In this document: positions 1 through 64,000 of the stretch, piece by piece
Position numbering within the stretch: position 1 is the first letter of the stretch
Layout of the letters: the number at the start of each line of letters is the position of its first letter
NCBI GenBank assembly: GCA_964394425.1
Contig: CAYMXP010000004.1
Location: 15,874 to 79,873, forward strand
Source of the DNA: an uncultured Chryseobacterium sp.
GTDB lineage: Bacteria; Bacteroidota; Bacteroidia; Flavobacteriales_F; PHOS-HE28
Length of the DNA stretch: 64,000 nt
Reading direction: 5' to 3'
Position numbers and translations under genes: made by a program
Notes under the pieces: model-generated
What the model was told of the DNA's origin: nothing
The model's input: the letters and a program-made list of their open reading frames with translations, nothing else
Databases searched by the model: none

Positions 1-1
1 G

Positions 2-181
2 GCCAAAGCGGACGATCAGCGGTACTACGAATACTTCAGCGACCGGCGGTACTTCAAGTTCCCGGTGCGGTTGCAACGGATCATGGGCAAACCGGCCTTG
101 TTCGCGCTGAGCAACGGCTGGGCGAAGTATTTCCAGGTGGACCGGAACAGGAGGCTGGACTTCGAGCGGGGGGAGTTCTGA
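2..181 (+). CDS. 3' end of a CDS running in from upstream (hypothetical protein, C-terminal 59 aa)
   Basis: Open frame from the window edge (AKADDQRYYEYFSDRRYFKFPVRLQRIMGKPALFALSNGWAKYFQVDRNRRLDFERGEF) ending at TGA 179-181. No recognisable motif. Confidence 0.4.
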   Translation, partial: AKADDQRYYEYFSDRRYFKFPVRLQRIMGKPALFALSNGWAKYFQVDRNRRLDFERGEF

Positions 182-463
182 GCACCAGTTCGCATGATCA
201 CCACGGAGGCGCGGAGAGCACGGAGGATCGCGATGACAACACGCTGATGCAGGGCGAACGAGGCGGTAACATGGAACGGTGACCTCCGTGCCTCTGAGGT
301 GAACTGAAATTGCTAACGTTCTGAGGGGATCCGGAAAGCGGCCGCATCGCGCCCTGCCATGGGGCGGAAAGGGACCGTTCGCATGCCATGGCCACCACGG
401 GGTGATGCTGAACACCATCAACAGGCATCGGCCATGGAACGGTGTGCCGGGCGTGACCCGGGT

Positions 464-976
464 TCACCGTTCCATGGCCTCGCGCCGCATCATCAAACCC
501 TCCACGCTGTCCGGCACCAGGAACCAGCTCGGAGCGGTGAGGATCATCGATGCCCACTTCAGGTCACCGGAGATCACCAGCCAGCCCGTGCCGAAGAGGA
601 GCAGGATCCCGAACGCAAGGCCGGTGAGGTGCAGGCCGTAGAACACCCAACGCGGCACCTGCGGCTCGTGGTGGTCATGGCTTCGCATGGCGCGGCAAGG
701 ATGACGGAACCGGTCGTTGGCGGGAGGGGCGCTGGATGGTCCGGCCGCGTGGTAGTGCCGCAACCGACGGTCATATTCGGCGCGGCTCGCCGGATCGCTG
801 AGCACGGCATGGGCTTCGGCCACGGCGCGGAACACTTCGGCCGCGCGTGGCGCGGGGTTGCGGTCCGGGTGTACGCCCTTGGCCTTTTCCCGGTAGGCGC
901 GCTTGATCGTCCCGGCGTCCGCGTCGCGTGCGATGCCCAGCACCTTGTAGTGGTCGTAGCGGAGCATGCGGTCCAT
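464..976 (-). CDS. J-domain (DnaJ-like) membrane protein
   Basis: J-domain signature YKVLGIARDADAGTIKRAYREKAKGVHPDRNP with an HPD tripeptide. C-terminal hydrophobic segment WVFYGLHLTGLAFGILLLFGTGWLVI. Start placed at an internal ATG (MDRMLRYDHY), so the start is uncertain. Confidence 0.8.
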   Translation of the reverse strand: MDRMLRYDHYKVLGIARDADAGTIKRAYREKAKGVHPDRNPAPRAAEVFRAVAEAHAVLSDPASRAEYDRRLRHYHAAGPSSAPPANDRFRHPCRAMRSHDHHEPQVPRWVFYGLHLTGLAFGILLLFGTGWLVISGDLKWASMILTAPSWFLVPDSVEGLMMRREAMER

Positions 977-1189
977 GGCCTGCCGGTGTCTTGAGGCCCG
1001 TGCGGCGTGGTGGTCACCTCCCACGCTCCATCCGGGCGGCGTGCAACCTGGTATGGAACGCGGGAGCGCGGTACTTTCTGCTTGCTACCGTACGCCCGGG
1101 CCTGATACCATGACGCGCCCGGGGTGCCGCGGGTTGCTGCCCTGGTGGCCATCCATGAGGCCGGTCCGCTGGGAACCTCAAAAAAAGGC

Positions 1190-1690
1190 CTACGGCGATG
1201 CGGCATGCCGCCCGGGCATGTCAGACCAGGCCAGCGTACCCGCACCCGCATCGACCTCCGACCAGCGCGCGGCGTGCAGATCGATGCGCACGGTGGTGCA
1301 GGTGGGAAGGTCCAGGATGCCGCCGGTGAGGACGCTGACCAGATCGCTCAAGCCGGGGTTGTGGCCGAAGAGCATCACCCGCGCGGCATGGTCGGGCAGC
1401 GCGGCGATCACGCGGATGAGCAGGCCGGCGTCGGCGAGGTAGATGCGTTCGTCCTGAACGATGTCCCGCTCAGCCTGACCCAGGGCCAGCGCGAAATGGC
1501 CCGCCGTGGCGATGGCCCGCTTCGCCGGGCTGCTCACCAGCAGATCCACGGCCTCCTTTCTACCGGCGAACACCCGGGCCATGAAGGGCGCATCGCGCAG
1601 GCCGCGTTCGTTCAAGGGGCGGTCGAAGTCGCGCAGGCGCGGATCGTCCTTGCTGCTCTTGGCGTGGCGGGTGAGGTAGAGGGTGAGCAA
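1190..1690 (-). CDS. SixA-like histidine phosphatase family protein
   Basis: N-terminal LYLTRHAKS (RHG-type catalytic motif), RPLNERG, SSPAKRAIATA, FGHNPG. Size of 166 aa is typical of SixA. Confidence 0.8.
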   Translation of the reverse strand: MLTLYLTRHAKSSKDDPRLRDFDRPLNERGLRDAPFMARVFAGRKEAVDLLVSSPAKRAIATAGHFALALGQAERDIVQDERIYLADAGLLIRVIAALPDHAARVMLFGHNPGLSDLVSVLTGGILDLPTCTTVRIDLHAARWSEVDAGAGTLAWSDMPGRHAASP

Positions 1691-1767
1691 TCGGGTGAAT
1701 GGTTCGCAGCCGCGTGACGCGAAGATGCGCCATTTGCCGCTCGATCACGACCGGGTGGTGATGGCCG

Positions 1768-4413
<2,646 letters not shown>

Positions 4414-4540
4414 GTTCGATCGCCCCGGATGTACGCCGGGTGCCCGCGTTCGTCAAACGAAGTTCCAACATCGCGACGTGCCTTCAAAACGGAAGAACTG
4501 GCACCCGGGGGCGTCCGGGAATGACGGAACGGCGCGCTTC

Positions 4541-4548
4541 TACTTTTG
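4541..4548 (+). promoter_or_regulatory. Bacteroidota-type -7 promoter box (TAnnTTTG) upstream of the ECF sigma gene
   Basis: TACTTTTG lies 17 nt upstream of the ATG at 4565 and matches the TAnnTTTG consensus described for Bacteroidetes sigma-A promoters. Confidence 0.4.
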
Positions 4549-4564
4549 ACCGCGCCGACCGACC

Positions 4565-5128
4565 GTGGATCCAGCCAGCCCGATCGCCGCCGACCGCCCC
4601 GCCTTCGAGCGCTTGTTCCGCGAGCACTATCGCCCCCTCTGCGCGTTCGCCCTCCAGTATGTCAAGGACACGGACCGCGCCCAGGACCTCGTGCAGGATC
4701 TTTTCATCCGGCTTTGGGAGGATCGGGAGCGGACGGCGATCACCAGCTCGATCAAAAGCTACCTCTTCACCGCCGTGCGCAACCGCTGCCTCAATGCCTT
4801 GAGCGCCACCGCGCGCCTGCGGCCGTTGGACGACGCAGCCGATGATCGCGCGGAAGAGGATGCGGTCAGTGAGGATGAGCACGTCCGGCGCGCGGCACGC
4901 GTCCAGGCCGCGATCGAAGGTTTGCCGGAGGAGCGCAAGAAAGTCTTCCGCTTGAGCCGGGATGAAGGATTGAAGTACCAGGAGATCGCCGAGCGTCTGG
5001 GCATCTCGATCAAGACCGTGGAGAACCAGATGGGCAAGGCCTTGAAGACGTTGCGGGAAGAGCTGGCCGACCTGCTTCCATTGCTCGCATGGTTGATGGT
5101 ACTGTGGAACTGGCTGAGGAACGGATAG
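4565..5128 (+). CDS. RNA polymerase ECF-type sigma-70 factor
   Basis: Region 2 (DLVQDLFIRLWE) and region 4 HTH (LKYQEIAERLGISIKTVENQMGKAL). Followed directly by a FecR-type gene. Confidence 0.9.
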   Translation: MDPASPIAADRPAFERLFREHYRPLCAFALQYVKDTDRAQDLVQDLFIRLWEDRERTAITSSIKSYLFTAVRNRCLNALSATARLRPLDDAADDRAEEDAVSEDEHVRRAARVQAAIEGLPEERKKVFRLSRDEGLKYQEIAERLGISIKTVENQMGKALKTLREELADLLPLLAWLMVLWNWLRNG

Positions 5129-5167
5129 GGGTATGAAAGCGGAAGGCTGTCATAGAGGTAGGAAGCA

Positions 5168-6136
5168 TTGAACGACGACCGGCACATCAGCAGCGATCAG
5201 CTCGCGCGTTATCTCACCGGTGAGGCCGGGGCGGAGGAGCGTGCGGCGGTGGAGCAATGGGCGGCCATGAGCGTGGAGAACCAGCGCGAGCTGCAAGCCA
5301 TGCGCGCCGCATGGGAGATGAGCGCCGAAGGTGGTGCGCTCCCGGATGTCGATGTGGACGCGGCGTGGGACCGGGTGAGCCACGGTATCGGTGGCCGCGG
5401 TGGCGCCCGGGTGATCCCGATCGGACGCGCGCGTGCCGTGCGCTGGCTGGCCGTCGCCGCGGCGATCGCAGGACTGGTGTTCCTGATCCGCACGTTGATC
5501 GCCCCGGCGTCCCACGAGGTGATGGCCGGAGCCGGGCACGTGACGGCCACGCTTGATGACAGCAGCACGGTGGTGCTCTCCCCCGGATCGGAGCTGAGCG
5601 CGCGCCTGGGCAGGGAACGTCGGATCGTGCTGCGTGGCGAGGCCTATTTCGAGGTGCGCCGCGACGAGGCCCGGCCGTTCATCGTGGACGCCGGCGAACT
5701 GCGCGTGACCGTGCTGGGCACCGGCTTCGAGGTGACCGCCTACGACACGGCCGCCTCCGTACTGGTGCGCGTGCGCCATGGGCGCGTGGGGGTGGAAGCC
5801 AACGGCGACACCGTGGTGCTGGCCGCGGGAGAAAGGGCGCGCTACGATCGACCGCGGCACATCCTGCAACGCGAAGCCGCTCCACCGATGGAGGTCTGGG
5901 GCGAGCGGATCCTGCAGTTCGAGGGCGTGCCGCTGGCCGATGTGGCCGAGGAACTCGAAGGGATCTTCCACGTGCGCATCGAACTGGCCGATGAGCGGAT
6001 CGCGCGCTGCCGGCTGACGGCCACCTTCGAGGATGAACCGATCGACGCGGTGTTGCGCGTCATCGCCGAGACCTTCGGCCTCCGCGTGAACTCGATGGTC
6101 ACGGGACATTACGTGCTGGATGGCGATGGGTGTTGA
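5168..6136 (+). CDS. FecR family anti-sigma factor / sensor
   Basis: Short cytoplasmic N-terminus, a single TM (WLAVAAAIAGLVFLI) and a FecR-like periplasmic domain (GEAYFEV..., VLGTGFEV). Sits next to the ECF sigma gene. TTG start as given by the ORF track. Confidence 0.85.
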   Translation: MNDDRHISSDQLARYLTGEAGAEERAAVEQWAAMSVENQRELQAMRAAWEMSAEGGALPDVDVDAAWDRVSHGIGGRGGARVIPIGRARAVRWLAVAAAIAGLVFLIRTLIAPASHEVMAGAGHVTATLDDSSTVVLSPGSELSARLGRERRIVLRGEAYFEVRRDEARPFIVDAGELRVTVLGTGFEVTAYDTAASVLVRVRHGRVGVEANGDTVVLAAGERARYDRPRHILQREAAPPMEVWGERILQFEGVPLADVAEELEGIFHVRIELADERIARCRLTATFEDEPIDAVLRVIAETFGLRVNSMVTGHYVLDGDGC

Positions 6137-8027
6137 TCGCCGCATCGCGCTGGCCGCCGCGCTGCTCGCCCCGGCCCTGCTCCCCGCGCAGCGATCCATC
6201 CTCGACCGCCCGGTGGAGGTGCATGCGAACAACGTGCGCCTTTCCGAAGCCCTGGCGATGATCGCCCGCGATGGCGGCTTCAAGCTCAGCTACAATTCCG
6301 CGCTGGTGAAGGGTGACAGCGTCGTGAACTTCTCTTCATCCGGCACGGTCGAAGCGGTGATGCGCCCCCTGGTGGGCCGTCGCATCCGCATGAAGGAGAG
6401 CGGCGCCCACCTGATCCTGCTCGAGGAAGGCACGGGCAGGCGGAAGTTCACCGCCACCGGCACGGTGGTGGACCGCGCCACGGGCGATGGATTGGCCATG
6501 GCCTCCATCCACGAGGTGTCGGAGAACAACTCCGCCATCACCGACGCGCAAGGACACTTCTCCATCGAGTTGTCCGGACGGCGCGACCGGACGCCGCTGC
6601 TGCTCTCGCGCAGGGATCACCGCGATACGGTGGTCTACGTGGGTCGTGATGGCGGGGTGGGCCGGGTGGCGCTGCAGGCTCTGGGGCAGGTGGAGCACAT
6701 GGAGGTGCGCTGCGAGTTCGATCGCTGCGCGGTGGAGGAACTCGGCGTGGCCCGCCTGCTGGTGCCCGAAGCACAGATGGACCAGGCCTCGAACATGACG
6801 GCGGTCGAACGGCGGACCATCCAGGCCTCGTTGTGGCCCAGCGTCGGCACCAACCGCAAGATCAGCGGCGCCGTGGTGAACCAATGGTCCTTCAACCTGC
6901 TGGCCGGCTATGCGCGCGGGCTCGAAGGCTTCGAACTGGGGGTGGGCGTGAACATCGAACGCGAGGATGTGAAGGGTGCGCAGATCGCGGGGCTGGCCAA
7001 CCTGGTGGGCCGCAACACCAGCGGCGTGCAGGTGGCCGGTGGATTGAACCACACGATGCGCTCGCTCAACGGCCTGCAGATCGGCGGCCTGGGCAACACG
7101 GTGTGGGACACCCTGAGCGGCGTGCAGATCGGCGGCGGCGCCAACGTGGTGAAGGGCGGCATGCGCGGGACGCAATTCGCCGGCTTCTGCAACGTCACCA
7201 CGCAGAAGCTGGACGGCGCGCAGATCGCCGGCGGCGTGAACGTGACGGTGAAGGACGTGAACAAGGCGCAGGTGGCCGGCGGCTTCAACTACGGCCGCGA
7301 GGTGCGCGGCGCGCAGGTGGCCGGCGGCTTGAACTTCGCCTGGCGCGGTGTGGGGGGCGGCCAGGTGGCCGGAGGGATCAACTATGCGCGACAGGTCACC
7401 GGCGGGCAGGTGGCCGGCGGGGTCAACGTCGCCGTCGATACCGTCCGCGGCGGGCAGGTGGGCGTGGTCAATTTCGGTCGCGTGGTCGAAGGAGGGCAGG
7501 TGGGCATCCTCAACGTCAGCGACACGATCTCGGGCGGCAGCGTGGGCTTCCTGAGCTTCGCATGGCGCGGCTACCACCGCTTCGAGTTCTCGACCACCGA
7601 TGCGCTGCCGTTCACCATGGCTTTCCGCACCGGCACGCGCGCCTTCCACAATACGTTCAGCTATTCACCGCCGCTCTTCGACGAGCGATGGGGATTCGGA
7701 TATGGCATGGGCACCGAAGCGCGGCTCGGGCAACGCGGCTGCCTCAACATCGAGGTCACCGCCGAGCACGTGAACGAACAGACCGCCTGGATCGATGCGG
7801 TGAACATCCTGGGCCGGCTCGAAGTGCTGCCGGGCCTGAACATCGGTCGGCACGTGGTGCTTTTCGCCGGCCCCACCTGCGATCTGCTTTTCAGCGACTG
7901 GCGCGATGCGGAGGGCAACTACCTGAGCACCATCGCGCCCGCGAACCCGCTCGCGGACGAGATCCAGGACGACCTGCGCCTGCAGACCTGGATCGGCTTC
8001 CGCGCCGGCCTGGGCCTGCGGTTCTGA
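6120..8027 (+). CDS. STN-domain / CarboxypepD_reg-like outer-membrane protein with about 12 tandem ~19-aa G-x-Q-[VI]-[AG]-G repeats
   Basis: STN-like segment (VRLSEALAMIARDGGFKLSYNSALV), then a CarboxypepD_reg-like segment (FTATGTVVDRATGDGLAMASIHEV...DAQGHFSIEL). Repeats of the form GAQIAGLANLV / GVQVAGGLNH / GAQVAGGFNY follow. The C-terminus ends in an aromatic residue (LGLRF), as in OM beta-barrels. Confidence 0.8.
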   Translation: MAMGVDRRIALAAALLAPALLPAQRSILDRPVEVHANNVRLSEALAMIARDGGFKLSYNSALVKGDSVVNFSSSGTVEAVMRPLVGRRIRMKESGAHLILLEEGTGRRKFTATGTVVDRATGDGLAMASIHEVSENNSAITDAQGHFSIELSGRRDRTPLLLSRRDHRDTVVYVGRDGGVGRVALQALGQVEHMEVRCEFDRCAVEELGVARLLVPEAQMDQASNMTAVERRTIQASLWPSVGTNRKISGAVVNQWSFNLLAGYARGLEGFELGVGVNIEREDVKGAQIAGLANLVGRNTSGVQVAGGLNHTMRSLNGLQIGGLGNTVWDTLSGVQIGGGANVVKGGMRGTQFAGFCNVTTQKLDGAQIAGGVNVTVKDVNKAQVAGGFNYGREVRGAQVAGGLNFAWRGVGGGQVAGGINYARQVTGGQVAGGVNVAVDTVRGGQVGVVNFGRVVEGGQVGILNVSDTISGGSVGFLSFAWRGYHRFEFSTTDALPFTMAFRTGTRAFHNTFSYSPPLFDERWGFGYGMGTEARLGQRGCLNIEVTAEHVNEQTAWIDAVNILGRLEVLPGLNIGRHVVLFAGPTCDLLFSDWRDAEGNYLSTIAPANPLADEIQDDLRLQTWIGFRAGLGLRF

Positions 8028-8097
8028 ACTTTTTTTTTCCCCCGGATGGGGGTAGCCGGAGAGGCCGCTGTCTTAGGGGAAACCGACCACGACCCCC

Positions 8098-10470
8098 ATG
8101 CACTTCCGCGACCTCAGGACCTTTCTCAGCCTGCTCATCGCCGGCCCCATCGCCATCCACCTCGCCGCCCAGGGACCGGCGCCGGGCCTTCACCAGACCG
8201 TGCGCGGCACCGTGCTGGACAACGACACCCGTGAGCCGCTGTTCGGCGCCAGTGTGATCGTGGTGGGCACCGATCCGCTGCTCGGTGCGGGCGCCGATGT
8301 CGACGGCCGCTTCATCATCCCGCAGGTGCCCACCGGCCGCATCGACCTGCTGATCCGCGCCGTGGGTTACGAGGAACAGCTGATGCCCAACCTGCTGGTG
8401 GTCTCGGGCAAGGAACTCGTGCTGAACGTGATGATGCAGGGCTCGGTGACCATGCTGCAGGCGGCCACCGTCACGGCCGACAAGCCCAACGGCGAGCTGC
8501 GCAACGACATGGCCGTGGTGAGCGCGCGCAAGATCAGCGTGGAAGAGACCTCGCGCATCGCCGGCGGCATCAACGACCCGGCGCGCATGGTGGCCACTTT
8601 CCCGGGCGTGGCCGGCGACCCCACCGGCGACAACAGCATCATCGTTCGCGGCAACTCGCCCAAGGGCGTGCTGTGGCGCCTCGAAGGGATCGAGATCCCC
8701 AATCCGAACCATTTCAGCGAGGAAGGCAGCACCGGTGGGCCGATCAACGTGCTGAACAGCGACATGCTCGACAATTCGGAGTTCTACACGGGGGCGTTCG
8801 CACCCGAGTACGGCAACGCCACCAGCGCCGTGTTCGACATGCGGCTGCGCAACGGCAATGATCAAAAGCGCGAATACACCTTGAAGGCCGGCATCCTCGG
8901 CACCGACCTCACGGCGGAAGGACCATTGCCCGGGCTGAACGGCGCCTCCTACCTGGCCAACTACCGGTATTCCACCCTCGCGCTGCTCGACCAGGCCGGC
9001 ATCGTCGACTACCAGGGCGTCCCGAAGTACACCGATGCCTCGTTCAACGTGAAGCTGCCCACGCCGCACATGGGTGTGCTCTCCGTCTTCGGCCTCGGCG
9101 GGATGAGCCACATCATCCAGGAGGAGCGCACCGAGACGGGCGACACGCTGTATGGACGTTCGGACTACGGCTCGCGCATGGGCGTGATCGGCCTCACCCA
9201 CACCGTGCGGCTGGGCGACGACAGCTACCTGCGCAGCATCGTGTCGATGAGCGGCAACGGCAGCACCTGGGACTACGACGCCACGACCGCTCCCGGGGAG
9301 GTGGAGCTCGCTCCGTACGGCAACGACGACCTGAACCGTTGGGCCACGCGCATCAGCACCACGCTCAACAACAAGCTCAGCGCGAAGCACACGTTGCGTT
9401 CAGGCGTCATCGTCTCGGTGGATCAATACCGCATGTCCTCGAGCTACTTCAATGAAGAGAGCGACCGGATGGAAACCACGCTCGATGACGACGGGCAGGC
9501 CACGACTTTTCAAGCCTTCTCCAGTTGGAAGTGGCGCTGGAACGAACGCTGGAGCATGACCAGCGGCTTCCACGTGCTGCACTACGCCATGAACGGCAGC
9601 ACCTCCGTGGAACCCCGGCTGGGCCTTCGCTTCCAGATGCGTCCCGATCGCGCGCTGACCTTCGGTACCGGACTGCATTCTCGCACCGAAGGGGTGATGA
9701 CCTACCTCGCGCGGAACACCGATGCGAACGGGAACGCCCACCAGCCGAACCACGATCTGGGCCTTTCCCACGCCGCCCATTTCGTGATCGGCTACGAGCA
9801 GATGTTCGCCGAGGACATCCAGTTCAAGGTGGAGACCTACTACCAGCAACTGTACGGCGTGCCGGTGGAGAACGATCCCACCAGTTCGTTCAGCACGCTG
9901 AACATGTCCGCCTGGTTCACCAACAAGCCACTGGTGAACGAAGGTGTGGGACGCAACTATGGGACGGAGCTGTCCATCGAGAAGTTCTTCACCCGCGGAT
10001 GGCACGGCCTGGCGACCGTCTCGCTGTGCGATGCGCGCTACAAGCCGCTCGATGGCGAATGGCACAACTCACGGTACAACATCGGCAGGGTCGCGAACGT
10101 GCTGGCCGGTAAGGAGTGGAAGGTTGGCGGTGAAGGGAAGGACCGTGTGCTGGGAGCGGGATTCCGTTATTCCCTGATGGGTGGTGTGTACGCCACGCCG
10201 ATCGACCTGGAGGCGAGCATCGAGGCCGGCGTGGAAAAGGAGGGAAGCCCGGCATGGAGCGAGAAGGGCGACGACATCCACAAGCTCGACCTGGTCTGCA
10301 CCTACCGCGTCGGCCGCCCAAAGGCGAGCCACGAGTTCAAGCTGGACGTGCAGAACGTGCTGAACGCCCAGACCCCGGTGTACCATTACTTCGATGCGCG
10401 CACCGGTACCATCAAGGATGTGCCGCAGCTGGCCTTGTTGCCCGTGCTGCAATACACCCTGCGGTTCTGA
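8098..10470 (+). CDS. TonB-dependent receptor (CarboxypepD_reg N-terminus, plug, beta-barrel)
   Basis: Signal peptide, VRGTVLDNDTREPLFGASVIVVG, plug motif IVRGNSPKGVLWRLEGIEI, and 790 aa ending in ...LQYTLRF. Confidence 0.9.
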   Translation: MHFRDLRTFLSLLIAGPIAIHLAAQGPAPGLHQTVRGTVLDNDTREPLFGASVIVVGTDPLLGAGADVDGRFIIPQVPTGRIDLLIRAVGYEEQLMPNLLVVSGKELVLNVMMQGSVTMLQAATVTADKPNGELRNDMAVVSARKISVEETSRIAGGINDPARMVATFPGVAGDPTGDNSIIVRGNSPKGVLWRLEGIEIPNPNHFSEEGSTGGPINVLNSDMLDNSEFYTGAFAPEYGNATSAVFDMRLRNGNDQKREYTLKAGILGTDLTAEGPLPGLNGASYLANYRYSTLALLDQAGIVDYQGVPKYTDASFNVKLPTPHMGVLSVFGLGGMSHIIQEERTETGDTLYGRSDYGSRMGVIGLTHTVRLGDDSYLRSIVSMSGNGSTWDYDATTAPGEVELAPYGNDDLNRWATRISTTLNNKLSAKHTLRSGVIVSVDQYRMSSSYFNEESDRMETTLDDDGQATTFQAFSSWKWRWNERWSMTSGFHVLHYAMNGSTSVEPRLGLRFQMRPDRALTFGTGLHSRTEGVMTYLARNTDANGNAHQPNHDLGLSHAAHFVIGYEQMFAEDIQFKVETYYQQLYGVPVENDPTSSFSTLNMSAWFTNKPLVNEGVGRNYGTELSIEKFFTRGWHGLATVSLCDARYKPLDGEWHNSRYNIGRVANVLAGKEWKVGGEGKDRVLGAGFRYSLMGGVYATPIDLEASIEAGVEKEGSPAWSEKGDDIHKLDLVCTYRVGRPKASHEFKLDVQNVLNAQTPVYHYFDARTGTIKDVPQLALLPVLQYTLRF

Positions 10471-10476
10471 GCGGCC

Positions 10477-10893
10477 TCAGTGGAAAATGGCCGCGGCGAG
10501 CACCACGATGACCACCCCGATCACCAGCGCCAGACGCCCCATGAGCACGGCCCTGGGCATCCCTTTGAGATCGCCGCCACGCGCCTTGCGCGTAATGCTG
10601 GTGATCATGCCCACCAGGCCGGCGAGCACCACGTACAGCACCAGCTTGAGGATCAGCAGCGGGTTGTCCCCGAGCGTCCGCCAGTACGGCGTCATCAGGT
10701 AGCCGCCCGAAAGCAGCAGCAGCACCAGGCCCAGGTGGCCCATGCGGCCGATGTGGGTCACGTTCAACATGAATTCACGGCCCTTGGCGGCTTCCATTTT
10801 GGAGGCCGCCATGCCCAGGAAGAGCACGGCGAAGGAGGTTCCCAGGCCCAGGGCCAGGCCCAGGAAGTGAAGGACGAGCATGGTCTCGCGCAT
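10477..10893 (-). CDS. small integral membrane protein (about 4 TM), function unknown
   Basis: 138 aa with four hydrophobic segments (LVLHFLGLALGLGTSFAVLFLGM, HLGLVLLLLSGGYLM, LILKLVLYVVLAGLVGMI, LALVIGVVIVVLAAAIF). Confidence 0.65.
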   Translation of the reverse strand: MRETMLVLHFLGLALGLGTSFAVLFLGMAASKMEAAKGREFMLNVTHIGRMGHLGLVLLLLSGGYLMTPYWRTLGDNPLLILKLVLYVVLAGLVGMITSITRKARGGDLKGMPRAVLMGRLALVIGVVIVVLAAAIFH

Positions 10894-11012
10894 GGTCGAT
10901 GGTTTTTTTGGATGGCGAACATAACCCGATCGGCGCGATGGAACAGGATCGCGAACGGGGTCGGGGCGATCGGCGGCGCGTTCATCATCCTATTTTCAGC
11001 GCCGCGATCCCC

Positions 11013-11597
11013 ATGGCCGATCTGCTGGACCTCGACCCCGCCAGCACGCTGCATCCGCGGCGCGGCCGCCTGCTGGTGTCGGAGCCCTACCTGCCCGATC
11101 CGTATTTCAGGCGGACCGTGGTGCTGCTGTGCGAGCACAACGACGAAGGCTCCTTCGGCTTCGTGCTCAACCGCTTCATCGACATGGGCATCAACGACCT
11201 GATGGAGAACATGCCGCGGATCACCACGCGCATCAGCATCGGCGGGCCGGTGCAGAGCGGCAACCTCTATTATCTGCACACCTTCGGCGCCCGCATCGAG
11301 GGCAGCCTCGAGGTGGTGGACGGCGTTCACATGGGCGGCGATTTCGAACAGATGCGCGCGGTGCTGGCCACCGATCCCAAACTCGCCCGCCACGTGCGCT
11401 TCTTCGTGGGCTATTCGGGCTGGGGCGAGAAGCAGCTGGACAAGGAACTCAAGGAGCGGTCCTGGCTGGTGTCGCGCGCCGACAAGATGCGCGTGATGAA
11501 CACCGGCGGGAAGGACATCTGGGGCGACACGCTGCGGTCCATGGGCCGGCGCTTCGCTCCGCTGGCCAATTTCCCCGACGACCCGTCGCTCAACTGA
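11013..11597 (+). CDS. YqgE/AlgH family protein (UPF0301)
   Basis: GRLLVSEPYLPDPYFRRTVVLLCEHNDEGSFGFVLNR and FVGYSGWGEKQLDKEL are typical of the family. Start moved to the internal ATG 11013. Confidence 0.85.
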   Translation: MADLLDLDPASTLHPRRGRLLVSEPYLPDPYFRRTVVLLCEHNDEGSFGFVLNRFIDMGINDLMENMPRITTRISIGGPVQSGNLYYLHTFGARIEGSLEVVDGVHMGGDFEQMRAVLATDPKLARHVRFFVGYSGWGEKQLDKELKERSWLVSRADKMRVMNTGGKDIWGDTLRSMGRRFAPLANFPDDPSLN

Positions 11598-12435
11598 TCG
11601 CGCGAGCGGCCAGCAGATCCACCAACGTGCCCGACAGGCGATGCGTGTATCGCTTGGTGCGGTACGCCGCCACCCACTGGATGCCGCGGATGGCATTGGT
11701 GAAGAACATCTCGTCGGCCGCAAGCAGGTTCTGCGGGTTCAGCGAGCACTCGTACACCTTGATGCCGTTGCCCAGCGCCAGGTTGATCACCTGCATGCGC
11801 ATCACCCCGCCGATGCAGCCATCGCTCAGCGACGGGGTGTACAGCACGCCGTTGCTCACGATGAACAGGTTCCCGCTGCTGCTCTCGATGATGTTGCCCC
11901 GGTCGTTCTGCACCAGGCATTCGTCCAGCGAGCGATCCTTGCACCACAGGCTGGCCATGATGCAGAACAGGCCGTTGAGCGTCTTATGCACGGCCAGCAG
12001 GTTCGCCGGCTTGCGCATCTCCGGATAGATGTCCACGGTAAGGCCCTGTTCGTTGAGCACATAGGTCTCCGCTTCCAGGGGATGCAGCTCCAGCACATAG
12101 CTGCCATCGCCGCCGTCGGGGCGGTAGTGCCCGCCGGCATCGCGGCTCACCGTGAGGCGCGCGCGCCCGCTGGCGATGCCCGAGCGCCGCGACAGGTCGA
12201 GGAGCTGCCGTTCAAGGCTCGCGCGATCCAGTGCGGCCGGCATCTGGATGCGCAGCACCTTGAGGCTCTCGCCAAGGCGGGCCCAATGCGCGTCCAGGAA
12301 GCAGGGGCGCCCGTTGATCACGCGGATGCTCTCGAACACGCCGTCGCCGTAATGGAACGCGCGGGAGCGCACCGGCACGGCGGCGGCATCGGACGCGAGC
12401 CACTTCCCATCCACGATCACGAAGGAGCCGCTCAT
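11590..12435 (-). CDS. aminotransferase class IV (branched-chain aminotransferase / aminodeoxychorismate lyase-like)
   Basis: RAFHYGDGVFESIRV, HKTLN, ESSSGNLFIV and PSLSDGCIGGVMR motifs of fold-type IV PLP enzymes. Confidence 0.85.
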   Translation of the reverse strand: MSGSFVIVDGKWLASDAAAVPVRSRAFHYGDGVFESIRVINGRPCFLDAHWARLGESLKVLRIQMPAALDRASLERQLLDLSRRSGIASGRARLTVSRDAGGHYRPDGGDGSYVLELHPLEAETYVLNEQGLTVDIYPEMRKPANLLAVHKTLNGLFCIMASLWCKDRSLDECLVQNDRGNIIESSSGNLFIVSNGVLYTPSLSDGCIGGVMRMQVINLALGNGIKVYECSLNPQNLLAADEMFFTNAIRGIQWVAAYRTKRYTHRLSGTLVDLLAARAIS

Positions 12436-12926
12436 GGCCGGGCCAGTTCGGCGTTCACCACCGGGAGCAGGGGTGCGTTGGGGGGCACCAGCACGCCGCG
12501 CACGCCCGCCGCGGCGGCGGCTTCCATGTCGCGTTCACGATCGCCGATCATCACCGAGCGCGGCGCATCGATGCCGTGTCGGGCGATGGCGCGCTCGAAG
12601 AGCAGCCGGCCGGGCTTGCGGCACAGGCATCGGCACTGGCTGGGGTGGTGCGGGCAGTGGTACACGGCGTCGATCCGGGCGCCCTGGGCGTGGAGCTGCT
12701 GGTGAAGATAGCGATGCACTTCGTCGACCTGTTCCAACGTGTAAAGGCCCAGGCCCACCCCGCTCTGGTTGGTGATCACGATCGCCAGCCGCCCCGCCCC
12801 GTGGATCGCCTTGAGCGCCGGCACCACGTCGGGCAGGATCTCGAGGTCCTCCGGCCGCCAGGTGTGCGCGCCACGCTCGCGGTTGATCACCCCGTCGCGG
12901 TCGAGGAACACGGCCGGGCGTGTCAT
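12432..12926 (-). CDS. gmhB: D-glycero-D-manno-heptose 1,7-bisphosphate phosphatase-like HAD-IIIA hydrolase
   Basis: FLDRDGVIN (HAD motif I), ITNQSGV, the Zn-type cysteine cluster CPHHPSQCRCLCRKP, and IGD. Only the C-terminal 164 codons of the 516-aa track ORF are coding. ATGA-type overlaps with both neighbours. Confidence 0.8.
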   Translation of the reverse strand: MTRPAVFLDRDGVINRERGAHTWRPEDLEILPDVVPALKAIHGAGRLAIVITNQSGVGLGLYTLEQVDEVHRYLHQQLHAQGARIDAVYHCPHHPSQCRCLCRKPGRLLFERAIARHGIDAPRSVMIGDRERDMEAAAAAGVRGVLVPPNAPLLPVVNAELARP

Positions 12927-13543
12927 GGCAGCAGGCCGGCCGGGATCACCGCGCGCACGAACTGCGTGACCAGTCCGGGTTCCAGGATGGCCGTGAAGGC
13001 CGTGCCAAAGAGCGCGCCATAGAAATGCGCGTCGTGCGCCACGTTGTCGCCACCGCGTTTGTCCTGGTACCACTCGAAGGCCAGGTAGAGGATGCCGAAC
13101 AGGTACGAGGGCAGCGGAAAGGGGATGAAGAACATGTACAGTTCCTCGCGCGGCTTCATCAGGATGTGCGCGAAGAGCACCGCCGCCACCGCGCCCGAAG
13201 CGCCCACCGCCCGGTAGTTCGGATCGTAGATGTGCTTCCTGAACCCCGGCAGCGTGGAGAAGAGGATGCCGCCCAGGTACAGCACCGCGTAGGCGATCGG
13301 GCCCGTTCCGTTCAGCAGGCCCCCGTACAGCGCCTCGACGTTGCGCCCGAACATCCACAGCACGAACATGTTCACGAACAGGTGCATGCTGCTGGCGTGA
13401 ACGAAAGCATGGGTGAGGAAGCGATGCCTCTCGCCGCGCGCCTTGATCACGAAGGGCTCGAACCACAGGGACCGCATGATCCGTTGATCGCGCAACGCGA
13501 GCAACGAGACCAGGCAGGTGATGGCGACGATGATGAGCGTCAC
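12923..13543 (-). CDS. rhomboid family intramembrane serine protease
   Basis: Six-TM pattern, HAFVHASSMHLFVNM (the H..H..N region), and the GASGAV catalytic serine motif. Confidence 0.85.
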   Translation of the reverse strand: MTLIIVAITCLVSLLALRDQRIMRSLWFEPFVIKARGERHRFLTHAFVHASSMHLFVNMFVLWMFGRNVEALYGGLLNGTGPIAYAVLYLGGILFSTLPGFRKHIYDPNYRAVGASGAVAAVLFAHILMKPREELYMFFIPFPLPSYLFGILYLAFEWYQDKRGGDNVAHDAHFYGALFGTAFTAILEPGLVTQFVRAVIPAGLLP

Positions 13544-13585
13544 GGCGCGGCCAAGATAGCCGCGACCCGATCGCCCGGCCCCGGA

Positions 13586-14008
13586 TCAGTACGAGTGGTC
13601 CCGCAGGATCAGCCAGCCTTCGGAACGCTTCTCCCACAGCAGGGTGAAACCTCCGTCGAGCGTGTCGGCCGTCCGACGCAGCTCCCACGTGCCGGTCATC
13701 CAGGCGTGACGGTCGCCGGCGAAGAGCAGTTCGCCGATCCCGAAGGTGAGGTCGCCCATGGAGGCCGCGTCCGGGTATGCCTTCTTGTAATCGGCCGTCA
13801 CCTCCGCCTTTCCGCAAGCGAGGCCGTCGCGCCCGGTGAAGCAGATCTCCGGCGCGTACCCGGCCATGAAACCCTCGATGTCCCCGGCGTCCCACGCCCG
13901 CTCCTGGCCGGCCATCACCGCGCGTATGGCCGCTTCGTTGGAGCCGGGACCGTGGCCGCAGCCCGCCAGCACGGCCAGGCACATCAGGGCGGATGCATGC
14001 CGGTGCAT
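13586..14008 (-). CDS. SnoaL/NTF2-like (DUF4440-type) lipoprotein
   Basis: Lipobox-like LAVLAGCG followed by IRAVMAGQERAWDAGDIEGFMAGY, typical of NTF2-like DUF4440 proteins. The upstream part of the track ORF is the antisense of a tRNA and is excluded. Confidence 0.7.
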   Translation of the reverse strand: MHRHASALMCLAVLAGCGHGPGSNEAAIRAVMAGQERAWDAGDIEGFMAGYAPEICFTGRDGLACGKAEVTADYKKAYPDAASMGDLTFGIGELLFAGDRHAWMTGTWELRRTADTLDGGFTLLWEKRSEGWLILRDHSY

Positions 14009-14040
14009 GACGGATGAAAAAAGCCGCCGTGAAGCGGCCT

Positions 14041-14117
14041 TGGTAGCGCGGGGCGGGCTTGAACCGCCGACCTCATGATTATGAATCATGCGCTCTGACC
14101 AGCTGAGCTACCGCGCC
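14041..14117 (-). tRNA. tRNA with CAU anticodon (Met, or lysidine-modified Ile2), CCA encoded
   Basis: The reverse complement GGCGCGGTAGCTCAGCTGGTCAGAGCGCATGATTCATAATCATGAGGTCGGCGGTTCAAGCCCGCCCCGCGCTACCA folds as a cloverleaf: D-loop AGCTCAGCTGGTCAGAGC, anticodon loop TT-CAT-AA, T-arm GGCGG-TTCAAGC-CCGCC. Confidence 0.9.
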
Positions 14118-14226
14118 GAATTCCTCAAAAGGGCGCCAAATGTAGCCATCGACCTGCTGGAGATCGAACCGACCGACTTGCAAGGGAAGGGCTTTTATCT
14201 ACCTTGCCCGCACACGTCGCGCCGCC

Positions 14227-15039
14227 ATGGCGAAGAAGAAAAAGCCGCTGAAGAAGTCCGCCAAGGCCGGTACCGGTACGGCTCGCAAGGCCGCGAGGGC
14301 CGGCCGGGCCAAGGCGCGTCCGGTGCGGAAAGCCGCCAGGCCCAAGCCGAAGAAGAAGGTCCTCCCGGTAAGAAAAAGATCATCGGCTTCTCGTCCGACC
14401 GGGAAAACGACCGGCGCGGCCGCTGATGGAAAGAAGAAGGTGCGGCAGGTGAACAAGGCCATCGCGCCAAAGGCATCCCCATCGGCTGCCCGCCCATCGA
14501 CCGCGGCGAAAGCGACGGCCTCTGCGCCGAAGAACGACCGGCCCGATGCGCGAACCAAGCCGCCCGTGAGGAAGGAAGCGATGCGACAACGGGCACCCAT
14601 CCAGGCGGTGCTCACCGGGGTGGAACCCATGAAGGGCCCGGCGCGGCTCACCAAGCGGGCCCTGAAGGAGCGATACCAGATCGAACAGAACGTGCATTCC
14701 ACGCCCAGCGTGCTCTTCGAGATGATCAGTACGCCCAGCGGGTTCAGCAAGTGGTTCTGCGACGACGTGAACGTGCGCGGAGAGGAGTTCACCTTCCTCT
14801 GGGGCAACGAACAGCAGGCCGCCGTGATCGTGGGACACAAGCAGGGCGAGCTCATGCGCTTCCATTGGACCGACGACGACGACGAGGGATCCTACTTCGA
14901 ACTGCGCATCCGCATCGACGCCATCACCAACGAGGTGGCCCTGCTGGTGACCGATCACGCGTGGCCGGCCGAAGTGCCCGCGTCGCGCCAGCTATGGGAG
15001 TCGCAGATCGCCCAGCTCCTGCGTGTGCTCGGGTCCTGA
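14227..15039 (+). CDS. protein with a Lys/Ala/Pro-rich histone-H1-like N-terminal tail and a START/SRPBCC-like C-terminal domain
   Basis: First ~130 aa are low complexity and basic (MAKKKKPLKKSAKAG...KAARPKPKKK...). The C-terminal ~130 aa (VLFEMISTPSGFSKWFCDDV...FELRIRIDAITNEVALLVTDHAW) resemble the Bacteroidota START-like family. Confidence 0.75.
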   Translation: MAKKKKPLKKSAKAGTGTARKAARAGRAKARPVRKAARPKPKKKVLPVRKRSSASRPTGKTTGAAADGKKKVRQVNKAIAPKASPSAARPSTAAKATASAPKNDRPDARTKPPVRKEAMRQRAPIQAVLTGVEPMKGPARLTKRALKERYQIEQNVHSTPSVLFEMISTPSGFSKWFCDDVNVRGEEFTFLWGNEQQAAVIVGHKQGELMRFHWTDDDDEGSYFELRIRIDAITNEVALLVTDHAWPAEVPASRQLWESQIAQLLRVLGS

Positions 15040-15187
15040 GGGGATCACACGCGGACAACACCCGTCGCGCTTCGGGACAGGCGGCGGGACCGGGGAATGC
15101 GGGATCAACGGCCCTTCCTCCACATCCCGGCATCGATCCATGTGACATGGCCCATACCTTGTCGGGCCCACGCCCGTTCTTCACCCG

Positions 15188-16651
15188 ATGAAGCGACTGC
15201 ACCGCATGATCATCGGCGCCTACCTGGGGCCGCTGCTGGTCACCTTCATCATCGTGCTCTTCATCCTGGTGATGCAGTTCCTGTGGAAGTACGTGGACGA
15301 CCTGATGGGCAAGGGGCTGGCCTGGTACGATCTCGCGCGGTTGCTGCTGTTCGCCACGGCCAGCTTCGTGCCCCTGGCGCTGCCGCTCGGGGTGCTGCTC
15401 TCCTCGATCATGACCCTTGGCGGCCTTGGCGAGAACACCGAGCTGACCCCGATGCGCTCCGCCGGGCTGGGCCTGTTCCGGATCCTCGCGCCATTGATCG
15501 TGCTGGTGGCGGGCATCGCCGGATCCTCCTTCTACTTCAGCAACAACCTGCTCCCGGTGGCCAACCTCAAGTTCCACAGCCTGTTGTGGGACGTGACCAG
15601 GACCAAACCGGCGCTCAACATCCGGCCGGGGGTTTTCTACAACGGCATCGAAGGCTTCAGCATCCGCGTGAAGGAGAAGGACCAGGAGGCCGGCGTGCTG
15701 CACGACGTGCTGATCTATGACCACCGGGACGCGCGCCAGAGCGACCACACCGTGGTGCATGCCGAACGCGGGATGATGCAGCGATCGGTGGATGGCGACT
15801 TCCTGGTGTTGACCCTGGAGAACGGCACCATCCACGACGAACGCGCGCCAGACGGCGGCAAGGGACGCTTCCCGCTGGTGCGCGGCCGCTTCGAGAAGGA
15901 CGTGATCCGGCTGGACCTCTCGGGCTTCGGGCTGGACCGCACCGACGAGGACCTGTTCAAGGAGAACTACAAGATGCTGACCATGGGCCAGCTGCAATAC
16001 GCCGAGGACAGCCTCGAACGGCACTTCCAGGAACGGCTGGCCGCCCACCGGCACTACCTGCGCAACAGCCTCGCGATCCTGCGCGACAGTGCGGCCATGC
16101 TTCCCTCCGAACCACCCCGCGATCCGCCCGCGCTCAAGGCCTCGGCGGTGGATGGGCCAAGGCTGCATGAGATCGCCTCCAACCTGGTGCGCAACCAGAT
16201 CAACTACCTGGAGCGCACGCTGGAGGAGCGGCGTGGCCGGGGAGAACAGCTCGCGGGTTTCCACATCGAGTGGCACCGCAAGCTCACCCTCGCGGTGGCC
16301 TGCCTGCTCATGTTCTTCATCGGAGCTCCACTGGGCGCGATCATTCGCAAGGGCGGCATGGGCCTTCCCACCGTCTTCGCCATCCTGTTCTTCCTGGTCT
16401 TCCACATCCTCTCCTACTCCACCGAGCGGCTGGTGAAAGCCGGAAAGCTCGACGCCTGGCCCGGCATGTGGATCAGCGCCATGGTGCTGCTGCCCATCGG
16501 GTTGTGGCTTACCTGGAAGGCGGCCACCGACAGCCCCCTGCTGGACCGCGATGCGTATTATCGCGCGCTCCACCGGCTGCGGACGCGGCTGAGGTCCCTG
16601 ATCGGAGGGGGCGGGCGCAGGCGCCATGCGGATCCTTCAACTGTGCAATAA
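15188..16651 (+). CDS. LptF/LptG (YjgP/YjgQ) family permease
   Basis: N-terminal IIGAYLGPLLVTFIIVLFILVMQFLWKYVDDL, a central periplasmic domain and three C-terminal TM segments. 487 aa. Confidence 0.85.
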   Translation: MKRLHRMIIGAYLGPLLVTFIIVLFILVMQFLWKYVDDLMGKGLAWYDLARLLLFATASFVPLALPLGVLLSSIMTLGGLGENTELTPMRSAGLGLFRILAPLIVLVAGIAGSSFYFSNNLLPVANLKFHSLLWDVTRTKPALNIRPGVFYNGIEGFSIRVKEKDQEAGVLHDVLIYDHRDARQSDHTVVHAERGMMQRSVDGDFLVLTLENGTIHDERAPDGGKGRFPLVRGRFEKDVIRLDLSGFGLDRTDEDLFKENYKMLTMGQLQYAEDSLERHFQERLAAHRHYLRNSLAILRDSAAMLPSEPPRDPPALKASAVDGPRLHEIASNLVRNQINYLERTLEERRGRGEQLAGFHIEWHRKLTLAVACLLMFFIGAPLGAIIRKGGMGLPTVFAILFFLVFHILSYSTERLVKAGKLDAWPGMWISAMVLLPIGLWLTWKAATDSPLLDRDAYYRALHRLRTRLRSLIGGGGRRRHADPSTVQ

Positions 16652-17825
16652 GCCCCCCTACCCTCCCCTGGACGGCGGGAGCATGGCCATGCACAACCTC
16701 ACGCGCGGCCTGCTCGCCGCGGGCCACCAGGTGAAGGTGCTCTGCATCTCGACGCCCAAGCATCCTCTGGACGAGGATGCCCTGCCACCGGAATACAGGC
16801 GCAGCACCGGCATCGAAGGGATCTTCGTGGACACCAGCCTCAACGTGGTCGACGCCTTCACCGACCTGCTTACGGCCGACAACTACAACATCAGCCGCTT
16901 CTTCTCGCCCGACGTGGACATACGCCTGATCCGCCTGCTCAGCGAGGAACGATTCGACATCGTGCAGCTGGAGAGCCTGTTCATGACCCCGTACATCCCC
17001 ACCATCCGCCGGTACAGCCAGGCGCGGGTGGTGTTGCGCTCGCACAACCTGGAGTACGTGCTGCAGGAGCGCATCGCCACCGGCGAGCGCAACCTGCTGA
17101 AGAAGCCCTATCGCCGCTACCTCGCGCGGCAACTGAAGGCCTATGAACTGGCCGTGCTCCACCGGGTGGATGGCGTGGCGGCCATCAGCCCCAGCGACGC
17201 GCAGAAATTCCGCCAGCACGGCGCGCGCGCGCCGATCGCCACGGTGCCCTTCGGGGTGGACCCCACCGAATACGAGGCGCCCGAGCCGGGCGGCCATCCG
17301 GTCTTCTTCCACCTGGGCAGCATGGACTGGCTGCCCAATGAGGAGGGTGTGCGATGGCTGCTGGCCCAGGTGTGGCCGCGCGTGATCCGCCGGCACCCGA
17401 AGGCGCGCCTGCACCTGGCCGGCAACAAGATGCCCAGGGACCTGATGACCGCCCACATCGACGGGGTCACCATCAGCGGGCGGGTGAAGAACGCGTTGAA
17501 ATTCATGGCGCAACGCCATGCCATGGTGGTGCCCTTGTTCAGCGCCGGAGGCATGCGCGTGAAGATCATCGAGGGCATGGCCATGGGCCGCGTGGTGATC
17601 AGCACCCCGGTGGGCGCCGAAGGCATCGAATGCGTGGATGGCGTGCATCTGCTGCTGGCGCGCACCCCCGCGGAATTCGCCGAGAAGATGGGCCTGGTGA
17701 TGCGCCAGCCCGGACTGGTCGCACAGCTGGGCGGCCATGCCCGTGCGCTGGTGCGCGATCGCTATTCGGACGGGAACGTGGTGGGCGCGCTGCTCGATCT
17801 GTACCGCGCGCTGCTGAAGCCATGA
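16626..17825 (+). CDS. glycosyltransferase family 4 (GT-B)
   Basis: MRILQLCNKPPYPPLDGGSMAMHNL at the N-terminus and a C-terminal E-x7-E-like region (GGMRVKIIEGMAMGRVVISTPVGAEG). Confidence 0.85.
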   Translation: MRILQLCNKPPYPPLDGGSMAMHNLTRGLLAAGHQVKVLCISTPKHPLDEDALPPEYRRSTGIEGIFVDTSLNVVDAFTDLLTADNYNISRFFSPDVDIRLIRLLSEERFDIVQLESLFMTPYIPTIRRYSQARVVLRSHNLEYVLQERIATGERNLLKKPYRRYLARQLKAYELAVLHRVDGVAAISPSDAQKFRQHGARAPIATVPFGVDPTEYEAPEPGGHPVFFHLGSMDWLPNEEGVRWLLAQVWPRVIRRHPKARLHLAGNKMPRDLMTAHIDGVTISGRVKNALKFMAQRHAMVVPLFSAGGMRVKIIEGMAMGRVVISTPVGAEGIECVDGVHLLLARTPAEFAEKMGLVMRQPGLVAQLGGHARALVRDRYSDGNVVGALLDLYRALLKP

Positions 17826-19048
17826 GGCTCTTCGTGCTGCTCTCGCGCGTGCCCTGGCCGCTGGAGAAAGGCGACAAGCTGCGCGCCTACCACCTGGTGG
17901 AGCGCCTGGCACGCAGGCACGAGGTGTTCCTCTGCTGCCTCAGCGATCAACCCATCGATCCCGCGCACGTCGATCACCTGCGCACCATCTGCCGGCGGAT
18001 CGAGGTGATCCACATTCCCCGCTGGCGCATCCTGCTGAAGTTGTTCACGGCGGCGTTCTCGCGCATGCCCTTCCAGGTGGCCTACTTCCACCATGCCTTC
18101 GCCCAGGCCCGCGTGGACGACGCGCTGGATCGCTTCGGGCCGGACCATGTGCTCTGCCAGCTGGTGCGCACCACCGAATACGTGCGGCACCGCTACCTGC
18201 TGCCCAAGACCATCGACTACATGGACACCTTGAGCAAGGGCACCGAGCGCCGAACGGAAACGGCGCCCTTTTACCTGCGTCCCATCTGGCGCGCCGAGAC
18301 CCGCCGCCTGATCGCCTACGAGAACCTGATGTTCGACCTCTTCGATCACCGCGTGATCATCTCCGCGCAGGATCGCGACTACATCTATCATCCCGGGCGC
18401 GACGACATGGCGGTGATCCCCAACGGCGTGGACACGGAGCATTTCCGACCCCGGGAAGGCGATGCCGGAAGGCCGGACCGCCATGACCTGCTGTTCACCG
18501 GCAACATGAACTACCCGCCCAACATCGACAGCGTGCTCTTCCTGGTGCAACGGGTGCTGCCGCTGGTGCGCCGGGCGCGGCCGCATACCACCTTGCTGAT
18601 CTCCGGAGTGGATCCCAGTCCGCGGGTGCGCGACCTGCCGCGCCGCGATCCGCTGATCACCGTCACCGGCTGGGTGCGCGACATCCGCGCCTCCTATGCC
18701 GGTGCGCGGATCTTCGTGGCCCCCATGCAGCTGGGCACCGGCCTGCAGAACAAGCTGCTCGAGGCCATGGCCATGGGCATGCCGTGCATCACCAGCGAAC
18801 TGGCCAACAACGCGGTGGGCGCCCGCCCCGGCCAGGAGATCCTGGTGGGCAGCGAGCCGGAAGACTACGCCGCCCACATCCTGCGCCTGCTGGACGATCC
18901 CGCGGAAAGCACACGCATCGCCGCCAACGGCCTGCGCTTCGTGCGCGAGCGCTTCGATTGGGAACGCGCCGCCGCGGCGCTCGATGCGCTGATCACCGGC
19001 AAAGCCGCCCCGGAGCAGGCCACGGCCCCGGCTGGAAAGGGCCTGTAG
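17822..19048 (+). CDS. glycosyltransferase family 1/4 (GT-B)
   Basis: Start is an ATGA overlap with the preceding GT gene. N-terminus MRLFVLLSRVPWPLEKGDKLRAYH. C-terminal GTGLQNKLLEAMAMGMPCITS motif. Confidence 0.85.
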   Translation: MRLFVLLSRVPWPLEKGDKLRAYHLVERLARRHEVFLCCLSDQPIDPAHVDHLRTICRRIEVIHIPRWRILLKLFTAAFSRMPFQVAYFHHAFAQARVDDALDRFGPDHVLCQLVRTTEYVRHRYLLPKTIDYMDTLSKGTERRTETAPFYLRPIWRAETRRLIAYENLMFDLFDHRVIISAQDRDYIYHPGRDDMAVIPNGVDTEHFRPREGDAGRPDRHDLLFTGNMNYPPNIDSVLFLVQRVLPLVRRARPHTTLLISGVDPSPRVRDLPRRDPLITVTGWVRDIRASYAGARIFVAPMQLGTGLQNKLLEAMAMGMPCITSELANNAVGARPGQEILVGSEPEDYAAHILRLLDDPAESTRIAANGLRFVRERFDWERAAAALDALITGKAAPEQATAPAGKGL

Positions 19049-19085
19049 CAGGTCCCGGATCCCCCGTCCGCTGGCAGCGCCCGGC

Positions 19086-19093
19086 TACCTTTG
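19086..19093 (+). promoter_or_regulatory. TAnnTTTG-type -7 box upstream of ribBA
   Basis: TACCTTTG lies 16 nt upstream of the ATG at 19109. Confidence 0.4.
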
Positions 19094-19108
19094 CGCCCCA
19101 TTCCCCGC

Positions 19109-20326
19109 ATGAGCAACACGCTCGACCCCATCGAAGGAGCCATCGCCGACATCCGTGCCGGCAAAGTGGTGATCGTGGTGGATGATGAGGGCCGCGAGAA
19201 CGAGGGCGACTTCATCACCGCCGCCCGCAACGCCACGCCCGAAGTGGTGAATTTCATGGCCCGCCACGGCCGCGGCTTGATCTGCGCACCGCTCAACGAG
19301 CAACGCTGCCGCGCGTTGGACCTGGACCTGATGGTGCGGGAGAACACCGCGCTGCACGGCACCCCCTTCACGGTGAGCGTGGACCTGAAAGGCCACGGCA
19401 CGACCACCGGCATCAGCGCCAGCGACCGCAGCAAGACCATCAAGGCCCTGATCGACCCCGCCACGCGACCCAACGACCTGGGCCGGCCCGGGCACATCTT
19501 TCCATTGATGGCCAGGGATGGCGGCGTGCTGCGACGCACCGGCCACACCGAGGCCGCCGTGGACCTGGCCCGCCTGGCCGGTTGCGAACCCGCCGGCGTG
19601 CTGGTGGAGATCCTCAACGAGGACGGCACCATGGCGCGCCTCCCGCAATTGCAGGAGATCCGCGACCGGTTCGGGCTGAAACTGATCAGCGTGGACGACC
19701 TGGTGGCGTACCGCATGCGCACCGAATCGCTCATCGAGCGGCAGGTGGAGGTGAACCTGCCCACCGAGCACGGCGATTTCCGCCTGATCGCCTACCGGCA
19801 GACCACCACGGGCGAGGAGCATCTGGCCCTGGTGAAAGGAACATGGAAGCGTGATGAACCCGTGCTGGTGCGCGTGCATAGTTCATGCGTCACCGGCGAC
19901 ATCTTCGGAAGCCACCGCTGCGACTGCGGCCCCCAGTTGCACGCGGCCATGCACGTGATCCACCGCGCGGGGAGCGGCGTGGTGGTGTACATGCAGCAGG
20001 AAGGACGCGGCATCGGCCTGGTGAACAAACTGAAGGCCTACAAGCTGCAGGAGGAGGGCCACGACACGGTGGAAGCCAACCGCCTGCTGGGCTTCGACAG
20101 CGACGAGCGCGACTATGGCGTGGGCGCGCAGATCCTGCACGACCTGGGCGTGCGGCGTATGCGGTTGCTCACCAACAACCCCCGCAAACGCACCGGCCTC
20201 ATCGGCTACGGCCTCGCCATCGTGGAGAACGTGCCCATCGAGGTGGAACCCAACGCGCACAACCGCGATTACCTCCTGACCAAGAAGGTGAAGCTCGGGC
20301 ATCACCTCAGCCTGGGCGGTGAATGA
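19109..20326 (+). CDS. ribBA: bifunctional 3,4-dihydroxy-2-butanone-4-phosphate synthase / GTP cyclohydrolase II
   Basis: DHBP synthase motifs ([26 protein letters not shown]) are followed by the GCH-II zinc motif ([20 protein letters not shown]) and QEGRGIGL. Confidence 0.95.
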
Positions 20327-20335
20327 ACGGCCCGC

Positions 20336-23300
20336 TCAGCGCGAGGAGCCCGCATCCCCGTCGGCCGGAGCCTTCACCACCGGCTTCTTTCGCTTTTCCC
20401 GGCCGGTGAGCCATTGCCAGAGCGAGTTGAACTCCGCGCGGTAGATCACCCCGACGCCCTGGGTGTATGGCGCCTGGTCCGCATCGTTCAGGTTCTCGTC
20501 GTTGCTGCGGTTGAAGGCCTTCAGGCGGAGCTTGCCTTCCTCGGTGAGCAGGTACTCCGCCTGGAAATCGCCCACCAGCGTGTTGGCCTGTTGCGAGGTG
20601 CTGGATCCCGTTTGCACGCCCAGGTTGGTGCTCAGCAGCAGGCGGTCGTTCAGGATCTGCGCTCCGGCCATCACTTCCCACTCCTCCTGGGTCACCGCGT
20701 CGCCGGGCCGGTAGCTCACGCCCAGGTCCAGGTTCTCGTTGATCTGGTCGGCCCAGTTGGAAAGCTGGTTGCTGGCGAACTCGGCCAGCGTGGTGCCGGC
20801 CACGTTGGCCGAAGCCGTCTCGGAGGATCCCGGGGGCGGAAGGAAATGATTGAACATGATCAGGGCGAAGACCTGGCGGTTGCGCTCCTGCTCGGTGCTT
20901 AGTACGCTGCTCACCTCGGCGCGCACGCTCTCGTCCACCGTGGGCATGCGCACCTCGAAGGCGATGTCGGGGTTCATGAGCGCCTGACCCAGGTGCATCA
21001 CCACGTCCACCGGGACGCGCTTCTTGTACGCCTCGTTCTTCTCCCGCATGATGTCGTAGAGCGAAGCGCGCAGGCGATACACCGCGTTCAGGTCCAGCAT
21101 GGCGTTGAAGGGGTCGCCATACCAGGTGATCGTGCCGCCGGGGTCGATCTGGAACCGCTTGTTCACCACGTTGCGCAGGGTGAAGAGGTAGTCGCCTTCG
21201 GTGACGCCGAGCCCGCCGCGCATGGTGAAGTCGCCGCTGGGGGTCACGCGCATGCGGATGTCGCCCCGGCCGCTGCCGCGCAGGATGTCGCCCACCGTGG
21301 GATCGAAGATCAGTTCGAAGCGCGCCTCGGGGGTCACCTCCACGTCCATGTCCAGCAGCACGCCGGTGAGGTCCACCGCGCGCTCGATGCTGTCGATGCC
21401 CTGCCCGGTGTTGATGAACCGCACGAAATCGATGTCGCTGATCTCGCTGCTGCCGCCCAGGGGGAAATGCAGCTCGGTGCCGGGCTCGGTGCGCGCGTCG
21501 ACATTGACCTCGATGTTGTCGGCGAAGCCGCTCACCTGCATGGCGCCGGTGGCGAAGGCCTTGCCGTAGTAGAGCTCGTTGTCCAACGGCGAGGTGTTCA
21601 GGCACATGAAGTGCTCCATGTCCAGCGCCACGTCGAAGTTCCAATCGGCCAGGCCGTCGTGCATGATGGTGCCCACCGCCGTGGCGGTGTGGCCATCCTC
21701 GTCTTGCAGCCGCACCAGGTCCAGGGTGAACATGTCGGGCAGGATGTTCACCCTGTGGGTGAACGTGTAGCGCGTGTTCAGGTAGTCGATGCGCAGGCCG
21801 GCGTCTTCCAGGTCCACCGCGCCGTTCATCAGCGGCTTTTCCAGCCTGCCCGTGATGTCTACCGCGCCGGTCACGCGCCCCTGGATGTCGCTGATGCCTT
21901 CAGGCAGGTACGGCTCCACGAAGGCCAGGTCGAAGCGGTCGAACAGCAGGCGCACCGCCAGTTCCTCCTCGTTGCCCGGTGCGAACCGACCGGTGAAGTC
22001 CAGCGCCTTGAGCACGCCGCGCTGAAGCGTGCCATTGAGGTCCACGAAGTCGTCGGCTTCGTTCCACGTGGCGGCGAAGCGCAGGTCGCCGACGGGCTCG
22101 TTCTTGATCGCGAGGCTGTCCAGGCAGAGGTAGCTGATCATGTACGGCTCATGGAGCAGGTCGAAGAGGCGGCCGTCGCCATCGAGGCTGCCGTGCAGGT
22201 CGGGGCCTCCGAGGAAGGGAGCGAGGTTCTCCAGCCGCACCCCCGACAGGTCGAAGGCCAGCGCGTGATGCGGGTCGCGGCCGATGTGGCCGTCCAGCAG
22301 CACCCGTTGATCGCCGTTCCACAACGCGAGCGAATCCACGCGGATGCATGTGCTGTCCCAGGCCAGATGCGCCGGCTGGGGATTGGACCAGGCGCCGCGG
22401 CCGAAGAACAACGTCGATGGCAACAGATCCACCTCGATGGATCGCGGCCCGTTCACCTGGGCCTGCAACCTGAGCTCTCCTTCTGTTCCGAGCGAGGATC
22501 CGCCCCAGCCCACGCTCAGTTCGACCTCGTCCTGATAGGCCTTTCCGGTGATATCGATGTCGCTGATGTAGGTGCTGTCGTTCAGCGCCTGCTGCTCGCT
22601 GCGGAAGCTGAAGGCCAGCACGTCCATGGTCTTGTCGGCGATCACCGATACGGAATCGGCCGAGGCACCCCCGTAGGCCACGTGCGGGAGGAAAGCGGCG
22701 AGGCCCAGGTCGAAGGTCCGGCTGTCGAAGTACCCGCTGGCGGTGGCGCCGGGAGCGACATCCAGTTCCGGAGCGAACATCGCGAGCACCGGGTCCAGGT
22801 CTTTGAGTTCCAGATCGAGATCGAAGCGCTGTTCCTCGTGCGCATAGGTCACTTGTTCTTTCAAGGATGGGAAGACGCTGAACACCACGCTGCGCAGGGC
22901 TTCGGGCAATCTGGTCGGCAGGAAGGGGCCGCGCACGTCCAGGTCGGCCATGGACGAACGCAATTCCATGAGGGGCTCTCCACCGGCGCGCGAACTCCGA
23001 AGGTGGATGTCTCCGAAGTCGTGTTCGCCCCGTTCGTCGCAATAGGAGATGTCGTCGAGCAGCAGGGTGCCTTTCAAGCTGTCGGGGGCCAGCTCGCCCT
23101 GGGCCTTCACGATCACGCTCAGGGCGCTGTAGCCCGTGGTGTCGAGCAGGTTCAGCGCCACCAGGTCGGCGTGCTGGATGTTGGCCGTCAGGTCCACGCG
23201 CGGCCAACGCCCGCTGCGGTCGGCCATGCCGCTGAGGTCCAGGATCAGGCTCGGATCGCGGCAGCTCAGTTCGCCGTTGAAATGGTCGCGGTCGATCCTG

Positions 23301-24757
23301 GAGCGCGTGGTGATGTTCGTGATGCGGTACTGGTTCATCGTGAGCAGCGGCACCGTGCCTTCGATGTCGGCGACCATGGTCTTCATCGTACGGCCATGCG
23401 CCTTCATCCTCACATCGCACGCCAGCGGACCCACGTTCGGATCATCGAGCAGCCCGCCCAGCTCGAAGCCGTCGGTGGCCACCCGCCCGGTGAAGTGGAA
23501 GGTGCCGCTGGTGGTGTCGCGCTCATAGCTCATGTCGGTGCGCACCGTGCCCAGTCCGGTGGTGGCACGGCCATAGGCGGTGAAGGCATCGAGGAACCCG
23601 GTGAAATTGCCCGCGAAGGACATGGCGCCCAGGCGACCGACCTCGGCGGGCAGGGACAGGGTGTGCGGGCTGTCGAAGGGCGGCACGGGCAATGACCCGA
23701 GATCCACCGGATCGGTGCGCAGGTGCTCCACGTCCACCACGATGAAGGTGGTGGCGATCGCGGGCAGGCCGGTGAGCTGGGCATCGCCCTCGAACACCGA
23801 CGACTGCCCGAAGCGCACGCGCAGGTCCGATCCGCGCAGGTCGCCGATGGTGCCGCGGAAACGGCCGCTGGCGGTGATGGGCAGATCGATGCCGTGCAGG
23901 TCCGGCGCGAACAGGGCGATGTCGGAGAACTGCACGCGCGAGCTGTCCAGGTCCAGGCGCAGGTCCACGCTATCGGTGAAGGCGTCGTAGTCCTCCCATC
24001 CGTCGGTGCGGAAGGAAAGGTCGCCGCGCAGGTCGGTGCCGGGCGTGCGAAGCGTCAGCCCGTTGATGCGCAGTCCGCGCGGGCTTGCCACCGCGTGCCC
24101 CGCCAGCTGGTCCAGTCGCAACCCGCTGCGCTCGGAGAGCGAGACACCCTCCAAGGCGGTGGCGATCGAATCGCCCATCACCACCAGCCGGTGCGCCACC
24201 ACGCTCACCCGCCTGGCATCCACATGGTCGAAGTCCACCCCATGCGGCATCGCCGGCACGTTGCCATCGTGGTAGCTGAAGTGCAGGCCCGCGACCTTCA
24301 CTTGGCCACTGGTGATGGACCACGGGGCTGCCGCCGCATCGGCCGGTCCCGAGGCGAGCCGGTCAAGCAGTTGGGTGAGGTTGCTGGTGCTGTCCCCTTC
24401 GGCCTTCGCCAGCCTGAAGCGCGCATCGGTGAGGGCCAGGGAGCGCGCCCGGATGCTGCGGCTCCTCAACTCGATGCGAAGGCCGTTCACCTTCACGTTG
24501 TCGGCCCAGATCAACGTATCGCCGCGCAGGTCGGCGAGGAAAACCCCACGCAGGCCGACCGGCGCGAAGGGCCGGATGGCCACGCGGTCGATCGACAGCA
24601 CGATGCCCGCCTCGTCGCGCAGCCGCTGGCCGACCTGACGGGCGATCCATGTCTGGACCCACGGGAACAGCAGCGCGATCGAAACGAAGAGCGCGAGGAG
24701 GAACAGGGTCAAGGCACCCCATCCCGCCCACCGCAGCAGGCGCCACCCCGTTCGCAT
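20336..24757 (-). CDS. tamB: translocation and assembly module TamB-like protein (DUF490-type C-terminus)
   Basis: 1473 aa with a single N-terminal TM anchor (WGALTLFLLALFVSIALLF). Long beta-rich body, and a C-terminal region typical of the TamB/AsmA-like family. Confidence 0.8.
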   Translation of the reverse strand: MRTGWRLLRWAGWGALTLFLLALFVSIALLFPWVQTWIARQVGQRLRDEAGIVLSIDRVAIRPFAPVGLRGVFLADLRGDTLIWADNVKVNGLRIELRSRSIRARSLALTDARFRLAKAEGDSTSNLTQLLDRLASGPADAAAAPWSITSGQVKVAGLHFSYHDGNVPAMPHGVDFDHVDARRVSVVAHRLVVMGDSIATALEGVSLSERSGLRLDQLAGHAVASPRGLRINGLTLRTPGTDLRGDLSFRTDGWEDYDAFTDSVDLRLDLDSSRVQFSDIALFAPDLHGIDLPITASGRFRGTIGDLRGSDLRVRFGQSSVFEGDAQLTGLPAIATTFIVVDVEHLRTDPVDLGSLPVPPFDSPHTLSLPAEVGRLGAMSFAGNFTGFLDAFTAYGRATTGLGTVRTDMSYERDTTSGTFHFTGRVATDGFELGGLLDDPNVGPLACDVRMKAHGRTMKTMVADIEGTVPLLTMNQYRITNITTRSRIDRDHFNGELSCRDPSLILDLSGMADRSGRWPRVDLTANIQHADLVALNLLDTTGYSALSVIVKAQGELAPDSLKGTLLLDDISYCDERGEHDFGDIHLRSSRAGGEPLMELRSSMADLDVRGPFLPTRLPEALRSVVFSVFPSLKEQVTYAHEEQRFDLDLELKDLDPVLAMFAPELDVAPGATASGYFDSRTFDLGLAAFLPHVAYGGASADSVSVIADKTMDVLAFSFRSEQQALNDSTYISDIDITGKAYQDEVELSVGWGGSSLGTEGELRLQAQVNGPRSIEVDLLPSTLFFGRGAWSNPQPAHLAWDSTCIRVDSLALWNGDQRVLLDGHIGRDPHHALAFDLSGVRLENLAPFLGGPDLHGSLDGDGRLFDLLHEPYMISYLCLDSLAIKNEPVGDLRFAATWNEADDFVDLNGTLQRGVLKALDFTGRFAPGNEEELAVRLLFDRFDLAFVEPYLPEGISDIQGRVTGAVDITGRLEKPLMNGAVDLEDAGLRIDYLNTRYTFTHRVNILPDMFTLDLVRLQDEDGHTATAVGTIMHDGLADWNFDVALDMEHFMCLNTSPLDNELYYGKAFATGAMQVSGFADNIEVNVDARTEPGTELHFPLGGSSEISDIDFVRFINTGQGIDSIERAVDLTGVLLDMDVEVTPEARFELIFDPTVGDILRGSGRGDIRMRVTPSGDFTMRGGLGVTEGDYLFTLRNVVNKRFQIDPGGTITWYGDPFNAMLDLNAVYRLRASLYDIMREKNEAYKKRVPVDVVMHLGQALMNPDIAFEVRMPTVDESVRAEVSSVLSTEQERNRQVFALIMFNHFLPPPGSSETASANVAGTTLAEFASNQLSNWADQINENLDLGVSYRPGDAVTQEEWEVMAGAQILNDRLLLSTNLGVQTGSSTSQQANTLVGDFQAEYLLTEEGKLRLKAFNRSNDENLNDADQAPYTQGVGVIYRAEFNSLWQWLTGREKRKKPVVKAPADGDAGSSR

Positions 24758-24863
24758 CCAGCGACCCTGGTTCAGGCGGACTTTAGTTTAGCGCGCGTGA
24801 CATCCAACACCATGCCCCCGGGGCCTAACGGCACCGGTGAGGCCGAAGTTATCCGCGTGATCC

Positions 24864-25892
24864 ATGCCTGAACGGAAGCCCGTGGTCGTGCTGGGCATCG
24901 AAAGCTCGTGCGATGAAACGGCCGCTGCCGTGCTGGAGGACGGCCGGGTGCGCAGCAACGTGATCGCCGGCCAGGAGGTGCATCGCACCTGGGGGGGCGT
25001 GGTGCCCGAGCTGGCCTCGCGCGCGCATCAGGAACACATCGTGCCGGTGGTCGATGCGGCGCTCAAGCAGGCCCGCCTGGATCCGCGCGATCTCACGGCC
25101 ATCGCCTTCACGCGCGGGCCGGGCCTGATCGGCGCGCTGCACGTGGGCGCGGCCTTCGCGCGCTCCATGGCGCAGGCGCTGGACCTGCCGCTGATCGCCG
25201 TGGATCACGTGCGGGCGCATGCGCTGGCGCATTTCATCCGCGATGAACGCGGGCTTCCGCCGCCCGCCTTTCCGTTCATCAACCTCACCGCCAGCGGCGG
25301 CCACACCCAGCTGGTGCTGGTGCGCTCGGCGCTGGACCTGGAGGTGATCGGCGCCACGCTGGACGATGCCGCCGGTGAAGCCTTCGACAAGGGCGCGAAG
25401 ATCCTCGGCCTCCCCTACCCCGGCGGGCCGCTGATCGACCGGTGCGCACGCGACGGGGATCCGCACCGGTACGCCGCGCCCGTTCCCACCGTGCGCGGGC
25501 TCGACATGAGCTTCAGCGGCATCAAGACCTGGTTCCGCGACCTGGTGATGAAAGGCGAGGCCGGGGAGCCGGGCTTCACCGTGCGCGAGCGCGCCCACCT
25601 CTGCGCTTCGCTGCAGCAGGCGATCAACGACGTGCTGATCGGACGGTTGAAGAAAGCCGCTCAGGCCCGGGGCATCGCCTCGCTGGGGATCTCCGGCGGC
25701 GTATCGGCCAACAGCGCCCTGCGCGAACGGCTGCTGGACCTGTGCGAACGCAACGGCTGGCGGGCGCACATCCCGCCGGTGGAGTACTGCACCGACAACG
25801 CCGCCATGATCGCGATGGCGGGCCATGTGCTCTTCGAGGCCGGCGTGCGGGCGGGACCGGATGCCGCGCCCTACGCCCGCGCGCGGCCGTGA
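24864..25892 (+). CDS. tsaD: tRNA N6-adenosine threonylcarbamoyltransferase
   Basis: VLGIESSCDETAAAV, HIVPVV, GGHT and GISGGVSAN motifs of Kae1/TsaD. Confidence 0.95.
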   Translation: MPERKPVVVLGIESSCDETAAAVLEDGRVRSNVIAGQEVHRTWGGVVPELASRAHQEHIVPVVDAALKQARLDPRDLTAIAFTRGPGLIGALHVGAAFARSMAQALDLPLIAVDHVRAHALAHFIRDERGLPPPAFPFINLTASGGHTQLVLVRSALDLEVIGATLDDAAGEAFDKGAKILGLPYPGGPLIDRCARDGDPHRYAAPVPTVRGLDMSFSGIKTWFRDLVMKGEAGEPGFTVRERAHLCASLQQAINDVLIGRLKKAAQARGIASLGISGGVSANSALRERLLDLCERNGWRAHIPPVEYCTDNAAMIAMAGHVLFEAGVRAGPDAAPYARARP

Positions 25893-25951
25893 GACCGGAA
25901 CACGCCGGCCATCGAACGGCGCCCATCCCATGCGCCTACATTCGCGAGCGG

Positions 25952-26899
25952 ATGACGGTCCGTTCCGCGATCTTCCTTCATTCCATCGTTCTGCTCACCG
26001 GATCGGCGCGCGCGCAGGACGCCGCGGGCCTGATCGCACGGGGCGATAGCCTGCTGCTGGCCGGGCAGGTGCAGCAGGCGCTCACCAGCTACGACATCGC
26101 CGTGGAGATCAGCCCCGACGCGCGCAGCCGCGTGGCCCGGGCCCGGGCGCTGTACCTGCTCGATCATATGGACGCCTTCATCCTGGAGGTGGAGCATGCC
26201 CTGCGGCTCGACAGCACGAACGCCGAGGCGCACTACCAGCGCGCGTTGTACGCCATGCGCGGCCAGGACCACCGCCGCGTGGAAAGGGAATGCACTTCGG
26301 CGCTGGCGCATGGAGCGTCCGATCCATTGCGCCGCGAGGTGCTGCTGCTGCGGGGAGAGGCCCGCGCCGCCCTGGGTCGCAACGCCGAGGCCCTGCGCGA
26401 CCTGGAGGAAGGAATGACCGCCGACACGCGCGATACCGAGGCGCTGGCCATCTTCTCCCGCCTGCTGGACGCGAACGGCCGGCACGAGGAGTCGCTGGCC
26501 ATCCTGCAACGCCTCTGCGAGCTGGAACCCAAGGAAGTGGGCCATTGGATCAACCGCGGGTTCGAGCTGGCGGCGCTGGGAAGGCATCAGGAAGCCATCG
26601 CCATGTACGATGCCGCGCTGGCGCTGGACAAGGACGAACCGGTGGCGCTGAGCGACCGCGCGCATTCGCTCATGCAGCTGGGTCGCGATGCGGAGGCGTT
26701 GAAGAACGTGGAGCGCAGCCTGCGCTTCTATCCCGCGAACGCCTTCGCGCTGCGCACGCGTGGAGCACTGTTGCTGAAAAAAGGCGAACGCGAAAAAGCC
26801 TGCGCCGACCTGAACCTGGCCCGGGTGCTGGGCGGCGTGGACGACGTGGATGCGATGATCCGCGAGCACTGCGGCGGCCCCGCCACCGGGCGCCCCTGA
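25952..26899 (+). CDS. TPR repeat protein with signal peptide
   Basis: Start at the internal ATG (MTVRSAIFLHSIVLLTGSARAQD). Multiple 34-aa TPR-like units follow (ALTSYDIAVEISPD..., AHYQRALYAMRGQD..., AIAMYDAALALDKDEP...). Confidence 0.8.
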   Translation: MTVRSAIFLHSIVLLTGSARAQDAAGLIARGDSLLLAGQVQQALTSYDIAVEISPDARSRVARARALYLLDHMDAFILEVEHALRLDSTNAEAHYQRALYAMRGQDHRRVERECTSALAHGASDPLRREVLLLRGEARAALGRNAEALRDLEEGMTADTRDTEALAIFSRLLDANGRHEESLAILQRLCELEPKEVGHWINRGFELAALGRHQEAIAMYDAALALDKDEPVALSDRAHSLMQLGRDAEALKNVERSLRFYPANAFALRTRGALLLKKGEREKACADLNLARVLGGVDDVDAMIREHCGGPATGRP

Positions 26900-29275
26900 T
26901 CATTCCACCACCAGGGGGAGGATCCGCGATCCGCGATCCGTGCCTGTCATCCTCACCGAATAGACACCTGCGGGCAGCCGGATCGAGGCGTTCCAGGCGG
27001 GACCCATGACGACCGTACCGGGCATCACCACGCGCCCCGTGGCATCGAACACCTCGATGGTGCGCTCGCCGGCGTCATCCCATTGCAGCGTGAACGAACC
27101 GTCGTTCGGGTTGGGCCGGATCTGGAGCGCATCGCGCAGCGGCCGCTCGTCAACGCCGATGCCACCATGCTCGATCACCTCGAACACGTCCAGGCCGCCC
27201 TCCACCAGGTTGCCCCCGTCGGCATCGGCGATCGAGACGATGAAGTGCATGTCGCTGGAGAGGCTCACCAGGTCGAGCACGCGCGCGGAGTCCGTGTTCC
27301 ATTGCGACATGGCCGCGGTGGCCTCGATGAAGGCGTCGATCTCCACCTCCTGGACCCCGTTGTCGATCAACAGCCGCAGCGTGTCGTTGGGATCATCGAA
27401 GCCGCTGGCGTTGTAGAACCACCAGCGGTAGTGCAGGTAGGGATCGATCATGGTGGAAAGGTCGAACGATGGCGAGGTGAGCGTGGTGGCGCCGTCGTCC
27501 ACGTCGTCGTTGCCCGCGCCGCCTCCGCCATTGCCGGTGATGTAGGCCTGATCGCCGCAGTCATCGGCCGCGTCAACGTCCGGATTGCTTTCATCGGGAC
27601 CGTTCGTGGTGCCCACGGGCTCCGCGCGCTCCCAATGGCCGGTGCTGGCCGCGGACTGCACCGTCCAGTTGAAGTCGAGGATGAAGTCGTCGTAATAGCC
27701 GGGATCCAGTTCGATCACCAGGGGCGGGGTGCCATCCTGGATCAAGGCGCTGGTGGAGCAGTTGGTGCGCCAGCCCCACTGCCCCGCCAGGATGTCGTAG
27801 GTGTCCTCGAAGATGGCGGGCAGCGAAAAGTTGCCGTTCACGTCGCAGGCGGTGTTCCAGGTGTAGGTGCCGCTGGTGAGCTGGACCTGCGCTCCCGGAA
27901 CGCCGTTGCCCGAGAGCGCGTCCACCACCTGGCCGCTCCAGGCGAAGGACGTGAGCGGTTGCAGCTGCACGTCCAGCACGGTGACCACGCCGTTGTCGAG
28001 CACCACGCCGGTGACGGTCTGGCTGATGTATCCGGGCGCGACGAAGGATACGTCGTAGGTGCCGGCGGCATGGTAGCCGGTGGCATACTGGCCGTCGACC
28101 GCCGTTTGATCCACCATGTCGGGACCGAGCAGGGTGACGGTGGCGCCGCTGATCGGCGAGGTGGTCACCGCATCGGTCACGGTGCCCTCGAGCCAGCATG
28201 CGTGAACGTAGTCCGGCGCGATGATCCACAGGCCGGTCTCGATGTCGCTCACCAGGAGGTTGCCCGATGGCAGGAAGCAATAGACGCCCCAGGCCCCGGC
28301 GAAACCTCCTCCGCTGAAGGGCGAGGTGTCGTAGTTGCCCGTCTCGATCATGTTGTCGGGGTGGGTCACGTCGTACACCGCCACGCCGTAGGTGTAATAG
28401 CTGGTCACCAGGAAATCGTTGAGCCAGTAGGTGTTGTGGGGGATGGTGTTGGTGCCGGGCACGCTCTGCAACTGGTCGATCCACTGGATGTCGGTGGGAT
28501 CGCTCACGTCGTAGCTGCCCACGAAGGCGCCGTCCACTTCGTCGGTGGTGAAGAGGTGGTCGCCGCTGTCGTCCAGCCAGGTGTTGTGGGTGAAGGTGCT
28601 CGGGGTGCTCTGCGTGCCGAGGATCACCGGGTTGGCCGGATCGCTCACGTCCACGATGCTGAAGAAGCCGTCGTAGATGTGCGCGGCATACAGGGTGTCG
28701 CCGCGCGCGAAGCTGTCGTGGCAGTACCAGGGGTCGAAGTCGCCCACTTCCACCGGATCCATGGGGTCGATGGTCAGGTCGTACATGATCACTCCGCCAT
28801 TGCCGCGGTTGGCCCCGTGGATGTAAAGCCGGCCGTTCTCGTCGATGAACAGGGAATGCGACGTGTCCCAGGTGGGATCCACGTACAGCACGGTGGGCAG
28901 CACGGTGGAAGCCGGCAGGGGACTGAGGTCGATGATGGTGAGCCCGTGCTCGGCTTCGGTGGTGATGTAGGCATAGTCGCCCCAGGTCTTCACTTCGCGC
29001 CAGGTGCTCTGCGGACCGGGGGTGAAGAAGACCTCCACCGGGTTGGCCGGGTCGGTCACGTTCACCACGCTCACCCCGCCCGGGTTCAGGCCCCCATCAC
29101 CGTTCACGCCGACGATGGCGTATTCGTTCCCCTGCTCGTCGGTGTATCCCCATAGGTTGCTGAGGTCGCTGTTGTGCAGCGCCTGGTAGTCCAGGTTGCC
29201 CAGCAGGGTCATGTTCAGTTGCGCGATGGCGGAGGTGCCGATCAACACGGCGGCGATGGAGGCGAACGGCTTCAT
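26900..29275 (-). CDS. secreted LVIVD-repeat / choice-of-anchor-B-like beta-propeller protein with CarboxypepD_reg-like domains and a T9SS C-terminal sorting domain
   Basis: Signal peptide MKPFASIAAVLIGTSAIAQ, then NLWGYTDEQGNEYAIVGV...VSVVNVTDPANP and YAYITTEAEHGLTIIDLS repeats. C-terminal ~75 aa (IRPNPNDGSFTLQW...VYSVRM...LPLVVE) resemble a type-A T9SS CTD. Confidence 0.8.
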   Translation of the reverse strand: MKPFASIAAVLIGTSAIAQLNMTLLGNLDYQALHNSDLSNLWGYTDEQGNEYAIVGVNGDGGLNPGGVSVVNVTDPANPVEVFFTPGPQSTWREVKTWGDYAYITTEAEHGLTIIDLSPLPASTVLPTVLYVDPTWDTSHSLFIDENGRLYIHGANRGNGGVIMYDLTIDPMDPVEVGDFDPWYCHDSFARGDTLYAAHIYDGFFSIVDVSDPANPVILGTQSTPSTFTHNTWLDDSGDHLFTTDEVDGAFVGSYDVSDPTDIQWIDQLQSVPGTNTIPHNTYWLNDFLVTSYYTYGVAVYDVTHPDNMIETGNYDTSPFSGGGFAGAWGVYCFLPSGNLLVSDIETGLWIIAPDYVHACWLEGTVTDAVTTSPISGATVTLLGPDMVDQTAVDGQYATGYHAAGTYDVSFVAPGYISQTVTGVVLDNGVVTVLDVQLQPLTSFAWSGQVVDALSGNGVPGAQVQLTSGTYTWNTACDVNGNFSLPAIFEDTYDILAGQWGWRTNCSTSALIQDGTPPLVIELDPGYYDDFILDFNWTVQSAASTGHWERAEPVGTTNGPDESNPDVDAADDCGDQAYITGNGGGGAGNDDVDDGATTLTSPSFDLSTMIDPYLHYRWWFYNASGFDDPNDTLRLLIDNGVQEVEIDAFIEATAAMSQWNTDSARVLDLVSLSSDMHFIVSIADADGGNLVEGGLDVFEVIEHGGIGVDERPLRDALQIRPNPNDGSFTLQWDDAGERTIEVFDATGRVVMPGTVVMGPAWNASIRLPAGVYSVRMTGTDRGSRILPLVVE

Positions 29276-29429
29276 GGGTAGGGTGCCCGCGCTGGGCCGC
29301 GCAATGTAGAGCGCAGCGGGCAGCACCGCGCCAGCCGCCGGGCCATGCCCGGGATCCAAGTTCGGGGAGGCTGGGGATCGCGACCGGGGGCGTCACCAGG
29401 GGCCGGCCACCGCATCGGGCAGCCGCCGG

Positions 29430-30173
29430 TCAGTTCATCCCGCGTTCCCGCTGGATCCGCTCATAGGCTTCCTGGACCTTCTTGAACTTCTCCGCGGCGG
29501 CCTTCTGGAATTCCTCCCCGAGCGTGGACACCTTGTCCGGGTGATGCTTCATGGCCATGCGGCGGTAGGCGCGTTTCACTTCCTCGTTGGTGGCCTTGGG
29601 GTCGACCTCCAGGATCTTGTACGCGCTGCCGTGATCCACGCGCTGGAACATCGCGCCCATGCTCTCGAGGTCCTTTTCGCTCACCCCGAGATAAGCCGCG
29701 ATCCGGCGCACCATCTCGCGTTCGGCGGCATGCACCTCGTTGTCGGCCTGGGCGATGCCGATGAGGTAATGGACCAGTTGCAGCCGCAGGGGATGCGGCG
29801 CGTACTGGCGGATCTGGTCGCACACCTGCCCGACGGGGATCTCGCGCTTGAGCACGTCGCGCAACACCAGCAGCAGTTCCCTCGCGCGCGCCTCGCCGAA
29901 CTGCCGGACGAAGAAGCGCCGCACGTAGTCCAGTTCACGCTGCGTGACGCGGCGATCGGCATTGAGCACCGCCGCCGTGAGCACCACCAGGCTCATGGCC
30001 ACGTCGCCGCCGGTGGTGGCGTGGGGCCGCCGACCGTGGGTCGGCGGGATGCGGCGCTCCTGCGTTCCGCGCATGCCGTCGATCATGGCGCCGAGCGCGA
30101 AGCCCACCAGCGCACCGATCGGACCGCCACCGGCCCAGCCCAGCGCCCCTCCGATCCATTTGCCGTAGCTCAT
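29430..30173 (-). CDS. DjlA-like co-chaperone (TerB-like domain + C-terminal J domain)
   Basis: Glycine-rich membrane-proximal N-terminus, a TerB-like middle region (LTAAVLNADRRVTQRELDYVRRFF), and a C-terminal J domain YKILEVDPKATNEEVKRAYRRMAMKHHPDK. Confidence 0.8.
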   Translation of the reverse strand: MSYGKWIGGALGWAGGGPIGALVGFALGAMIDGMRGTQERRIPPTHGRRPHATTGGDVAMSLVVLTAAVLNADRRVTQRELDYVRRFFVRQFGEARARELLLVLRDVLKREIPVGQVCDQIRQYAPHPLRLQLVHYLIGIAQADNEVHAAEREMVRRIAAYLGVSEKDLESMGAMFQRVDHGSAYKILEVDPKATNEEVKRAYRRMAMKHHPDKVSTLGEEFQKAAAEKFKKVQEAYERIQRERGMN

Positions 30174-30263
30174 CGATCGATCAACAATTGGTCCATGGCG
30201 TGAACGCCGGCCACGCGTCCCACCCTCCGCCCTCCTCTATTGGAACCCATCGTTCATCCTCCC

Positions 30264-31061
30264 TCACCACCTCCCTCCAGCTCCACCTCCACCTCCGAAG
30301 CCGCCGCCGAACCCACCGAACCCACCACCACCACCGCCGCCCCATCCACGTCCTCCTGTGAAGCCACCCCAGCCGCCCCGGTGTCTCCTGTTCATCTGGT
30401 TCATGAGGAACCAGGCCGCCCAGAAGTCGATGTTGTTCGTGCGGGCATAGCGCCGTGCGTTCCCGGCCCCGCCGATCACGATCAAAGCGACGATCGCGAT
30501 GACAATGAGCAGGATGTGCCATGGGAATTTTCCCTTGCCATAGCTCTTCGCATTGAATTCGCCTCTGGCCAGCGCCATCAGCATGTCGGTGGCCCGGTCC
30601 AATCCATTGAAATGGTTGCCTTCCCTGAAGCGCGGGATGATCTCGTTCTCGACGATCTGTTTGGCCGTGGCATCGGGGATCACGCCTTCCAGCCCGTAGC
30701 CGGTGGTGATGAAGATCTCACGCGAACCCGGCGGCCCCGTGGGCTTCACCAGGATCACGATGCCGTTGTCCTTTCCCTTCTGCCCGATGCCCCAGCTTTC
30801 AAGGATGGCGTGTGCCGCTGCATAGGGCGCGTCGCACAGGGTGTCCACCACCACGACGGCGATCTGGTTGCCGGTCTCGCGCGCGAAGTCCACCAGTTTG
30901 CGGTCGAGCCGTGCCGCATCCTCCGGCTTGAGAAAGGCGGTGAACTGATGCACCAGGTGGTCCTCGTCGGCCGGCCTGGGCGGAAGGCAATCGGCCTGGG
31001 CCCATGCGGCGCAAGACGCCACGAGCGAGGCCATGGTCGCGAGAAGCAGGGATCGGATCAT
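30264..31061 (-). CDS. TPM domain protein (YgcG-like) with TM segment and Gly-rich tail
   Basis: Signal peptide, TPM-type core (NQIAVVVVDTL...GVIPDATAKQIVENEIIPRF), a TM segment (ILLIVIAIVALIVIGGA) and a poly-Gly C-terminus. Confidence 0.8.
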   Translation of the reverse strand: MIRSLLLATMASLVASCAAWAQADCLPPRPADEDHLVHQFTAFLKPEDAARLDRKLVDFARETGNQIAVVVVDTLCDAPYAAAHAILESWGIGQKGKDNGIVILVKPTGPPGSREIFITTGYGLEGVIPDATAKQIVENEIIPRFREGNHFNGLDRATDMLMALARGEFNAKSYGKGKFPWHILLIVIAIVALIVIGGAGNARRYARTNNIDFWAAWFLMNQMNRRHRGGWGGFTGGRGWGGGGGGGFGGFGGGFGGGGGAGGRW

Positions 31062-31504
31062 GGGTCGATGCTGACCTCGTTGCTCAATTCGTCGCGGTCG
31101 TCGCGCCGGAAGGGGAAATGCGCGCGGAGCTTTTCGCCGACCCGCTCGATGGCCTCGACCAGTCCATCGGCATGGCGCCCCTGCCTGAAGCGTTCGATCA
31201 GGATGGCCAGCACCTCGTCCCAGAACCCCTGGTCCGCATGGGCGTTGATGCCGGCATCGCCGATCACGGCCACGCGATGGTCGGCGGCGCTCACGTAGAT
31301 CAGCACGCCGTTGCGCTCCCGCGTGCGGTCCATGTTCAACTCCCGGAAGATGAACGCCGCGTGGTCCAGCAGGTCATCCTCACACCGGTCCTCCAGATGC
31401 ACGCGGATCTCGCCGGAGGTGACGCGCTCGGCTGCGGCGATGGCCTGGCGCACGCGCCGTTGTTCATCCTCCGCGAGGAAATGCGCTGCGGCCCGGTCGA
31501 TCAC
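31058..31504 (-). CDS. TPM domain (DUF477-like) protein
   Basis: SGEIRVHLEDRC...NGVLIYVSAADHRVAVIGDAGI...FWDEV pattern. 4-nt overlaps with both neighbours in the LemA operon. Confidence 0.8.
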   Translation of the reverse strand: MIDRAAAHFLAEDEQRRVRQAIAAAERVTSGEIRVHLEDRCEDDLLDHAAFIFRELNMDRTRERNGVLIYVSAADHRVAVIGDAGINAHADQGFWDEVLAILIERFRQGRHADGLVEAIERVGEKLRAHFPFRRDDRDELSNEVSIDP

Positions 31505-32085
31505 TCGAATGAGATGTCCGGTGCCTTCTCCGTGCCTTCGGCGCCCTTGAAGAAGCCCTTCTCCTTGAAGCCGAACAGCCCTGCGAAGAGGTTGCCGGGG
31601 AAGGTGATGATCCTGCCGTTGTACGCGCCGACGGTTTCGTTGAACTTCCTGCGCTCCACGCCGATGCGGTTCTCCATCCCTTCATACTGCGCCTGGAACT
31701 CGCGGAAGGCGTCCACGGCCTTCAGGTCCGGATAGCGCTCCACGGTGACCAGCAGGCGCGAGAGGGCGCTGCTGAACTGCTCCTGCGCCTGCTGGAAGGC
31801 CTGGACGTTCTCGGGCGTGAGATCCTCCGCGCTGAGCTTGATCTGCGTGGCCTTGGCACGCGCCTCGATCACGTCGGTGAGGGTGCCGCGTTCGAAATCG
31901 GCCGCGCCCTTGACGATCTCCACCAGGTTCTTGGTCTTGTCGGCGCGCAGCTGGTAGGCGTTCTCCACCTGGCTCCACTGCTGGCTCACGGCCAGGTCGG
32001 CGCGTTTCACGCGGTTGAAGAAGAAGACGGCGTAGATGGCGGCGATGGCGATGACGCCGATGATGATCCAGGGGGTGCGTTTCAT
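31501..32085 (-). CDS. LemA family protein
   Basis: N-terminal TM segment, then QWSQVENAYQLRADKTKNLVEIV and ERYPDLKA motifs typical of LemA. Confidence 0.9.
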   Translation of the reverse strand: MKRTPWIIIGVIAIAAIYAVFFFNRVKRADLAVSQQWSQVENAYQLRADKTKNLVEIVKGAADFERGTLTDVIEARAKATQIKLSAEDLTPENVQAFQQAQEQFSSALSRLLVTVERYPDLKAVDAFREFQAQYEGMENRIGVERRKFNETVGAYNGRIITFPGNLFAGLFGFKEKGFFKGAEGTEKAPDISFE

Positions 32086-32205
32086 CGTGTGGGGTCGGGG
32101 GACGTTGGGATGCGACGGCGCAAAGATGCGCCCGCCGCGCGGATCCCCGCGCGCCGGTGGATGAGCGGTCGGGCGGGCCCATGGAGCGCCGCGTGGATCC
32201 GAAGG

Positions 32206-33129
32206 CTATCGGAAGATGGCGGTGGCGGGGGCGCCGGAGGCATCCATGCTTCCGCGGTACATGCCCGGGCAGTTGAAGTCAAGGACCACGCTGCCGGCCC
32301 GGTCCATGGCGATCAGGCCGCCCTCGCCATCCAGCGGAGGGAGCTGGTCATGCACCACGATGCGCACGGCCTCCTCCAGCGGCAGGCCCTTGTGCATCAT
32401 CAGCGCATGCACCTCGTGGGCGGCCACCGCGCGCATGAAGGCCTCGCCATGACCCGTGCAGCTCACCGCGCAGCTCAGGTCGTTGGCGTAGGTGCCGGCG
32501 CCGATGATCGGGCTGTCGCCGATGCGGTGCCAGTGCTTGTTGGTCATGCCGCCGGTGCTGGTGGCCGCGGCCAGATGCCCGTTCGCATCGAGCGCCACGG
32601 CGCCCACCGTGCCGAATTTCCTTTCCGCGTCGTGGTCCAGCGCGGTGCGTTCGCCCCCGCGCAGTTTCTCCCACTGGTCGTAGCGGTGCTGGTCGAAGAA
32701 ATACTGGTCATCCTCCAGGTCGATCTTGTTGCGGTGGGCGAACTCGAAGGCGCCCATGCCGCTCAGCAGCACGTGCGGGCTCTTGTCCATCACGCGGCGG
32801 GCGAGGGTCACGGGGTTCTTCACGTTCTGCACGCACGTGACCGCTCCCGCGTCCAGCGTTGCGCCATCCATGATCGAGGCGTCCATCTCATGTTGGCCAT
32901 CGGCGTTGTACACCGAGCCGCGCCCGGCGTTGAACAGCGGGCAGTCTTCCAGCGACCGCACGGCGGCTTCCACCGCGTCGAGCGCCGTACCGCCTTCCTT
33001 CAGGACCACGTGGCCGCGTCGCAGGGCGTTCTCCAGCGCGTCGCGATGGGCTTTCTCCCGCCCCGGGGTCATCTCGGCCTTCGCGATCGTACCCGCCCCG
33101 CCATGCACGGCGATCCCCCACGTGTTCAT
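32206..33129 (-). CDS. isoaspartyl peptidase / L-asparaginase (Ntn hydrolase)
   Basis: IAVHGGAG at the N-terminus. Autoprocessing site FGTVGAVALD. HRIGDSPIIGAG and TGHGE motifs. Confidence 0.9.
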   Translation of the reverse strand: MNTWGIAVHGGAGTIAKAEMTPGREKAHRDALENALRRGHVVLKEGGTALDAVEAAVRSLEDCPLFNAGRGSVYNADGQHEMDASIMDGATLDAGAVTCVQNVKNPVTLARRVMDKSPHVLLSGMGAFEFAHRNKIDLEDDQYFFDQHRYDQWEKLRGGERTALDHDAERKFGTVGAVALDANGHLAAATSTGGMTNKHWHRIGDSPIIGAGTYANDLSCAVSCTGHGEAFMRAVAAHEVHALMMHKGLPLEEAVRIVVHDQLPPLDGEGGLIAMDRAGSVVLDFNCPGMYRGSMDASGAPATAIFR

Positions 33130-33231
33130 CCCGATGCTGCTTGTGCGCGGCGAAAGTAGACCGTGCATCATGGTGGAAATAACAGCGGCCCGGTGACTTC
33201 CACCGGGCCGCTGTTCAAGGCACCGGCACGA

Positions 33232-33714
33232 TCACATCTTGATCAGCACGCCGTCGGCCAGGAAGGTCAGCTTCTCCTCGTCGCCCTTGATGGCCTCGCA
33301 TTCCTCCTTGCTCTTGCCGGCATCCTCGGCGTAGTGGCGGCGCATGGCTTCGCTGATCACCTCGCGGCTGGCGGTGCCCTCGATGATCGCCGTCCTGCCT
33401 TCCAGCCCCTCGGTGGGAACGAAGAAGCCATAGTCCGTGAAGCGCACTTTCATCGCCGAGCCGTCGTTGAGCTTCACGTCCATCCAGCAACCCTTCTTCT
33501 GGCAGCTGGTGATGATCTCGGCCTGCAGCTTCACCTTCACCTCCTCGGTGGTGCCACCCATCTTCCGTGCGAACGCGGCCGTGTTCATCGGGTCGTTGGG
33601 CGAGATCACCGCTCCGTAGCTCACGTAACCGGGCACCGAGGTGGCGTCCTGCGCCCGCAGGGTGAAGCCGAGAAGGAGGACGAGGACGGTGATCAACGTG
33701 GAAATGCGCTTCAT
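33232..33714 (-). CDS. DUF4920-like secreted protein
   Basis: Signal peptide MKRISTLITVLVLLLGFTLRAQ, and CQKKGCWMDVKL...FFVP motifs typical of that family. Start moved to the internal ATG. Confidence 0.7.
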   Translation of the reverse strand: MKRISTLITVLVLLLGFTLRAQDATSVPGYVSYGAVISPNDPMNTAAFARKMGGTTEEVKVKLQAEIITSCQKKGCWMDVKLNDGSAMKVRFTDYGFFVPTEGLEGRTAIIEGTASREVISEAMRRHYAEDAGKSKEECEAIKGDEEKLTFLADGVLIKM

Positions 33715-33895
33715 GGGATGTGGTTGGTTCGGCCGCGAAGGTCGTGGATCGCCCGGGCCGCGGGCCATGACTTCCTTCAGGAGCATGTTAAAAAAGGTTG
33801 GCCGCTTCTCTTCCACCGGCTCAGGAAGATCGATCGGGATGTTTTCAGACAAAAAATACAGTCTGGAGGGTATTTTATCCGCGGCCCCACCCCGC

Positions 33896-33903
33896 TACGT
33901 TTG
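33896..33903 (+). promoter_or_regulatory. possible TAnnTTTG -7 box upstream of the DUF900 operon
   Basis: TACGTTTG lies 71 nt upstream of ATG 33974, in an AT-richer stretch (aaaaaatacagtctggagggtattttatcc). Confidence 0.3.
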
Positions 33904-33973
33904 TTCACGGCGATCCGCGATCAGGAATGCCGCGCGGCACGGAAGAAAAACGCATCCATCCCATCACCCCGCC

Positions 33974-35041
33974 ATGGTCACCCACTACCTCGTCACCAAC
34001 CGCCAGGTGCGCACCGGCAAAGCGCGCGACAGGGACTACCTCGCGGTGAACGGAAAGGAATACCTGCGCATCGACGGGGAGGAGGAGGCCATGGACAACC
34101 TGCGCTACGGCGAGGTGCGCTTCGATCCGGGGAAGGCGGCGGCGCTGCGGGATTTCGAAGTGATGCTGCATCCGGACCTCACGGGGGAGGAAATGCGGCG
34201 GCTCGGTCTGCTCAATGAGCTGCCGGCCAACAAAAAGCCCGGTTCGCGCAAGGTGTTCGAGGAGCTCTACGAAAAGGGCATGCGCGCCATGCGCGAAGAG
34301 CACATCCTGGTGTTCGTGCATGGGTTCAACAACGACCTGGAGAGCGCCCTGCGCACGCTGGCGGACCTGCACCGGCGCTACGTGGTGGCCGGCAGCCCCA
34401 TCCGCCACATCGTGATGTTCAGCTGGCCGGCCCGCAGGAACCTGCTGAAGTACCGCGACGACGCGCGCGACGCGGTGAAGAGCGGTTACGCGATGGCCCG
34501 CTCCTTCAACGCCCTGCGCGATTTCTTCCTCGACCTGATCCGGGACGGCCTGCGCAGGAACAACGACCCCGACATGCTCTGCGGCCAGAAGATCCACCTG
34601 CTCTGCCACAGCATGGGCAACCGCGTGCTGGAGAGCATGCTGGCCGAACTGCGCAACCTGGGCATCAAGCCCAACAACATGTTCGGGGAGATCATGTTGC
34701 TCGCCGCCGACGTGGACGACGATGGGATGGAGCCCGCCAAGCCGCTGCACGACCTGATCAGCCTCGGCGAGCGCGTACACATCTACTACCACAACGAGGA
34801 CAAGGCGCTTGGCATCAGCGAAAAGACCAAGAACGCCTTCAACCGCCTGGGGCGCTGGGGCGCACGCCGGTCCATTCCACTGCCCGACTCGGTGTACCAG
34901 GCCGATGTGACCTACATCGGCGATGAAGAGGCGCCCTTCATCCAGCAGATGGGGCACCACTGGTACTACCTCAACAGCCCCAGCGTGGTGCGCGATGTGA
35001 TCGAGGTGCTCAACGGCCGACCCTCGGTGTTCCAGATCTGA
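33974..35041 (+). CDS. alpha/beta hydrolase, DUF900-like (putative esterase/lipase), cytoplasmic
   Basis: ILVFVHGFNNDLESA...MFSWPARRNLLKYRDDARDA...IHLLCHSMGNRVL (nucleophile elbow H-S-M-G) ...LLAADVDDD. No signal peptide. Start at the internal ATG 33974. Confidence 0.8.
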   Translation: MVTHYLVTNRQVRTGKARDRDYLAVNGKEYLRIDGEEEAMDNLRYGEVRFDPGKAAALRDFEVMLHPDLTGEEMRRLGLLNELPANKKPGSRKVFEELYEKGMRAMREEHILVFVHGFNNDLESALRTLADLHRRYVVAGSPIRHIVMFSWPARRNLLKYRDDARDAVKSGYAMARSFNALRDFFLDLIRDGLRRNNDPDMLCGQKIHLLCHSMGNRVLESMLAELRNLGIKPNNMFGEIMLLAADVDDDGMEPAKPLHDLISLGERVHIYYHNEDKALGISEKTKNAFNRLGRWGARRSIPLPDSVYQADVTYIGDEEAPFIQQMGHHWYYLNSPSVVRDVIEVLNGRPSVFQI

Positions 35042-36636
35042 TGGCCATGCGCTTCGCCGACCTGCACGCCCACAACCACGCCAAGAGCTACCTCTGGCTC
35101 AGGCCCAACCGGGAGAAACACCGGGCAAAGGGCGAATACCATCCGTGGACCATCATCAGCGACCACCGCAAGGCGCTGCAGAAGGGCGACATGGGCAGCA
35201 GGTACGCGCAGGCCGACCTGGTGAAGCTGTGGAACGGCGGGGTGCGGCTGGCCTTCAACGCGCTCTACCCCATCGAGCGCGGCTTCTTCACCATCTCCAT
35301 GGATGGCATCGCCGGCGAGGATCGCTGGTACAAGGCGCTCACCCGCGCGATCACCTCCCAGCACCTCCCCCTGCGCGACGCGTTGCAGTTCATGGTGATG
35401 TTCATCCCCGACCGGATGATCGATCACTTCCAGTCGGACGGCTACGACTACTGGGCGGCGCTGAAGGAGGAGTACGCCTACGCGGTGAGCAAGGATGGGC
35501 AGCCCACGCGCAACACCATCCACACCCCCACCCTGTTGCGGCAACTGCTGGAGAGCGAGAAGCGACGCCGGAGGAGGTACCCGCGCGAGCTGGACGCGGA
35601 AGGCACCTATGCCGTGCCGCGCACCAGGGCGGAGCTGGATGCGGCGCTCAACGCCGACCGCATCGCCATGGTCCTCACCATCGAGGGCGCGCACTCCTTC
35701 GGAACGGACCGGGCCTCCATCGACGCCTGCCTGCAACGTGTGATGGAGGTGAAGCGGTGGCCGCACCCGGTCTTCTTCATCACGTTCGCGCACCATTTCG
35801 ACAACGGGCTCTGCGGGCACGCGCACAGCTTCCCGGACGTGTCCACCTTCATCATGGACCAGGGGCCGCGGCTCAACGAGGGCTTCACCCCCGGCGGCTG
35901 GCGCATGATCCGCCGCCTGCTCTCGCTGAGGGACGACAACACGCCCGACCCCCACGCCGGCCACCGCATCCTGATCGACGTGAAGCACATGAGCGCCCGC
36001 GCGCGCAAGCAGTACTACGCGAACATCGTGGAGCCCCGCCGCGCGATGGGCGACGTGATCCCCGTGATCGCCAGCCACGTGGGCTATTCCGGGGTCGCCA
36101 CGCTGGACCGGCTGATCGCCGGACTGGGCACCGAGAAGGACGACGCCTTCGACGCCAGCGGCCGCTTCAACCGCTGGAACATCAACGTCTGCGACGAGGA
36201 CGTGAGGATCATCCACCGCACGCGCGGCCTCCTCGGCCTGAGCTTCGACCAGCGCATCCTGGGCGTGCCCAAGGCGCAGAAGACCCCCGGCGGCCGCAAC
36301 ACGATCGTGGCGCTGTGGGACAACGTGAAGGAGATGATGAACGTGATCTACAACGACGCCACGATCCCCGCGGCCCTCAGGCCGTCGATCTGGGAACGCA
36401 TCACCCTGGGCAGCGACTTCGAGGGCTGGATCGATCCCATCGACGACTATCCGACCAGCCTGTACTACGACGCCTTCCGTGACCACCTGATCCAATGCGC
36501 CGATGCGGAGCGCGTGAGCGCCGCCCCCCCGCCGTGCCTGCGCGGCTTCGCCAGCCGCGCCGCGCTGGTGCATGCCATCGACGGCCTGTGCCACCGCAAC
36601 GCGGAAACCTTCGTGAAAGATCATTTCCCACGCTGA
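35041..36636 (+). CDS. membrane-dipeptidase (peptidase M19)-like metallohydrolase-fold protein
   Basis: DLHAHNH at the N-terminus, MVLTIEGAHSFG, LIDVKHMS, VIASHVGYSG and ITLGSDFEG (compare the GSDFDG hallmark of M19). Start overlaps the upstream stop (TGATG). No signal peptide. Confidence 0.65.
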   Translation: MAMRFADLHAHNHAKSYLWLRPNREKHRAKGEYHPWTIISDHRKALQKGDMGSRYAQADLVKLWNGGVRLAFNALYPIERGFFTISMDGIAGEDRWYKALTRAITSQHLPLRDALQFMVMFIPDRMIDHFQSDGYDYWAALKEEYAYAVSKDGQPTRNTIHTPTLLRQLLESEKRRRRRYPRELDAEGTYAVPRTRAELDAALNADRIAMVLTIEGAHSFGTDRASIDACLQRVMEVKRWPHPVFFITFAHHFDNGLCGHAHSFPDVSTFIMDQGPRLNEGFTPGGWRMIRRLLSLRDDNTPDPHAGHRILIDVKHMSARARKQYYANIVEPRRAMGDVIPVIASHVGYSGVATLDRLIAGLGTEKDDAFDASGRFNRWNINVCDEDVRIIHRTRGLLGLSFDQRILGVPKAQKTPGGRNTIVALWDNVKEMMNVIYNDATIPAALRPSIWERITLGSDFEGWIDPIDDYPTSLYYDAFRDHLIQCADAERVSAAPPPCLRGFASRAALVHAIDGLCHRNAETFVKDHFPR

Positions 36637-36638
36637 CC

Positions 36639-36881
36639 ATGCCACGCAAGAAGCCCGCGCCACGCATCGTGGAGGATCCCTCCGACGAGGACCATCTGTT
36701 CGGCCTGCTGGTGATGCACGAAGGCATCCGCGACCAGCTTGCATCGGACGATGACGATGCCGTGGAGCTGGCGCGAAAACTGGCGGCCATCCGCACCGAG
36801 CTGCTGGAACGCGACCTCGACGCGCACGGGAGCGGACGCAAGGGAACGAAGCGTGCGCCCCAGCGGGGTCGGACGGAGTAA
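36639..36881 (+). CDS. small hypothetical protein (80 aa), paralog of the next gene
   Basis: Starts 2 nt after the upstream stop. Shares the core L[FY].LL.MHE......(acidic)..ELARKLAA[IV]RTEL[LI]ER with the 36906 ORF. Confidence 0.55.
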   Translation: MPRKKPAPRIVEDPSDEDHLFGLLVMHEGIRDQLASDDDDAVELARKLAAIRTELLERDLDAHGSGRKGTKRAPQRGRTE

Positions 36882-36905
36882 GGAGCGACAAAAACCATCA
36901 AAACC

Positions 36906-37121
36906 ATGGAACCCGAAGATCACATCGACCCGGATGAACGACCGGCACGAACGTGCAACGAGGTGGACCGGCTGTACGCCCTCCTGCTCATGCACGAGCG
37001 CACGCGCAACGGCTGGATGGAGGCCGGCGCCGACCGCGCCGAGCTCGCACGCAAACTGGCCGCCGTGCGCACCGAGCTGATCGAGCGCGAGCGCATGGAA
37101 CGCCGCCGCACCCACAACTGA
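36906..37121 (+). CDS. small hypothetical protein (71 aa), paralog of the previous gene
   Basis: DRLYALLLMHERTRNGWMEAGADRAELARKLAAVRTELIERE aligns with DHLFGLLVMHEGIRDQLASDDDDAVELARKLAAIRTELLERD. Confidence 0.55.
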   Translation: MEPEDHIDPDERPARTCNEVDRLYALLLMHERTRNGWMEAGADRAELARKLAAVRTELIERERMERRRTHN

Positions 37122-37173
37122 GCGGAGCCGAACGCGGGTCTATATTCGCGGCCTCGATGCGGTCCGACCCCGC

Positions 37174-37257
37174 GCCCAGGTGGTGAAATTGGTAGACACG
37201 CTACTTTGAGGGGGTAGTGCCTTAACCGGCGTGCTGGTTCGAGTCCAGTCCTGGGCA
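37174..37257 (+). tRNA. tRNA-Leu (GAG anticodon), long variable arm, CCA not encoded
   Basis: GCCCAGGTGGTGAAATTGGTAGACACGCTACTTTGAGGGGGTAGTGCCTTAACCGGCGTGCTGGTTCGAGTCCAGTCCTGGGCA. Acceptor GCCCAGG/CCTGGGC, anticodon stem CTACT/GGTAG with loop TT-GAG-GG, T-arm CTGG-TTCGAGT-CCAG. Confidence 0.9.
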
Positions 37258-37270
37258 CGTGATGATCAAA

Positions 37271-37296
37271 GCCTCGCCACGATGTGGCGGGGCTTT
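37271..37296 (+). terminator. hairpin + short T-run after tRNA-Leu
   Basis: GCCTCGCCA-CGATG-TGGCGGGGC forms a 9-bp stem with one G-U pair, followed by TTT. Confidence 0.4.
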
Positions 37297-37420
37297 CCCA
37301 TGTACGACCCGAGCCGAACGAAGTTCGAGCGAGGGCGTGCATGGGAAAGCACGCGAGCGAAGCGAGCAGGTTTCGATCCACTTCACGGCCAAAGCTGGTC
37401 CGACGGAGCGTAGCAAAGTC

Positions 37421-37452
37421 AGTCCGGTCCTGGGCACGTGATGATCGAAGCC
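37421..37452 (+). repeat. direct duplicate of the tRNA-Leu 3' end (T-arm/acceptor 3' half plus 16 nt downstream)
   Basis: AGTCCGGTCCTGGGCACGTGATGATCGAAGCC matches AGTCCAGTCCTGGGCACGTGATGATCAAAGCC at 37242-37273 with 2 mismatches in 32 nt. Confidence 0.8.
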
Positions 37453-37477
37453 CCGCTGCGGTGCAGCGGGGCTTTTT
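37450..37477 (+). terminator. rho-independent terminator-like hairpin after the duplicated tRNA 3' fragment
   Basis: GCCCCGCTGC-GGTG-CAGCGGGGC followed by TTTTT. Confidence 0.55.
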
Positions 37478-37699
37478 CGCGGTCGATGCAGCCGGGCAGG
37501 AGGGCGATCGTGGCATTGATCACGTGATCGAAGGGTCCGGACCCGGCCCAAACGCATGCCCCCCGCCACGCCGCCATCCGATCGATCGCCACGCGTACTG
37601 CGCACGCCCGTAGCCAATTACGGCCTTGCCCGTAGCAGGCGTCGTTCGATATCGTGCACTTTCGGATCGCACAAGTAGCCGCGCAACCCCCAACCGATC

Positions 37700-38773
37700 A
37701 TGCCCGATCCACTGAAGGACCTGCTCGTCGTCGAAACCGCCTCGGTCCTCGCCGGTCCGGCCGTGGGCATGTTCTTCGCCGAGCTGGGCGCGCGCGTGAT
37801 CAAGGTGGAGAACAAGCGCGCGGGCGGTGACGTGACGCGCAAATGGAAGCTGCCGGAGGAGGATCCGCGATCTCCCGTGAGCGCCTACTTCAGCAGCGTG
37901 AACCACGGCAAGGAACACAGGATGATGGACCTGACCGCGGCGGAGGACCGCGCGACCTTCGATGAACTGGTGCGCAAGGCCGACGTCCTGCTGACCAATC
38001 ACCTGGCCTCCGATGCGGAGAAGCTGGGCATGCAGCGCGACAGGCTCCAGGCCATGAACCCGCGACTGGTCCACGGGCACCTCAGGGGCTTCGCGAACGA
38101 TGCGGCCCGGCCCGCCTTCGACGTGGTGCTGCAAGCGGAGATGGGCATCATCAGCATGACCGGCAGCGAAGGGGCTCCGGCGAAGTATCCCATGGCGGTG
38201 ATCGACATCCTGGCGGCCCACCAACTGAAGGAAGGGCTGCTGCTGGCGCTCTGGCAGCGCGAACGCACGGGCCGGGGCGCCTGCGTGGAGGTCGCGCTGG
38301 ATCAGGCGGCGCTCACCGGCCTGGTGAACCAGGCGAGCAACTGGCTGATGGCCCGGCGGCCGGCCAGGCCGACCGGCACCCTGCACCCCAACATCGCGCC
38401 ATACGGAGAGCTCTTCACCTGCCGCGACGGCGGCGAGCTGGTGCTGGCCGCGGGCAGCAACGACCAGTTCATCGCGTTGTGCGATGTGCTGGGCCTTCAC
38501 GACCTGCGCAGCGACGCGCACTTCACCACCAACGCCAAACGTGTGAAGAACCGGGCCGTGCTGGCGCAATTGCTCCAACCCGCGATCGCCGCGCGCGATC
38601 GCGCCCCGTTGCTGCGGGACCTGACCGCCGCGGGCGTTCCCGCGGGATCCGTTCAAATGCTCGATGAGGTGCTCGCCTCACCCCTCGCCCAAGCCATGAC
38701 GCTGGAGGAGGTGATCGACGGTGCGCGCACGCTGCGGATCAGCGGCAACGCCTTCCGCATCACGACCTACTGA
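37700..38773 (+). CDS. CoA-transferase family III (CaiB/BaiF) protein
   Basis: LLVVETASVLAGPAVGMFFAELGARVIKVE at the N-terminus and DVLLTNH. The 357-aa size and pattern are typical of family III CoA transferases. Confidence 0.85.
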   Translation: MPDPLKDLLVVETASVLAGPAVGMFFAELGARVIKVENKRAGGDVTRKWKLPEEDPRSPVSAYFSSVNHGKEHRMMDLTAAEDRATFDELVRKADVLLTNHLASDAEKLGMQRDRLQAMNPRLVHGHLRGFANDAARPAFDVVLQAEMGIISMTGSEGAPAKYPMAVIDILAAHQLKEGLLLALWQRERTGRGACVEVALDQAALTGLVNQASNWLMARRPARPTGTLHPNIAPYGELFTCRDGGELVLAAGSNDQFIALCDVLGLHDLRSDAHFTTNAKRVKNRAVLAQLLQPAIAARDRAPLLRDLTAAGVPAGSVQMLDEVLASPLAQAMTLEEVIDGARTLRISGNAFRITTY

Positions 38774-39327
38774 GCGGCCTTCCGCTCGCGCTTCAGTGCC
38801 TGCCGCACCACGGCAAGCACACGCTCGGCCTCCGGCCGGGTGAGCCCCTTGCCGAACACGAACGACCGGCCCGCATCCTCGAAGCCGATCCGGGCGCCCC
38901 CCATCATCCAGAAGCTGCTGTTCATCTGCCACTGGAACGAGCGCTCGTCGATCTCCAGCAGGTCCAGGCGCCGGATGTTGTCCACGAAGTGATCGCGCGC
39001 GCGGCCGAAGCCCATGATGCTGTCCTTCAGGGTGAGCACGCCGCCCTTGATCCGGACCAGCTCGAAGCCCTTCAGCCTCCAGAGCGCCACGCGCCCGATG
39101 CGCAGCAGGAAATAGACCCAGAACAACAGGAAGGCGAAGGTGAACTGGCGTTCGCGACCCGCTTCCATCCGCGCGGCCTCGATGATCACGAAGATGCCGC
39201 AGGCCAGCCAGGCGATCACCCAGGCCACCAGCAGCGCCTCCTTCCACCGCGGCAGTCGCGCGCTGATCACGATGCTCACGCGGTCGTCGCCCCGCTCCAC
39301 GCTCACCCGGTCGCCGAGGAAGTCCAT
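38767..39327 (-). CDS. hypothetical membrane protein (2 TM), translationally coupled to bshA
   Basis: 186 aa with TM segments ALLVAWVIAWLACGIFVIIEA and FTFAFLLFWVYFLLRIG. The start ATG shares one base (39327) with the bshA stop codon. Only the C-terminal part of the 643-aa track ORF is used. Confidence 0.65.
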   Translation of the reverse strand: MDFLGDRVSVERGDDRVSIVISARLPRWKEALLVAWVIAWLACGIFVIIEAARMEAGRERQFTFAFLLFWVYFLLRIGRVALWRLKGFELVRIKGGVLTLKDSIMGFGRARDHFVDNIRRLDLLEIDERSFQWQMNSSFWMMGGARIGFEDAGRSFVFGKGLTRPEAERVLAVVRQALKRERKAAQ

Positions 39328-40460
39328 CACGCGGGATCCGGGGACAGCACGCGCCGGTAGATCGCCTCGTACCGCGGGAGCACGCGGTCCACCTCGAAGG
39401 TGCGCGCCACCTCCCGCGCGCCCTGGCGGAAGCGGTCGTGCGCTGCTGGATCGCCCAGGATGGCGAGCGCGCCGGCGGCCATGCCTTCCACATCGCCCGG
39501 GTCGAAGAGCAACCCGCTGCGTCCATGCCGGTTCACCTCCGGGGTGCCGCCGGTATTGGTGCTCACCACGGGAACGCCGCTGGCCATGGCCTCCAGCGCG
39601 GCCAGGCCGAAGCTTTCCGTCTCGCTGGTGAGCAGGAACAGATCGCAACTGGCCACGACGTCGTCCGGCGTGGTCATCTTTCCCAGGAAAAAGACCTCCT
39701 CCGCGAAGGAGGAGGCCCGGCACTGGCTTTCGATCCGCGCGCGGTCGGGCCCGTCGCCGATGAGCAGCAGCCGCGCGGGCATCGTTCGCCGCACGCGCTC
39801 GAACACGGCCACCACGTCGTCCACGCGTTTCACGGGGCGGAAGTTGCTCACATGCACGAGCAGTTTCTCTCCGGCGGGCGCGTAGCTGCGACGCAGCGCG
39901 GGATCGGGCCGCTGCGGGTACTGGTCCGGGCACACGAAGTTGGGGATCACGTCGATGGGGCGCTTCACCGGGAAATGCGCATAGGTGTCGCCGCGGAGGC
40001 TTTCGCTCACGGCCGTGACCGCATCGGAGCGTTCGATCACGAAGGTGATCACCGGCTCGAAGCTGGCATCGCGCCCCACCAGCGTGATGTCGGTGCCGTG
40101 CAGGGTGGTGATGAAGGGCACGTGGCGGCCGTGGGTGCGCAGGATCTCCCGGGCCATGTAGGCGGCGCTGGCATGCGGGATGGCGTAATGCACGTGCAGC
40201 AGGTCGAGCCGCTCGTGCAGCGCCACGTCCACGATCTTGCTGCTGAGCACCAGTTCGTATGGCTGGTAGTCGAACAGCGGATAATCGCTCACGCGCACCT
40301 CGTGGTAGAAGACCCGCCCGGCGTGATCGCGAAGACGCACCGGGCGGTCGTAGGTGATAAAATGCACCACGTGGCCCTTCCGCGCCAGGGCGAGGCCCAG
40401 TTCGGTGGCCACGACACCGGAGCCGCCGAAGGTGGGATAGCAGACGATTCCGAGGCGCAT
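39327..40460 (-). CDS. bshA: N-acetyl-alpha-D-glucosaminyl L-malate synthase (bacillithiol biosynthesis glycosyltransferase)
   Basis: Collinear with Bacillus BshA as I recall it: MRLGIVCYPTFGGSGVVATELGLALARKGHVVHFIT, HVHYAIPHA, TTLHGTDIT, VSNFRPVKRV, SETESFGLAALEAMASGVPV. Confidence 0.9.
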   Translation of the reverse strand: MRLGIVCYPTFGGSGVVATELGLALARKGHVVHFITYDRPVRLRDHAGRVFYHEVRVSDYPLFDYQPYELVLSSKIVDVALHERLDLLHVHYAIPHASAAYMAREILRTHGRHVPFITTLHGTDITLVGRDASFEPVITFVIERSDAVTAVSESLRGDTYAHFPVKRPIDVIPNFVCPDQYPQRPDPALRRSYAPAGEKLLVHVSNFRPVKRVDDVVAVFERVRRTMPARLLLIGDGPDRARIESQCRASSFAEEVFFLGKMTTPDDVVASCDLFLLTSETESFGLAALEAMASGVPVVSTNTGGTPEVNRHGRSGLLFDPGDVEGMAAGALAILGDPAAHDRFRQGAREVARTFEVDRVLPRYEAIYRRVLSPDPA

Positions 40461-40524
40461 GGGGATCGGCCCGCGAAAGTGGCGATTGCGAAGGAGAGGA
40501 CGGGAAGGCGCGATCGGGCGGTCC

Positions 40525-40532
40525 TACTTTTG
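40525..40532 (+). promoter_or_regulatory. TAnnTTTG-type -7 box
   Basis: TACTTTTG lies 18 nt upstream of the ATG at 40550. Confidence 0.4.
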
Positions 40533-40549
40533 CGGTCATTCCCTCCCTC

Positions 40550-41176
40550 ATGCGCAGGATCTTATTGCTGGCGACCCTCACCGGATCGTTGTACGCCACG
40601 GCCCAGCCCGAGCGCGACCTGGTGCAGTTCAGCGGGGTGGTGGTCACCGGCGACAGCCTGCTGCCGGTGCCGTTCACCAACATCCTCACCCGCAACACCT
40701 ACCGCGGCACCATGAGCGACGTGTACGGCTACTTCTCGTTCGTGGCGCAGGAGGGCGACACGGTGCTCTTCAGCGCGATCGGCTTCCAGCGCTCGCAGTA
40801 CGTGATCCCCACCGACCTGCCCGAGAAGAAGTACTCGATGATCCACCAGATGTTCCCCGACACCTTCCTGCTGAAGCCCGCGCAGGTGTACCCCTGGCCC
40901 AGCCCCGACCAGTTCGCACAGGCCTTCCGCGACCTGGACCTGCCCGACGACGACTATCAACTGGCCCTGAAGAACCTGAGCCCCGCGGAGATGCTGCAGC
41001 GCATGGAGAACCTCACGCCCGCCGCCTACGAGAGCTACCGCTACCAGATGGCGCTGGACCAGACGAAGCTCTATTACCAGGGCGGCTATCCCTCGATCAA
41101 CCTCTTCAATCCCGTGGCTTGGGCCCAGTTCATCCAGGCGTGGAAGAGCGGAGCGTTCCAGAAGAAGAAGAAATGA
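40550..41176 (+). CDS. carboxypeptidase-regulatory-like domain protein (secreted)
   Basis: Signal peptide MRRILLLATLTGSLYATAQ, then FSGVVVTGDSLLPVPFTNILTRNTYRGTMSDVYGYFSFVAQEGDTVLFSAIGF. Confidence 0.75.
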   Translation: MRRILLLATLTGSLYATAQPERDLVQFSGVVVTGDSLLPVPFTNILTRNTYRGTMSDVYGYFSFVAQEGDTVLFSAIGFQRSQYVIPTDLPEKKYSMIHQMFPDTFLLKPAQVYPWPSPDQFAQAFRDLDLPDDDYQLALKNLSPAEMLQRMENLTPAAYESYRYQMALDQTKLYYQGGYPSINLFNPVAWAQFIQAWKSGAFQKKKK

Positions 41177-41943
41177 CCGGGGGGAAGGAACCGGACGCGA
41201 CGGGGACCTTTCCCGATCATTTTTCATCGGTCTCGTCGAACTACGCCGCCCACCGCCCGCACTACCCGCCGGAGCTCTTCGCGCACCTCGCCTCGTTGGT
41301 CCCCATCCGCGAGCGCGCGTGGGATGCCGGCACCGGCAGCGGCCAGTCGGCCGTCGGCCTGGCCCCGCACTTCAAGGAGATCGTCGCCACCGATGCGAGC
41401 CGGGAACAACTGGCCTCGGCGGTGCCGCACGATCGCGTGACGTATCGCGTGGCGAACGCGGCCGCTTCGGGGCTGGCCGCCGGCTCGGTGGACCTGATCA
41501 CCGCTTCGGCCGCCGCGCACTGGTTCCCGCACGATGCGTTCCACGAGGAAGCACGCCGGGTCGCGCGCGAGCACGCGGTGATCGCGCTGTGGACCTACAC
41601 CTGGTCGATCATCACCCCGGAGGTGGATGCGCTCGTGCGCGTGCTCGCCCGGGAGATCCTGGCCGGCTGCTGGCCGCCCGAACGAAGCCATGTCGACTCG
41701 GGTTATCGCGAACTGCCCTTCCCCTTCGACGAGATCCCGGCGCCGCCCTTCGCCATTCACGACAGATGGACCGCCGGTCGCTACCTGGGGTACCTGGGCA
41801 CCTGGTCCAGCGTGCAGCGATACCGCCGGGAAAAGGGCGACGATCCCCTGGCCTTCATCGAGGCCCGTTTCCGCCAGGCGTGGGGCGGATCGACGCGCGA
41901 AGTGACCTGGCCCCTGGTGCTGCGCCTGGGCCGCGTCCATTGA
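41173..41943 (+). CDS. class I SAM-dependent methyltransferase
   Basis: SAM-binding motif I AWDAGTGSGQSA, followed by IVATDAS and VDLITASAAAHWF. ATGA overlap with the upstream gene. Confidence 0.85.
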   Translation: MTGGKEPDATGTFPDHFSSVSSNYAAHRPHYPPELFAHLASLVPIRERAWDAGTGSGQSAVGLAPHFKEIVATDASREQLASAVPHDRVTYRVANAAASGLAAGSVDLITASAAAHWFPHDAFHEEARRVAREHAVIALWTYTWSIITPEVDALVRVLAREILAGCWPPERSHVDSGYRELPFPFDEIPAPPFAIHDRWTAGRYLGYLGTWSSVQRYRREKGDDPLAFIEARFRQAWGGSTREVTWPLVLRLGRVH

Positions 41944-41992
41944 GCGATGAGCCGGCAGCAATGGCTATTTTGGAAGCCCATCCGCTTCGCCC

Positions 41993-42433
41993 ATGGCCAC
42001 CAAGCACATCGCAGCCGGGTTCGGGACGGTGACCCCCTACCTCACCATCCGTGACGTGCCGTCGTTCGTCGACTTCCTCACGGCGGCCTTCGATGCGGTC
42101 GAGGGGCACCGCATGCTGGACTCGCAGGGCCGCGTGTGGTACACCGACGTGCTGATCGGCGGTTCGAAGATCATGATGGGCGAAGCCATGGACCGGCCCA
42201 CCTCGGTGAGCGCCTTCTACCTGTACGTGCCCGATACGGACGCCACCTATCACCGCTCGATCGAAGCGGGCGCCACGCCCGTGATGGAGCCCGCCGACCA
42301 GTTCTACGGCGACCGCAACGCCGGCGTGGCCGACCCATGGGGGAACACCTGGTGGATCGCCACCCACGTGAAGGACGTGAGCCCGGAGGAAGCGCGGAAG
42401 ATGGCCGATGAACGGCGGGCGACGAGGACCTGA
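41993..42433 (+). CDS. VOC (glyoxalase/bleomycin-resistance, PhnB-like) family protein
   Basis: VTPYLTIRD...AFDAVE...GGSKIMMGEA...FYGDRNAGVADPWGNTWWIATH, typical of PhnB-like VOC proteins. Confidence 0.85.
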   Translation: MATKHIAAGFGTVTPYLTIRDVPSFVDFLTAAFDAVEGHRMLDSQGRVWYTDVLIGGSKIMMGEAMDRPTSVSAFYLYVPDTDATYHRSIEAGATPVMEPADQFYGDRNAGVADPWGNTWWIATHVKDVSPEEARKMADERRATRT

Positions 42434-42447
42434 CGTTCGCCGATCGA

Positions 42448-45441
42448 TCAGCGCGCGGCGGTGCGCGGCCCGATGGCGTCGATCACCACCTCCTGGATCC
42501 GCGTGCGGATGTTCATTTCCGCGAGTTTCTTGTTGGCCGCGCCGGGGTAGATGCGGTTGCTGAGGAAGACGAACAACACGTCCGTCTCCGGATCGGCCCA
42601 GACCATGGTGCCGGTGAAGCCCGTGTGGCCGAAGCTGGCGTAGCTCACGCAGTCGCACGAAGGGCCGGGCGTGGCATCGCGCGTGGGCTTGTCCCAACCC
42701 AGCCCGCGGCGGTTGCCTTTCCCATCGGGCAGGCAGAACTGGCAGCGGGTGAACTCCTTCACCACCGCCTCGCTCAGGAAGCGTTCTCCGGCATAGGTGC
42801 CGCCGTTCAACAGCATCTGCAGGACGATCGCCAGGTCGTTGGCATTGCCGAAGAGGCCCGCATGGCCCGCCACCCCGCCGAGCATCGCGGCACCCGGATC
42901 ATGCACGTCGCCCCACACCTGCGCATGGCGGAACTCCAGGTCGTATTCGGTGGGCATGATGCGTTCGCGCGGGAACCGCTCCGTGGGACGGTAGCCCAGT
43001 GTTGACAAGCCGAGGGGCGTGTAGAACTCCTGCCGCACGAACCGGTCGAGGGGCATGCCCGACTGCCGCTCCACGATCTCCATGAGCAGATAGTACCCCA
43101 TGTCGCTGTAGAGGTATTCGCCGCGCTCGCCCACGGGCGTATCCAGCATCCACGTCCACAGGCTGTCGCGCCAGGCCGTGCGCATGTACAGGCTGTCGGC
43201 CACGCGCACGGTGTGCGCCTCATCGGCCGTGTCGCTCATCACGCCGGGGATCAGGCGGCCGTCGCGCAGCAGCTTCCTGTAGAAGGGAACGAAGGGTTGA
43301 AGACCGGCCTGGTGGGTGAGCACGTCGCGCAACTGCATGCGTGCGTGCGCGGGATGCTCGCCTTCCAGCTCGGGCAGGTAATGACCCACGGTGCGGTCAA
43401 GGTCCAGCCGTCCCTGGTCCACCAGCTTCATCAGCGCCAGCGTGGTGGCGGCCACCTTGGTCACCGAAGCCAGGTCGTAGAGGTCATCCGTGCGGACCGG
43501 CCGCGCTTCACCATAGGTCGGGTGGCCGAACGCCTTGTTCATGATCACGCGGCCGTTCACCGCCGCCACCACCTGGCACCCGGGGAAGGCTTTCGCATCG
43601 ATCCCCTCCTTCACGATCGCGTCCACCCCGCGCAACACCGCGCTGCTCGCGCCGGCTTCCTCGGGGATCACATAGCTCAACCGCTGGACCGGCGACCGCT
43701 CGATGCCATCGCCTGCACGGAAATAGGAGGAGGGTGTCACCGGCAGCCTCGCCGACGTACCGATCGCGCCGAAGAGCGCCTGCGCCGCCAGATCCTCCGT
43801 GTCGTCGTTCTCTTCGTAGGTCAGGATCAGCCCGTCGAAGTCCTGCGCTCCATAAGCGCGGGTGAGCCGGTACGGATTCCCGAAGTACACGAGGATCACC
43901 GGATGATCGCGCGCGATCGTGCGCAGCAGTTCGAAGGTGGCATCGGGGACACCGAAATCCTTGTCGACCTTGAAGCTCGTGCCGTGGATGGAGGCGATCA
44001 CACGATCGTATGGCTCGAGCTTGCGCAGCAGCGCGGGCACGCTGTCGCGCGGCAGGTCCTTCGGTGCGCCCAGGCAGGCCACCGGCGCGAAGCGCGACAA
44101 CCGCCGCTGGAACATGCAGCCCACCGTGTCGCCCAGCGCGAGCGCAACGGTGTTGCCCGGGACCGGCAGGGGCAGTTCACCCTCCTTGTCGCGCAGCACG
44201 GTGATCGCTTCGCGGAAGAGGGTGCGCCGCAGCACGCGCGCGCCGATGGAGTTCAGGTCGTCCACGATGCCCTTCACCGGCACCGGCGCACGGCGGCCGA
44301 GCCCGGCCCACTCCTTCGCCCGCAGCACCTTGAGGCATTTGTGGTCGATCATCTCCACGGGCACCTCCCCGCTGTCCACCGCCTGTCGGATGCGTTGGAT
44401 CGCTTTCAAGGGATCCTGCGGGAAAAGCAGCACGTCGTTGCCGGCGAGCAGGGCGCGCAGCTCGATCTCGCCGGGCTTGGATCCGGCGGTCACCCCCTTC
44501 ATGTTCAGCGCATCGGTGAAGACCAGACCGCGGAAGCCGAGCTCCTTTTCCAGCAGTTCGCTCACCACCGGGCGGCTCAACGTGCTTGGCAGTCCAGGGG
44601 TGGTGTCCAGCGCGGGCACTTCCAGGTGCGCGACCATCACGGCGGAGAGCCCTTCCTGGACAAGGCGCTGGAACGGATAGAGCTCGAGCGAATCGAGGCG
44701 TGCGCGCGTGTGCGCGATCACCGGCAGGTTCTCGTGCGAATCGGCATCGGTGTCGCCATGGCCGGGAAAATGCTTGGCCGTGGCGATGACCCCGCCGCGT
44801 TGCAACCCGCGCATGTAGGCGATGGCCTTGCGCGCCACCAGTTCGCGTTCCTCCCCGAAACTGCGGTCGTTGATCACGGGGTTGGCGGCGTTGTTGTTCA
44901 CGTCGGCCACCGGGCTGAAGCTCACCTGCACGCCGAGCCGCTTCATCTGCCGGGCGATCTCCTCTCCCATCCGTTCGATCAGCGTGTCGTTGCGCAAGGC
45001 GCCGAGGGTCATCTGCTTGGGGAAGCGCGGCGTGCTGTCCAGCCGCATGGCCAGGCCCCATTCGAGGTCCATGCCGATGAGCATCGGGGTTCGCGAGAGC
45101 GCCTGCCAGCGGTTGGTGAGCGCGGCCTGTCGCGCGGGTCCCCCCTGGAAAAAGATCAGCCCGCCGATCTGGTGATCCAGGATCAGCTGCTCGACCTGGG
45201 CATGGTGGCGGGCCAGATCAGGTTGCGTCTTGGGATAGCCCTTGTTGGTGCCGCTGTAGGCCGCCACCATCATCAGCTGGGCGATCTTCTGGTCGGTGGT
45301 CAACGTGGCGAAGACCGAATCGGCCCAGGGCGTGGGTGCCGCCAGGAAAGGTGGAGGCGACCCGCGGGGCAGAGCGCCCCTGCCGCCGAGAGAGATCACG
45401 GCCAGCACGATCAGCGCGGGGAGAGCATGCTTGTTGCGCAT
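42448..45441 (-). CDS. fusion protein: glycoside hydrolase family 3 N-terminal domain (NagZ-like beta-N-acetylhexosaminidase) + serine beta-lactamase/transpeptidase-like domain
   Basis: GH3 motifs KHFPGHGDT and VMVAHL. C-terminal class-C-like esterase motif ASVTKV (S-x-x-K) and HTGFTG. Start at the internal ATG (MRNKHALPALIVLAV signal peptide). Confidence 0.9.
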   Translation of the reverse strand: MRNKHALPALIVLAVISLGGRGALPRGSPPPFLAAPTPWADSVFATLTTDQKIAQLMMVAAYSGTNKGYPKTQPDLARHHAQVEQLILDHQIGGLIFFQGGPARQAALTNRWQALSRTPMLIGMDLEWGLAMRLDSTPRFPKQMTLGALRNDTLIERMGEEIARQMKRLGVQVSFSPVADVNNNAANPVINDRSFGEERELVARKAIAYMRGLQRGGVIATAKHFPGHGDTDADSHENLPVIAHTRARLDSLELYPFQRLVQEGLSAVMVAHLEVPALDTTPGLPSTLSRPVVSELLEKELGFRGLVFTDALNMKGVTAGSKPGEIELRALLAGNDVLLFPQDPLKAIQRIRQAVDSGEVPVEMIDHKCLKVLRAKEWAGLGRRAPVPVKGIVDDLNSIGARVLRRTLFREAITVLRDKEGELPLPVPGNTVALALGDTVGCMFQRRLSRFAPVACLGAPKDLPRDSVPALLRKLEPYDRVIASIHGTSFKVDKDFGVPDATFELLRTIARDHPVILVYFGNPYRLTRAYGAQDFDGLILTYEENDDTEDLAAQALFGAIGTSARLPVTPSSYFRAGDGIERSPVQRLSYVIPEEAGASSAVLRGVDAIVKEGIDAKAFPGCQVVAAVNGRVIMNKAFGHPTYGEARPVRTDDLYDLASVTKVAATTLALMKLVDQGRLDLDRTVGHYLPELEGEHPAHARMQLRDVLTHQAGLQPFVPFYRKLLRDGRLIPGVMSDTADEAHTVRVADSLYMRTAWRDSLWTWMLDTPVGERGEYLYSDMGYYLLMEIVERQSGMPLDRFVRQEFYTPLGLSTLGYRPTERFPRERIMPTEYDLEFRHAQVWGDVHDPGAAMLGGVAGHAGLFGNANDLAIVLQMLLNGGTYAGERFLSEAVVKEFTRCQFCLPDGKGNRRGLGWDKPTRDATPGPSCDCVSYASFGHTGFTGTMVWADPETDVLFVFLSNRIYPGAANKKLAEMNIRTRIQEVVIDAIGPRTAAR

Positions 45442-45565
45442 CGGTCGCGGCGAAACTATCGGCAGACCAGGGGGCCGCTGACGGACGATGAACGCCATTT
45501 TTCACAGGATCGATGTTCGCGATGGATCGTCGGGCCCTCCCTGCGCATCTTTGCGATCACCCTTC

Positions 45566-47377
45566 ATGAGCGACCTGATCCGCCTGCTGCCCGACCACGT
45601 GGCCAACCAGATCGCCGCCGGCGAGGTGGTGCAACGCCCCGCGAGCGTGGCCAAGGAGTTGCTGGAGAATGGCGTGGATGCCGGGGCGCAGCACATCGTG
45701 ATGGTCTTGAAAGACGCTGGGCGGACGCTGATCCAGGTGACCGACGACGGCCGTGGCATGAGCGACAACGACGCACGCCTCTGTTTCGAGCGGCACGCCA
45801 CCAGCAAGATCCGCGCGGCCGACGACCTGTTGGTCGTGCGCACCAAGGGCTTCCGCGGCGAGGCGCTGGCCAGCATCGCCGCCGTGGCCCAGGTGGAACT
45901 GCGCACCCGGCTGCACGATGCGGAGTTCGGCACCCGCGTGGTGATCGAGGGAAGCCGGTTGCGCGCGCAGGAGGCCGCGACCGGTCCGGCCGGAACGACG
46001 CTTTCGGTGCGCAACCTCTTCTTCAACATCCCGGCCCGGCGTCAGTTCCTCAAGAGCGATCCCGTGGAGATGCGCCACGCGATCGATGAGTTCCAGCGCG
46101 TGGCCCTGGCCCATCCCGAGATCGCCTTCACGCTCACGCACAACGAGGAGGAGGTCTTCCATCTGGACGCCGCCGCGGAAGGCACCACGCCCGGCGCCGC
46201 CCTGCGTCAGCGCATCGTGGGCATCTTCGGCAGGCGCTACGACGAGCGGCTGGTGCCGGTGGAGGAATCCACCGAGTTCGTCACCGTCACGGGCTTCGTG
46301 GGCAAGCCCGAGTTCGCCAAACGGTCCAGGGGGGAGCAGTTCTTCTTCGTGAACCGCCGCTTCGTGCGCAGCAATTACCTGGACCACGCCGTGCGCGGGG
46401 CTTACGAGGAGCTGATCACGCGCGAGAGCTACCCGGGCTGGACGCTCTTCATCGACCTGGATCCCGCGCAGATCGACATCAACATCCACCCCACCAAGAC
46501 GGAGATCAAGTTCCGCGACGACCGGGCAGTGTACGCCATCGTGCATGCCGCGGTGCGGCGCGCGCTGGGGCGCTTCAACATCGCGCCCAGCCTGGACTTC
46601 GAGCCCGAGCCGGCGATCGCGGCGGCCACCGCACCCACGGGCGTCCCGGCCGTTGGGCCGTGGCGACCGCAGGACATCCCGCGGCGTTCGCCCGAGGGCT
46701 GGCAGCAATTGCTCGACGTGGATCGCCCGGCCGCGGCCCCATCGATCGCGCCGCCGGTCCCGGACGAAGCCCAACGGATCATCCCCTCGCGCGAGCACGA
46801 CGGCCCGCCGGGCGTGCGACCCGTGTTCCAGTTGCACGGGGCCTACATCATCGCGCAACTGCGATCGGGCTTCGTGGTGATCGACCAGCAGCGCGCGCAT
46901 GAACGGATCCAGTACGAGCGCGCGTTGCACTGCCTGGAGAGCGGCGCGGGCGCGAGCCAGACGCAGCTCTTCCCGCGCAACGTGGAATTGAACGCCGCCG
47001 ACCACGCCCTCCTGCAGGAGCTGCTGCCCGGCCTGCGGGCGTTGGGCTTCGACCTGGCGCCGCTCGGTGGCCGCACCGTGGCGATCAACGGCATGCCTGC
47101 TGAAGCGGCCGATGACGACGCGGCGAAATTGCTCGAGACCATGCTCGAACAGGTGAGGAACGAACGCGAAGCACTGCGCAACGAGCGCCATGCGGTGCTC
47201 GCGCGCGGGCTCGCGCGCAGCATGGCCCCGCGCGGCGGCCGCCACATGGATGCCGCCCAGATGCACGAACTCATCGACCGGCTCTTCGCCTGCGCCATGC
47301 CCTATTTCACCCCCGGTGGAAAGCCCACGCTGATCACCTTCGGCCTGGAGGAGCTCAACGAACGTTTCGGCCGCTGA
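45566..47377 (+). CDS. mutL: DNA mismatch repair protein MutL
   Basis: IRLLPDHVANQIAAGEVVQRPASVAKELLENGVDAGA, DDGRGM and GFRGEALASI (GHKL ATPase), plus a C-terminal dimerisation domain. Confidence 0.95.
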   Translation: MSDLIRLLPDHVANQIAAGEVVQRPASVAKELLENGVDAGAQHIVMVLKDAGRTLIQVTDDGRGMSDNDARLCFERHATSKIRAADDLLVVRTKGFRGEALASIAAVAQVELRTRLHDAEFGTRVVIEGSRLRAQEAATGPAGTTLSVRNLFFNIPARRQFLKSDPVEMRHAIDEFQRVALAHPEIAFTLTHNEEEVFHLDAAAEGTTPGAALRQRIVGIFGRRYDERLVPVEESTEFVTVTGFVGKPEFAKRSRGEQFFFVNRRFVRSNYLDHAVRGAYEELITRESYPGWTLFIDLDPAQIDINIHPTKTEIKFRDDRAVYAIVHAAVRRALGRFNIAPSLDFEPEPAIAAATAPTGVPAVGPWRPQDIPRRSPEGWQQLLDVDRPAAAPSIAPPVPDEAQRIIPSREHDGPPGVRPVFQLHGAYIIAQLRSGFVVIDQQRAHERIQYERALHCLESGAGASQTQLFPRNVELNAADHALLQELLPGLRALGFDLAPLGGRTVAINGMPAEAADDDAAKLLETMLEQVRNEREALRNERHAVLARGLARSMAPRGGRHMDAAQMHELIDRLFACAMPYFTPGGKPTLITFGLEELNERFGR

Positions 47378-48174
47378 TGAGCTACTTCCGCTCGCCCCTG
47401 TCCGCCGCGCTGCCCCCGGTGGTCAAGAACCTGCTCATCATCAACGTGGTGATGTACCTGCTGAAGCTCTCCTTCGGACAGGACGACCTGGGGCGCAACC
47501 TGCTGGACGCGCACCTGGGCATGTACGCCCTCACCTCGCCGAATTTCCGCCCCTGGCAGATCGTCACGCACATGTTCATGCACGGCGACTTCCTGCACCT
47601 GTTCACCAACATGTTCGGACTGTTCATGTTCGGCGGGCCCATCGAACAGCGTTTCGGCTCCAAGCGGTTCCTCACCTATTACATGGTGTGCGGACTGGGA
47701 GCGGCGGCATTGCACACGGGGGTGAACGCCGTGGAGATCCAGGGCGACGTGGAAACCGCCGCGAGCCACGGCGTGGACGTGGACGTGGTGCGCGATGCCG
47801 CGGACCGCGACCTGAACACGGCCGAGGATGCCTTCCGGACCTTGAACGCCGAGGTGCGGCGCACCGGCGCACCGGAGGATGTCGTGGCCCAGCTGTACTT
47901 CGACCACCAGGGCACCATCGTGGGCGCCTCGGGCGCGGTGTTCGGCATCCTGCTCGCGTTCGGGATGTTCTTCCCCAACGTGGAGCTGTTCCTGATCTTC
48001 CTTCCCATCCCGATCAAGGCCAAATACTTCGTGGTGCTCTACGGCGTGTTCGAACTTTACGCCGGGCTGAAGCAGGCTTCCGGCGACAACGTGGCGCATT
48101 TCGCCCACCTGGGCGGCATGCTCTTCGGGTTCCTGCTGATCCGCCACTGGCGCAACCGGCACCTTTTCCACTGA
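47377..48174 (+). CDS. rhomboid family intramembrane serine protease
   Basis: MFMHGDFLHLFTNM, GASGAVFGIL and AHLGGMLFGFL motifs. The start shares one base (47377) with the mutL stop codon. Confidence 0.85.
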   Translation: MSYFRSPLSAALPPVVKNLLIINVVMYLLKLSFGQDDLGRNLLDAHLGMYALTSPNFRPWQIVTHMFMHGDFLHLFTNMFGLFMFGGPIEQRFGSKRFLTYYMVCGLGAAALHTGVNAVEIQGDVETAASHGVDVDVVRDAADRDLNTAEDAFRTLNAEVRRTGAPEDVVAQLYFDHQGTIVGASGAVFGILLAFGMFFPNVELFLIFLPIPIKAKYFVVLYGVFELYAGLKQASGDNVAHFAHLGGMLFGFLLIRHWRNRHLFH

Positions 48175-48179
48175 AAGCG

Positions 48180-49229
<1,050 letters not shown>

Positions 49230-49278
49230 GCATTCTCCGGCATTGGATCAGGAAAAAGCGACCGGATCTCGACGTCCA

Positions 49279-50379
49279 TTGCGATGGCAACAGCCCATCT
49301 GGTGGGCGAACGCAGCGGTGGCCGCCTCGCTCCTGTTGTCCTATGCGAGCGTGCATGTGAGCCCGGCGACCTTCTGGCCGCTGGCCTTCTTCGGGATCGC
49401 CTTTCCCTACCTGCTCTTCCTCAACCTCGCGTTCATCGCCTGGTGGCTGGTGTTCCGCGGGAGGCGCATCTGGCTCTCCCTGGCGTGCATCGCCCTGGGG
49501 TGGGGAAGCCTGGGCGATTTCCTGCAGTTGCGCGGGCGGCCCGCGCCAGAGGACCGCACGCAGGCGTTCAAGGTGATGTCGTACAACGTGCGGTTGTTCG
49601 ACCTGTACAACTGGAGCAACAACCTGCACATGCGCGACGAGATCTTCGACCTGTTGCGCGTGGAGGACGCCGACATCCTCTGCCTCCAGGAATTCTACGA
49701 CAGCGACAGCGGCCTGTCGTTCGTGACCCGCGACACGCTCCTGGGGCACTTCCGCTGGACCGGCTGCCACGACGTCTATACCCAGCACACCCGGCACGGC
49801 GGCCACTTCGGCATCGCGACGCTCACCACCTTCCCGATCGCCGCCCGCGGCTCGATCCACTTTCCCGACGACCTGAACAACCTGTGCATCTGGACGGACG
49901 TGGTGATCGGCACGGACACGGTCCGCGTGTACAACGGCCACCTGGCCAGCATCCGCTTTGGCGACGCGGACTACCGCTTCATGCAGGACCTGGACGCCGA
50001 CATGCGCGGCGATTCACTGGCCCGTGGCGGCCGTCGCATCCTGGGCCGGCTCAAGCGGGCCTTCGTGCGCCGCGCGGTGGAGGTCGAACGCATCGTGGCG
50101 CACATGCGCACCGCGCCGCATCCGATCCTCTGGTGCGGCGACCTGAACGACACGCCCATGAGCTACAGCTACCACCGGCTGAACGATCTGATGTCGGACG
50201 CCTTCGTGGAAAGCGGCCGCGGCGTGGGCCACACCTACGTGGGCGATTTCCCCAGTTTCCGCATCGACCACATCCTGCACGGTCCCGAACTGCGCGCCAT
50301 GGGGTTCAAGACCCTGCCCGATGAACTGAGCGATCACCGCCCCATCGTGTGCTGGCTGGAGATGGATCACGAACGATGA
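49279..50379 (+). CDS. endonuclease/exonuclease/phosphatase (EEP) family protein with N-terminal TM segments
   Basis: TM region [16 protein letters not shown]...[23 protein letters not shown], then EEP motifs [23 protein letters not shown] and SDHRP. There is no in-frame ATG upstream of the TM region. Start is therefore uncertain: TTG at 49279 or 49243, or TTGs inside the repeat array as in the ORF track (49174). Confidence 0.8.
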
Positions 50380-50406
50380 GCGGTCGAACGCGGCCGGGGC
50401 AGGCCC

Positions 50407-51201
50407 TCATTCGTAGTGCCTGCGCACCATCCGTTCGAACACACGGCCGGGCAGGACCTTCTTCAACAACACGCTGAACAGCTGCTTTCCCCGCGCGACG
50501 CGGTAGGTGTTGCACGGCGATGGATCGTTGATGATGCGTTCCACCACGCGGGCCAGTTCACCGGGATCGCGGCTGTAACCAAGTCCACCGTCGAGGACGT
50601 GCATGGCGCGCTCGTACCGCGCGCGGTAGGCCTGGCCGACCGCCGCCGGGCGAAGCCGGCCGGCGGCGATGGGCGTCTTGAATTCGCCCGGTCGCACGGT
50701 GACGACCTTGATGCCGAAGGGCATCACCTCGATGCGCAGGCTTTCGGTCATGCGGTCGAGCGCGGCCTTGCTCGCGCTGTAAAAGCCGCGGTAGGGCAGC
50801 CCGAATTCGGCCGCGATGCTGCTCACCTGGATGATCAGCCCCTTCTTCCGCACGCGCATGTGCGGCAGCACCGCCCGGCACACGCGCAATGCGCCCACCA
50901 CGTTGGTGTCGAAGGCCTGGAGGGCCAGCCCGGGATCGATGTCCTCGACCGCGCCCTGAACGCCCACCCCGGCGTTGTTCACGACCACGTCGATCCGGCC
51001 GTGCTTCGAGATCACCTCATCCACCGCACGCATGACGGAAGCATCATCGCGGATGTCCATGCCGATCAGCTCCAAGTCCTTCGCCGCCGGGGGCTTCCGG
51101 CTGGTCCCGATCACCACGTGCCCGGCTTGGGCGAGCCGCCCGCACATGGCCGCGCCAAGGCCGCTGCTCCCGCCGGTGACGAGGATGACGAGGGGTTCCA
51201 T
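50407..51201 (-). CDS. SDR family oxidoreductase
   Basis: VTGGSSGLG cofactor motif, NNAG, and the catalytic YSASKAAL (Y-x-x-x-K). Confidence 0.88.
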   Translation of the reverse strand: MEPLVILVTGGSSGLGAAMCGRLAQAGHVVIGTSRKPPAAKDLELIGMDIRDDASVMRAVDEVISKHGRIDVVVNNAGVGVQGAVEDIDPGLALQAFDTNVVGALRVCRAVLPHMRVRKKGLIIQVSSIAAEFGLPYRGFYSASKAALDRMTESLRIEVMPFGIKVVTVRPGEFKTPIAAGRLRPAAVGQAYRARYERAMHVLDGGLGYSRDPGELARVVERIINDPSPCNTYRVARGKQLFSVLLKKVLPGRVFERMVRRHYE

Positions 51202-51206
51202 CTGCC

Positions 51207-51250
51207 CATGTGACCATGTGGCCATGTGGCCATGAGCACATGGTCACATG
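51207..51250. promoter_or_regulatory. 12-bp perfect inverted repeat in a divergent intergenic region
   Basis: CATGTGACCATG (51207-51218) and CATGGTCACATG (51239-51250) are separated by 20 nt that themselves contain CCATGTGG/CATGAGCACATG reiterations. Lies between the SDR (-) and GT2 (+) genes. Confidence 0.3.
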
Positions 51251-51462
51251 AGCACATGAAAAAAAGAGGGGCAAGCTACACCTGTCGCACCGCTACGACC
51301 GCCTACCCTTGCTGCCTTCCGGCCCTGGGGGGTTCGGCGGGAGCTGGTCGCAAGTGACTTGCCCCGGGCGCGAATGTAATGGCTCGTGGTCCGTCGCTCG
51401 GTGCCCGGACCGGACCGCGATGAATGGATCCAGCATCTTCGCACCTTCACATCCCGTCCCGC

Positions 51463-52416
51463 ATGGATCTCTCCATCGTCGTCCCGCTCTTCAACGAAGC
51501 CGGTTCGCTGCCCGAGCTGGTGGCGAAACTGCACGAGGTGATCGGGCGGATGGGGGTCGCCTACGAGATCATCCTGGTGGACGACGGCAGCACCGATGGG
51601 TCCTGGCAGGAGATCGCGCGGCTGGCGAAGACCGATCAGCGCGTGAAGGGGATCCGTTTCGGGCGCAACTACGGCAAGAGCCCCGCGCTGAACGAGGGCT
51701 TCGCGGCGGCCCAGGGCCACGTGGTGATCACCATGGACGCCGACCTGCAGGACGACCCCAACGAGGTGCCCGCCCTGTACGCGATGATCGCCGGCGACGG
51801 CTTCGACCTGGTGAGCGGCTGGAAGAAGAAGCGGCACGATCCGCTGAGCAAGACGATCCCCACCAAGCTCTTCAACTGGACCACGCGGCGCGTGAGCGGG
51901 GTGAAGCTGCACGACTTCAACTGCGGATTGAAGGCGTACCGGGGCGAGGTGGTGAAGCACATCGAGGTGTACGGCGAGATGCACCGCTACATCCCCTTCA
52001 TCGCGCGCAAGGAGGGCTTCCGGAAGATCGGCGAAAAGGTGGTGGAGCACCACCCGCGCAAACACGGACGCACCAAGTTCGGAGCGAGCCGCTTCATCAA
52101 CGGCTTCCTCGACCTGCTCACCATCACCTTCGTGTTCCGCTTCGGCCGCAAGCCCATGCACTTCTTCGGTGCGCTGGGCACGCTGATGGCCGTGCTGGGC
52201 TTCCTGGCCGCCTCCTGGGTCGTCGGTGAGAAGGTGCTCCACCTCTCCCGCCACGAGCCGGCCCCGCTGGTGGCCGACCAGGCGTTCTTCTACATCGCGC
52301 TCACCGCCATGATCATCGGCGTGCAACTGTTCACCGCGGGGTTCGTGGCCGAGCTGGTGAGCCGCAACGCGCCGGAACGCAACCGGTACCGCGTGAGCGA
52401 GCGGCTGGGGATCTGA
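51463..52416 (+). CDS. GT2 polyprenyl-phosphate glycosyltransferase (GtrB/ArnC/DPM1-like) with C-terminal TM segments
   Basis: LSIVVPLFNEAGSL, ILVDDGSTDGS, ITMDADLQDDP, and two C-terminal TM helices. Confidence 0.9.
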   Translation: MDLSIVVPLFNEAGSLPELVAKLHEVIGRMGVAYEIILVDDGSTDGSWQEIARLAKTDQRVKGIRFGRNYGKSPALNEGFAAAQGHVVITMDADLQDDPNEVPALYAMIAGDGFDLVSGWKKKRHDPLSKTIPTKLFNWTTRRVSGVKLHDFNCGLKAYRGEVVKHIEVYGEMHRYIPFIARKEGFRKIGEKVVEHHPRKHGRTKFGASRFINGFLDLLTITFVFRFGRKPMHFFGALGTLMAVLGFLAASWVVGEKVLHLSRHEPAPLVADQAFFYIALTAMIIGVQLFTAGFVAELVSRNAPERNRYRVSERLGI

Positions 52417-52428
52417 AGATCTTTTCAC

Positions 52429-52498
52429 CGCGAAGACCATGCCTGCGCGAAGCGGCTTCGGCGAAGACAAGGCGCGACGACGCAACGTGAAGGCCAGG
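52429..52498. repeat. solitary copy of the GC-rich intergenic repeat sub-element also present twice at 56661-56885
   Basis: CCGCGAAGACCATGCCTGCGCGAAGCGGCTTCGGCGAAGACAAGGCGCGACGACGCAACGT compares with TCGCGACGACCATGCCTGCGCGAAGCCGCTTCGGCGAAGGCAAGGCGCGACGACGGAACGT at 56661-56721. Confidence 0.7.
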
Positions 52499-53899
52499 TC
52501 CGGACCGGTCCCTCTGATCCTCGTGGCGATCTCCTGCATCGGTCTGCTGGTGCTCTTCACCTGGCTTGCGCGATGCGCCCACCCCATGGCCGATGACTGG
52601 TCCTATGCCTGGCAGGGGATCCACCACGACCTTCTTCCCTGGTTGCGGAGTGAATACCTGCACTGGAACGGCCGCTACTTCTCGAACATCCTCGTGGGCA
52701 GGGGACCGCTGGTCCTGGGCATGGATCATCTGTGGCTCTACCGGCTGATCCCGGTCGCTTTGATCCTCGGGTCATTGCTCAGCGCATGGATGCTCTTGAG
52801 TTCGTTCACGTCCGGCCACCTGAACCCCTCTCGACGGGGGATCGCGGCGCTCATCCTGGTGGCGCTCTTCCTGCACGGCATGCCCGATATCGGCCAGGGG
52901 ATCTATTGGTACACCGGCGCGATCACCTATCAGTTGGGGAACATCCTGCTGTTCACCTATGTCGCGATCCTTGTCCGCCTGCTGCTGAGCGGTGGCGGCA
53001 TGTCCTGGCCCATCGGTGCAGGGATGATCGCGCTGGCGGCGCTGGTGATCGGCAGCAGCGAGGTACACATGGTCCTGATGGTCGCGTTCCACGCGGCATG
53101 GGTGATGGGGCGCGCGCGCTCCGCGGTCCCGTGGCCGAGGGGAACGATCGTGCTCCTGGCGTGCGTCGCGGCGTTCAGCCTCGTGGTGGCGTTCGCCCCG
53201 GGCAACACCGTGCGCGGGTCGAACTTCCCGCTGCGTCACGATCTCCTCAACGCGCTCTGGATGAGCCTGCTACAGACGGGCCGCTTCGGGCTCACCTGGG
53301 CCGGCGATCTCTCGCTGCTGCTGGCCTCGCTGCTCTTCCTTCCGCTGAGCCGTGACCTGTCGCGACGCGTGCCGCTGTTCCAGCGATCGTTCGGCCTCAC
53401 ACCATTCAGGAGCTCGCTGCTCCTCGCGGCGGTCATCTTCCTCTGCGTGTTCCCAGCGTACTGGGCCACGGGCATCCTGGGCCAGCACCGCACGGTGAAC
53501 GTGGCGTATTGGTGTTTCCTGCCGCTGTGGTTCATCAACCTCACCGTATGGGATGCGCATGTGCTCCATGGCCGATGGCGCTTCGATCTGAAGCCGCGCT
53601 GGCGACTGCTCGCGGGGATCGCAATGACCATGCATCTGCACCTTGGAAGGAACGGCGGAGGTGCGTGGCTGGACCTGGTCGACGGGACGGCCGCGCGCTT
53701 CAACGCGCAGATGCAGGCGCGCTACGTCGCATTGACCGCCTCCGATGGACCCGTGCCGCTCGATCCGATCACCGCCGTGCCCCGCACGCTTTACCTGCTG
53801 GAGATCCAGGCCGATCCCACCCACTGGTTGAACCGCGCCTACGGCCTTTACTTCGGACTGGGTGATCGCCCCGTGGTGCCGGCGCCCGCCGTCCACTGA
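52439..53899 (+). CDS. polytopic membrane protein, possible GT-C-type glycosyltransferase (GtrII/DUF6056-like)
   Basis: About 11 hydrophobic segments with an early acidic motif HPMADDWSYAW...WNGRYFSN. Follows a GtrB-like GT2 gene. The annotated ATG lies inside a repeat element, so the true start may be downstream (for example the GTG at VKARSG). Confidence 0.6.
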   Translation: MPARSGFGEDKARRRNVKARSGPVPLILVAISCIGLLVLFTWLARCAHPMADDWSYAWQGIHHDLLPWLRSEYLHWNGRYFSNILVGRGPLVLGMDHLWLYRLIPVALILGSLLSAWMLLSSFTSGHLNPSRRGIAALILVALFLHGMPDIGQGIYWYTGAITYQLGNILLFTYVAILVRLLLSGGGMSWPIGAGMIALAALVIGSSEVHMVLMVAFHAAWVMGRARSAVPWPRGTIVLLACVAAFSLVVAFAPGNTVRGSNFPLRHDLLNALWMSLLQTGRFGLTWAGDLSLLLASLLFLPLSRDLSRRVPLFQRSFGLTPFRSSLLLAAVIFLCVFPAYWATGILGQHRTVNVAYWCFLPLWFINLTVWDAHVLHGRWRFDLKPRWRLLAGIAMTMHLHLGRNGGGAWLDLVDGTAARFNAQMQARYVALTASDGPVPLDPITAVPRTLYLLEIQADPTHWLNRAYGLYFGLGDRPVVPAPAVH

Positions 53900-55320
53900 T
53901 CGCCGGGCCGGGCATGCACGCGGTACCATTCGTTCTCCGCCACCACGGGCCACGGCATGCCCGCCGTCCGTTCGCGCTCACGGATGATCACGACGAAGCG
54001 GCAGCCCAGGGTCGCGAGGGAATCCAGCCGGCGGGGATCATGCAGCAGGCCATCGTCGAGCATCCAGCCTTTGCGATGTGCGAAATACATCGCCATCGGA
54101 GAGGTCGGGTCGTTGATGGCGATCCGTTCCCGCGGATCGACGACCCCGTGGAGCAGCGGTTCCAACGTGAGCGGTGCGCGCTGCGCATCCGTCAGCCGGA
54201 GATCGTGCTGCTGGTTGGCGATGCCCTCGATCATGATCGCGGCCATGAGGACCCATGACCAGCGCAGGGAGGGCATCCCGGCAAGCGCCACGCCGCATAC
54301 CAGCGCCATCATCGGTACGAAGGGCAGCACGTAGTAGGTGTTGCCGCAAAACCCGTCGCCGGCCTTGCACATGAAGAGCAGCATGCCCGCTGCCGAGAGC
54401 AGAAGCACCTGCGGAACACCCGCCGGCTTCTTCCGCCACGTCAGGAACAGTCCGGCCAGGAAGACCAGCATGCCGGAGAAGCGCAGGGCGTGGAACCAGA
54501 AGATCTCCAGTGCCTGCGGCCAGCAGCCGAGCAACCGGATCGCACCGGTGCGCAGGTCCATGCCCATGGAGAAGAGCCGGAAGCCGTTCACCTCCACGAG
54601 GTGGTCGAACCAGTGGCCGTACCACCATGCCACCGGGATCGCCACCACCGGCATCGCCGCGATCAGCGGGATCCGGGCCCGACGATCAGCGCTCGCATCG
54701 AATGCCATCGGTCCCAGCGCGACCAACGGCAACGCCGCGGGGATCTTCGACATCACGCCACCAAGGGCGAGCAGCGCGAAAAGAACGAGGTCCGGAGGCC
54801 TCCGATGATCGAGAAAGCGCGCGGCGAAATGCAGCGAGCAGAGCACCAGCGAGATGGCGAAGACGTCCGGCATCACCTTGCGGGAATAGGAGAACCACAG
54901 GGAGCAGGTCAGCGCCAGTGCCGCGAAAAGCGCGGTACGCTCCCCCAGATACCTGCGCACCAGCGCGTGGAATGCCCAGACACCGAACGTGGACAGGATG
55001 AGGACGATGAGCCGTCCGTGCCAGTGTTCAAAGCCGAACAACAATGCCGTGAGGTAGATCAGCAGGTTGAGCAGCGGGAATTCCGCCCCGACGATACCGG
55101 ATCGCTCCCCGGCGGTGTCCACCCGGGGATGAAGCAGGTCGGGCCCGGTCTCCACGAAGTTCCGGGCGACCATGAGGGTCGCGGTCTGCCGCCAGTTGTG
55201 CGTGGCTTCCAACGGCGGATTGGTGATGCCGTACAGCCGGATCAGGAAGAACGCCACGAGCCAGAAGCGGATGTCGCGCACGTCGAGCCAGCGGCGCATC
55301 GGTCGGGCCGCGGTCTTCAT
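53848..55320 (-). CDS. GT-C glycosyltransferase family 39/83 (ArnT/PMT-like)
   Basis: FWLVAFFLIRLYGITNPPLEATHNWRQTATLMVARNF, followed by more than 10 TM segments. 490 aa. Confidence 0.85.
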   Translation of the reverse strand: MKTAARPMRRWLDVRDIRFWLVAFFLIRLYGITNPPLEATHNWRQTATLMVARNFVETGPDLLHPRVDTAGERSGIVGAEFPLLNLLIYLTALLFGFEHWHGRLIVLILSTFGVWAFHALVRRYLGERTALFAALALTCSLWFSYSRKVMPDVFAISLVLCSLHFAARFLDHRRPPDLVLFALLALGGVMSKIPAALPLVALGPMAFDASADRRARIPLIAAMPVVAIPVAWWYGHWFDHLVEVNGFRLFSMGMDLRTGAIRLLGCWPQALEIFWFHALRFSGMLVFLAGLFLTWRKKPAGVPQVLLLSAAGMLLFMCKAGDGFCGNTYYVLPFVPMMALVCGVALAGMPSLRWSWVLMAAIMIEGIANQQHDLRLTDAQRAPLTLEPLLHGVVDPRERIAINDPTSPMAMYFAHRKGWMLDDGLLHDPRRLDSLATLGCRFVVIIRERERTAGMPWPVVAENEWYRVHARPGDQWTAGAGTTGRSPSPK

Positions 55321-56582
55321 CCCGCCAGGATCGCCTTCGCGTAGTTGCTCCAGCTCATCCCGCGCGTGGCCTCTTCCACGTTCTTCGGTGGGATCGGCCG
55401 CTCGATCATCCGCTCCATCGCGCGGGCCATGTCATGCACGTCGCCCGGCGTGGCGAGGTAGCCGTTCACCCCATCGGTGATCGTCTCGGGGAAGTGGCCC
55501 ACGCGCGTGGCCACGGCCGGCAGCTTGAAATTGTAGCTGAGGCTTTCCACCCCGCTGGGCGTGGCCGTTTCATAGAACAGCACCACCGCATCGCTCGCCT
55601 GGAAGTATTGCGGGACCTCTTCGTTCGGCACGAAGCGGTTCACCAGCATCACGCTGTCGCGGAGGCCGAGCCGGTCGATCAGCTCCAGCGGCCGGTAGTC
55701 GCGCTCGTCGTCGGCCTTCTTCAGGAACAGCCGCTTCATGGTCCCGAACACCGCGGTCTTCAGCCACGTGCCCAGCTTGCGTTCATCCAGCGTGTTCCAG
55801 AACGACTCGCCCACGACCAGCAGGCTCACGTCGTCGCGCTTTTTCGTCAGCTCCGCGAAGGCGCGGATGCACCAGTGCAGACCCTTGTACTTGCGGATGA
55901 ATCCGAAGAAGAGGAAGACGTGCTTGCGAAGCCCATGTGCGCGCTTCCATTCCTCCTTGTCGAACGCCGGATCCGGCTTGAACAGGGAGTAGATGGGGTG
56001 ATAGAGCTTGATGATGGATCGCTGCCCTGAAGCCGATGAGCGAACGCCGGAAGTGGTCAGCACCAGCTCCGATCCAGGCAGCAGCGCCTTCAATTCGTCG
56101 GCGGTCTTGAAGGCGTGCGCGATGAAGGTGTGACCGTGCTTGAGCGCCATGCGCGTCAGGCGGGCATCCAGCGAGCTCTGCTCCTTGGCGGCCACGAAAT
56201 GCAGGTCGAAGAGGACCTCGGCTCCGGTGGACTTGCGCAGGCGCTTCGCGATGTAGCCCAGCGGGATGCCCTGCGTGGGGTTGTACCACTGGATGATCAC
56301 CTTGTCGGGCCTGAGGTCCGCGATCAAGCGCGCGGTCATCGCCCAGGTACCCGGTCGGTTCCAGTTGGTGATGTAGTGAACCGGGATGTCGTAGCCCTCG
56401 AGGAAGCTGTGGCGGCTTGCCTTGTCCACGAACTCGCGCGGGATGATCGCCGGGTATTGCTGCGTCCAGCTCACGATGTGTACCTCGGCGCCTTCATCAT
56501 GCAGCGCGCGGGCGAGCGCGGTGTTGTACTGCGCGATGCCCCCCTTGAAGCGCGGGCCTGGGCCGAAGCAGACGATGCGCAT
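55317..56582 (-). CDS. glycosyltransferase family 4 (GT-B)
   Basis: MRIVCFGPGPRFKGGIAQYNTALARAL at the N-terminus, and C-terminal YETATPSGVESLSYNFKLPAVATRVGHFPE. Start at the internal ATG 56582. Confidence 0.85.
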   Translation of the reverse strand: MRIVCFGPGPRFKGGIAQYNTALARALHDEGAEVHIVSWTQQYPAIIPREFVDKASRHSFLEGYDIPVHYITNWNRPGTWAMTARLIADLRPDKVIIQWYNPTQGIPLGYIAKRLRKSTGAEVLFDLHFVAAKEQSSLDARLTRMALKHGHTFIAHAFKTADELKALLPGSELVLTTSGVRSSASGQRSIIKLYHPIYSLFKPDPAFDKEEWKRAHGLRKHVFLFFGFIRKYKGLHWCIRAFAELTKKRDDVSLLVVGESFWNTLDERKLGTWLKTAVFGTMKRLFLKKADDERDYRPLELIDRLGLRDSVMLVNRFVPNEEVPQYFQASDAVVLFYETATPSGVESLSYNFKLPAVATRVGHFPETITDGVNGYLATPGDVHDMARAMERMIERPIPPKNVEEATRGMSWSNYAKAILAG

Positions 56583-56598
56583 GCGGCTTGGAGTTAAC

Positions 56599-56885
56599 CG
56601 CGACGACGCGACGACGCGACGCATATGTGAGGCCACAAGCCGGCATCGAGCGTTCGCCGATCGCGACGACCATGCCTGCGCGAAGCCGCTTCGGCGAAGG
56701 CAAGGCGCGACGACGGAACGTCTATCTTACGCAACAGGCCGGCATCGAGCGTCCGCCAAGCGCGACGACGCGACGACGCGACGCATATGTGACGCCACAA
56801 GCCGGCATCGAGCGTTCGCCGACCGCGATGATCATGCCTACGCGAAGCCGCTTCGGCAAAGGCAAGGCGCAACGACGCGACGAAC
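56599..56885. repeat. about 1.8 copies of a 162-bp tandem repeat built from three sub-elements
   Basis: CGCGACGACGCGACGACGCGACGCATATGTGA starts at 56599 and again at 56761. Copies are about 94% identical over ~122 nt. Sub-element CAAGCCGGCATCGAGCGTTCGCC occurs a third time at ~56735. Confidence 0.85.
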
Positions 56886-56982
56886 AGGCGATGCGATAGG
56901 CCTGCATGCAGCATGACCCCAGCGCCACGACGTGACGCCGCGGGGGATCCGCGGGGTGAGGGTACCAGCATGGTATCCATCA

Positions 56983-57381
56983 TCACTGGGTCAGGTTGTT
57001 TACCACGCGGCGCATTCCATCCTTGAGCAGGGCACTGTGGAAGTTCAGGATCAGGCCAAGACGGTTCCCGGTCAATTTCAAGTAGGTGATCACCTGTGCC
57101 ATGTGAACGGGATGGAGCTCCTCGACGGCCTTGACCTCAATGATCACCTTGCGCTCCACCCAAAGATCGAGACGATATCCCACGTCGAGTTCAACACCAC
57201 GATAGACGATCGGCAGGGGCACCTGCTTCTCCACGGCCATACCCGAGCAGATCAACTCATGAAAGAGGCACGCCTCGTAGGCACTCTCCAACAGACCCGG
57301 CCCGAAATGCCGGTGCACCTTGAACGCGGCATCAACGATGCCATCCGCGATCTGGTTCTCATGCGATCCTTCCCAGTTCAT
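56983..57381 (-). CDS. GxxExxY family protein (PD-(D/E)XK-like)
   Basis: IVDAAFKVHRHFGPGLLESAYEACLFHEL (G-x-x-E-x-x-Y), DLWVERKVIIEVKA and LILNF. Start at the internal ATG, because the upstream track extension is translated repeat DNA. Confidence 0.8.
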   Translation of the reverse strand: MNWEGSHENQIADGIVDAAFKVHRHFGPGLLESAYEACLFHELICSGMAVEKQVPLPIVYRGVELDVGYRLDLWVERKVIIEVKAVEELHPVHMAQVITYLKLTGNRLGLILNFHSALLKDGMRRVVNNLTQ

Positions 57382-57427
57382 GCGTTGCGCTCCATCTGAT
57401 GAAAACACGTCGCGTCCCGGTCCATTG

Positions 57428-57505
57428 TTCTCTCCGTCCCGTCGCGTCGTCGCGTCGTCGCGGTTCATCTTTCTCTCCGTCCCGTCGCGTCGTCCCGGTT
57501 CATCT
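57428..57505. repeat. two tandem units (43 and 35 nt) carrying the inverted copy of the CGCGACGACGCGACGACGCGAC motif
   Basis: TTCTCTCCGTCCCGTCGCGTCGT(CGCGTCGT)C[GC]CGGTTCATCT occurs twice. 57441-57462 is the exact reverse complement of 56599-56620 and 56761-56782. The second unit overlaps the epimerase stop codon. Confidence 0.8.
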
Positions 57506-58534
57506 TTTCAGCAGGGCTGCATCATACACCCGCCTCATCCCCTCCTCGATCGGGATCTTCGCCTTCCAGCCCAGGTTCTTTTCCACCCACGACATGTCAC
57601 AATAGCGGCTGTGTACGCCCACCGGCTTGTCGAGCAAGGGCTTGATCGTGGGCTTGTACCCGGCGAAGGAGCAGAACAGCTCGATCAGCTCGATGAAGGT
57701 GGTGAGCCGTCCCATGCCGATGTTGATCGCCCGCCCATCGCCGATCCTGTCCATGGCCAACAGGGTGAGGTCCAGCACGTCGTCGATGTGAACGAAGTCT
57801 CTGCCCTGCCGGCCCGTGCCCCATACCTCGAAGGGATCCTCCTTCCGCGCGGCGCGCGCCGCGATCGCCGGCACGGGATAGCTCAGGTCCTGGTCTTCCC
57901 CATACCCGCTGAAGGGCCGGATGCAGGTGACGTGTACGCCGTAGTGCTGCGCGGCGATCTTGGCGAGGAACTCGCCGGTGAGCTTGCTCCAGCCGTAGGT
58001 CATGTCCGGCTCGCCCATCCGCTTGAAGTCGATGTCGGTCTCCTTCAGTTGCAACGTGTTGCTTTCGGTCTGAAGGTCCACGGGATAGGCGGCGCTGCTG
58101 CTGGGATAGAGCAGCCGCCCGGGCTTGTTGCGGCAGCAGTAGAGGAACATCTCCGCGTCGATGCTCAGGTCCTGGGCCACCAGCATGGGATCGCCGTCGA
58201 TCTTGCTGCGGCCGCCCACGATGGCCGCGAAGTGGAAGAGGTCGGCAAAGCCCTCCACGTCCAGGCCGTAAGCCTTGCGGAAATGCGCCGGATCGCGGTT
58301 CAGCTCGCGCAGCACGTCGCGCAGGTCGGCCTTCAGGAAGAAGAGCCGGCCGCCGCCGTAGACCTCCAGGCCCCGCTCCTCCCCTTCCTTCTTCCACGGC
58401 GCCCAGTCCGAGGGGTGCGTGCCCACGCTCAGGTCGTCGATGAAGAGCACGCGGTCGCCCGTGGTGGCGTGCAGTCGCTTGACCATGTTGCGGCCCACGA
58501 AGCCGCATCCGCCGGTGACCAGGTGCGTGCGCAT
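57500..58534 (-). CDS. NAD-dependent epimerase/dehydratase (extended SDR)
   Basis: VTGGCGFVG Rossmann motif and the YGWSK catalytic Y-x-x-x-K. Start placed at ATG 58534 rather than the TTG of the track. Confidence 0.9.
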   Translation of the reverse strand: MRTHLVTGGCGFVGRNMVKRLHATTGDRVLFIDDLSVGTHPSDWAPWKKEGEERGLEVYGGGRLFFLKADLRDVLRELNRDPAHFRKAYGLDVEGFADLFHFAAIVGGRSKIDGDPMLVAQDLSIDAEMFLYCCRNKPGRLLYPSSSAAYPVDLQTESNTLQLKETDIDFKRMGEPDMTYGWSKLTGEFLAKIAAQHYGVHVTCIRPFSGYGEDQDLSYPVPAIAARAARKEDPFEVWGTGRQGRDFVHIDDVLDLTLLAMDRIGDGRAINIGMGRLTTFIELIELFCSFAGYKPTIKPLLDKPVGVHSRYCDMSWVEKNLGWKAKIPIEEGMRRVYDAALLKR

Positions 58535-58618
58535 CGGCGGCAAAGATGGAATTAGCGCGGCAGCTGCGATGGCGTACCTGCGGTTACGCGCTAACCATGC
58601 GCACTCCCGAGATGGGCC

Positions 58619-58756
58619 TCAGGGTCCCGAGGCGGAAACCCAGCGGCGGGAGAGTAGTGCAGGCCATGCATGTGTCATGAGCGCGTTGCGTTCCTCCACC
58701 ATGTCCTTGAAAGTGGAGGAGATAAAGACCCGGATGCGACGGTTCACGGTGGGCAT
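58619..58756 (-). pseudogene. truncated 5' fragment of a second DUF4062-type gene (45 codons)
   Basis: Hand translation gives MPTVNRRIRVFISSTFKDMVEERNALMTHAWPALLSRRWVSASGP*. It shares RVFISSTFKDM..ER..L.....P.L with residues 20-45 of the adjacent 1218-aa protein. Too short to appear in the ORF track. Confidence 0.6.
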
Positions 58757-58853
58757 GATTCACTCCATTTCTCGCACCTTCAATCACCGAATGCCACCTG
58801 GCGTTAGCTACTCAAACAACCCTTGGAACAACCGAGGCCAGGTGACGTACTGT

Positions 58854-61800
58854 TCATGCCCCGCGCAACTGACTCAAAAGTGATGAAAGTCGAGCACGCG
58901 TCTCGGGGTCATGCACTTGGTCGATGATCGTTGCGGCTTCTTTGGCCAACACACCGATCTTGCCAAACTCACTTGATTCAATATTGAAAACAATCGAATT
59001 AAGCAGTGCTCTACCAAGTTGATCCACGTCCTCGCTCTCTCTGGCTGTCGTCACCTGCTCTTCAAAGCATCCACGCGCATCATCCCAACGTTCGAGGAAT
59101 CGTGCAATTAGCCCGCTGGTTCCGAGCACGAATGCCAGCCGGTCCTTCCATTGATGCAGTTCACAGATTTGGCGCGCCCGCGTTGCGAGTCTCCAAGCTT
59201 CCTCCAGTCGATGGCGATCGGGAGACTGCATTGACATTTCCCACAAGAGCGTGGCCTCATTGGAAAGGACAAGCTGCTCGGCTTCGTCATCATGCAATCG
59301 TGAGGCTATTGTTCTCACATCCCGAAGCTTCATAAGCGCCTCTTCCATCCTCCCCATACGCTTCAGGGCACCAGCAAGATCCGACGAAGCGGCGAGCGCT
59401 TCAGCTTGTGCTCCGGCCTGCGTGGCCAGACTTTCAGCCTTCTCGAACTCATTGCATGCCTCATTCAAGCAGTTCTGCCCTAAGAGATCCCTACCGCGCG
59501 CTAACGCTCGTCGGGCCTCTATGGCCGCAGGCACCTCCTCACGCCTACCAAGACTCTGGAGGGCACTTGTGCTAGCATTGAGCTCCTGAGGCGATTGACG
59601 ACCCCTTCGCATCTTCACCTGCCCTTCCAAAGCAGCTCGCATTGCATCCGCCAACCCGATACGGCGCACCTCGTCAAGTATCTCCAACCGCTCATGCTCC
59701 TCGAATCTTGGCAGCAGGGCCGCTTGAACAGTAATACAATGGGCGATTAGGTCGGCTTCACCAAACTCTGCACTTTGCTTCAGGGCCAACTGGCTGCTTT
59801 CATACGCTCGAACCCATTCTTTCAAACGTGAATACGCATGCGCCATTCCGGCAACGGCAATAATCCTGCTTCGTACCAAGTCATACTTCGTTGCGACTTG
59901 CCCGGCCTCGGTAAAGTAATTCAGTGCCGTTTGCGGATCACCATGCCTCACCTGCAAACTTCCTTGGTTGTTGAGGCACTTTGCCACTCCTTCCCAATCC
60001 TCCATCTCCCTCGCTATCCCTTCTTCCTCAATATGAACTCTGTTGGCGTCCTCAACGCGCCCAAGCTGTGTAAGAATCCCAGCACAATTCGTTAGTGCGG
60101 CTCTGAGGTGGCGCCGGTTTCCGGTGCTTCTTGAGATCTTCGCGGCGTGTTGCGCGCAATCCAACGCTTTCTCGTGATTCCGATCAGCCATCCAGTACGC
60201 CACTTCTGAAAGAAGGCTTGATGCAGTTCCCTCTTGGTCCCCGTGCCGCTCACTGATCTTTCGCGCCCGCTGAATCAGGTCCAGCGCGGTTCCCCTGTGA
60301 CCAAGCCTAATATGAATGTCTGCCAATTGCTTGAACAAATGAGCATTGCCCGGAAAGTCCTCTTTCCCCTCCAATCGACGGATCAATTCGTCGGTAGCTA
60401 TGCGAGCAGCCTCCATATCGCCCAGATACCAACTCAATGACCCAATAGCGCCCAGAACCGGCAGATCGAGTGTGCTTGGTCTCTGTAAAAGTTGATGACA
60501 TGCGTCCTGCGGACTCATACCCGTGTGTTGTTGAATCTCCACCCACATCCGCCGGAGTGACGCTTCGTCAGAAAGTCCCAATCCACCGAAGTAAACAGGG
60601 CTTGACAGCAGTTCCTTCAATCGACTCCACTGCGCTGAGCCCTCCAAGTGCCAAGGAAGCTCTTCGATACTTCGTGCTTTCCCGATATGTATTTCGAAAT
60701 AATCAGCGAGGGAGGTATGTACGCCAATCTGCTCCTCTGGCTTGGACATGTAGCGAGCACGCACTGCTTCGAAAAATGCCGCGTGCGCAAAGCACAACAC
60801 CCCCGAATGATCAATCAAAACCCGCCCGAGAGCACATCGAATTGGCGCCCAGAGCGCAGCCGGAAGGCGCCTGGAACCAGTGCCCAGAACGTCCAACAAC
60901 TCCAGTTCTGAAAGACCGCGCCGAGCCGTGCCAAGGAAGCTCATTGAGTCCATTACCAGTCCAGGCCGGTCCCGCTCGTAGTCGCGCTCAAATCGCGACA
61001 GCATGAGCTGGAACAATTCTGACATCGAATTCGCCCGGAGGTAGTTTGACAGGCTGACGTCCAGAAGTTCTGGTTGCCCGAGGATCCGGATCTGGTCGAG
61101 TACAGTGCGCAGGTAAAGCGGGTTGGCGGTCGCAGCGCATGCGACTATCCGTTCGACACGTACGGGTTCCAACTCCTTCCGAAATCCTGAAAGGTATCGG
61201 CGGGTCACTTCGCTTCGCTCCGTCGCATCGAGGGGTGCGATGGACAAAACCGGCCAACCACGCCTCACGAGCGCGGCATGCACTCGGCCAGGCCCCGTAG
61301 CTACTATGACCCGCACTCCATCGGGAAATGTTTGAGGAAGCCACCGCAGGTCGTGGTCATCGGGGTTGTCCAGCTTATCGCAACCATCAAGGACGATGAG
61401 GATCCGCCCATTTGCTGCTCGCGTGACAGCCATGCCAAGAAACACCCTAAGTATGGCAGACCGATCCTCAATGTCACCGCCGAAATATCCTCCGCCGAAA
61501 CTGGAGCCCAGTTGATCGATCAGGCGAGCCAACAGCGCGGAAGCATTCGAACTAGTTGATGATGCGCCTACAACGTGGAAAACTGCGATCAGGTCCTGGT
61601 GAACTTGTTTGTAACGCAGAAACCAATTCGCAAGCAATGCCGATTTCCCTGACCCTGACGCGCCAGTTATCACGAGCGGTAAATCGTTCCCAGTCATGTG
61701 AGCGTCCAGGCGCTCTCCGTATTCCTCGCGCCCCACGTATGCGCCTTGACGTGCGCCATTCCCTACTTCAATCTCAGCAAGTTCCCAGGCGGCAGCTTCG

Positions 61801-62510
61801 TGAAGTGCGACTTCGCGTTCGACATGATCGGGACGCTGTTCTTCGGGGAAGAGGGAATCGATCAGTGCAGTGAAGTCCTCTAGGATCCATTTGCCTACCT
61901 CCTTGGGATCTGCATAAGGTTCGCGCAGTTGGCAGAGTCCTTCATCACGCGCCCGTCGGATCTTGTTCTTGAGTTGCTCTAGTTTCTCCGCTTGTTCCTC
62001 ATTCTCCGTTGCAAACTTCTGCCGTTCTTCTTCTGGCAAGGTCGCTGAGTAATTCGCATCACGGATGTAGAAGAAGGCGTGCGGTCGCATCTCTTCCATT
62101 CGCAGAACCCCATGGATAATTTCTAGTTCGGTCACAGAGCACCCCCCAACCACATGTTCCTGTAACCAGGGCTCGGTCTCGATCAGTTCCTGTGGGAGTT
62201 CATCAGGGATCCAGCCATAGCGCTCGCCAAGCAGGCCAATGAAATATGGCCGGCATCGATGGATCTCCTCGAGACAAATGGGCAGAACTTTCCCATCGGC
62301 TTTTTGCTCATCGGTCACACCCCATCGCAGATCCACTTCACCCCACGTCACACCGCGCGATTCACAGAGCTTGCGAAGCTGAGGGAATACCGAGAGCACA
62401 AGCTCGTCGCGCTCCCCTTGCATGTCTTTGAACGTCGAGGAGATGAAAACCCGAACGACCCGACGGACATTTCCTTTTGGAGGACTTAGGACAAGATCCA
62501 GTGTGCTCAT
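58854..62510 (-). CDS. NLR-like STAND NTPase: DUF4062-like N-terminal domain + NACHT-type P-loop NTPase + C-terminal TPR array
   Basis: N-terminus VRVFISSTFKDMQGERDELV...VDLRWGV...FIGLLGERYGWIP (DUF4062 pattern). Walker A ITGASGSGKS at nt 61641-61664. Walker B RILIVLDGCDKLD. The C-terminal ~500 aa are helical TPR-like repeats. No signal peptide or TM segment. Confidence 0.9.
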   Translation of the reverse strand: MSTLDLVLSPPKGNVRRVVRVFISSTFKDMQGERDELVLSVFPQLRKLCESRGVTWGEVDLRWGVTDEQKADGKVLPICLEEIHRCRPYFIGLLGERYGWIPDELPQELIETEPWLQEHVVGGCSVTELEIIHGVLRMEEMRPHAFFYIRDANYSATLPEEERQKFATENEEQAEKLEQLKNKIRRARDEGLCQLREPYADPKEVGKWILEDFTALIDSLFPEEQRPDHVEREVALHEAAAWELAEIEVGNGARQGAYVGREEYGERLDAHMTGNDLPLVITGASGSGKSALLANWFLRYKQVHQDLIAVFHVVGASSTSSNASALLARLIDQLGSSFGGGYFGGDIEDRSAILRVFLGMAVTRAANGRILIVLDGCDKLDNPDDHDLRWLPQTFPDGVRVIVATGPGRVHAALVRRGWPVLSIAPLDATERSEVTRRYLSGFRKELEPVRVERIVACAATANPLYLRTVLDQIRILGQPELLDVSLSNYLRANSMSELFQLMLSRFERDYERDRPGLVMDSMSFLGTARRGLSELELLDVLGTGSRRLPAALWAPIRCALGRVLIDHSGVLCFAHAAFFEAVRARYMSKPEEQIGVHTSLADYFEIHIGKARSIEELPWHLEGSAQWSRLKELLSSPVYFGGLGLSDEASLRRMWVEIQQHTGMSPQDACHQLLQRPSTLDLPVLGAIGSLSWYLGDMEAARIATDELIRRLEGKEDFPGNAHLFKQLADIHIRLGHRGTALDLIQRARKISERHGDQEGTASSLLSEVAYWMADRNHEKALDCAQHAAKISRSTGNRRHLRAALTNCAGILTQLGRVEDANRVHIEEEGIAREMEDWEGVAKCLNNQGSLQVRHGDPQTALNYFTEAGQVATKYDLVRSRIIAVAGMAHAYSRLKEWVRAYESSQLALKQSAEFGEADLIAHCITVQAALLPRFEEHERLEILDEVRRIGLADAMRAALEGQVKMRRGRQSPQELNASTSALQSLGRREEVPAAIEARRALARGRDLLGQNCLNEACNEFEKAESLATQAGAQAEALAASSDLAGALKRMGRMEEALMKLRDVRTIASRLHDDEAEQLVLSNEATLLWEMSMQSPDRHRLEEAWRLATRARQICELHQWKDRLAFVLGTSGLIARFLERWDDARGCFEEQVTTARESEDVDQLGRALLNSIVFNIESSEFGKIGVLAKEAATIIDQVHDPETRARLSSLLSQLRGA

Positions 62511-62669
62511 AACAATGCAGGCGGCGGCCGCAACAGGGATCTGTCGATCACCAGCAAAGCAATGTAGGTTTCGTTTCAGTACCTCAATACCAGCGTCATT
62601 CTACCTCGCTGGCTATCAGACTCCAAGCATGCACGCGTCGGTTATTCATGTAAGAACTGATATGGCATA

Positions 62670-63254
62670 TCAACACCTCACCACCCCCCACCCCACATTC
62701 GCCAGCATCTCCGGTATCTTCCTCACCGGATCACGGTCCATGTCCTTGTCCTGCTCGCTCAGTTGGTCGTAGGGCACGAGTTTGTCGTGGATCTTCAGCG
62801 CGTTGTTGCGCTCCGGGCCGTAGGTCCAGCCGCTGGCCATCTTCTCCTGCATCCAGCGGTCGTGCTCCATACGGGCAAGGCGTTCCACCTGATCAGGAGC
62901 GAAGGAGACCAGGGGTGCGTTCGCAGCGGCACGTTCGCAACGGTAGCCCAGGACCTTCAGCTTGCGCACGATGTCCATGGCCTGCATCCGGTTGCTGGCA
63001 CGATAATGCTCCGACAGCTCATCCCAAGGCACATCCGCTTCCTTGCCGGCGGCAGTTCCACGCTTGCTTCTCCAATCCTCGTGAATGGCTTGCGCAATTG
63101 GCTCGATCGCATCGAGCAGATGATCGCCGGCGCTCATGAGTTCCCGGAATCGCATGGGGTCCACGAAGTTGTCGAGCTCGCTTTCGGGGGGGAGGGATGC
63201 GCGCGTGTATCGACCATCGGATGAAGGTATCAATGCTGAGACAAGGCCGCACAT
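62670..63254 (-). CDS. RyR-domain protein (two RyR repeats)
   Basis: The second repeat LARMEHDRWMQEKMASGWTYGPERNNALKIHDKLVPYDQLSEQDKDMDRDPVRKIPEMLANVGWGV closely follows the ryanodine-receptor RyR repeat consensus. The first repeat is degenerate (IAQAIHEDW...VPWDELSEHYRASNRMQAMDIVRKLKVLGY). Start is uncertain (ATGs at 63254, 63155, 63137). Confidence 0.8.
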   Translation of the reverse strand: MCGLVSALIPSSDGRYTRASLPPESELDNFVDPMRFRELMSAGDHLLDAIEPIAQAIHEDWRSKRGTAAGKEADVPWDELSEHYRASNRMQAMDIVRKLKVLGYRCERAAANAPLVSFAPDQVERLARMEHDRWMQEKMASGWTYGPERNNALKIHDKLVPYDQLSEQDKDMDRDPVRKIPEMLANVGWGVVRC

Positions 63255-63430
63255 GGCGCTGGTGCCATTTCTTGCCCCCGCCGCAGGATCTCCGCCTCGG
63301 GACCCTGTTGACGATGTATAGGTGCGTATGCATCGACGGCAAAGATGGGATCGCTCCGCGAACGCTGTTCGACCTGGCAAACCCGCCCACGCACGTCACA
63401 CGGCTACCTTTGGGTTCCTTTTCAGAACCC

Positions 63431-64000
63431 GTGACAGCAAGGATCCTCCTCCTGTTCATCGCGCTGGGTGCCGGTCTCATGCTGCATGCCCAGCCCCCGG
63501 CCGAGAACCGCACCGATGCACAAGGCCGCAAGCAGGGCGCCTGGAGCAAGACCTGGCCCAACGGCGAGGTGCGCTACACCGGCCAGTTCATCGACGACAA
63601 GCCCGTGGGCACGTTCATTCATTACAACGAGGATGGCGTGATCACCAGCCAGCAGGACCATGCGGGCGATGGCGTGACAAGTCGCGCCGTTCACTTCCAC
63701 CCCGATGGCGAGGTGATGGCGCGCGGGAAATACACCGGCCAGGTGAAGGACAGCATATGGAACTACTACGACGATCTGGGCAGGTTGCAGAGCGTGGAGC
63801 GGTTCGTGAACGGCGAGCTCCAGGGCGAACGCGTGGTGTACTACGCCGATGGCGGCATCGCCGAGACGTCCGTTTACGACCACGGCCACCTGCACGGCCC
63901 CTGGCGCCAGTATTTCCAGGGGGGCAAGCCCAAGGCACAAGGTGGATATGTGCATGGGATCGCCGATGGCCGCATGACCTGGTACCATCCGAACGGCAAG
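63431..64000 (+). CDS. secreted MORN-variant repeat (YwqK-like) protein, 5' part (runs off the window)
   Basis: GTG start followed by signal peptide (M)TARILLLFIALGAGLMLHAQ, then repeats G.W..[WY]..NG......G.[FY] (GAWSKTWPNGEVRYTGQF, GTFIHYNEDG, GPWRQYFQGG, GRMTWYHPNG). Absent from the ORF track because there is no stop codon in the window. Confidence 0.8.
   Translation, partial: MTARILLLFIALGAGLMLHAQPPAENRTDAQGRKQGAWSKTWPNGEVRYTGQFIDDKPVGTFIHYNEDGVITSQQDHAGDGVTSRAVHFHPDGEVMARGKYTGQVKDSIWNYYDDLGRLQSVERFVNGELQGERVVYYADGGIAETSVYDHGHLHGPWRQYFQGGKPKAQGGYVHGIADGRMTWYHPNGK

Follow-up and report, generated by a model that had tools for sequence, protein, structure and literature searches.

The gene at positions 58854..62510 (minus strand) of the window, by which we mean the whole 64,000-nucleotide stretch of DNA analysed, encodes a protein (hereafter the NLR) that we read, with a probability of roughly 0.55, as a bacterial NLR-type immune receptor of the NIR/TeTIR-NACHT-TPR class, acquired in a cassette together with an RyR-domain partner that handles the product of its NADase. 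The NLR itself belongs to an already known kind, and the NLR together with the RyR gene is probably a new, two-gene variant.

The NLR open reading frame begins with ATG, encodes 1218 aa and is intact. Its DNA is 99.98-100% identical across the five contigs from other samples that were compared, and four contigs encode an identical 1218-aa protein; the gene is therefore neither an assembly artefact nor a pseudogene. As a preliminary description of the sequence had noted, it is the most AT-rich stretch of the window, with a GC content of 0.55-0.56 (2-kb windows, 59-63 kb) versus 0.63-0.70 elsewhere. Its GC3 is 0.563, compared with 0.855-0.905 in the flanking epimerase and glycosyltransferase genes. 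The composition of the gene is foreign, and the candidate immune role given to it in the preliminary description is upheld. More than 4274 homologs were found at E < 1e-5. The alignments of P0002, P0006 and P0007 span 98-100% of the query. Many others, P0003, P0010 and P0011 among them, reach only ~70% and have regular repeat arrays instead. The family is plentiful in MAGs of Planctomycetota, Acidobacteriota, Verrucomicrobiota and Myxococcota, where paralog arrays are also present.

HMM searches returned matches above the Pfam gathering cut-offs for DUF4062, NACHT and TPR_12, in agreement with the tripartite layout (N-terminal effector, NACHT P-loop, TPR-like sensor) proposed earlier, and the motifs quoted at that time, including Walker A with K289 and Walker B, were found where they had been placed. 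By sequence, the N-terminal domain with its helical extension (residues ~17-255; 61746..62462, minus strand) is a member of the DUF4062/NIR/TeTIR family of TIR-like NADases, and is predicted to have NADase activity. Pfam DUF4062 (PF13271) matches residues 20-103 (E = 1e-13; 51.7 bits versus a gathering score of 24.7), and phmmer aligns residues 17-193 with the solved human TEP1 domain (PDB 11gz_A; E = 7.8e-33, 37% identity), the match to KpSwz being marginal (E = 7.6e-4). In the alignment to 11gz_A, the counterpart of TEP1 E1008 is E130, within SVTELEI (codon 62121..62123, minus strand), which is the predicted catalytic glutamate; the offset was checked with six further named residues. Among the seven diagnostic TEP1 sites aligned (F902, R908, the RWG loop, R954, C959, R976 and E1008), R908 and R954 are replaced by Lys (K28, K74), and F22, R62-W63-G64, C79, R97 and E130 are identical to F902, RWG, C959, R976 and E1008. 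Apart from the R908 and R954 counterparts, these sites show little or no variation in 67 homologs, with E130 invariant throughout. The principal motifs lie at residues 21-27 (VFISSTF), 62-64 (RWG), 80-83 (LEEI) and 95-99 (GERYG). E81 and E82 of LEEI had been put forward, speculatively, as acidic residues of interest. They are not the catalytic site, a place that the alignment gives to E130: E82, which never varies, pairs with TEP1 E962, but E81 stands opposite a Gly.

Structure prediction followed by a Foldseek search had been proposed for this region. The first part yielded a confident AlphaFold2 model (pLDDT 85.7) of five beta-alpha units, with strands at residues 18-25, 55-59, 89-94, 145-150, 194-199 and helices between them. 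The second returned no PDB match at E <= 1e-3; the best TIR domain was RPS4 (E = 0.057), and DUF4062 structures were absent among the matches listed. The early guess of a TIR/nucleoside-2-deoxyribosyltransferase-like fold is supported by the TEP1 match and by recent work (four 2026 preprints), in which DUF4062, now called NIR or TeTIR, proved to act as a TIR-like NADase effector, with an Avs2 STAND protein and human TEP1 among the cases. The accompanying view that DUF4062 has no established biochemical role is outdated, since experiments have established that KpSwz, PsAvs2, Vulcan, Vesta and TEP1 hydrolyse NAD+ to ADPR and nicotinamide (10.64898/2026.09.04.749371; 10.64898/2026.05.01.722283; 10.64898/2026.09.21.753143). 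The catalytic glutamates are TEP1 E1008, KpSwz E97 and PsAvs2 E108, the first of them required for NADase activity by mutagenesis (10.64898/2026.05.01.722283; 10.64898/2026.09.21.753143).

The central region, residues 256-640 (60591..61745, minus strand), comprises a NACHT P-loop NTPase and putative helical and winged-helix modules. Pfam NACHT (PF05729) matches residues 279-441 (33.5 bits versus a cut-off of 26.7). Walker A (GASGSGKS) lies at residues 283-290 (61641-61664, minus strand) and Walker B (LIVLDGCD) at residues 371-378 (61377-61400, minus strand), and G-x-G-K-S is nearly invariant across the family alignment A1. Matches to NPHP3_hel and HTH_NWD1 at residues 451-592 are weak and below the Pfam thresholds, as is that to NPHP3_N, and a search of the NACHT region against the PDB gave no sequence match. 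Residues 641-1218 (58857..60590, minus strand) form a TPR-like helical repeat region, presumed to be the sensor, in which TPR_12 matches five stretches (E = 1.8e-16) and TPR_2, TPR_7 and ANAPC5 match too.

This architecture is close to that of PsAvs2 from Pseudomonas chlororaphis (Le Mouellic et al. 2026, 10.64898/2026.09.04.749371), which likewise has, in a single sensor-effector polypeptide, a DUF4062/NIR NADase at the N terminus, a STAND NTPase in the middle and TPR-type repeats at the C terminus, and whose catalytic Glu is essential for defence. The two differ in that the window NLR has a P-loop of the NWD1/NPHP3/TEP1-type NACHT, an NIR domain of the extended TEP1-like sort (8e-33 to TEP1 versus 8e-4 to KpSwz) and a conserved RyR partner. 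PsAvs2 is also set apart by being an Avs2, with a domain that senses terminase; in PADLOC the window NLR matches no Avs model. Because the family-specific STAND and sensor profiles of Avs (AVAST) types 1-5 were all unmatched there, the NLR was not filed as an Avs, despite its presumed Avs-like mode of action. Swarozyc (KpSwz), Vulcan, Vesta and Evangelion are DUF4062 defence systems as well, but they have no STAND NTPase, their sensors being auxiliary helical, HEAT or other domains. The eukaryotic proteins compared (TEP1, NWD1, NWD2, TTC41 and NPHP3) have the order TeTIR/DUF4062, NACHT, repeats. In them, as in the NLR, the NADase-type domain immediately precedes the NACHT; the weak Pfam matches noted above are to helical and winged-helix modules of the NPHP3/NWD1 type, and NPHP3 and TTC41 have a similar TPR tail. 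TEP1 differs in its TROVE/vWA extension, in carrying WD40 repeats where the bacterial protein has TPRs, and in its vault role, which is not known to be antiviral, whereas the window NLR lies in a mobile cassette with an RyR gene.

The 4.8-kb cassette contains both the NLR and the RyR gene, and is flanked by 31-nt inverted and 32-nt direct repeats. The arms of the inverted repeat lie at 58620..58650 and 63277..63307 and are 90% complementary. The direct repeat has its left copy at 58521..58552, over the start codon of the epimerase gene, and its right copy at 63320..63351, an 88% identical, diverged duplicate of the epimerase start region. Housekeeping and cell-envelope genes flank the cassette, which is not within a multi-system defence island. 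PADLOC, another check proposed in the preliminary description, gave no match at the level of a defence system; what it returned was limited to a generic TPR model and, marginally, mad8. These results, together with the family's abundance and paralog arrays in the MAGs named above, lend something to a non-antiviral reading. On that view the NLR would be a STAND ATPase concerned with regulation or cell fate, serving for instance programmed cell death or kin conflict in complex bacteria, or else a scaffold resembling TEP1/NPHP3, and the NIR domain would be a catalytically silent interaction module. Three isolated prokaryotic TeTIR domains had no detectable NADase activity in vitro (10.64898/2026.09.21.753143), and the human proteins NWD1, NWD2 and NPHP3 showed weak activity or none (10.64898/2026.05.01.722283; 10.64898/2026.09.21.753143), so that catalysis in this clade is either not guaranteed or requires oligomerisation. 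We nevertheless consider such a role improbable, given the conserved catalytic Glu and substrate-site residues, the foreign composition, the defined cassette boundaries and the TIR, SLATT, SLOG and RelA/SpoT conflict-system modules that neighbour related NLRs. More generally, NIR genes are reported to be enriched near defence genes (20% versus 3.9%; 10.64898/2026.09.04.749371).

The RyR gene (62670..63254) is the next gene upstream of the NLR, likewise on the minus strand, and encodes a stand-alone RyR-domain protein of 194 aa, or of 161 aa if the alternative start at 63155 is used. Within the 159-bp spacer between them (62511..62669, minus strand; GC 0.50), no convincing promoter or terminator was found, and the two genes may be co-transcribed. 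Pfam RyR (PF02026) matches two stretches of the protein, corresponding to two repeats (E = 1.6e-24), and the repeat domains of RyR1/2/3 in the PDB are matched at E ~1e-25. The protein is small and has no output or effector domain. In size and in standing alone it resembles RyDEP, a glycosidase or sponge that phages encode (Lopez Rivera et al. 2026, PMC13232231) and that is also a PF02026 protein with an RyR domain. When the ligand and catalytic residues of RyDEP (H75, W78, H100, D117) were sought, the H-x2-W...H...D pattern was found in the second repeat (H, W at +3, H at +25, D at +42), a match judged from how the motif is spaced and from alignment with RyR repeats of animals; the ligand-contact pattern is also largely conserved in 37 NLR-linked RyR repeats. 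RyDEP differs in being phage-encoded and in countering host Thoeris, whereas the window RyR belongs to a host cassette with an NLR. Because its setting is host chromosome on more than 10 contigs and no relatives of the window type were found in IMG/VR viral contigs, a phage-encoded counter-defence role was rejected for it.

RyR-domain genes are a conserved partner of the NLR family, and the commonest of its conserved neighbours. One or more occur in 26 of 80 related loci (18 of 41 among loci with full flanks), compared with a chance expectation of 0.018 RyR genes (background 1.1e-5 per protein), an enrichment of more than 1000-fold, and RyR was the top family in an unbiased clustering of NLR neighbours. 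The RyR gene is usually the immediate neighbour, with 23 of the 30 RyR ORFs lying <=1 kb from the NLR. Partners share the strand of the NLR in 17 cases and oppose it in 13, which is compatible with linkage, not with a strict operon. A reverse test gave a similar picture: of four among the closest RyR homologs whose surroundings were read, three sit beside genes for TIR-type domains or STAND proteins, and the fourth, on a short contig, adjoins another RyR protein. No report of a host-side NLR-RyR pairing was found in the literature.

Against this background, the stand-alone, single-gene status originally assigned to the NLR becomes doubtful. Given the RyR gene 159 bp upstream, the bounded cassette that the two share and the recurrence of RyR in the family, the NLR is probably not a stand-alone gene. 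The opposite case, that the NLR is a self-sufficient abortive-infection system and RyR an unrelated passenger that the mobile cassette also carries, such as an anti-Thoeris or NAD-salvage factor, can appeal to PsAvs2, whose NIR-STAND-TPR protein functions alone in E. coli (10.64898/2026.09.04.749371), to phage RyR proteins that act as counter-defence factors (PMC13232231), and to the 54 of 80 related loci that have no RyR gene within 10 kb. In addition, the GC3 of the RyR gene is 0.74 versus 0.56 for the NLR, so a long common history may be absent. We regard it as unlikely in view of the strength and closeness of the linkage, the alternating NLR-RyR arrays at two loci (L017 and L025), the absence of window-type RyR from the viral contigs searched, and the nature of the RyR partners, for the most part large host proteins of several domains that are not phage-like.

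In the mechanism that we propose, the C-terminal TPR-like region would, by analogy, bind the trigger, for which a phage protein is the likeliest candidate. The NACHT would then oligomerise in an NTP-dependent manner and so gather the N-terminal TIR-like domains, whose NADase activity, shown for homologous domains, would stop the infected cell in the manner of abortive infection. Since isomers of cADPR are bound or cleaved by RyR domains, which also hold ADPR (PMC13232231), the most likely task of the window RyR is to handle the nucleotide that the NADase produces, whether as buffer or off-switch, or instead as receptor. How the pairing works is thus an inference.

A different emphasis, less probable than the preferred reading, is that the activated NIR domain makes an ADP-ribose-type signal molecule and is not a plain drain on NAD+. 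RyR receptors would then switch on the modules fused to them, and the small RyR of the window cassette would be either an adaptor with the ligand bound to it or an enzyme that clears the signal. The architecture of the family's RyR partners, in which a constant C-terminal RyR is joined to varied modules (a putative 2TM-RCK channel, RelA/SpoT-SLOG, P-loop ATPase or TPR), is that of known second-messenger sensor domains, and SLOG and SLATT modules recur at the same loci. Small RyR genes also occur together with large RyR-effector genes in L017, L089, L091 and L092. The lack of plain NADase activity in isolated prokaryotic TeTIR domains and the nanomolar affinity of RyR homologs for 2'/3'cADPR (PMC13232231) point the same way. 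By contrast, TEP1 and KpSwz yield ADPR and nicotinamide only, with no cyclic products (10.64898/2026.05.01.722283; 10.64898/2026.09.21.753143), PsAvs2, Vulcan and Vesta defend against phage through NAD+ depletion (10.64898/2026.09.04.749371), and the window contains no RyR-fused effector. Were RyR a receptor, the logic would be that of Thoeris or of plant TNL-EDS1-helper NLR signalling, where a TIR-type enzyme produces an ADPR-derived ligand for a separate reader protein that engages an effector. The corresponding gene pairing, a putative TIR-type producer and a separate gene for a ligand-binding domain, is present here, the window RyR being without an effector domain. The producer would differ in being an NLR with an NIR domain and not a canonical TIR, and the reader in being RyR and not SLOG, Macro or EDS1; a signal molecule has been shown for no NIR domain.

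Extending this argument beyond the window, we tentatively suggest that host RyR domains could supply the receptors still missing, or the enzymes that clear the signal, for the ADP-ribose-type molecules of NLR-embedded TIR-like NADases, NIR-NACHT-TPR and RyR together forming an unrecognised, widespread NLR-to-nucleotide-to-RyR pathway in bacteria and archaea. If so, some of its members would couple to putative 2TM-RCK-RyR ion channels, and the pathway would correspond in prokaryotes to the animal cADPR-to-ryanodine-receptor axis and to plant TNL-to-helper signalling, and might be ancestral to them.

The window also holds the trace of a second DUF4062 gene. A stub of 45 codons (MPTVNRRIRVFISSTFKDMVEERNALMTHAWPALL...; 58619..58756, minus strand), recognised by its translation and a weak DUF4062 match, is the 5' remnant of such a gene. 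It resembles the main NLR gene at only 85% over 33 nt, and so derives from another paralog rather than from a recent duplication. Its last codons fall inside the left arm of the inverted repeat.

An open reading frame with an ATG start, encoding the 1218-aa NLR protein, lies at positions 58854..62510 on the minus strand of the window, as the preliminary description had placed it, and the motifs quoted there were located correctly, with the Walker A sequence GASGSGKS at residues 283-290 (including K289) and the Walker B sequence LIVLDGCD at residues 371-378. A Pfam scan of the protein bore out the proposed tripartite layout, each part scoring above its gathering cut-off: DUF4062 at residues 20-103 (E = 1e-13; 51.7 bits against a gathering cut-off of 24.7), NACHT at residues 279-441 (33.5 bits against 26.7) and TPR_12 in five stretches (E = 1.8e-16). 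Sub-threshold matches were to NPHP3_N, NPHP3_hel, HTH_NWD1 and the NPHP3 N-terminal domain. The NACHT region matched no PDB sequence. A search of NLR with PADLOC and NCBIfam models returned generic TPR matches only; since PADLOC holds no matching defence-system model, we do not call NLR an Avs. The gene was also described as the most AT-rich part of the window, and this held: its GC content is 0.55-0.56 versus 0.63-0.70 in the rest of the window, and its GC3 is 0.563 versus 0.855-0.905 for the adjoining epimerase and glycosyltransferase genes.

DNA of the NLR region was 99.98-100% identical on contigs of several independent samples, one of them a 117.5-kb JGI contig. Gene calls on these contigs place the NLR start either at M30, giving 1189 aa (contigs L093, L094, L096, L097 and L102), or at M1, giving 1218 aa (L095 and L098-L101). 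The 1189-aa form was ruled out as a real variant, the DNA of the contigs compared (L093-L095) being 99.98-100% identical to the window, so that the two forms reflect the choice of start codon. The 1218-aa form is the plausible one, because the shorter protein would be without beta-strand A (VFISSTF). Calls of the gene upstream of NLR, which encodes a protein with a ryanodine-receptor-type (RyR) domain, likewise vary between 161 and 194 aa.

The preliminary description knew of no established biochemical role for DUF4062, a statement overtaken by four 2026 preprints on its NADase activity, which we found by full-text search. Osinski et al. (10.64898/2026.05.01.722283) describe DUF4062 as a TIR-like NADase that yields ADPR and nicotinamide. 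It mediates defence by Swarozyc and is also active in human TEP1, where E1008 is catalytic and R908, R954 and R976 bind sulfate. Le Mouellic et al. (10.64898/2026.09.04.749371) rename the domain NIR and report it as the effector in an Avs2 STAND protein, Vulcan and Vesta, while Ibarra-Chavez et al. (2026 preprint) describe Evangelion, another DUF4062 system. In the fourth preprint (10.64898/2026.09.21.753143), TeTIR is defined as an extended TIR that invariably sits directly upstream of NACHT, with F902, the RWG loop, C959 and E1008 as key residues; its authors report that three isolated prokaryotic TeTIR domains were without detectable NADase activity in vitro.

In a PDB sequence search with the first 275 residues of NLR, residues 17-193 matched the domain of human TEP1 (11gz_A, E = 7.8e-33), with 37% identity over 173 aligned positions; the match to KpSwz reached E = 7.6e-4 only. 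An AlphaFold2 model of residues 1-275 (pLDDT 85.7, pTM 0.81) has five strands alternating with helices, as expected of a TIR-like fold with insertions; the earlier intuition of such a fold, marked at the time as speculation, was probably right. A Foldseek search of this model against the PDB (to April 2026) gave nothing at E ≤ 1e-3, only weak Rossmann/flavodoxin-like folds; the best TIR was RPS4 (E = 0.057), and no DUF4062 structure was among the matches listed. As this search was uninformative, we relied on the sequence match to 11gz_A. The spacing of the published residues R908, R954, R976 and E1008 fits a single register of the 11gz_A chain, in which F902, C959 and the RWG loop also fall on the right letters. 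In this register the NLR equivalents are F22 (F902), K28 (R908), R62-W63-G64 (R942-W943-G944), K74 (R954), C79 (C959), E82 (E962), R97 (R976) and E130 (E1008). Across a 67-member family alignment F22, R62-W63-G64, E82, R97, S125, T127 and E130 are invariant, and C79 nearly so. Because TEP1 E1008 aligns with it and it is invariant in the family, E130, in the motif SVTELEIIHG, is the predicted catalytic glutamate; it falls past the end of the Pfam DUF4062 model. The suggestion that the acidic residues E81/E82 were catalytic did not survive this alignment: TEP1 has Gly at the position of E81, and E82, though conserved, is not the residue proven catalytic. The mutagenesis target is accordingly corrected from E81/E82 to E130. 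E96 (in GERYG) was also considered and ruled out, TEP1 having Ser at that position.

The window gene is thus a NIR/TeTIR-NACHT-repeat NLR, of a kind known since 2026; its closest tested relative in function is PsAvs2, whereas the TEP1 domain is closest in sequence. Alone it adds little to a class opened by the four preprints. What it adds beyond known NLRs is a conserved partnership with RyR and a bounded two-gene cassette, which probably set it apart as a variant whose mechanism can be tested. The point of interest is the linkage of a DUF4062/NIR/TeTIR NADase with an ADP-ribose-binding RyR domain, both given biochemical roles only in 2026.

The gene had been described as stand-alone, a label that probably does not fit: the RyR gene, at 62670..63254 on the same (minus) strand, lies 159 bp upstream of NLR and shares a bounded cassette with it, and RyR is the family's conserved partner. 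Its 194-aa product is a two-repeat RyR domain (Pfam E = 1.6e-24), with matches of E about 1e-25 to the RyR repeat domains of animals. Downstream of NLR, at 58619..58756 (minus strand), a 45-codon stub (MPTVNRRIRVFISSTFKDMVEERNALMTHAWPALL...) constitutes the 5' remnant of a different DUF4062 gene; it reproduces the first ~35 residues of the domain (RIRVFISSTFKDMVEERNAL...) and then enters the left inverted repeat. It derives from a second NLR gene that is a different paralog, and comparable short ORFs with NIR only adjoin full NLRs in three related genome loci (L032, L056 and L065). A 31-nt inverted repeat (58620-58650 and 63277-63307, 90% complementary) brackets stub, NLR and RyR gene. Farther out is a direct repeat of 32 nt (58521-58552 and 63320-63351, 88% identical), whose left copy covers the epimerase start codon. 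With no recombinase or transposase inside it, the block looks like the footprint of a 4.8-kb cassette insertion without its own recombinase. A search through the identical epimerase protein found no empty insertion site; all ten of ten contigs carry the cassette, so that insertion is not provable by comparison. A tRNA scan found none nearby, and the block is therefore not a tRNA-targeted island; promoter and terminator signals in 58.4-63.5 kb were no better than in shuffles. GC3 is 0.74 for the RyR gene and 0.72 for the stub versus 0.56 for NLR, which hints that the present NLR may be a more recent arrival at an RyR-linked locus.

Housekeeping genes surround the cassette: one flank carries a MORN-repeat gene overlapping mnmA, an S8 peptidase gene and aat, and the other the epimerase, a PDDEXK_3 gene and glycosyltransferases. 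The MORN_2-repeat gene (63314-64000, plus strand), divergent from the RyR gene, runs beyond the window, encodes 374-401 aa on longer contigs and overlaps mnmA by 4 bp at its end; it is probably outside the cassette, since its GC3 of 0.80 is nearer the host's than the cassette's. On the other side, the PDDEXK_3 (GxxExxY-type) gene (56983-57468, minus strand) has a GC3 of 0.72, below its neighbours. Tandem repeats flank it, one at 56706-56828 (63 nt, 2 copies) and another at 57413-57494 (43 nt, 1.9 copies), and ORFs in 56400-57500 repeat the peptide RDDATTRR. On contigs L093 and L096 this gene is called shorter (132 aa), with a different spacing to the next gene. It could represent a small insertion of its own.

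At least 563 NLR-related loci were detected in GTDB species genomes, and the best 80 of these were searched for RyR linkage by phmmer, with the window RyR protein against all ORFs. RyR-domain ORFs were present in 26 of the 80 loci, and in 18 of the 41 where NLR has flanks of 3 kb or more in both directions. For 23 of the 30 RyR ORFs a NIR-NACHT ORF is no more than 1 kb away, and for 11 no more than 200 bp; 17 of the 30 are on the same strand as NLR and 13 on the opposite one; two loci (L017 and L025) contain alternating NLR-RyR-NLR-RyR arrays. The RyR profile finds 20,499 proteins among 1.836 billion representatives (1.1e-5 per protein), whereby ~0.018 RyR genes would be expected by chance in 80 loci of 20 genes. 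The enrichment has a Poisson P of about 1e-72, or about 1e-21 if RyR is assumed to be 100 times commoner in these phyla, and the adjacency of NLR and RyR a P of about 7e-16 under uniform placement. Unbiased clustering of all non-NLR ORFs likewise put RyR first among the recurrent families, one cluster spanning 21 loci; the next, at 9-10 loci each, were TIR-STAND-TPR proteins, TIR-TPR and TIR-FGE-sulfatase proteins, WD40 proteins (which may come from the C-terminal ends of NLR genes broken into fragments) and SLATT/DUF4231 membrane proteins.

The reverse test, in which the closest RyR homologs were picked regardless of NLRs and the contexts of four were read, placed one 6 bp upstream of a TIR_2-NB-ARC protein, one beside a TIR_2-TrkA_N-RyR protein and a TIR-WD40 protein, and one amid TIR genes and fragmented NACHT, TPR and TEP1-type WD40 genes; the fourth, on a 3.9-kb contig, has a further RyR protein as its neighbour, and neither a TIR nor a STAND gene is recorded there. 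The NIR NADase and the RyR domain are systematically paired in bacterial and archaeal genomes. A less likely reading makes the RyR gene an unrelated passenger. RyR goes unmentioned in the DUF4062/TeTIR papers, the Thoeris-discovery preprint and a 2020 conflict-systems survey, and a literature search found 'RyR domain' and Thoeris joined in the phage RyDEP study only; as far as the literature was searchable, most subscription journals lying outside the search, the host-side linkage is unreported. No RyR gene of the window type was found in IMG/VR. As a separate observation, SLATT_1/DUF4231-type proteins with four hydrophobic segments occur near NLRs in nine loci (including L033 8185-9996, L029 7577-9928 and L067 7282-9309), directly upstream of NLR in L029 and L033, and are a candidate second partner or effector family.

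In the partners the RyR domain is C-terminal and fused to varied modules: RelA_SpoT with SLOG, as at L025 7271-9940, a P-loop ATPase whose N-terminal half is uncharacterised, TrkA_N, or TPR with TPR-S. Small stand-alone RyR proteins like that of the window also occur in L017, L076, L077 and L083. In most TrkA_N-type partners the N-terminus contains one or two hydrophobic segments, an arrangement typical of a 2TM-RCK channel, and as judged from this layout the 2TM-TrkA_N-RyR proteins are putative ligand-gated 2TM channels adjoining NADase NLRs. The TrkA_N (RCK)-RyR partners are ~580-625 aa (L020 13939-15741, L079 1155-2873, L087 6471-8228, and in L080, L082, L084, L065 and L052), and most of their genes are convergent with NLR. 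PADLOC has no models for the RyR partners, for which PADLOC and NCBIfam gave only candidate PDC-S33 (RelA/SpoT type) and TrkA-like matches; against PDB sequences, the P-loop-RyR partner matched in its RyR domain only, its N-terminal half being unmatched.

RyR-domain proteins of phages have been shown to act on 2'/3'cADPR, either by cleaving it to ADPR or by sequestering it, and the key RyDEP residues H75, W78, H100 and D117 recur in the RyR repeats of animals (Lopez Rivera et al., PMC13232231). Repeat 2 of the window RyR protein has the same pattern: H, W (+3), H (+25) and D (+42), the first His lying in MEHDRW and the Asp being the last one of DKDMD. Among 37 NLR-linked repeats, the position of H75 is H in 36 and that of W78 aromatic in all 37; H100 is represented by H in 21 and N in 12, D117 by D in 24 and N in 11.

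In the best-supported reading, the TPR-like region would sense a trigger, the NACHT module would oligomerise, as the STAND paradigm and the intact Walker motifs suggest, and the clustered NIR domains would hydrolyse NAD+ via E130, an activity known from homologs. That NLR is instead a non-immune STAND scaffold is less likely. The RyR protein most likely acts on the nucleotide product of NLR; because its H/D dyad is intact it could be a buffer or off-switch, or alternatively it could serve as a ligand-bound adaptor. The main rival is that the system signals instead of simply depleting NAD+, RyR domains being receptors that switch on the fused channels, RelA/SpoT enzymes and ATPases. Two things favour such signalling, the sensor plus variable-output architecture of the partners and the absence of plain NADase activity from prokaryotic TeTIR domains in isolation, although TEP1 and KpSwz gave ADPR and nicotinamide only. 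Should the pairing prove functional, signalling by a nucleotide product, beyond draining NAD+, may be common among NIR-type NLRs, which could explain the apparent inactivity of the isolated domains, and host RyR proteins would have a role mirroring that of the phage counter-defence protein RyDEP. Whether an ADPR-family ligand opens the channel through the RyR domain is still debated in animal ryanodine receptors. A functional pairing would offer small, tractable bacterial proteins for testing this coupling, the two-transmembrane-RCK-RyR proteins being the obvious candidates.

More than 4274 proteins match NLR at E < 1e-5, nearly all with DUF4062, NACHT and TPR; JGI labels many of these homologs 'nephrocystin-3'. 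The best 80 of the at least 563 loci come from Planctomycetota, Acidobacteriota, Verrucomicrobiota, Chloroflexota, Nitrospirota, Myxococcota, Actinomycetota and two archaea, and 21 of the 80 contain two to three NIR genes. A scan of metagenome contigs with NLR gave two distant loci only, which were left out of the analysis. The NIR and NACHT parts are well conserved across the family. Few homologs among the matches listed share the C-terminal region of the window NLR in full length (proteins P0002, P0006 and P0007); for many others the alignment spans ~70% of the query, and these have regular 42-residue TPR arrays instead, the pattern expected of fast-diversifying sensors. Effector swapping was considered for P0027, P0056, P0059 and P0071, which seemed to be without DUF4062, and rejected: these have only miscalled or truncated starts inside helix alpha-A. 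P0003 and P0004 have two complete tandem NIR domains before NACHT. P0006 has an extra canonical TIR_2 domain before its NIR domain, and its locus (L006/L054) also encodes a RelA_SpoT-SLOG-RyR protein, two TIR_2 proteins and an HD_4 protein. Archaeal MAGs encode NIR-NACHT proteins at L012 and L052 (Candidatus Methanoperedens and a Methanobacteriota archaeon), and their NIR domains are 49-58% identical to that of the window, which suggests that the family was transferred between domains of life; in L052 an RyR gene lies 4.9 kb from the NIR-NACHT gene.

Follow-up and report, generated by a model that had tools for sequence, protein, structure and literature searches.

The RyR open reading frame (ORF) beside a STAND gene in the window studied here, by which we mean the whole stretch of 64,000 nucleotides from an uncultured Chryseobacterium sp., is shown by comparison with its relatives to correspond to the last ~200 codons of a PfkB-like/AAA+/RyR gene of ~810-890 codons. 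Truncated gene, and not stand-alone RyR protein, is the annotation that it should carry. The account that we favor, and consider likely, combines this truncation with the capture of an islet fragment, with a role for RyR as the sensor of an NAD-derived product in intact cassettes, and with a STAND gene that acts autonomously here.

The ORF lies on the minus strand with its stop codon at 62670-62672. From the ATG at 63155, which is the start picked by public gene callers (product P0001), it occupies 62670..63155 and encodes 161 aa, and the other in-frame options are an ATG at 63254 (194 aa) and a TTG at 63380 (236 aa). An earlier note on this DNA had described two RyR repeats, the second close to the consensus, and had proposed a profile search. 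In that search Pfam PF02026 matched the ORF with 85.2 bits (cut-off 27.4; E 3.8e-24) in two stretches, repeat 1 at ~62928-63098 and repeat 2 at ~62682-62891, both on the minus strand, and repeat 2 spans profile positions 20-89 of 91, in agreement with the note on both counts. A phmmer search against the PDB matched repeats of RyR1, RyR2 and RyR3 (best E 2.8e-25). The AF2 model of the 161-aa form (pLDDT 87.3, pTM 0.75) has the tandem Repeat12 (R12) fold, since its top Foldseek matches are RyR Repeat12 crystal structures (TM 0.64-0.73, probability 1.0), and RyR3 R12 structures bound to ADP, ATP and dantrolene are among the matches. PADLOC and NCBIfam returned no match for the ORF.

The same note had given the product as 160-195 aa. 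An ORF of that size is present, but a native gene of that size is not, because homology to long proteins continues 5′ of every plausible ATG. Residues 4-236 of the 236-codon frame align with the C-terminal 240 residues of the 807-aa protein of locus L006, from a Flavobacteriales MAG, at 59% identity (E 4e-92). L006 and L007 hold the closest relatives found in genome contigs, neither of them a small protein, and the 161-aa core is 73% identical to the former and 68% identical to the latter, an 833-aa protein. The segment between residues 37/38 and 75 of the ORF matches the linker of the L007 protein (633-670; 55% identity, E 3e-10), residues 606-644 of the L006 protein and the L049 protein, and it is colinear with P0026 from residue 631, P0031 from 613 and P0032 from 497. 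From residue 37/38 onward the whole ORF is colinear with the C-terminal ~200 aa of proteins of 698-833 aa, with identities of 59% to L006, 62% to P0026, 55% to P0031 and 50% to P0032, while residues 1-36 found no match in alignments to the long AAA-RyR relatives. On the DNA, the in-frame segment 5′ of the called start (63156..63272, minus strand), which includes the ATG at 63254, is homologous to the linker of AAA-RyR proteins, and the in-frame leader up to the TTG at 63380 (63273..63380, minus strand), which crosses the border repeats of the islet described below, is non-homologous and, judged by these alignments, is not part of the original RyR gene. An HMM of the N-terminal part of AAA-RyR proteins (AAAN) matched the RyR frame over its last 34 positions only (i-E 0.003), and neither this HMM nor the alignments detected AAA or PfkB-like coding sequence in any frame upstream of the ORF. 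Of the full PfkB-like/AAA+/RyR architecture (~700-950 aa) the linker and the RyR pair alone remain, and the place of the window copy inside the family follows from 50-73% identity over ~200 aa together with its position in a tree.

In this maximum-likelihood tree, which was built from 75 RyR modules, the window copy groups with the fused forms of L006 and L007 (support 100/98), and the next branches are the stand-alone form of L059 and the fused form of L009. Remnants of this kind do occur elsewhere, as L067 carries an independently degraded RyR copy of 113 aa, which an intact STAND gene follows after 18 nt. Stand-alone two-repeat RyR genes also exist in the clade (L059 at 3078-3536, L011 and L061), so a short RyR product is not implausible and the remnant might be retained for a function. 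We weighed the possibility that the remnant is a working stand-alone partner, in which case translation from an internal ATG would give a soluble RyR pair of 161-194 aa. Such a pair would bind, or even hydrolyse, the ADPR-type products of the NADase next door and serve the host as a buffer or threshold-setter, or else be an adaptor of the STAND protein. The reading frame is intact, the R12 fold is complete (pLDDT 87), all pocket residues are present and unmutated, and genuine stand-alone RyR pairs of 152-170 aa stand beside RyR-effector and TIR genes (L059, L018/19, L011, L061). Against these points, the colinear linker homology begins 5′ of both ATGs, and the borders, the spacing and the expected chemistry discussed below add to our view that a working partner is rather unlikely.

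The ORF lies, as had been noticed earlier, at the edge of a lower-GC islet (0.54-0.60 inside versus ~0.65 outside), and both borders of this islet carry repeats. The arms of a 31-bp inverted repeat, 90% complementary to each other, are located at 58620..58650 (left), abutting the end of homology of a DUF4062 stub, and at 63277..63307 (right), abutting the end of RyR homology. Both arms lie within a few bases of the homology end-points, which are ~63270 for RyR and ~58652 for the stub. The stub, which lies downstream of the STAND gene and is also marked by gene callers, is what is left of a second DUF4062 gene; it has 45 codons on the minus strand (58619..58756) and is recognized by the DUF4062 HMM with E 2.5e-12 over residues 4-36. 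Because the homology end-points abut the repeat arms, the foreign segment can be placed at ~58652-63272 (4.6 kb) with a cut gene at each end, and the presence of a cut gene at the other end, too, argues against a working partner. The segment sits between the two halves of a would-be 62-bp palindrome. Just outside the inverted repeat there is a 32-bp direct repeat, of which copy 1 (58521..58552) covers the start of an epimerase gene and copy 2 (63320..63351) is 88% identical to it. What is repeated is the start codon of the epimerase gene with 18 bases ahead of it, so that a second copy of its promoter-like box and ATG stands just upstream of the RyR ORF, which would suit a working partner. Under the account that we favor, a piece of an island would have been captured between the inverted-repeat arms, cutting the RyR gene and the second DUF4062 gene. 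We infer that foreign DNA was captured at a broken palindrome, which would explain the borders and leaves the 32-bp direct repeat aside.

An assembly artefact was considered as a source of this arrangement and was rejected, since five independent assemblies agree at 99.98-100% identity across the islet junctions (5.2 kb compared) and, in run X3, a contig of 7.3 kb runs across the islet at even depth. The same run contains extra high-depth 31-mers at the right arm (63277..63307). All available copies are 99.98-100% identical, too alike to reveal selection on the remnant, which also weighs against the idea of a working partner. Phage RyR-domain proteins are anti-Thoeris factors and the ORF lies within a foreign, lower-GC islet, and for these reasons we also considered that it might be a phage-derived anti-defence gene, that is, a sponge or glycosidase like RyDEP or RyR Tad. 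We rejected this origin and regard it as very improbable: phage genes are missing from the islet, the ORF is most closely related to AAA-RyR proteins of cellular origin (73% and 68% identity), and the 40 phage matches listed reach at most 44% identity over a single repeat. The phage proteins are, in addition, single-repeat homodimers, whereas the window ORF encodes a tandem pair.

The long proteins to which the remnant belongs form a family that has been named only in general terms. A search of 5.8 billion proteins yielded ~50 clusters of the PfkB-like/AAA+/RyR family, with "hypothetical", "RyR domain-containing" and "AAA family ATPase" as the only existing names. Pfam recognizes a weak AAA domain (PF00004) and RyR in these relatives. 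The AF2 model of one of them, P0024 (831 aa; pLDDT 86.4, pTM 0.88), was divided by Foldseek into an N-terminal module that resembles PfkB/ribokinase-family kinases (3n1c and 4n09, TM ~0.46-0.48), a middle AAA+ module of the ClpB/Skd3/ClpX type and a C-terminal R12-like RyR pair. The PfkB-like assignment of the N-terminal domain comes from the fold search only; a PDB sequence search with the N-terminal 670 aa of AAA-RyR and a Pfam search with the N-terminal 400 aa both gave no match. RyR repeats are also found fused to adenylate/guanylate cyclase (L069, P0013), to an NDT-like domain (L063) and to TrkA_N, and in PADLOC no model matches AAA-RyR, TrkA_N-RyR or the SLATT-like partner described below. 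Such a variety of output modules (AAA+, TrkA_N, nucleotide cyclase, NDT-like domain) attached to one small domain is the pattern to be expected if RyR is a ligand sensor.

The candidate ligand site is the pocket of repeat 2, formed by H98, W101, R116, H123 and D140 in the numbering of the 161-aa form. Across 75 cellular RyR modules H98 is conserved in 100%, W101 in 95% and D140 in 91%. The spacing of this pocket (His, Trp at +3, His at +25, Asp at +42) is that of RyDEP and RyR Tad, with equivalence to RyDEP judged from published residue numbers and the family alignment rather than from a direct alignment to RyDEP. Repeat 1 keeps the His and an aromatic residue, but N55 takes the position of the Asp, so that the protein probably has a single complete pocket. 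RyDEP, of mycobacteriophage DyoEdafos, cleaves 2′/3′cADPR and holds ADPR through H75, W78, H100 and D117, and other phage homologues of it are nanomolar sponges (PMC13232231). RyR Tad, which is gp68 of Pectobacterium phage vB_PatP_CB1, binds 3′cADPR (Kd 43 nM), 2′cADPR and cADPR via H129/W132, K147/H154 and K170/D171 (10.64898/2026.06.04.730250). The statement of the earlier note that bacterial RyR domains are without an assigned function is thus outdated for the phage members, both of which bind cADPR isomers or ADPR. Six of eight phage homologues with the conserved residues bind 2′/3′cADPR without cleaving it (PMC13232231), and for that reason binding cannot be told from cleavage by sequence.

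The window protein shares with RyDEP the PF02026 domain, the R12-like helical fold and the residues H75/W78/H100/D117, which correspond to H98/W101/H123/D140. RyDEP differs in being a phage-encoded, single-repeat homodimer with anti-Thoeris activity, whereas the window protein is predicted to be a covalent tandem pair of cellular origin with a full pocket in repeat 2 only. The equivalents of the RyR Tad residues are H98/W101, R116/H123 and M139/D140, and RyR Tad differs in that it is a dimer, works as a phage sponge, carries an unrelated domain at its N-terminus and has a Lys beside the Asp where the window protein has Met. The best sequence and structure matches are to the Repeat12 (and Repeat34) of animal ryanodine receptors, with which the tandem-repeat pseudo-dimer and the adenine-nucleotide/dantrolene pocket are held in common; the animal repeats, however, are longer, with inserts, are contained in a Ca2+ channel of 5000 aa and have no TIR enzyme in cis. 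A RyR-like protein of Bacteroides thetaiotaomicron (PDB 3NRT and 6UAG) also has PF02026 and matches repeat 2 with E ~1e-11, but it is a single repeat of 100 aa. If translated, the remnant may persist as a soluble binder of ADPR or cADPR. Sequestration of ADPR would not relieve NAD+ depletion, which makes the benefit of a working partner doubtful.

The gene that follows the remnant on the same strand is a DUF4062(NIR)-NACHT-TPR STAND gene (58854..62510, minus strand; 1218 aa; domains by Pfam). The co-orientation and the distance of ~160 nt reported earlier are accurate, as the spacer from the RyR stop to the STAND ATG measures 159 nt (62511..62669, minus strand). This gap contrasts with the 0-90 nt or overlaps of intact operons, and it is another point against a working partner. 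A scan for promoters and terminators found nothing above shuffled expectation and no convincing terminator in the spacer. Contigs from RNA libraries bridge the spacer (61803-62695 and 62590-62809) and cover the RyR ORF (62772-63185 and 63194-63399), as would be expected of a working partner. Their depth of 3-7 is similar to that of the flanks, however, so DNA carry-over is possible and the evidence for expression of the remnant, and for a transcript shared with the STAND gene, is weak.

DUF4062 (NIR) is a TIR-like NADase whose products are ADPR and nicotinamide, and it has so far been shown to make linear ADPR only and no dedicated signal (10.64898/2026.05.01.722283; 10.64898/2026.09.04.749371). 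A gene with such a TIR-like domain adjoins an ORF whose pocket is a plausible signal binder. In the STAND protein of the window the candidate catalytic Glu of DUF4062 is E130 (in the motif SVTELEI), a residue that is invariant among the aligned DUF4062 domains and was chosen by analogy with E108 of PsAvs2. PsAvs2, which has the NIR-STAND-TPR architecture, defends as a single gene (10.64898/2026.09.04.749371). PsAvs2 and Swarozyc (10.64898/2026.05.01.722283) share with the STAND gene of the window both the DUF4062(NIR)-STAND-TPR architecture and the conserved Glu, and they differ from the arrangement seen here in being single-gene systems. Since 75-89% of STAND relatives are without a RyR neighbor, the STAND gene needs no RyR partner, and by analogy it most probably acts alone, by NAD+ depletion.

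Whether RyR and STAND genes are associated beyond this window was addressed by neighborhood censuses, which the earlier note had proposed as a test of a partnership, and an association was found in both directions. The RyR-seeded census comprised 53 loci, one genome per species. DUF4062(-NACHT) was found within 8 kb in nine of these loci by tblastn with pieces of the STAND gene of the window, and the nine belong to Bacteroidota, Pseudomonadota, Verrucomicrobiota, Acidobacteriota, Gemmatimonadota, a deltaproteobacterium and a Methanoregulaceae archaeon. With home-made HMMs, TIR_2 or DUF4062 was detected in 28 of the 53 loci, or in 19 of 43 once the mycobacteria were collapsed. The TIR and SLATT HMMs are small and were confirmed by Pfam on more than 20 proteins; as small HMMs miss divergent members, the association figures are lower bounds. 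The reverse census was seeded with DUF4062-NACHT and comprised 80 metagenome loci picked regardless of RyR, 20 of which contain a RyR module. Among the 75 loci with enough flank there are eight in which a RyR ORF of the same strand ends no more than 300 nt upstream, and 12 in which it ends no more than 1.2 kb upstream. Where the upstream flank reaches 5 kb or more, a RyR module is present somewhere in 12 of 28 loci. Intact RyR/STAND pairs have gaps of 0-90 nt or overlapping stop and start codons (for example L006, L007, L008, L059, L082, L127 and L128). Because the association recurs in both directions, often with such gaps or overlaps, a functional partnership of the RyR and STAND/TIR families appears well supported. 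The suggestion that RyR is a partner of STAND proteins holds, then, at the level of families. It does not hold for a RyR-only partner, since the RyR partners are usually long PfkB-like/AAA+/RyR or TrkA_N/RyR proteins.

Within the clade of the window copy the RyR protein is kept while the downstream partner switches. This partner is DUF4062-NACHT in the window and L006, TIR_2-NB-ARC-TPR in L007 and L008, TIR_2-NPHP3_N in L144, a plain TIR in L059 and TPR-TIR_2 together with DUF4062-NACHT in L009, and the TIR_2 partners were confirmed by Pfam. In Mycolicibacter/Mycobacterium, TrkA_N-RyR proteins of ~600 aa adjoin TIR_2-PknH_C genes, and others adjoin CHASE2-TIR_2, TIR_2-NACHT-TPR or TPR-TIR_2 genes. 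The constant neighbor of RyR is a TIR-type enzyme and not any one sensor. A second recurrent neighbor is a protein of ~515-660 aa with a weak NDT-like (nucleoside-deoxyribosyltransferase) N-terminal domain and DUF4231/SLATT_1 membrane helices, which is encoded directly upstream of AAA-RyR genes in L006, L007, L009 and L142-L146.

Part of the RyR/TIR association could reflect clustering in defence islands and not a shared pathway. Taken further, this would make RyR an unrelated passenger that co-localizes with STAND genes in such islands and has no biochemical pathway in common with them. That most STAND relatives have no RyR neighbor, that several TIR and STAND genes are packed into the loci and that RyR and STAND are 1-6 kb apart in several loci are all consistent with a passenger. 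Immediate co-oriented adjacency, with some stop/start overlaps, nevertheless occurs in many independent lineages, one of them archaeal, and every partner is a TIR or TIR-like enzyme though the sensor varies (STAND-TPR, WD40, PknH_C, CHASE2). Phage RyR domains, moreover, bind exactly the products of TIR enzymes. On balance we think it improbable that RyR is a mere passenger.

Returning to the account that we favor, an intact cassette, as seen in the relatives, consists of an upstream NDT-like/SLATT(DUF4231) membrane protein, the PfkB-like/AAA+/RyR protein and a downstream STAND protein with an N-terminal TIR_2 or DUF4062/NIR NADase. The TIR-like STAND protein would sense infection and cleave NAD+, and the RyR pocket would read an NAD-derived product and drive both the AAA+ module and the membrane effector of SLATT type. 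In the window the binding module alone is left, and from the ATG at 63254 or 63155 it could at most bind or buffer ADPR-type nucleotides, while the DUF4062-NACHT-TPR protein most likely works autonomously as an NAD+-depleting abortive-infection receptor like PsAvs2. At the level of the whole system these cassettes resemble Thoeris, especially type VII, in which a TIR acts with a SLATT effector through a cADPR signal (10.64898/2025.12.03.692087), as the intact RyR relatives bring together an enzyme of TIR type, a module that is a candidate for nucleotide binding and a membrane protein of SLATT type. They differ from Thoeris in that the TIR-like domain is carried on a STAND receptor and an AAA+ protein stands in between. 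The window differs further in being without an effector, since its RyR ORF has no output domain and the SLATT and AAA+ parts are found in the relatives only. The survey of TIR signalling that describes type VII is systematic and has no RyR-sensor type; TIRs inside Avs/STAND proteins were excluded there, and RyR is absent from the text and the supplements examined (10.64898/2025.12.03.692087). The three DUF4062 papers make no mention of a RyR partner, and in the literature searched no report of a cellular RyR/TIR pairing was found.

It has long been asked whether animal ryanodine receptors are a direct target of cADPR. Binding of TIR-made cADPR isomers by the RyR fold was demonstrated in 2026, in phage anti-defence proteins only, and the loci described here are natural cellular pairs, with RyR beside TIR or TIR-like NADases in at least 10 phyla plus archaea. 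A tentative reading, which we hold to be possible but somewhat doubtful as a whole, is that cellular RyR proteins are the receptor arm of widespread, undescribed Thoeris-like TIR/NIR signalling in bacteria and archaea, that the phage sponges are stolen copies, that the window copy acts as a nucleotide buffer for its NIR-STAND neighbor and that the animal Repeat12 derives from a cADPR/ADPR sensor. The forms covered by this reading are PfkB-like/AAA+/RyR with SLATT, TrkA_N/RyR with TIR_2-PknH_C or CHASE2-TIR_2, RyR-cyclase and NDT-like/RyR. If RyR is a receptor, these loci would represent a new class of NAD-derived signalling systems, and they would offer tractable ligand-receptor pairs from which to learn for which ligand the Repeat12 pocket evolved. 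The loci also show that NIR/DUF4062-STAND proteins, which have until now been regarded as self-sufficient depleters of NAD+, can form part of circuits of several genes. The message for the window's own genome is more modest, and the loci that preserve the arrangement intact are L007, L144 and L142. An intact SLATT-like/AAA-RyR/TIR-STAND locus (L142, L143) was recovered from the same two samples as the contig of the window, with matching GC.

Both points at which the genes of the foreign segment are truncated coincide exactly with the arms of a 31-bp inverted repeat that encloses it (window 58620-58650 and 63277-63307), and joining the two arms would result in a 62-bp palindrome. In X3, the sequencing run whose 7.3-kb contig spans the islet, right-arm 31-mers were in surplus at 2-5 times the local depth. 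Because of these extra 31-mers, the right-arm sequence is multi-copy somewhere in the X3 community or genome. A 32-bp direct repeat with 88% identity (window 58521-58552 and 63320-63351) duplicates the epimerase start codon with the 18 bases preceding it and includes CATCTTTG, a stretch similar to the -7 promoter box of Bacteroidota. Of the two copies, the second (63320-63351) is oriented toward the islet, and transcription of the RyR remnant could be driven from this putative promoter.

A degraded RyR remnant of 113 aa was also seen in a related locus (L067 198-539), where it begins within repeat 1 and carries a deletion in the repeat-2 loop. The DUF4062-NACHT-TPR gene located 18 nt downstream is intact and shows 47% identity to its counterpart in the window.

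An intact RyR cassette is found at L142 6457-15783 (JGI 3300009873, contig Ga0131077_10001016) and also at L143, with the order SLATT-like (515 aa), PfkB/AAA/RyR (813 aa) and a 134-aa ORF followed by a convergent TIR_2-STAND-TPR gene (1420 aa) and a TIR_2 gene (153 aa); an FTHFS gene adjoins it. The two samples containing the window's contig are the same two that contain this cassette, and its GC is the same as that of the window's contig. The window's organism may carry it as a second RyR system, one that is complete. In three Flavobacteriales-type contigs (L006 2663-4339, L142 3582-5258 and L144 1109-2785), the gene for formate-tetrahydrofolate ligase has the RyR/TIR island immediately on its downstream side, and this shared position suggests a conserved integration hotspot.

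The N-terminal domain of the AAA-RyR proteins (residues 1-~380 of P0024, encoded at L007 5991-8492) has no Pfam match, and its predicted structure is similar to PfkB/ribokinase-family kinases, e.g., phosphofructokinase-2 and adenosine kinase. The fusion of such a sugar or nucleoside kinase fold with a module that may sense ADPR could point to modification of the signal.

RyR domains also occur in other architectures. In Mycolicibacter/Mycobacterium genomes (L025, L028, L030, L036 and L044), TrkA_N-RyR genes lie divergently or in tandem beside genes that fuse a TIR_2 domain to an extracellular PknH_C sensor domain, which looks like a conserved two-gene mycobacterial signaling module rather than a mobile defense island. 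A TPR-S plus adenylate/guanylate cyclase domain joined to a single RyR repeat (L069 5460-7883; also protein P0013) is a further output module for the RyR domain.
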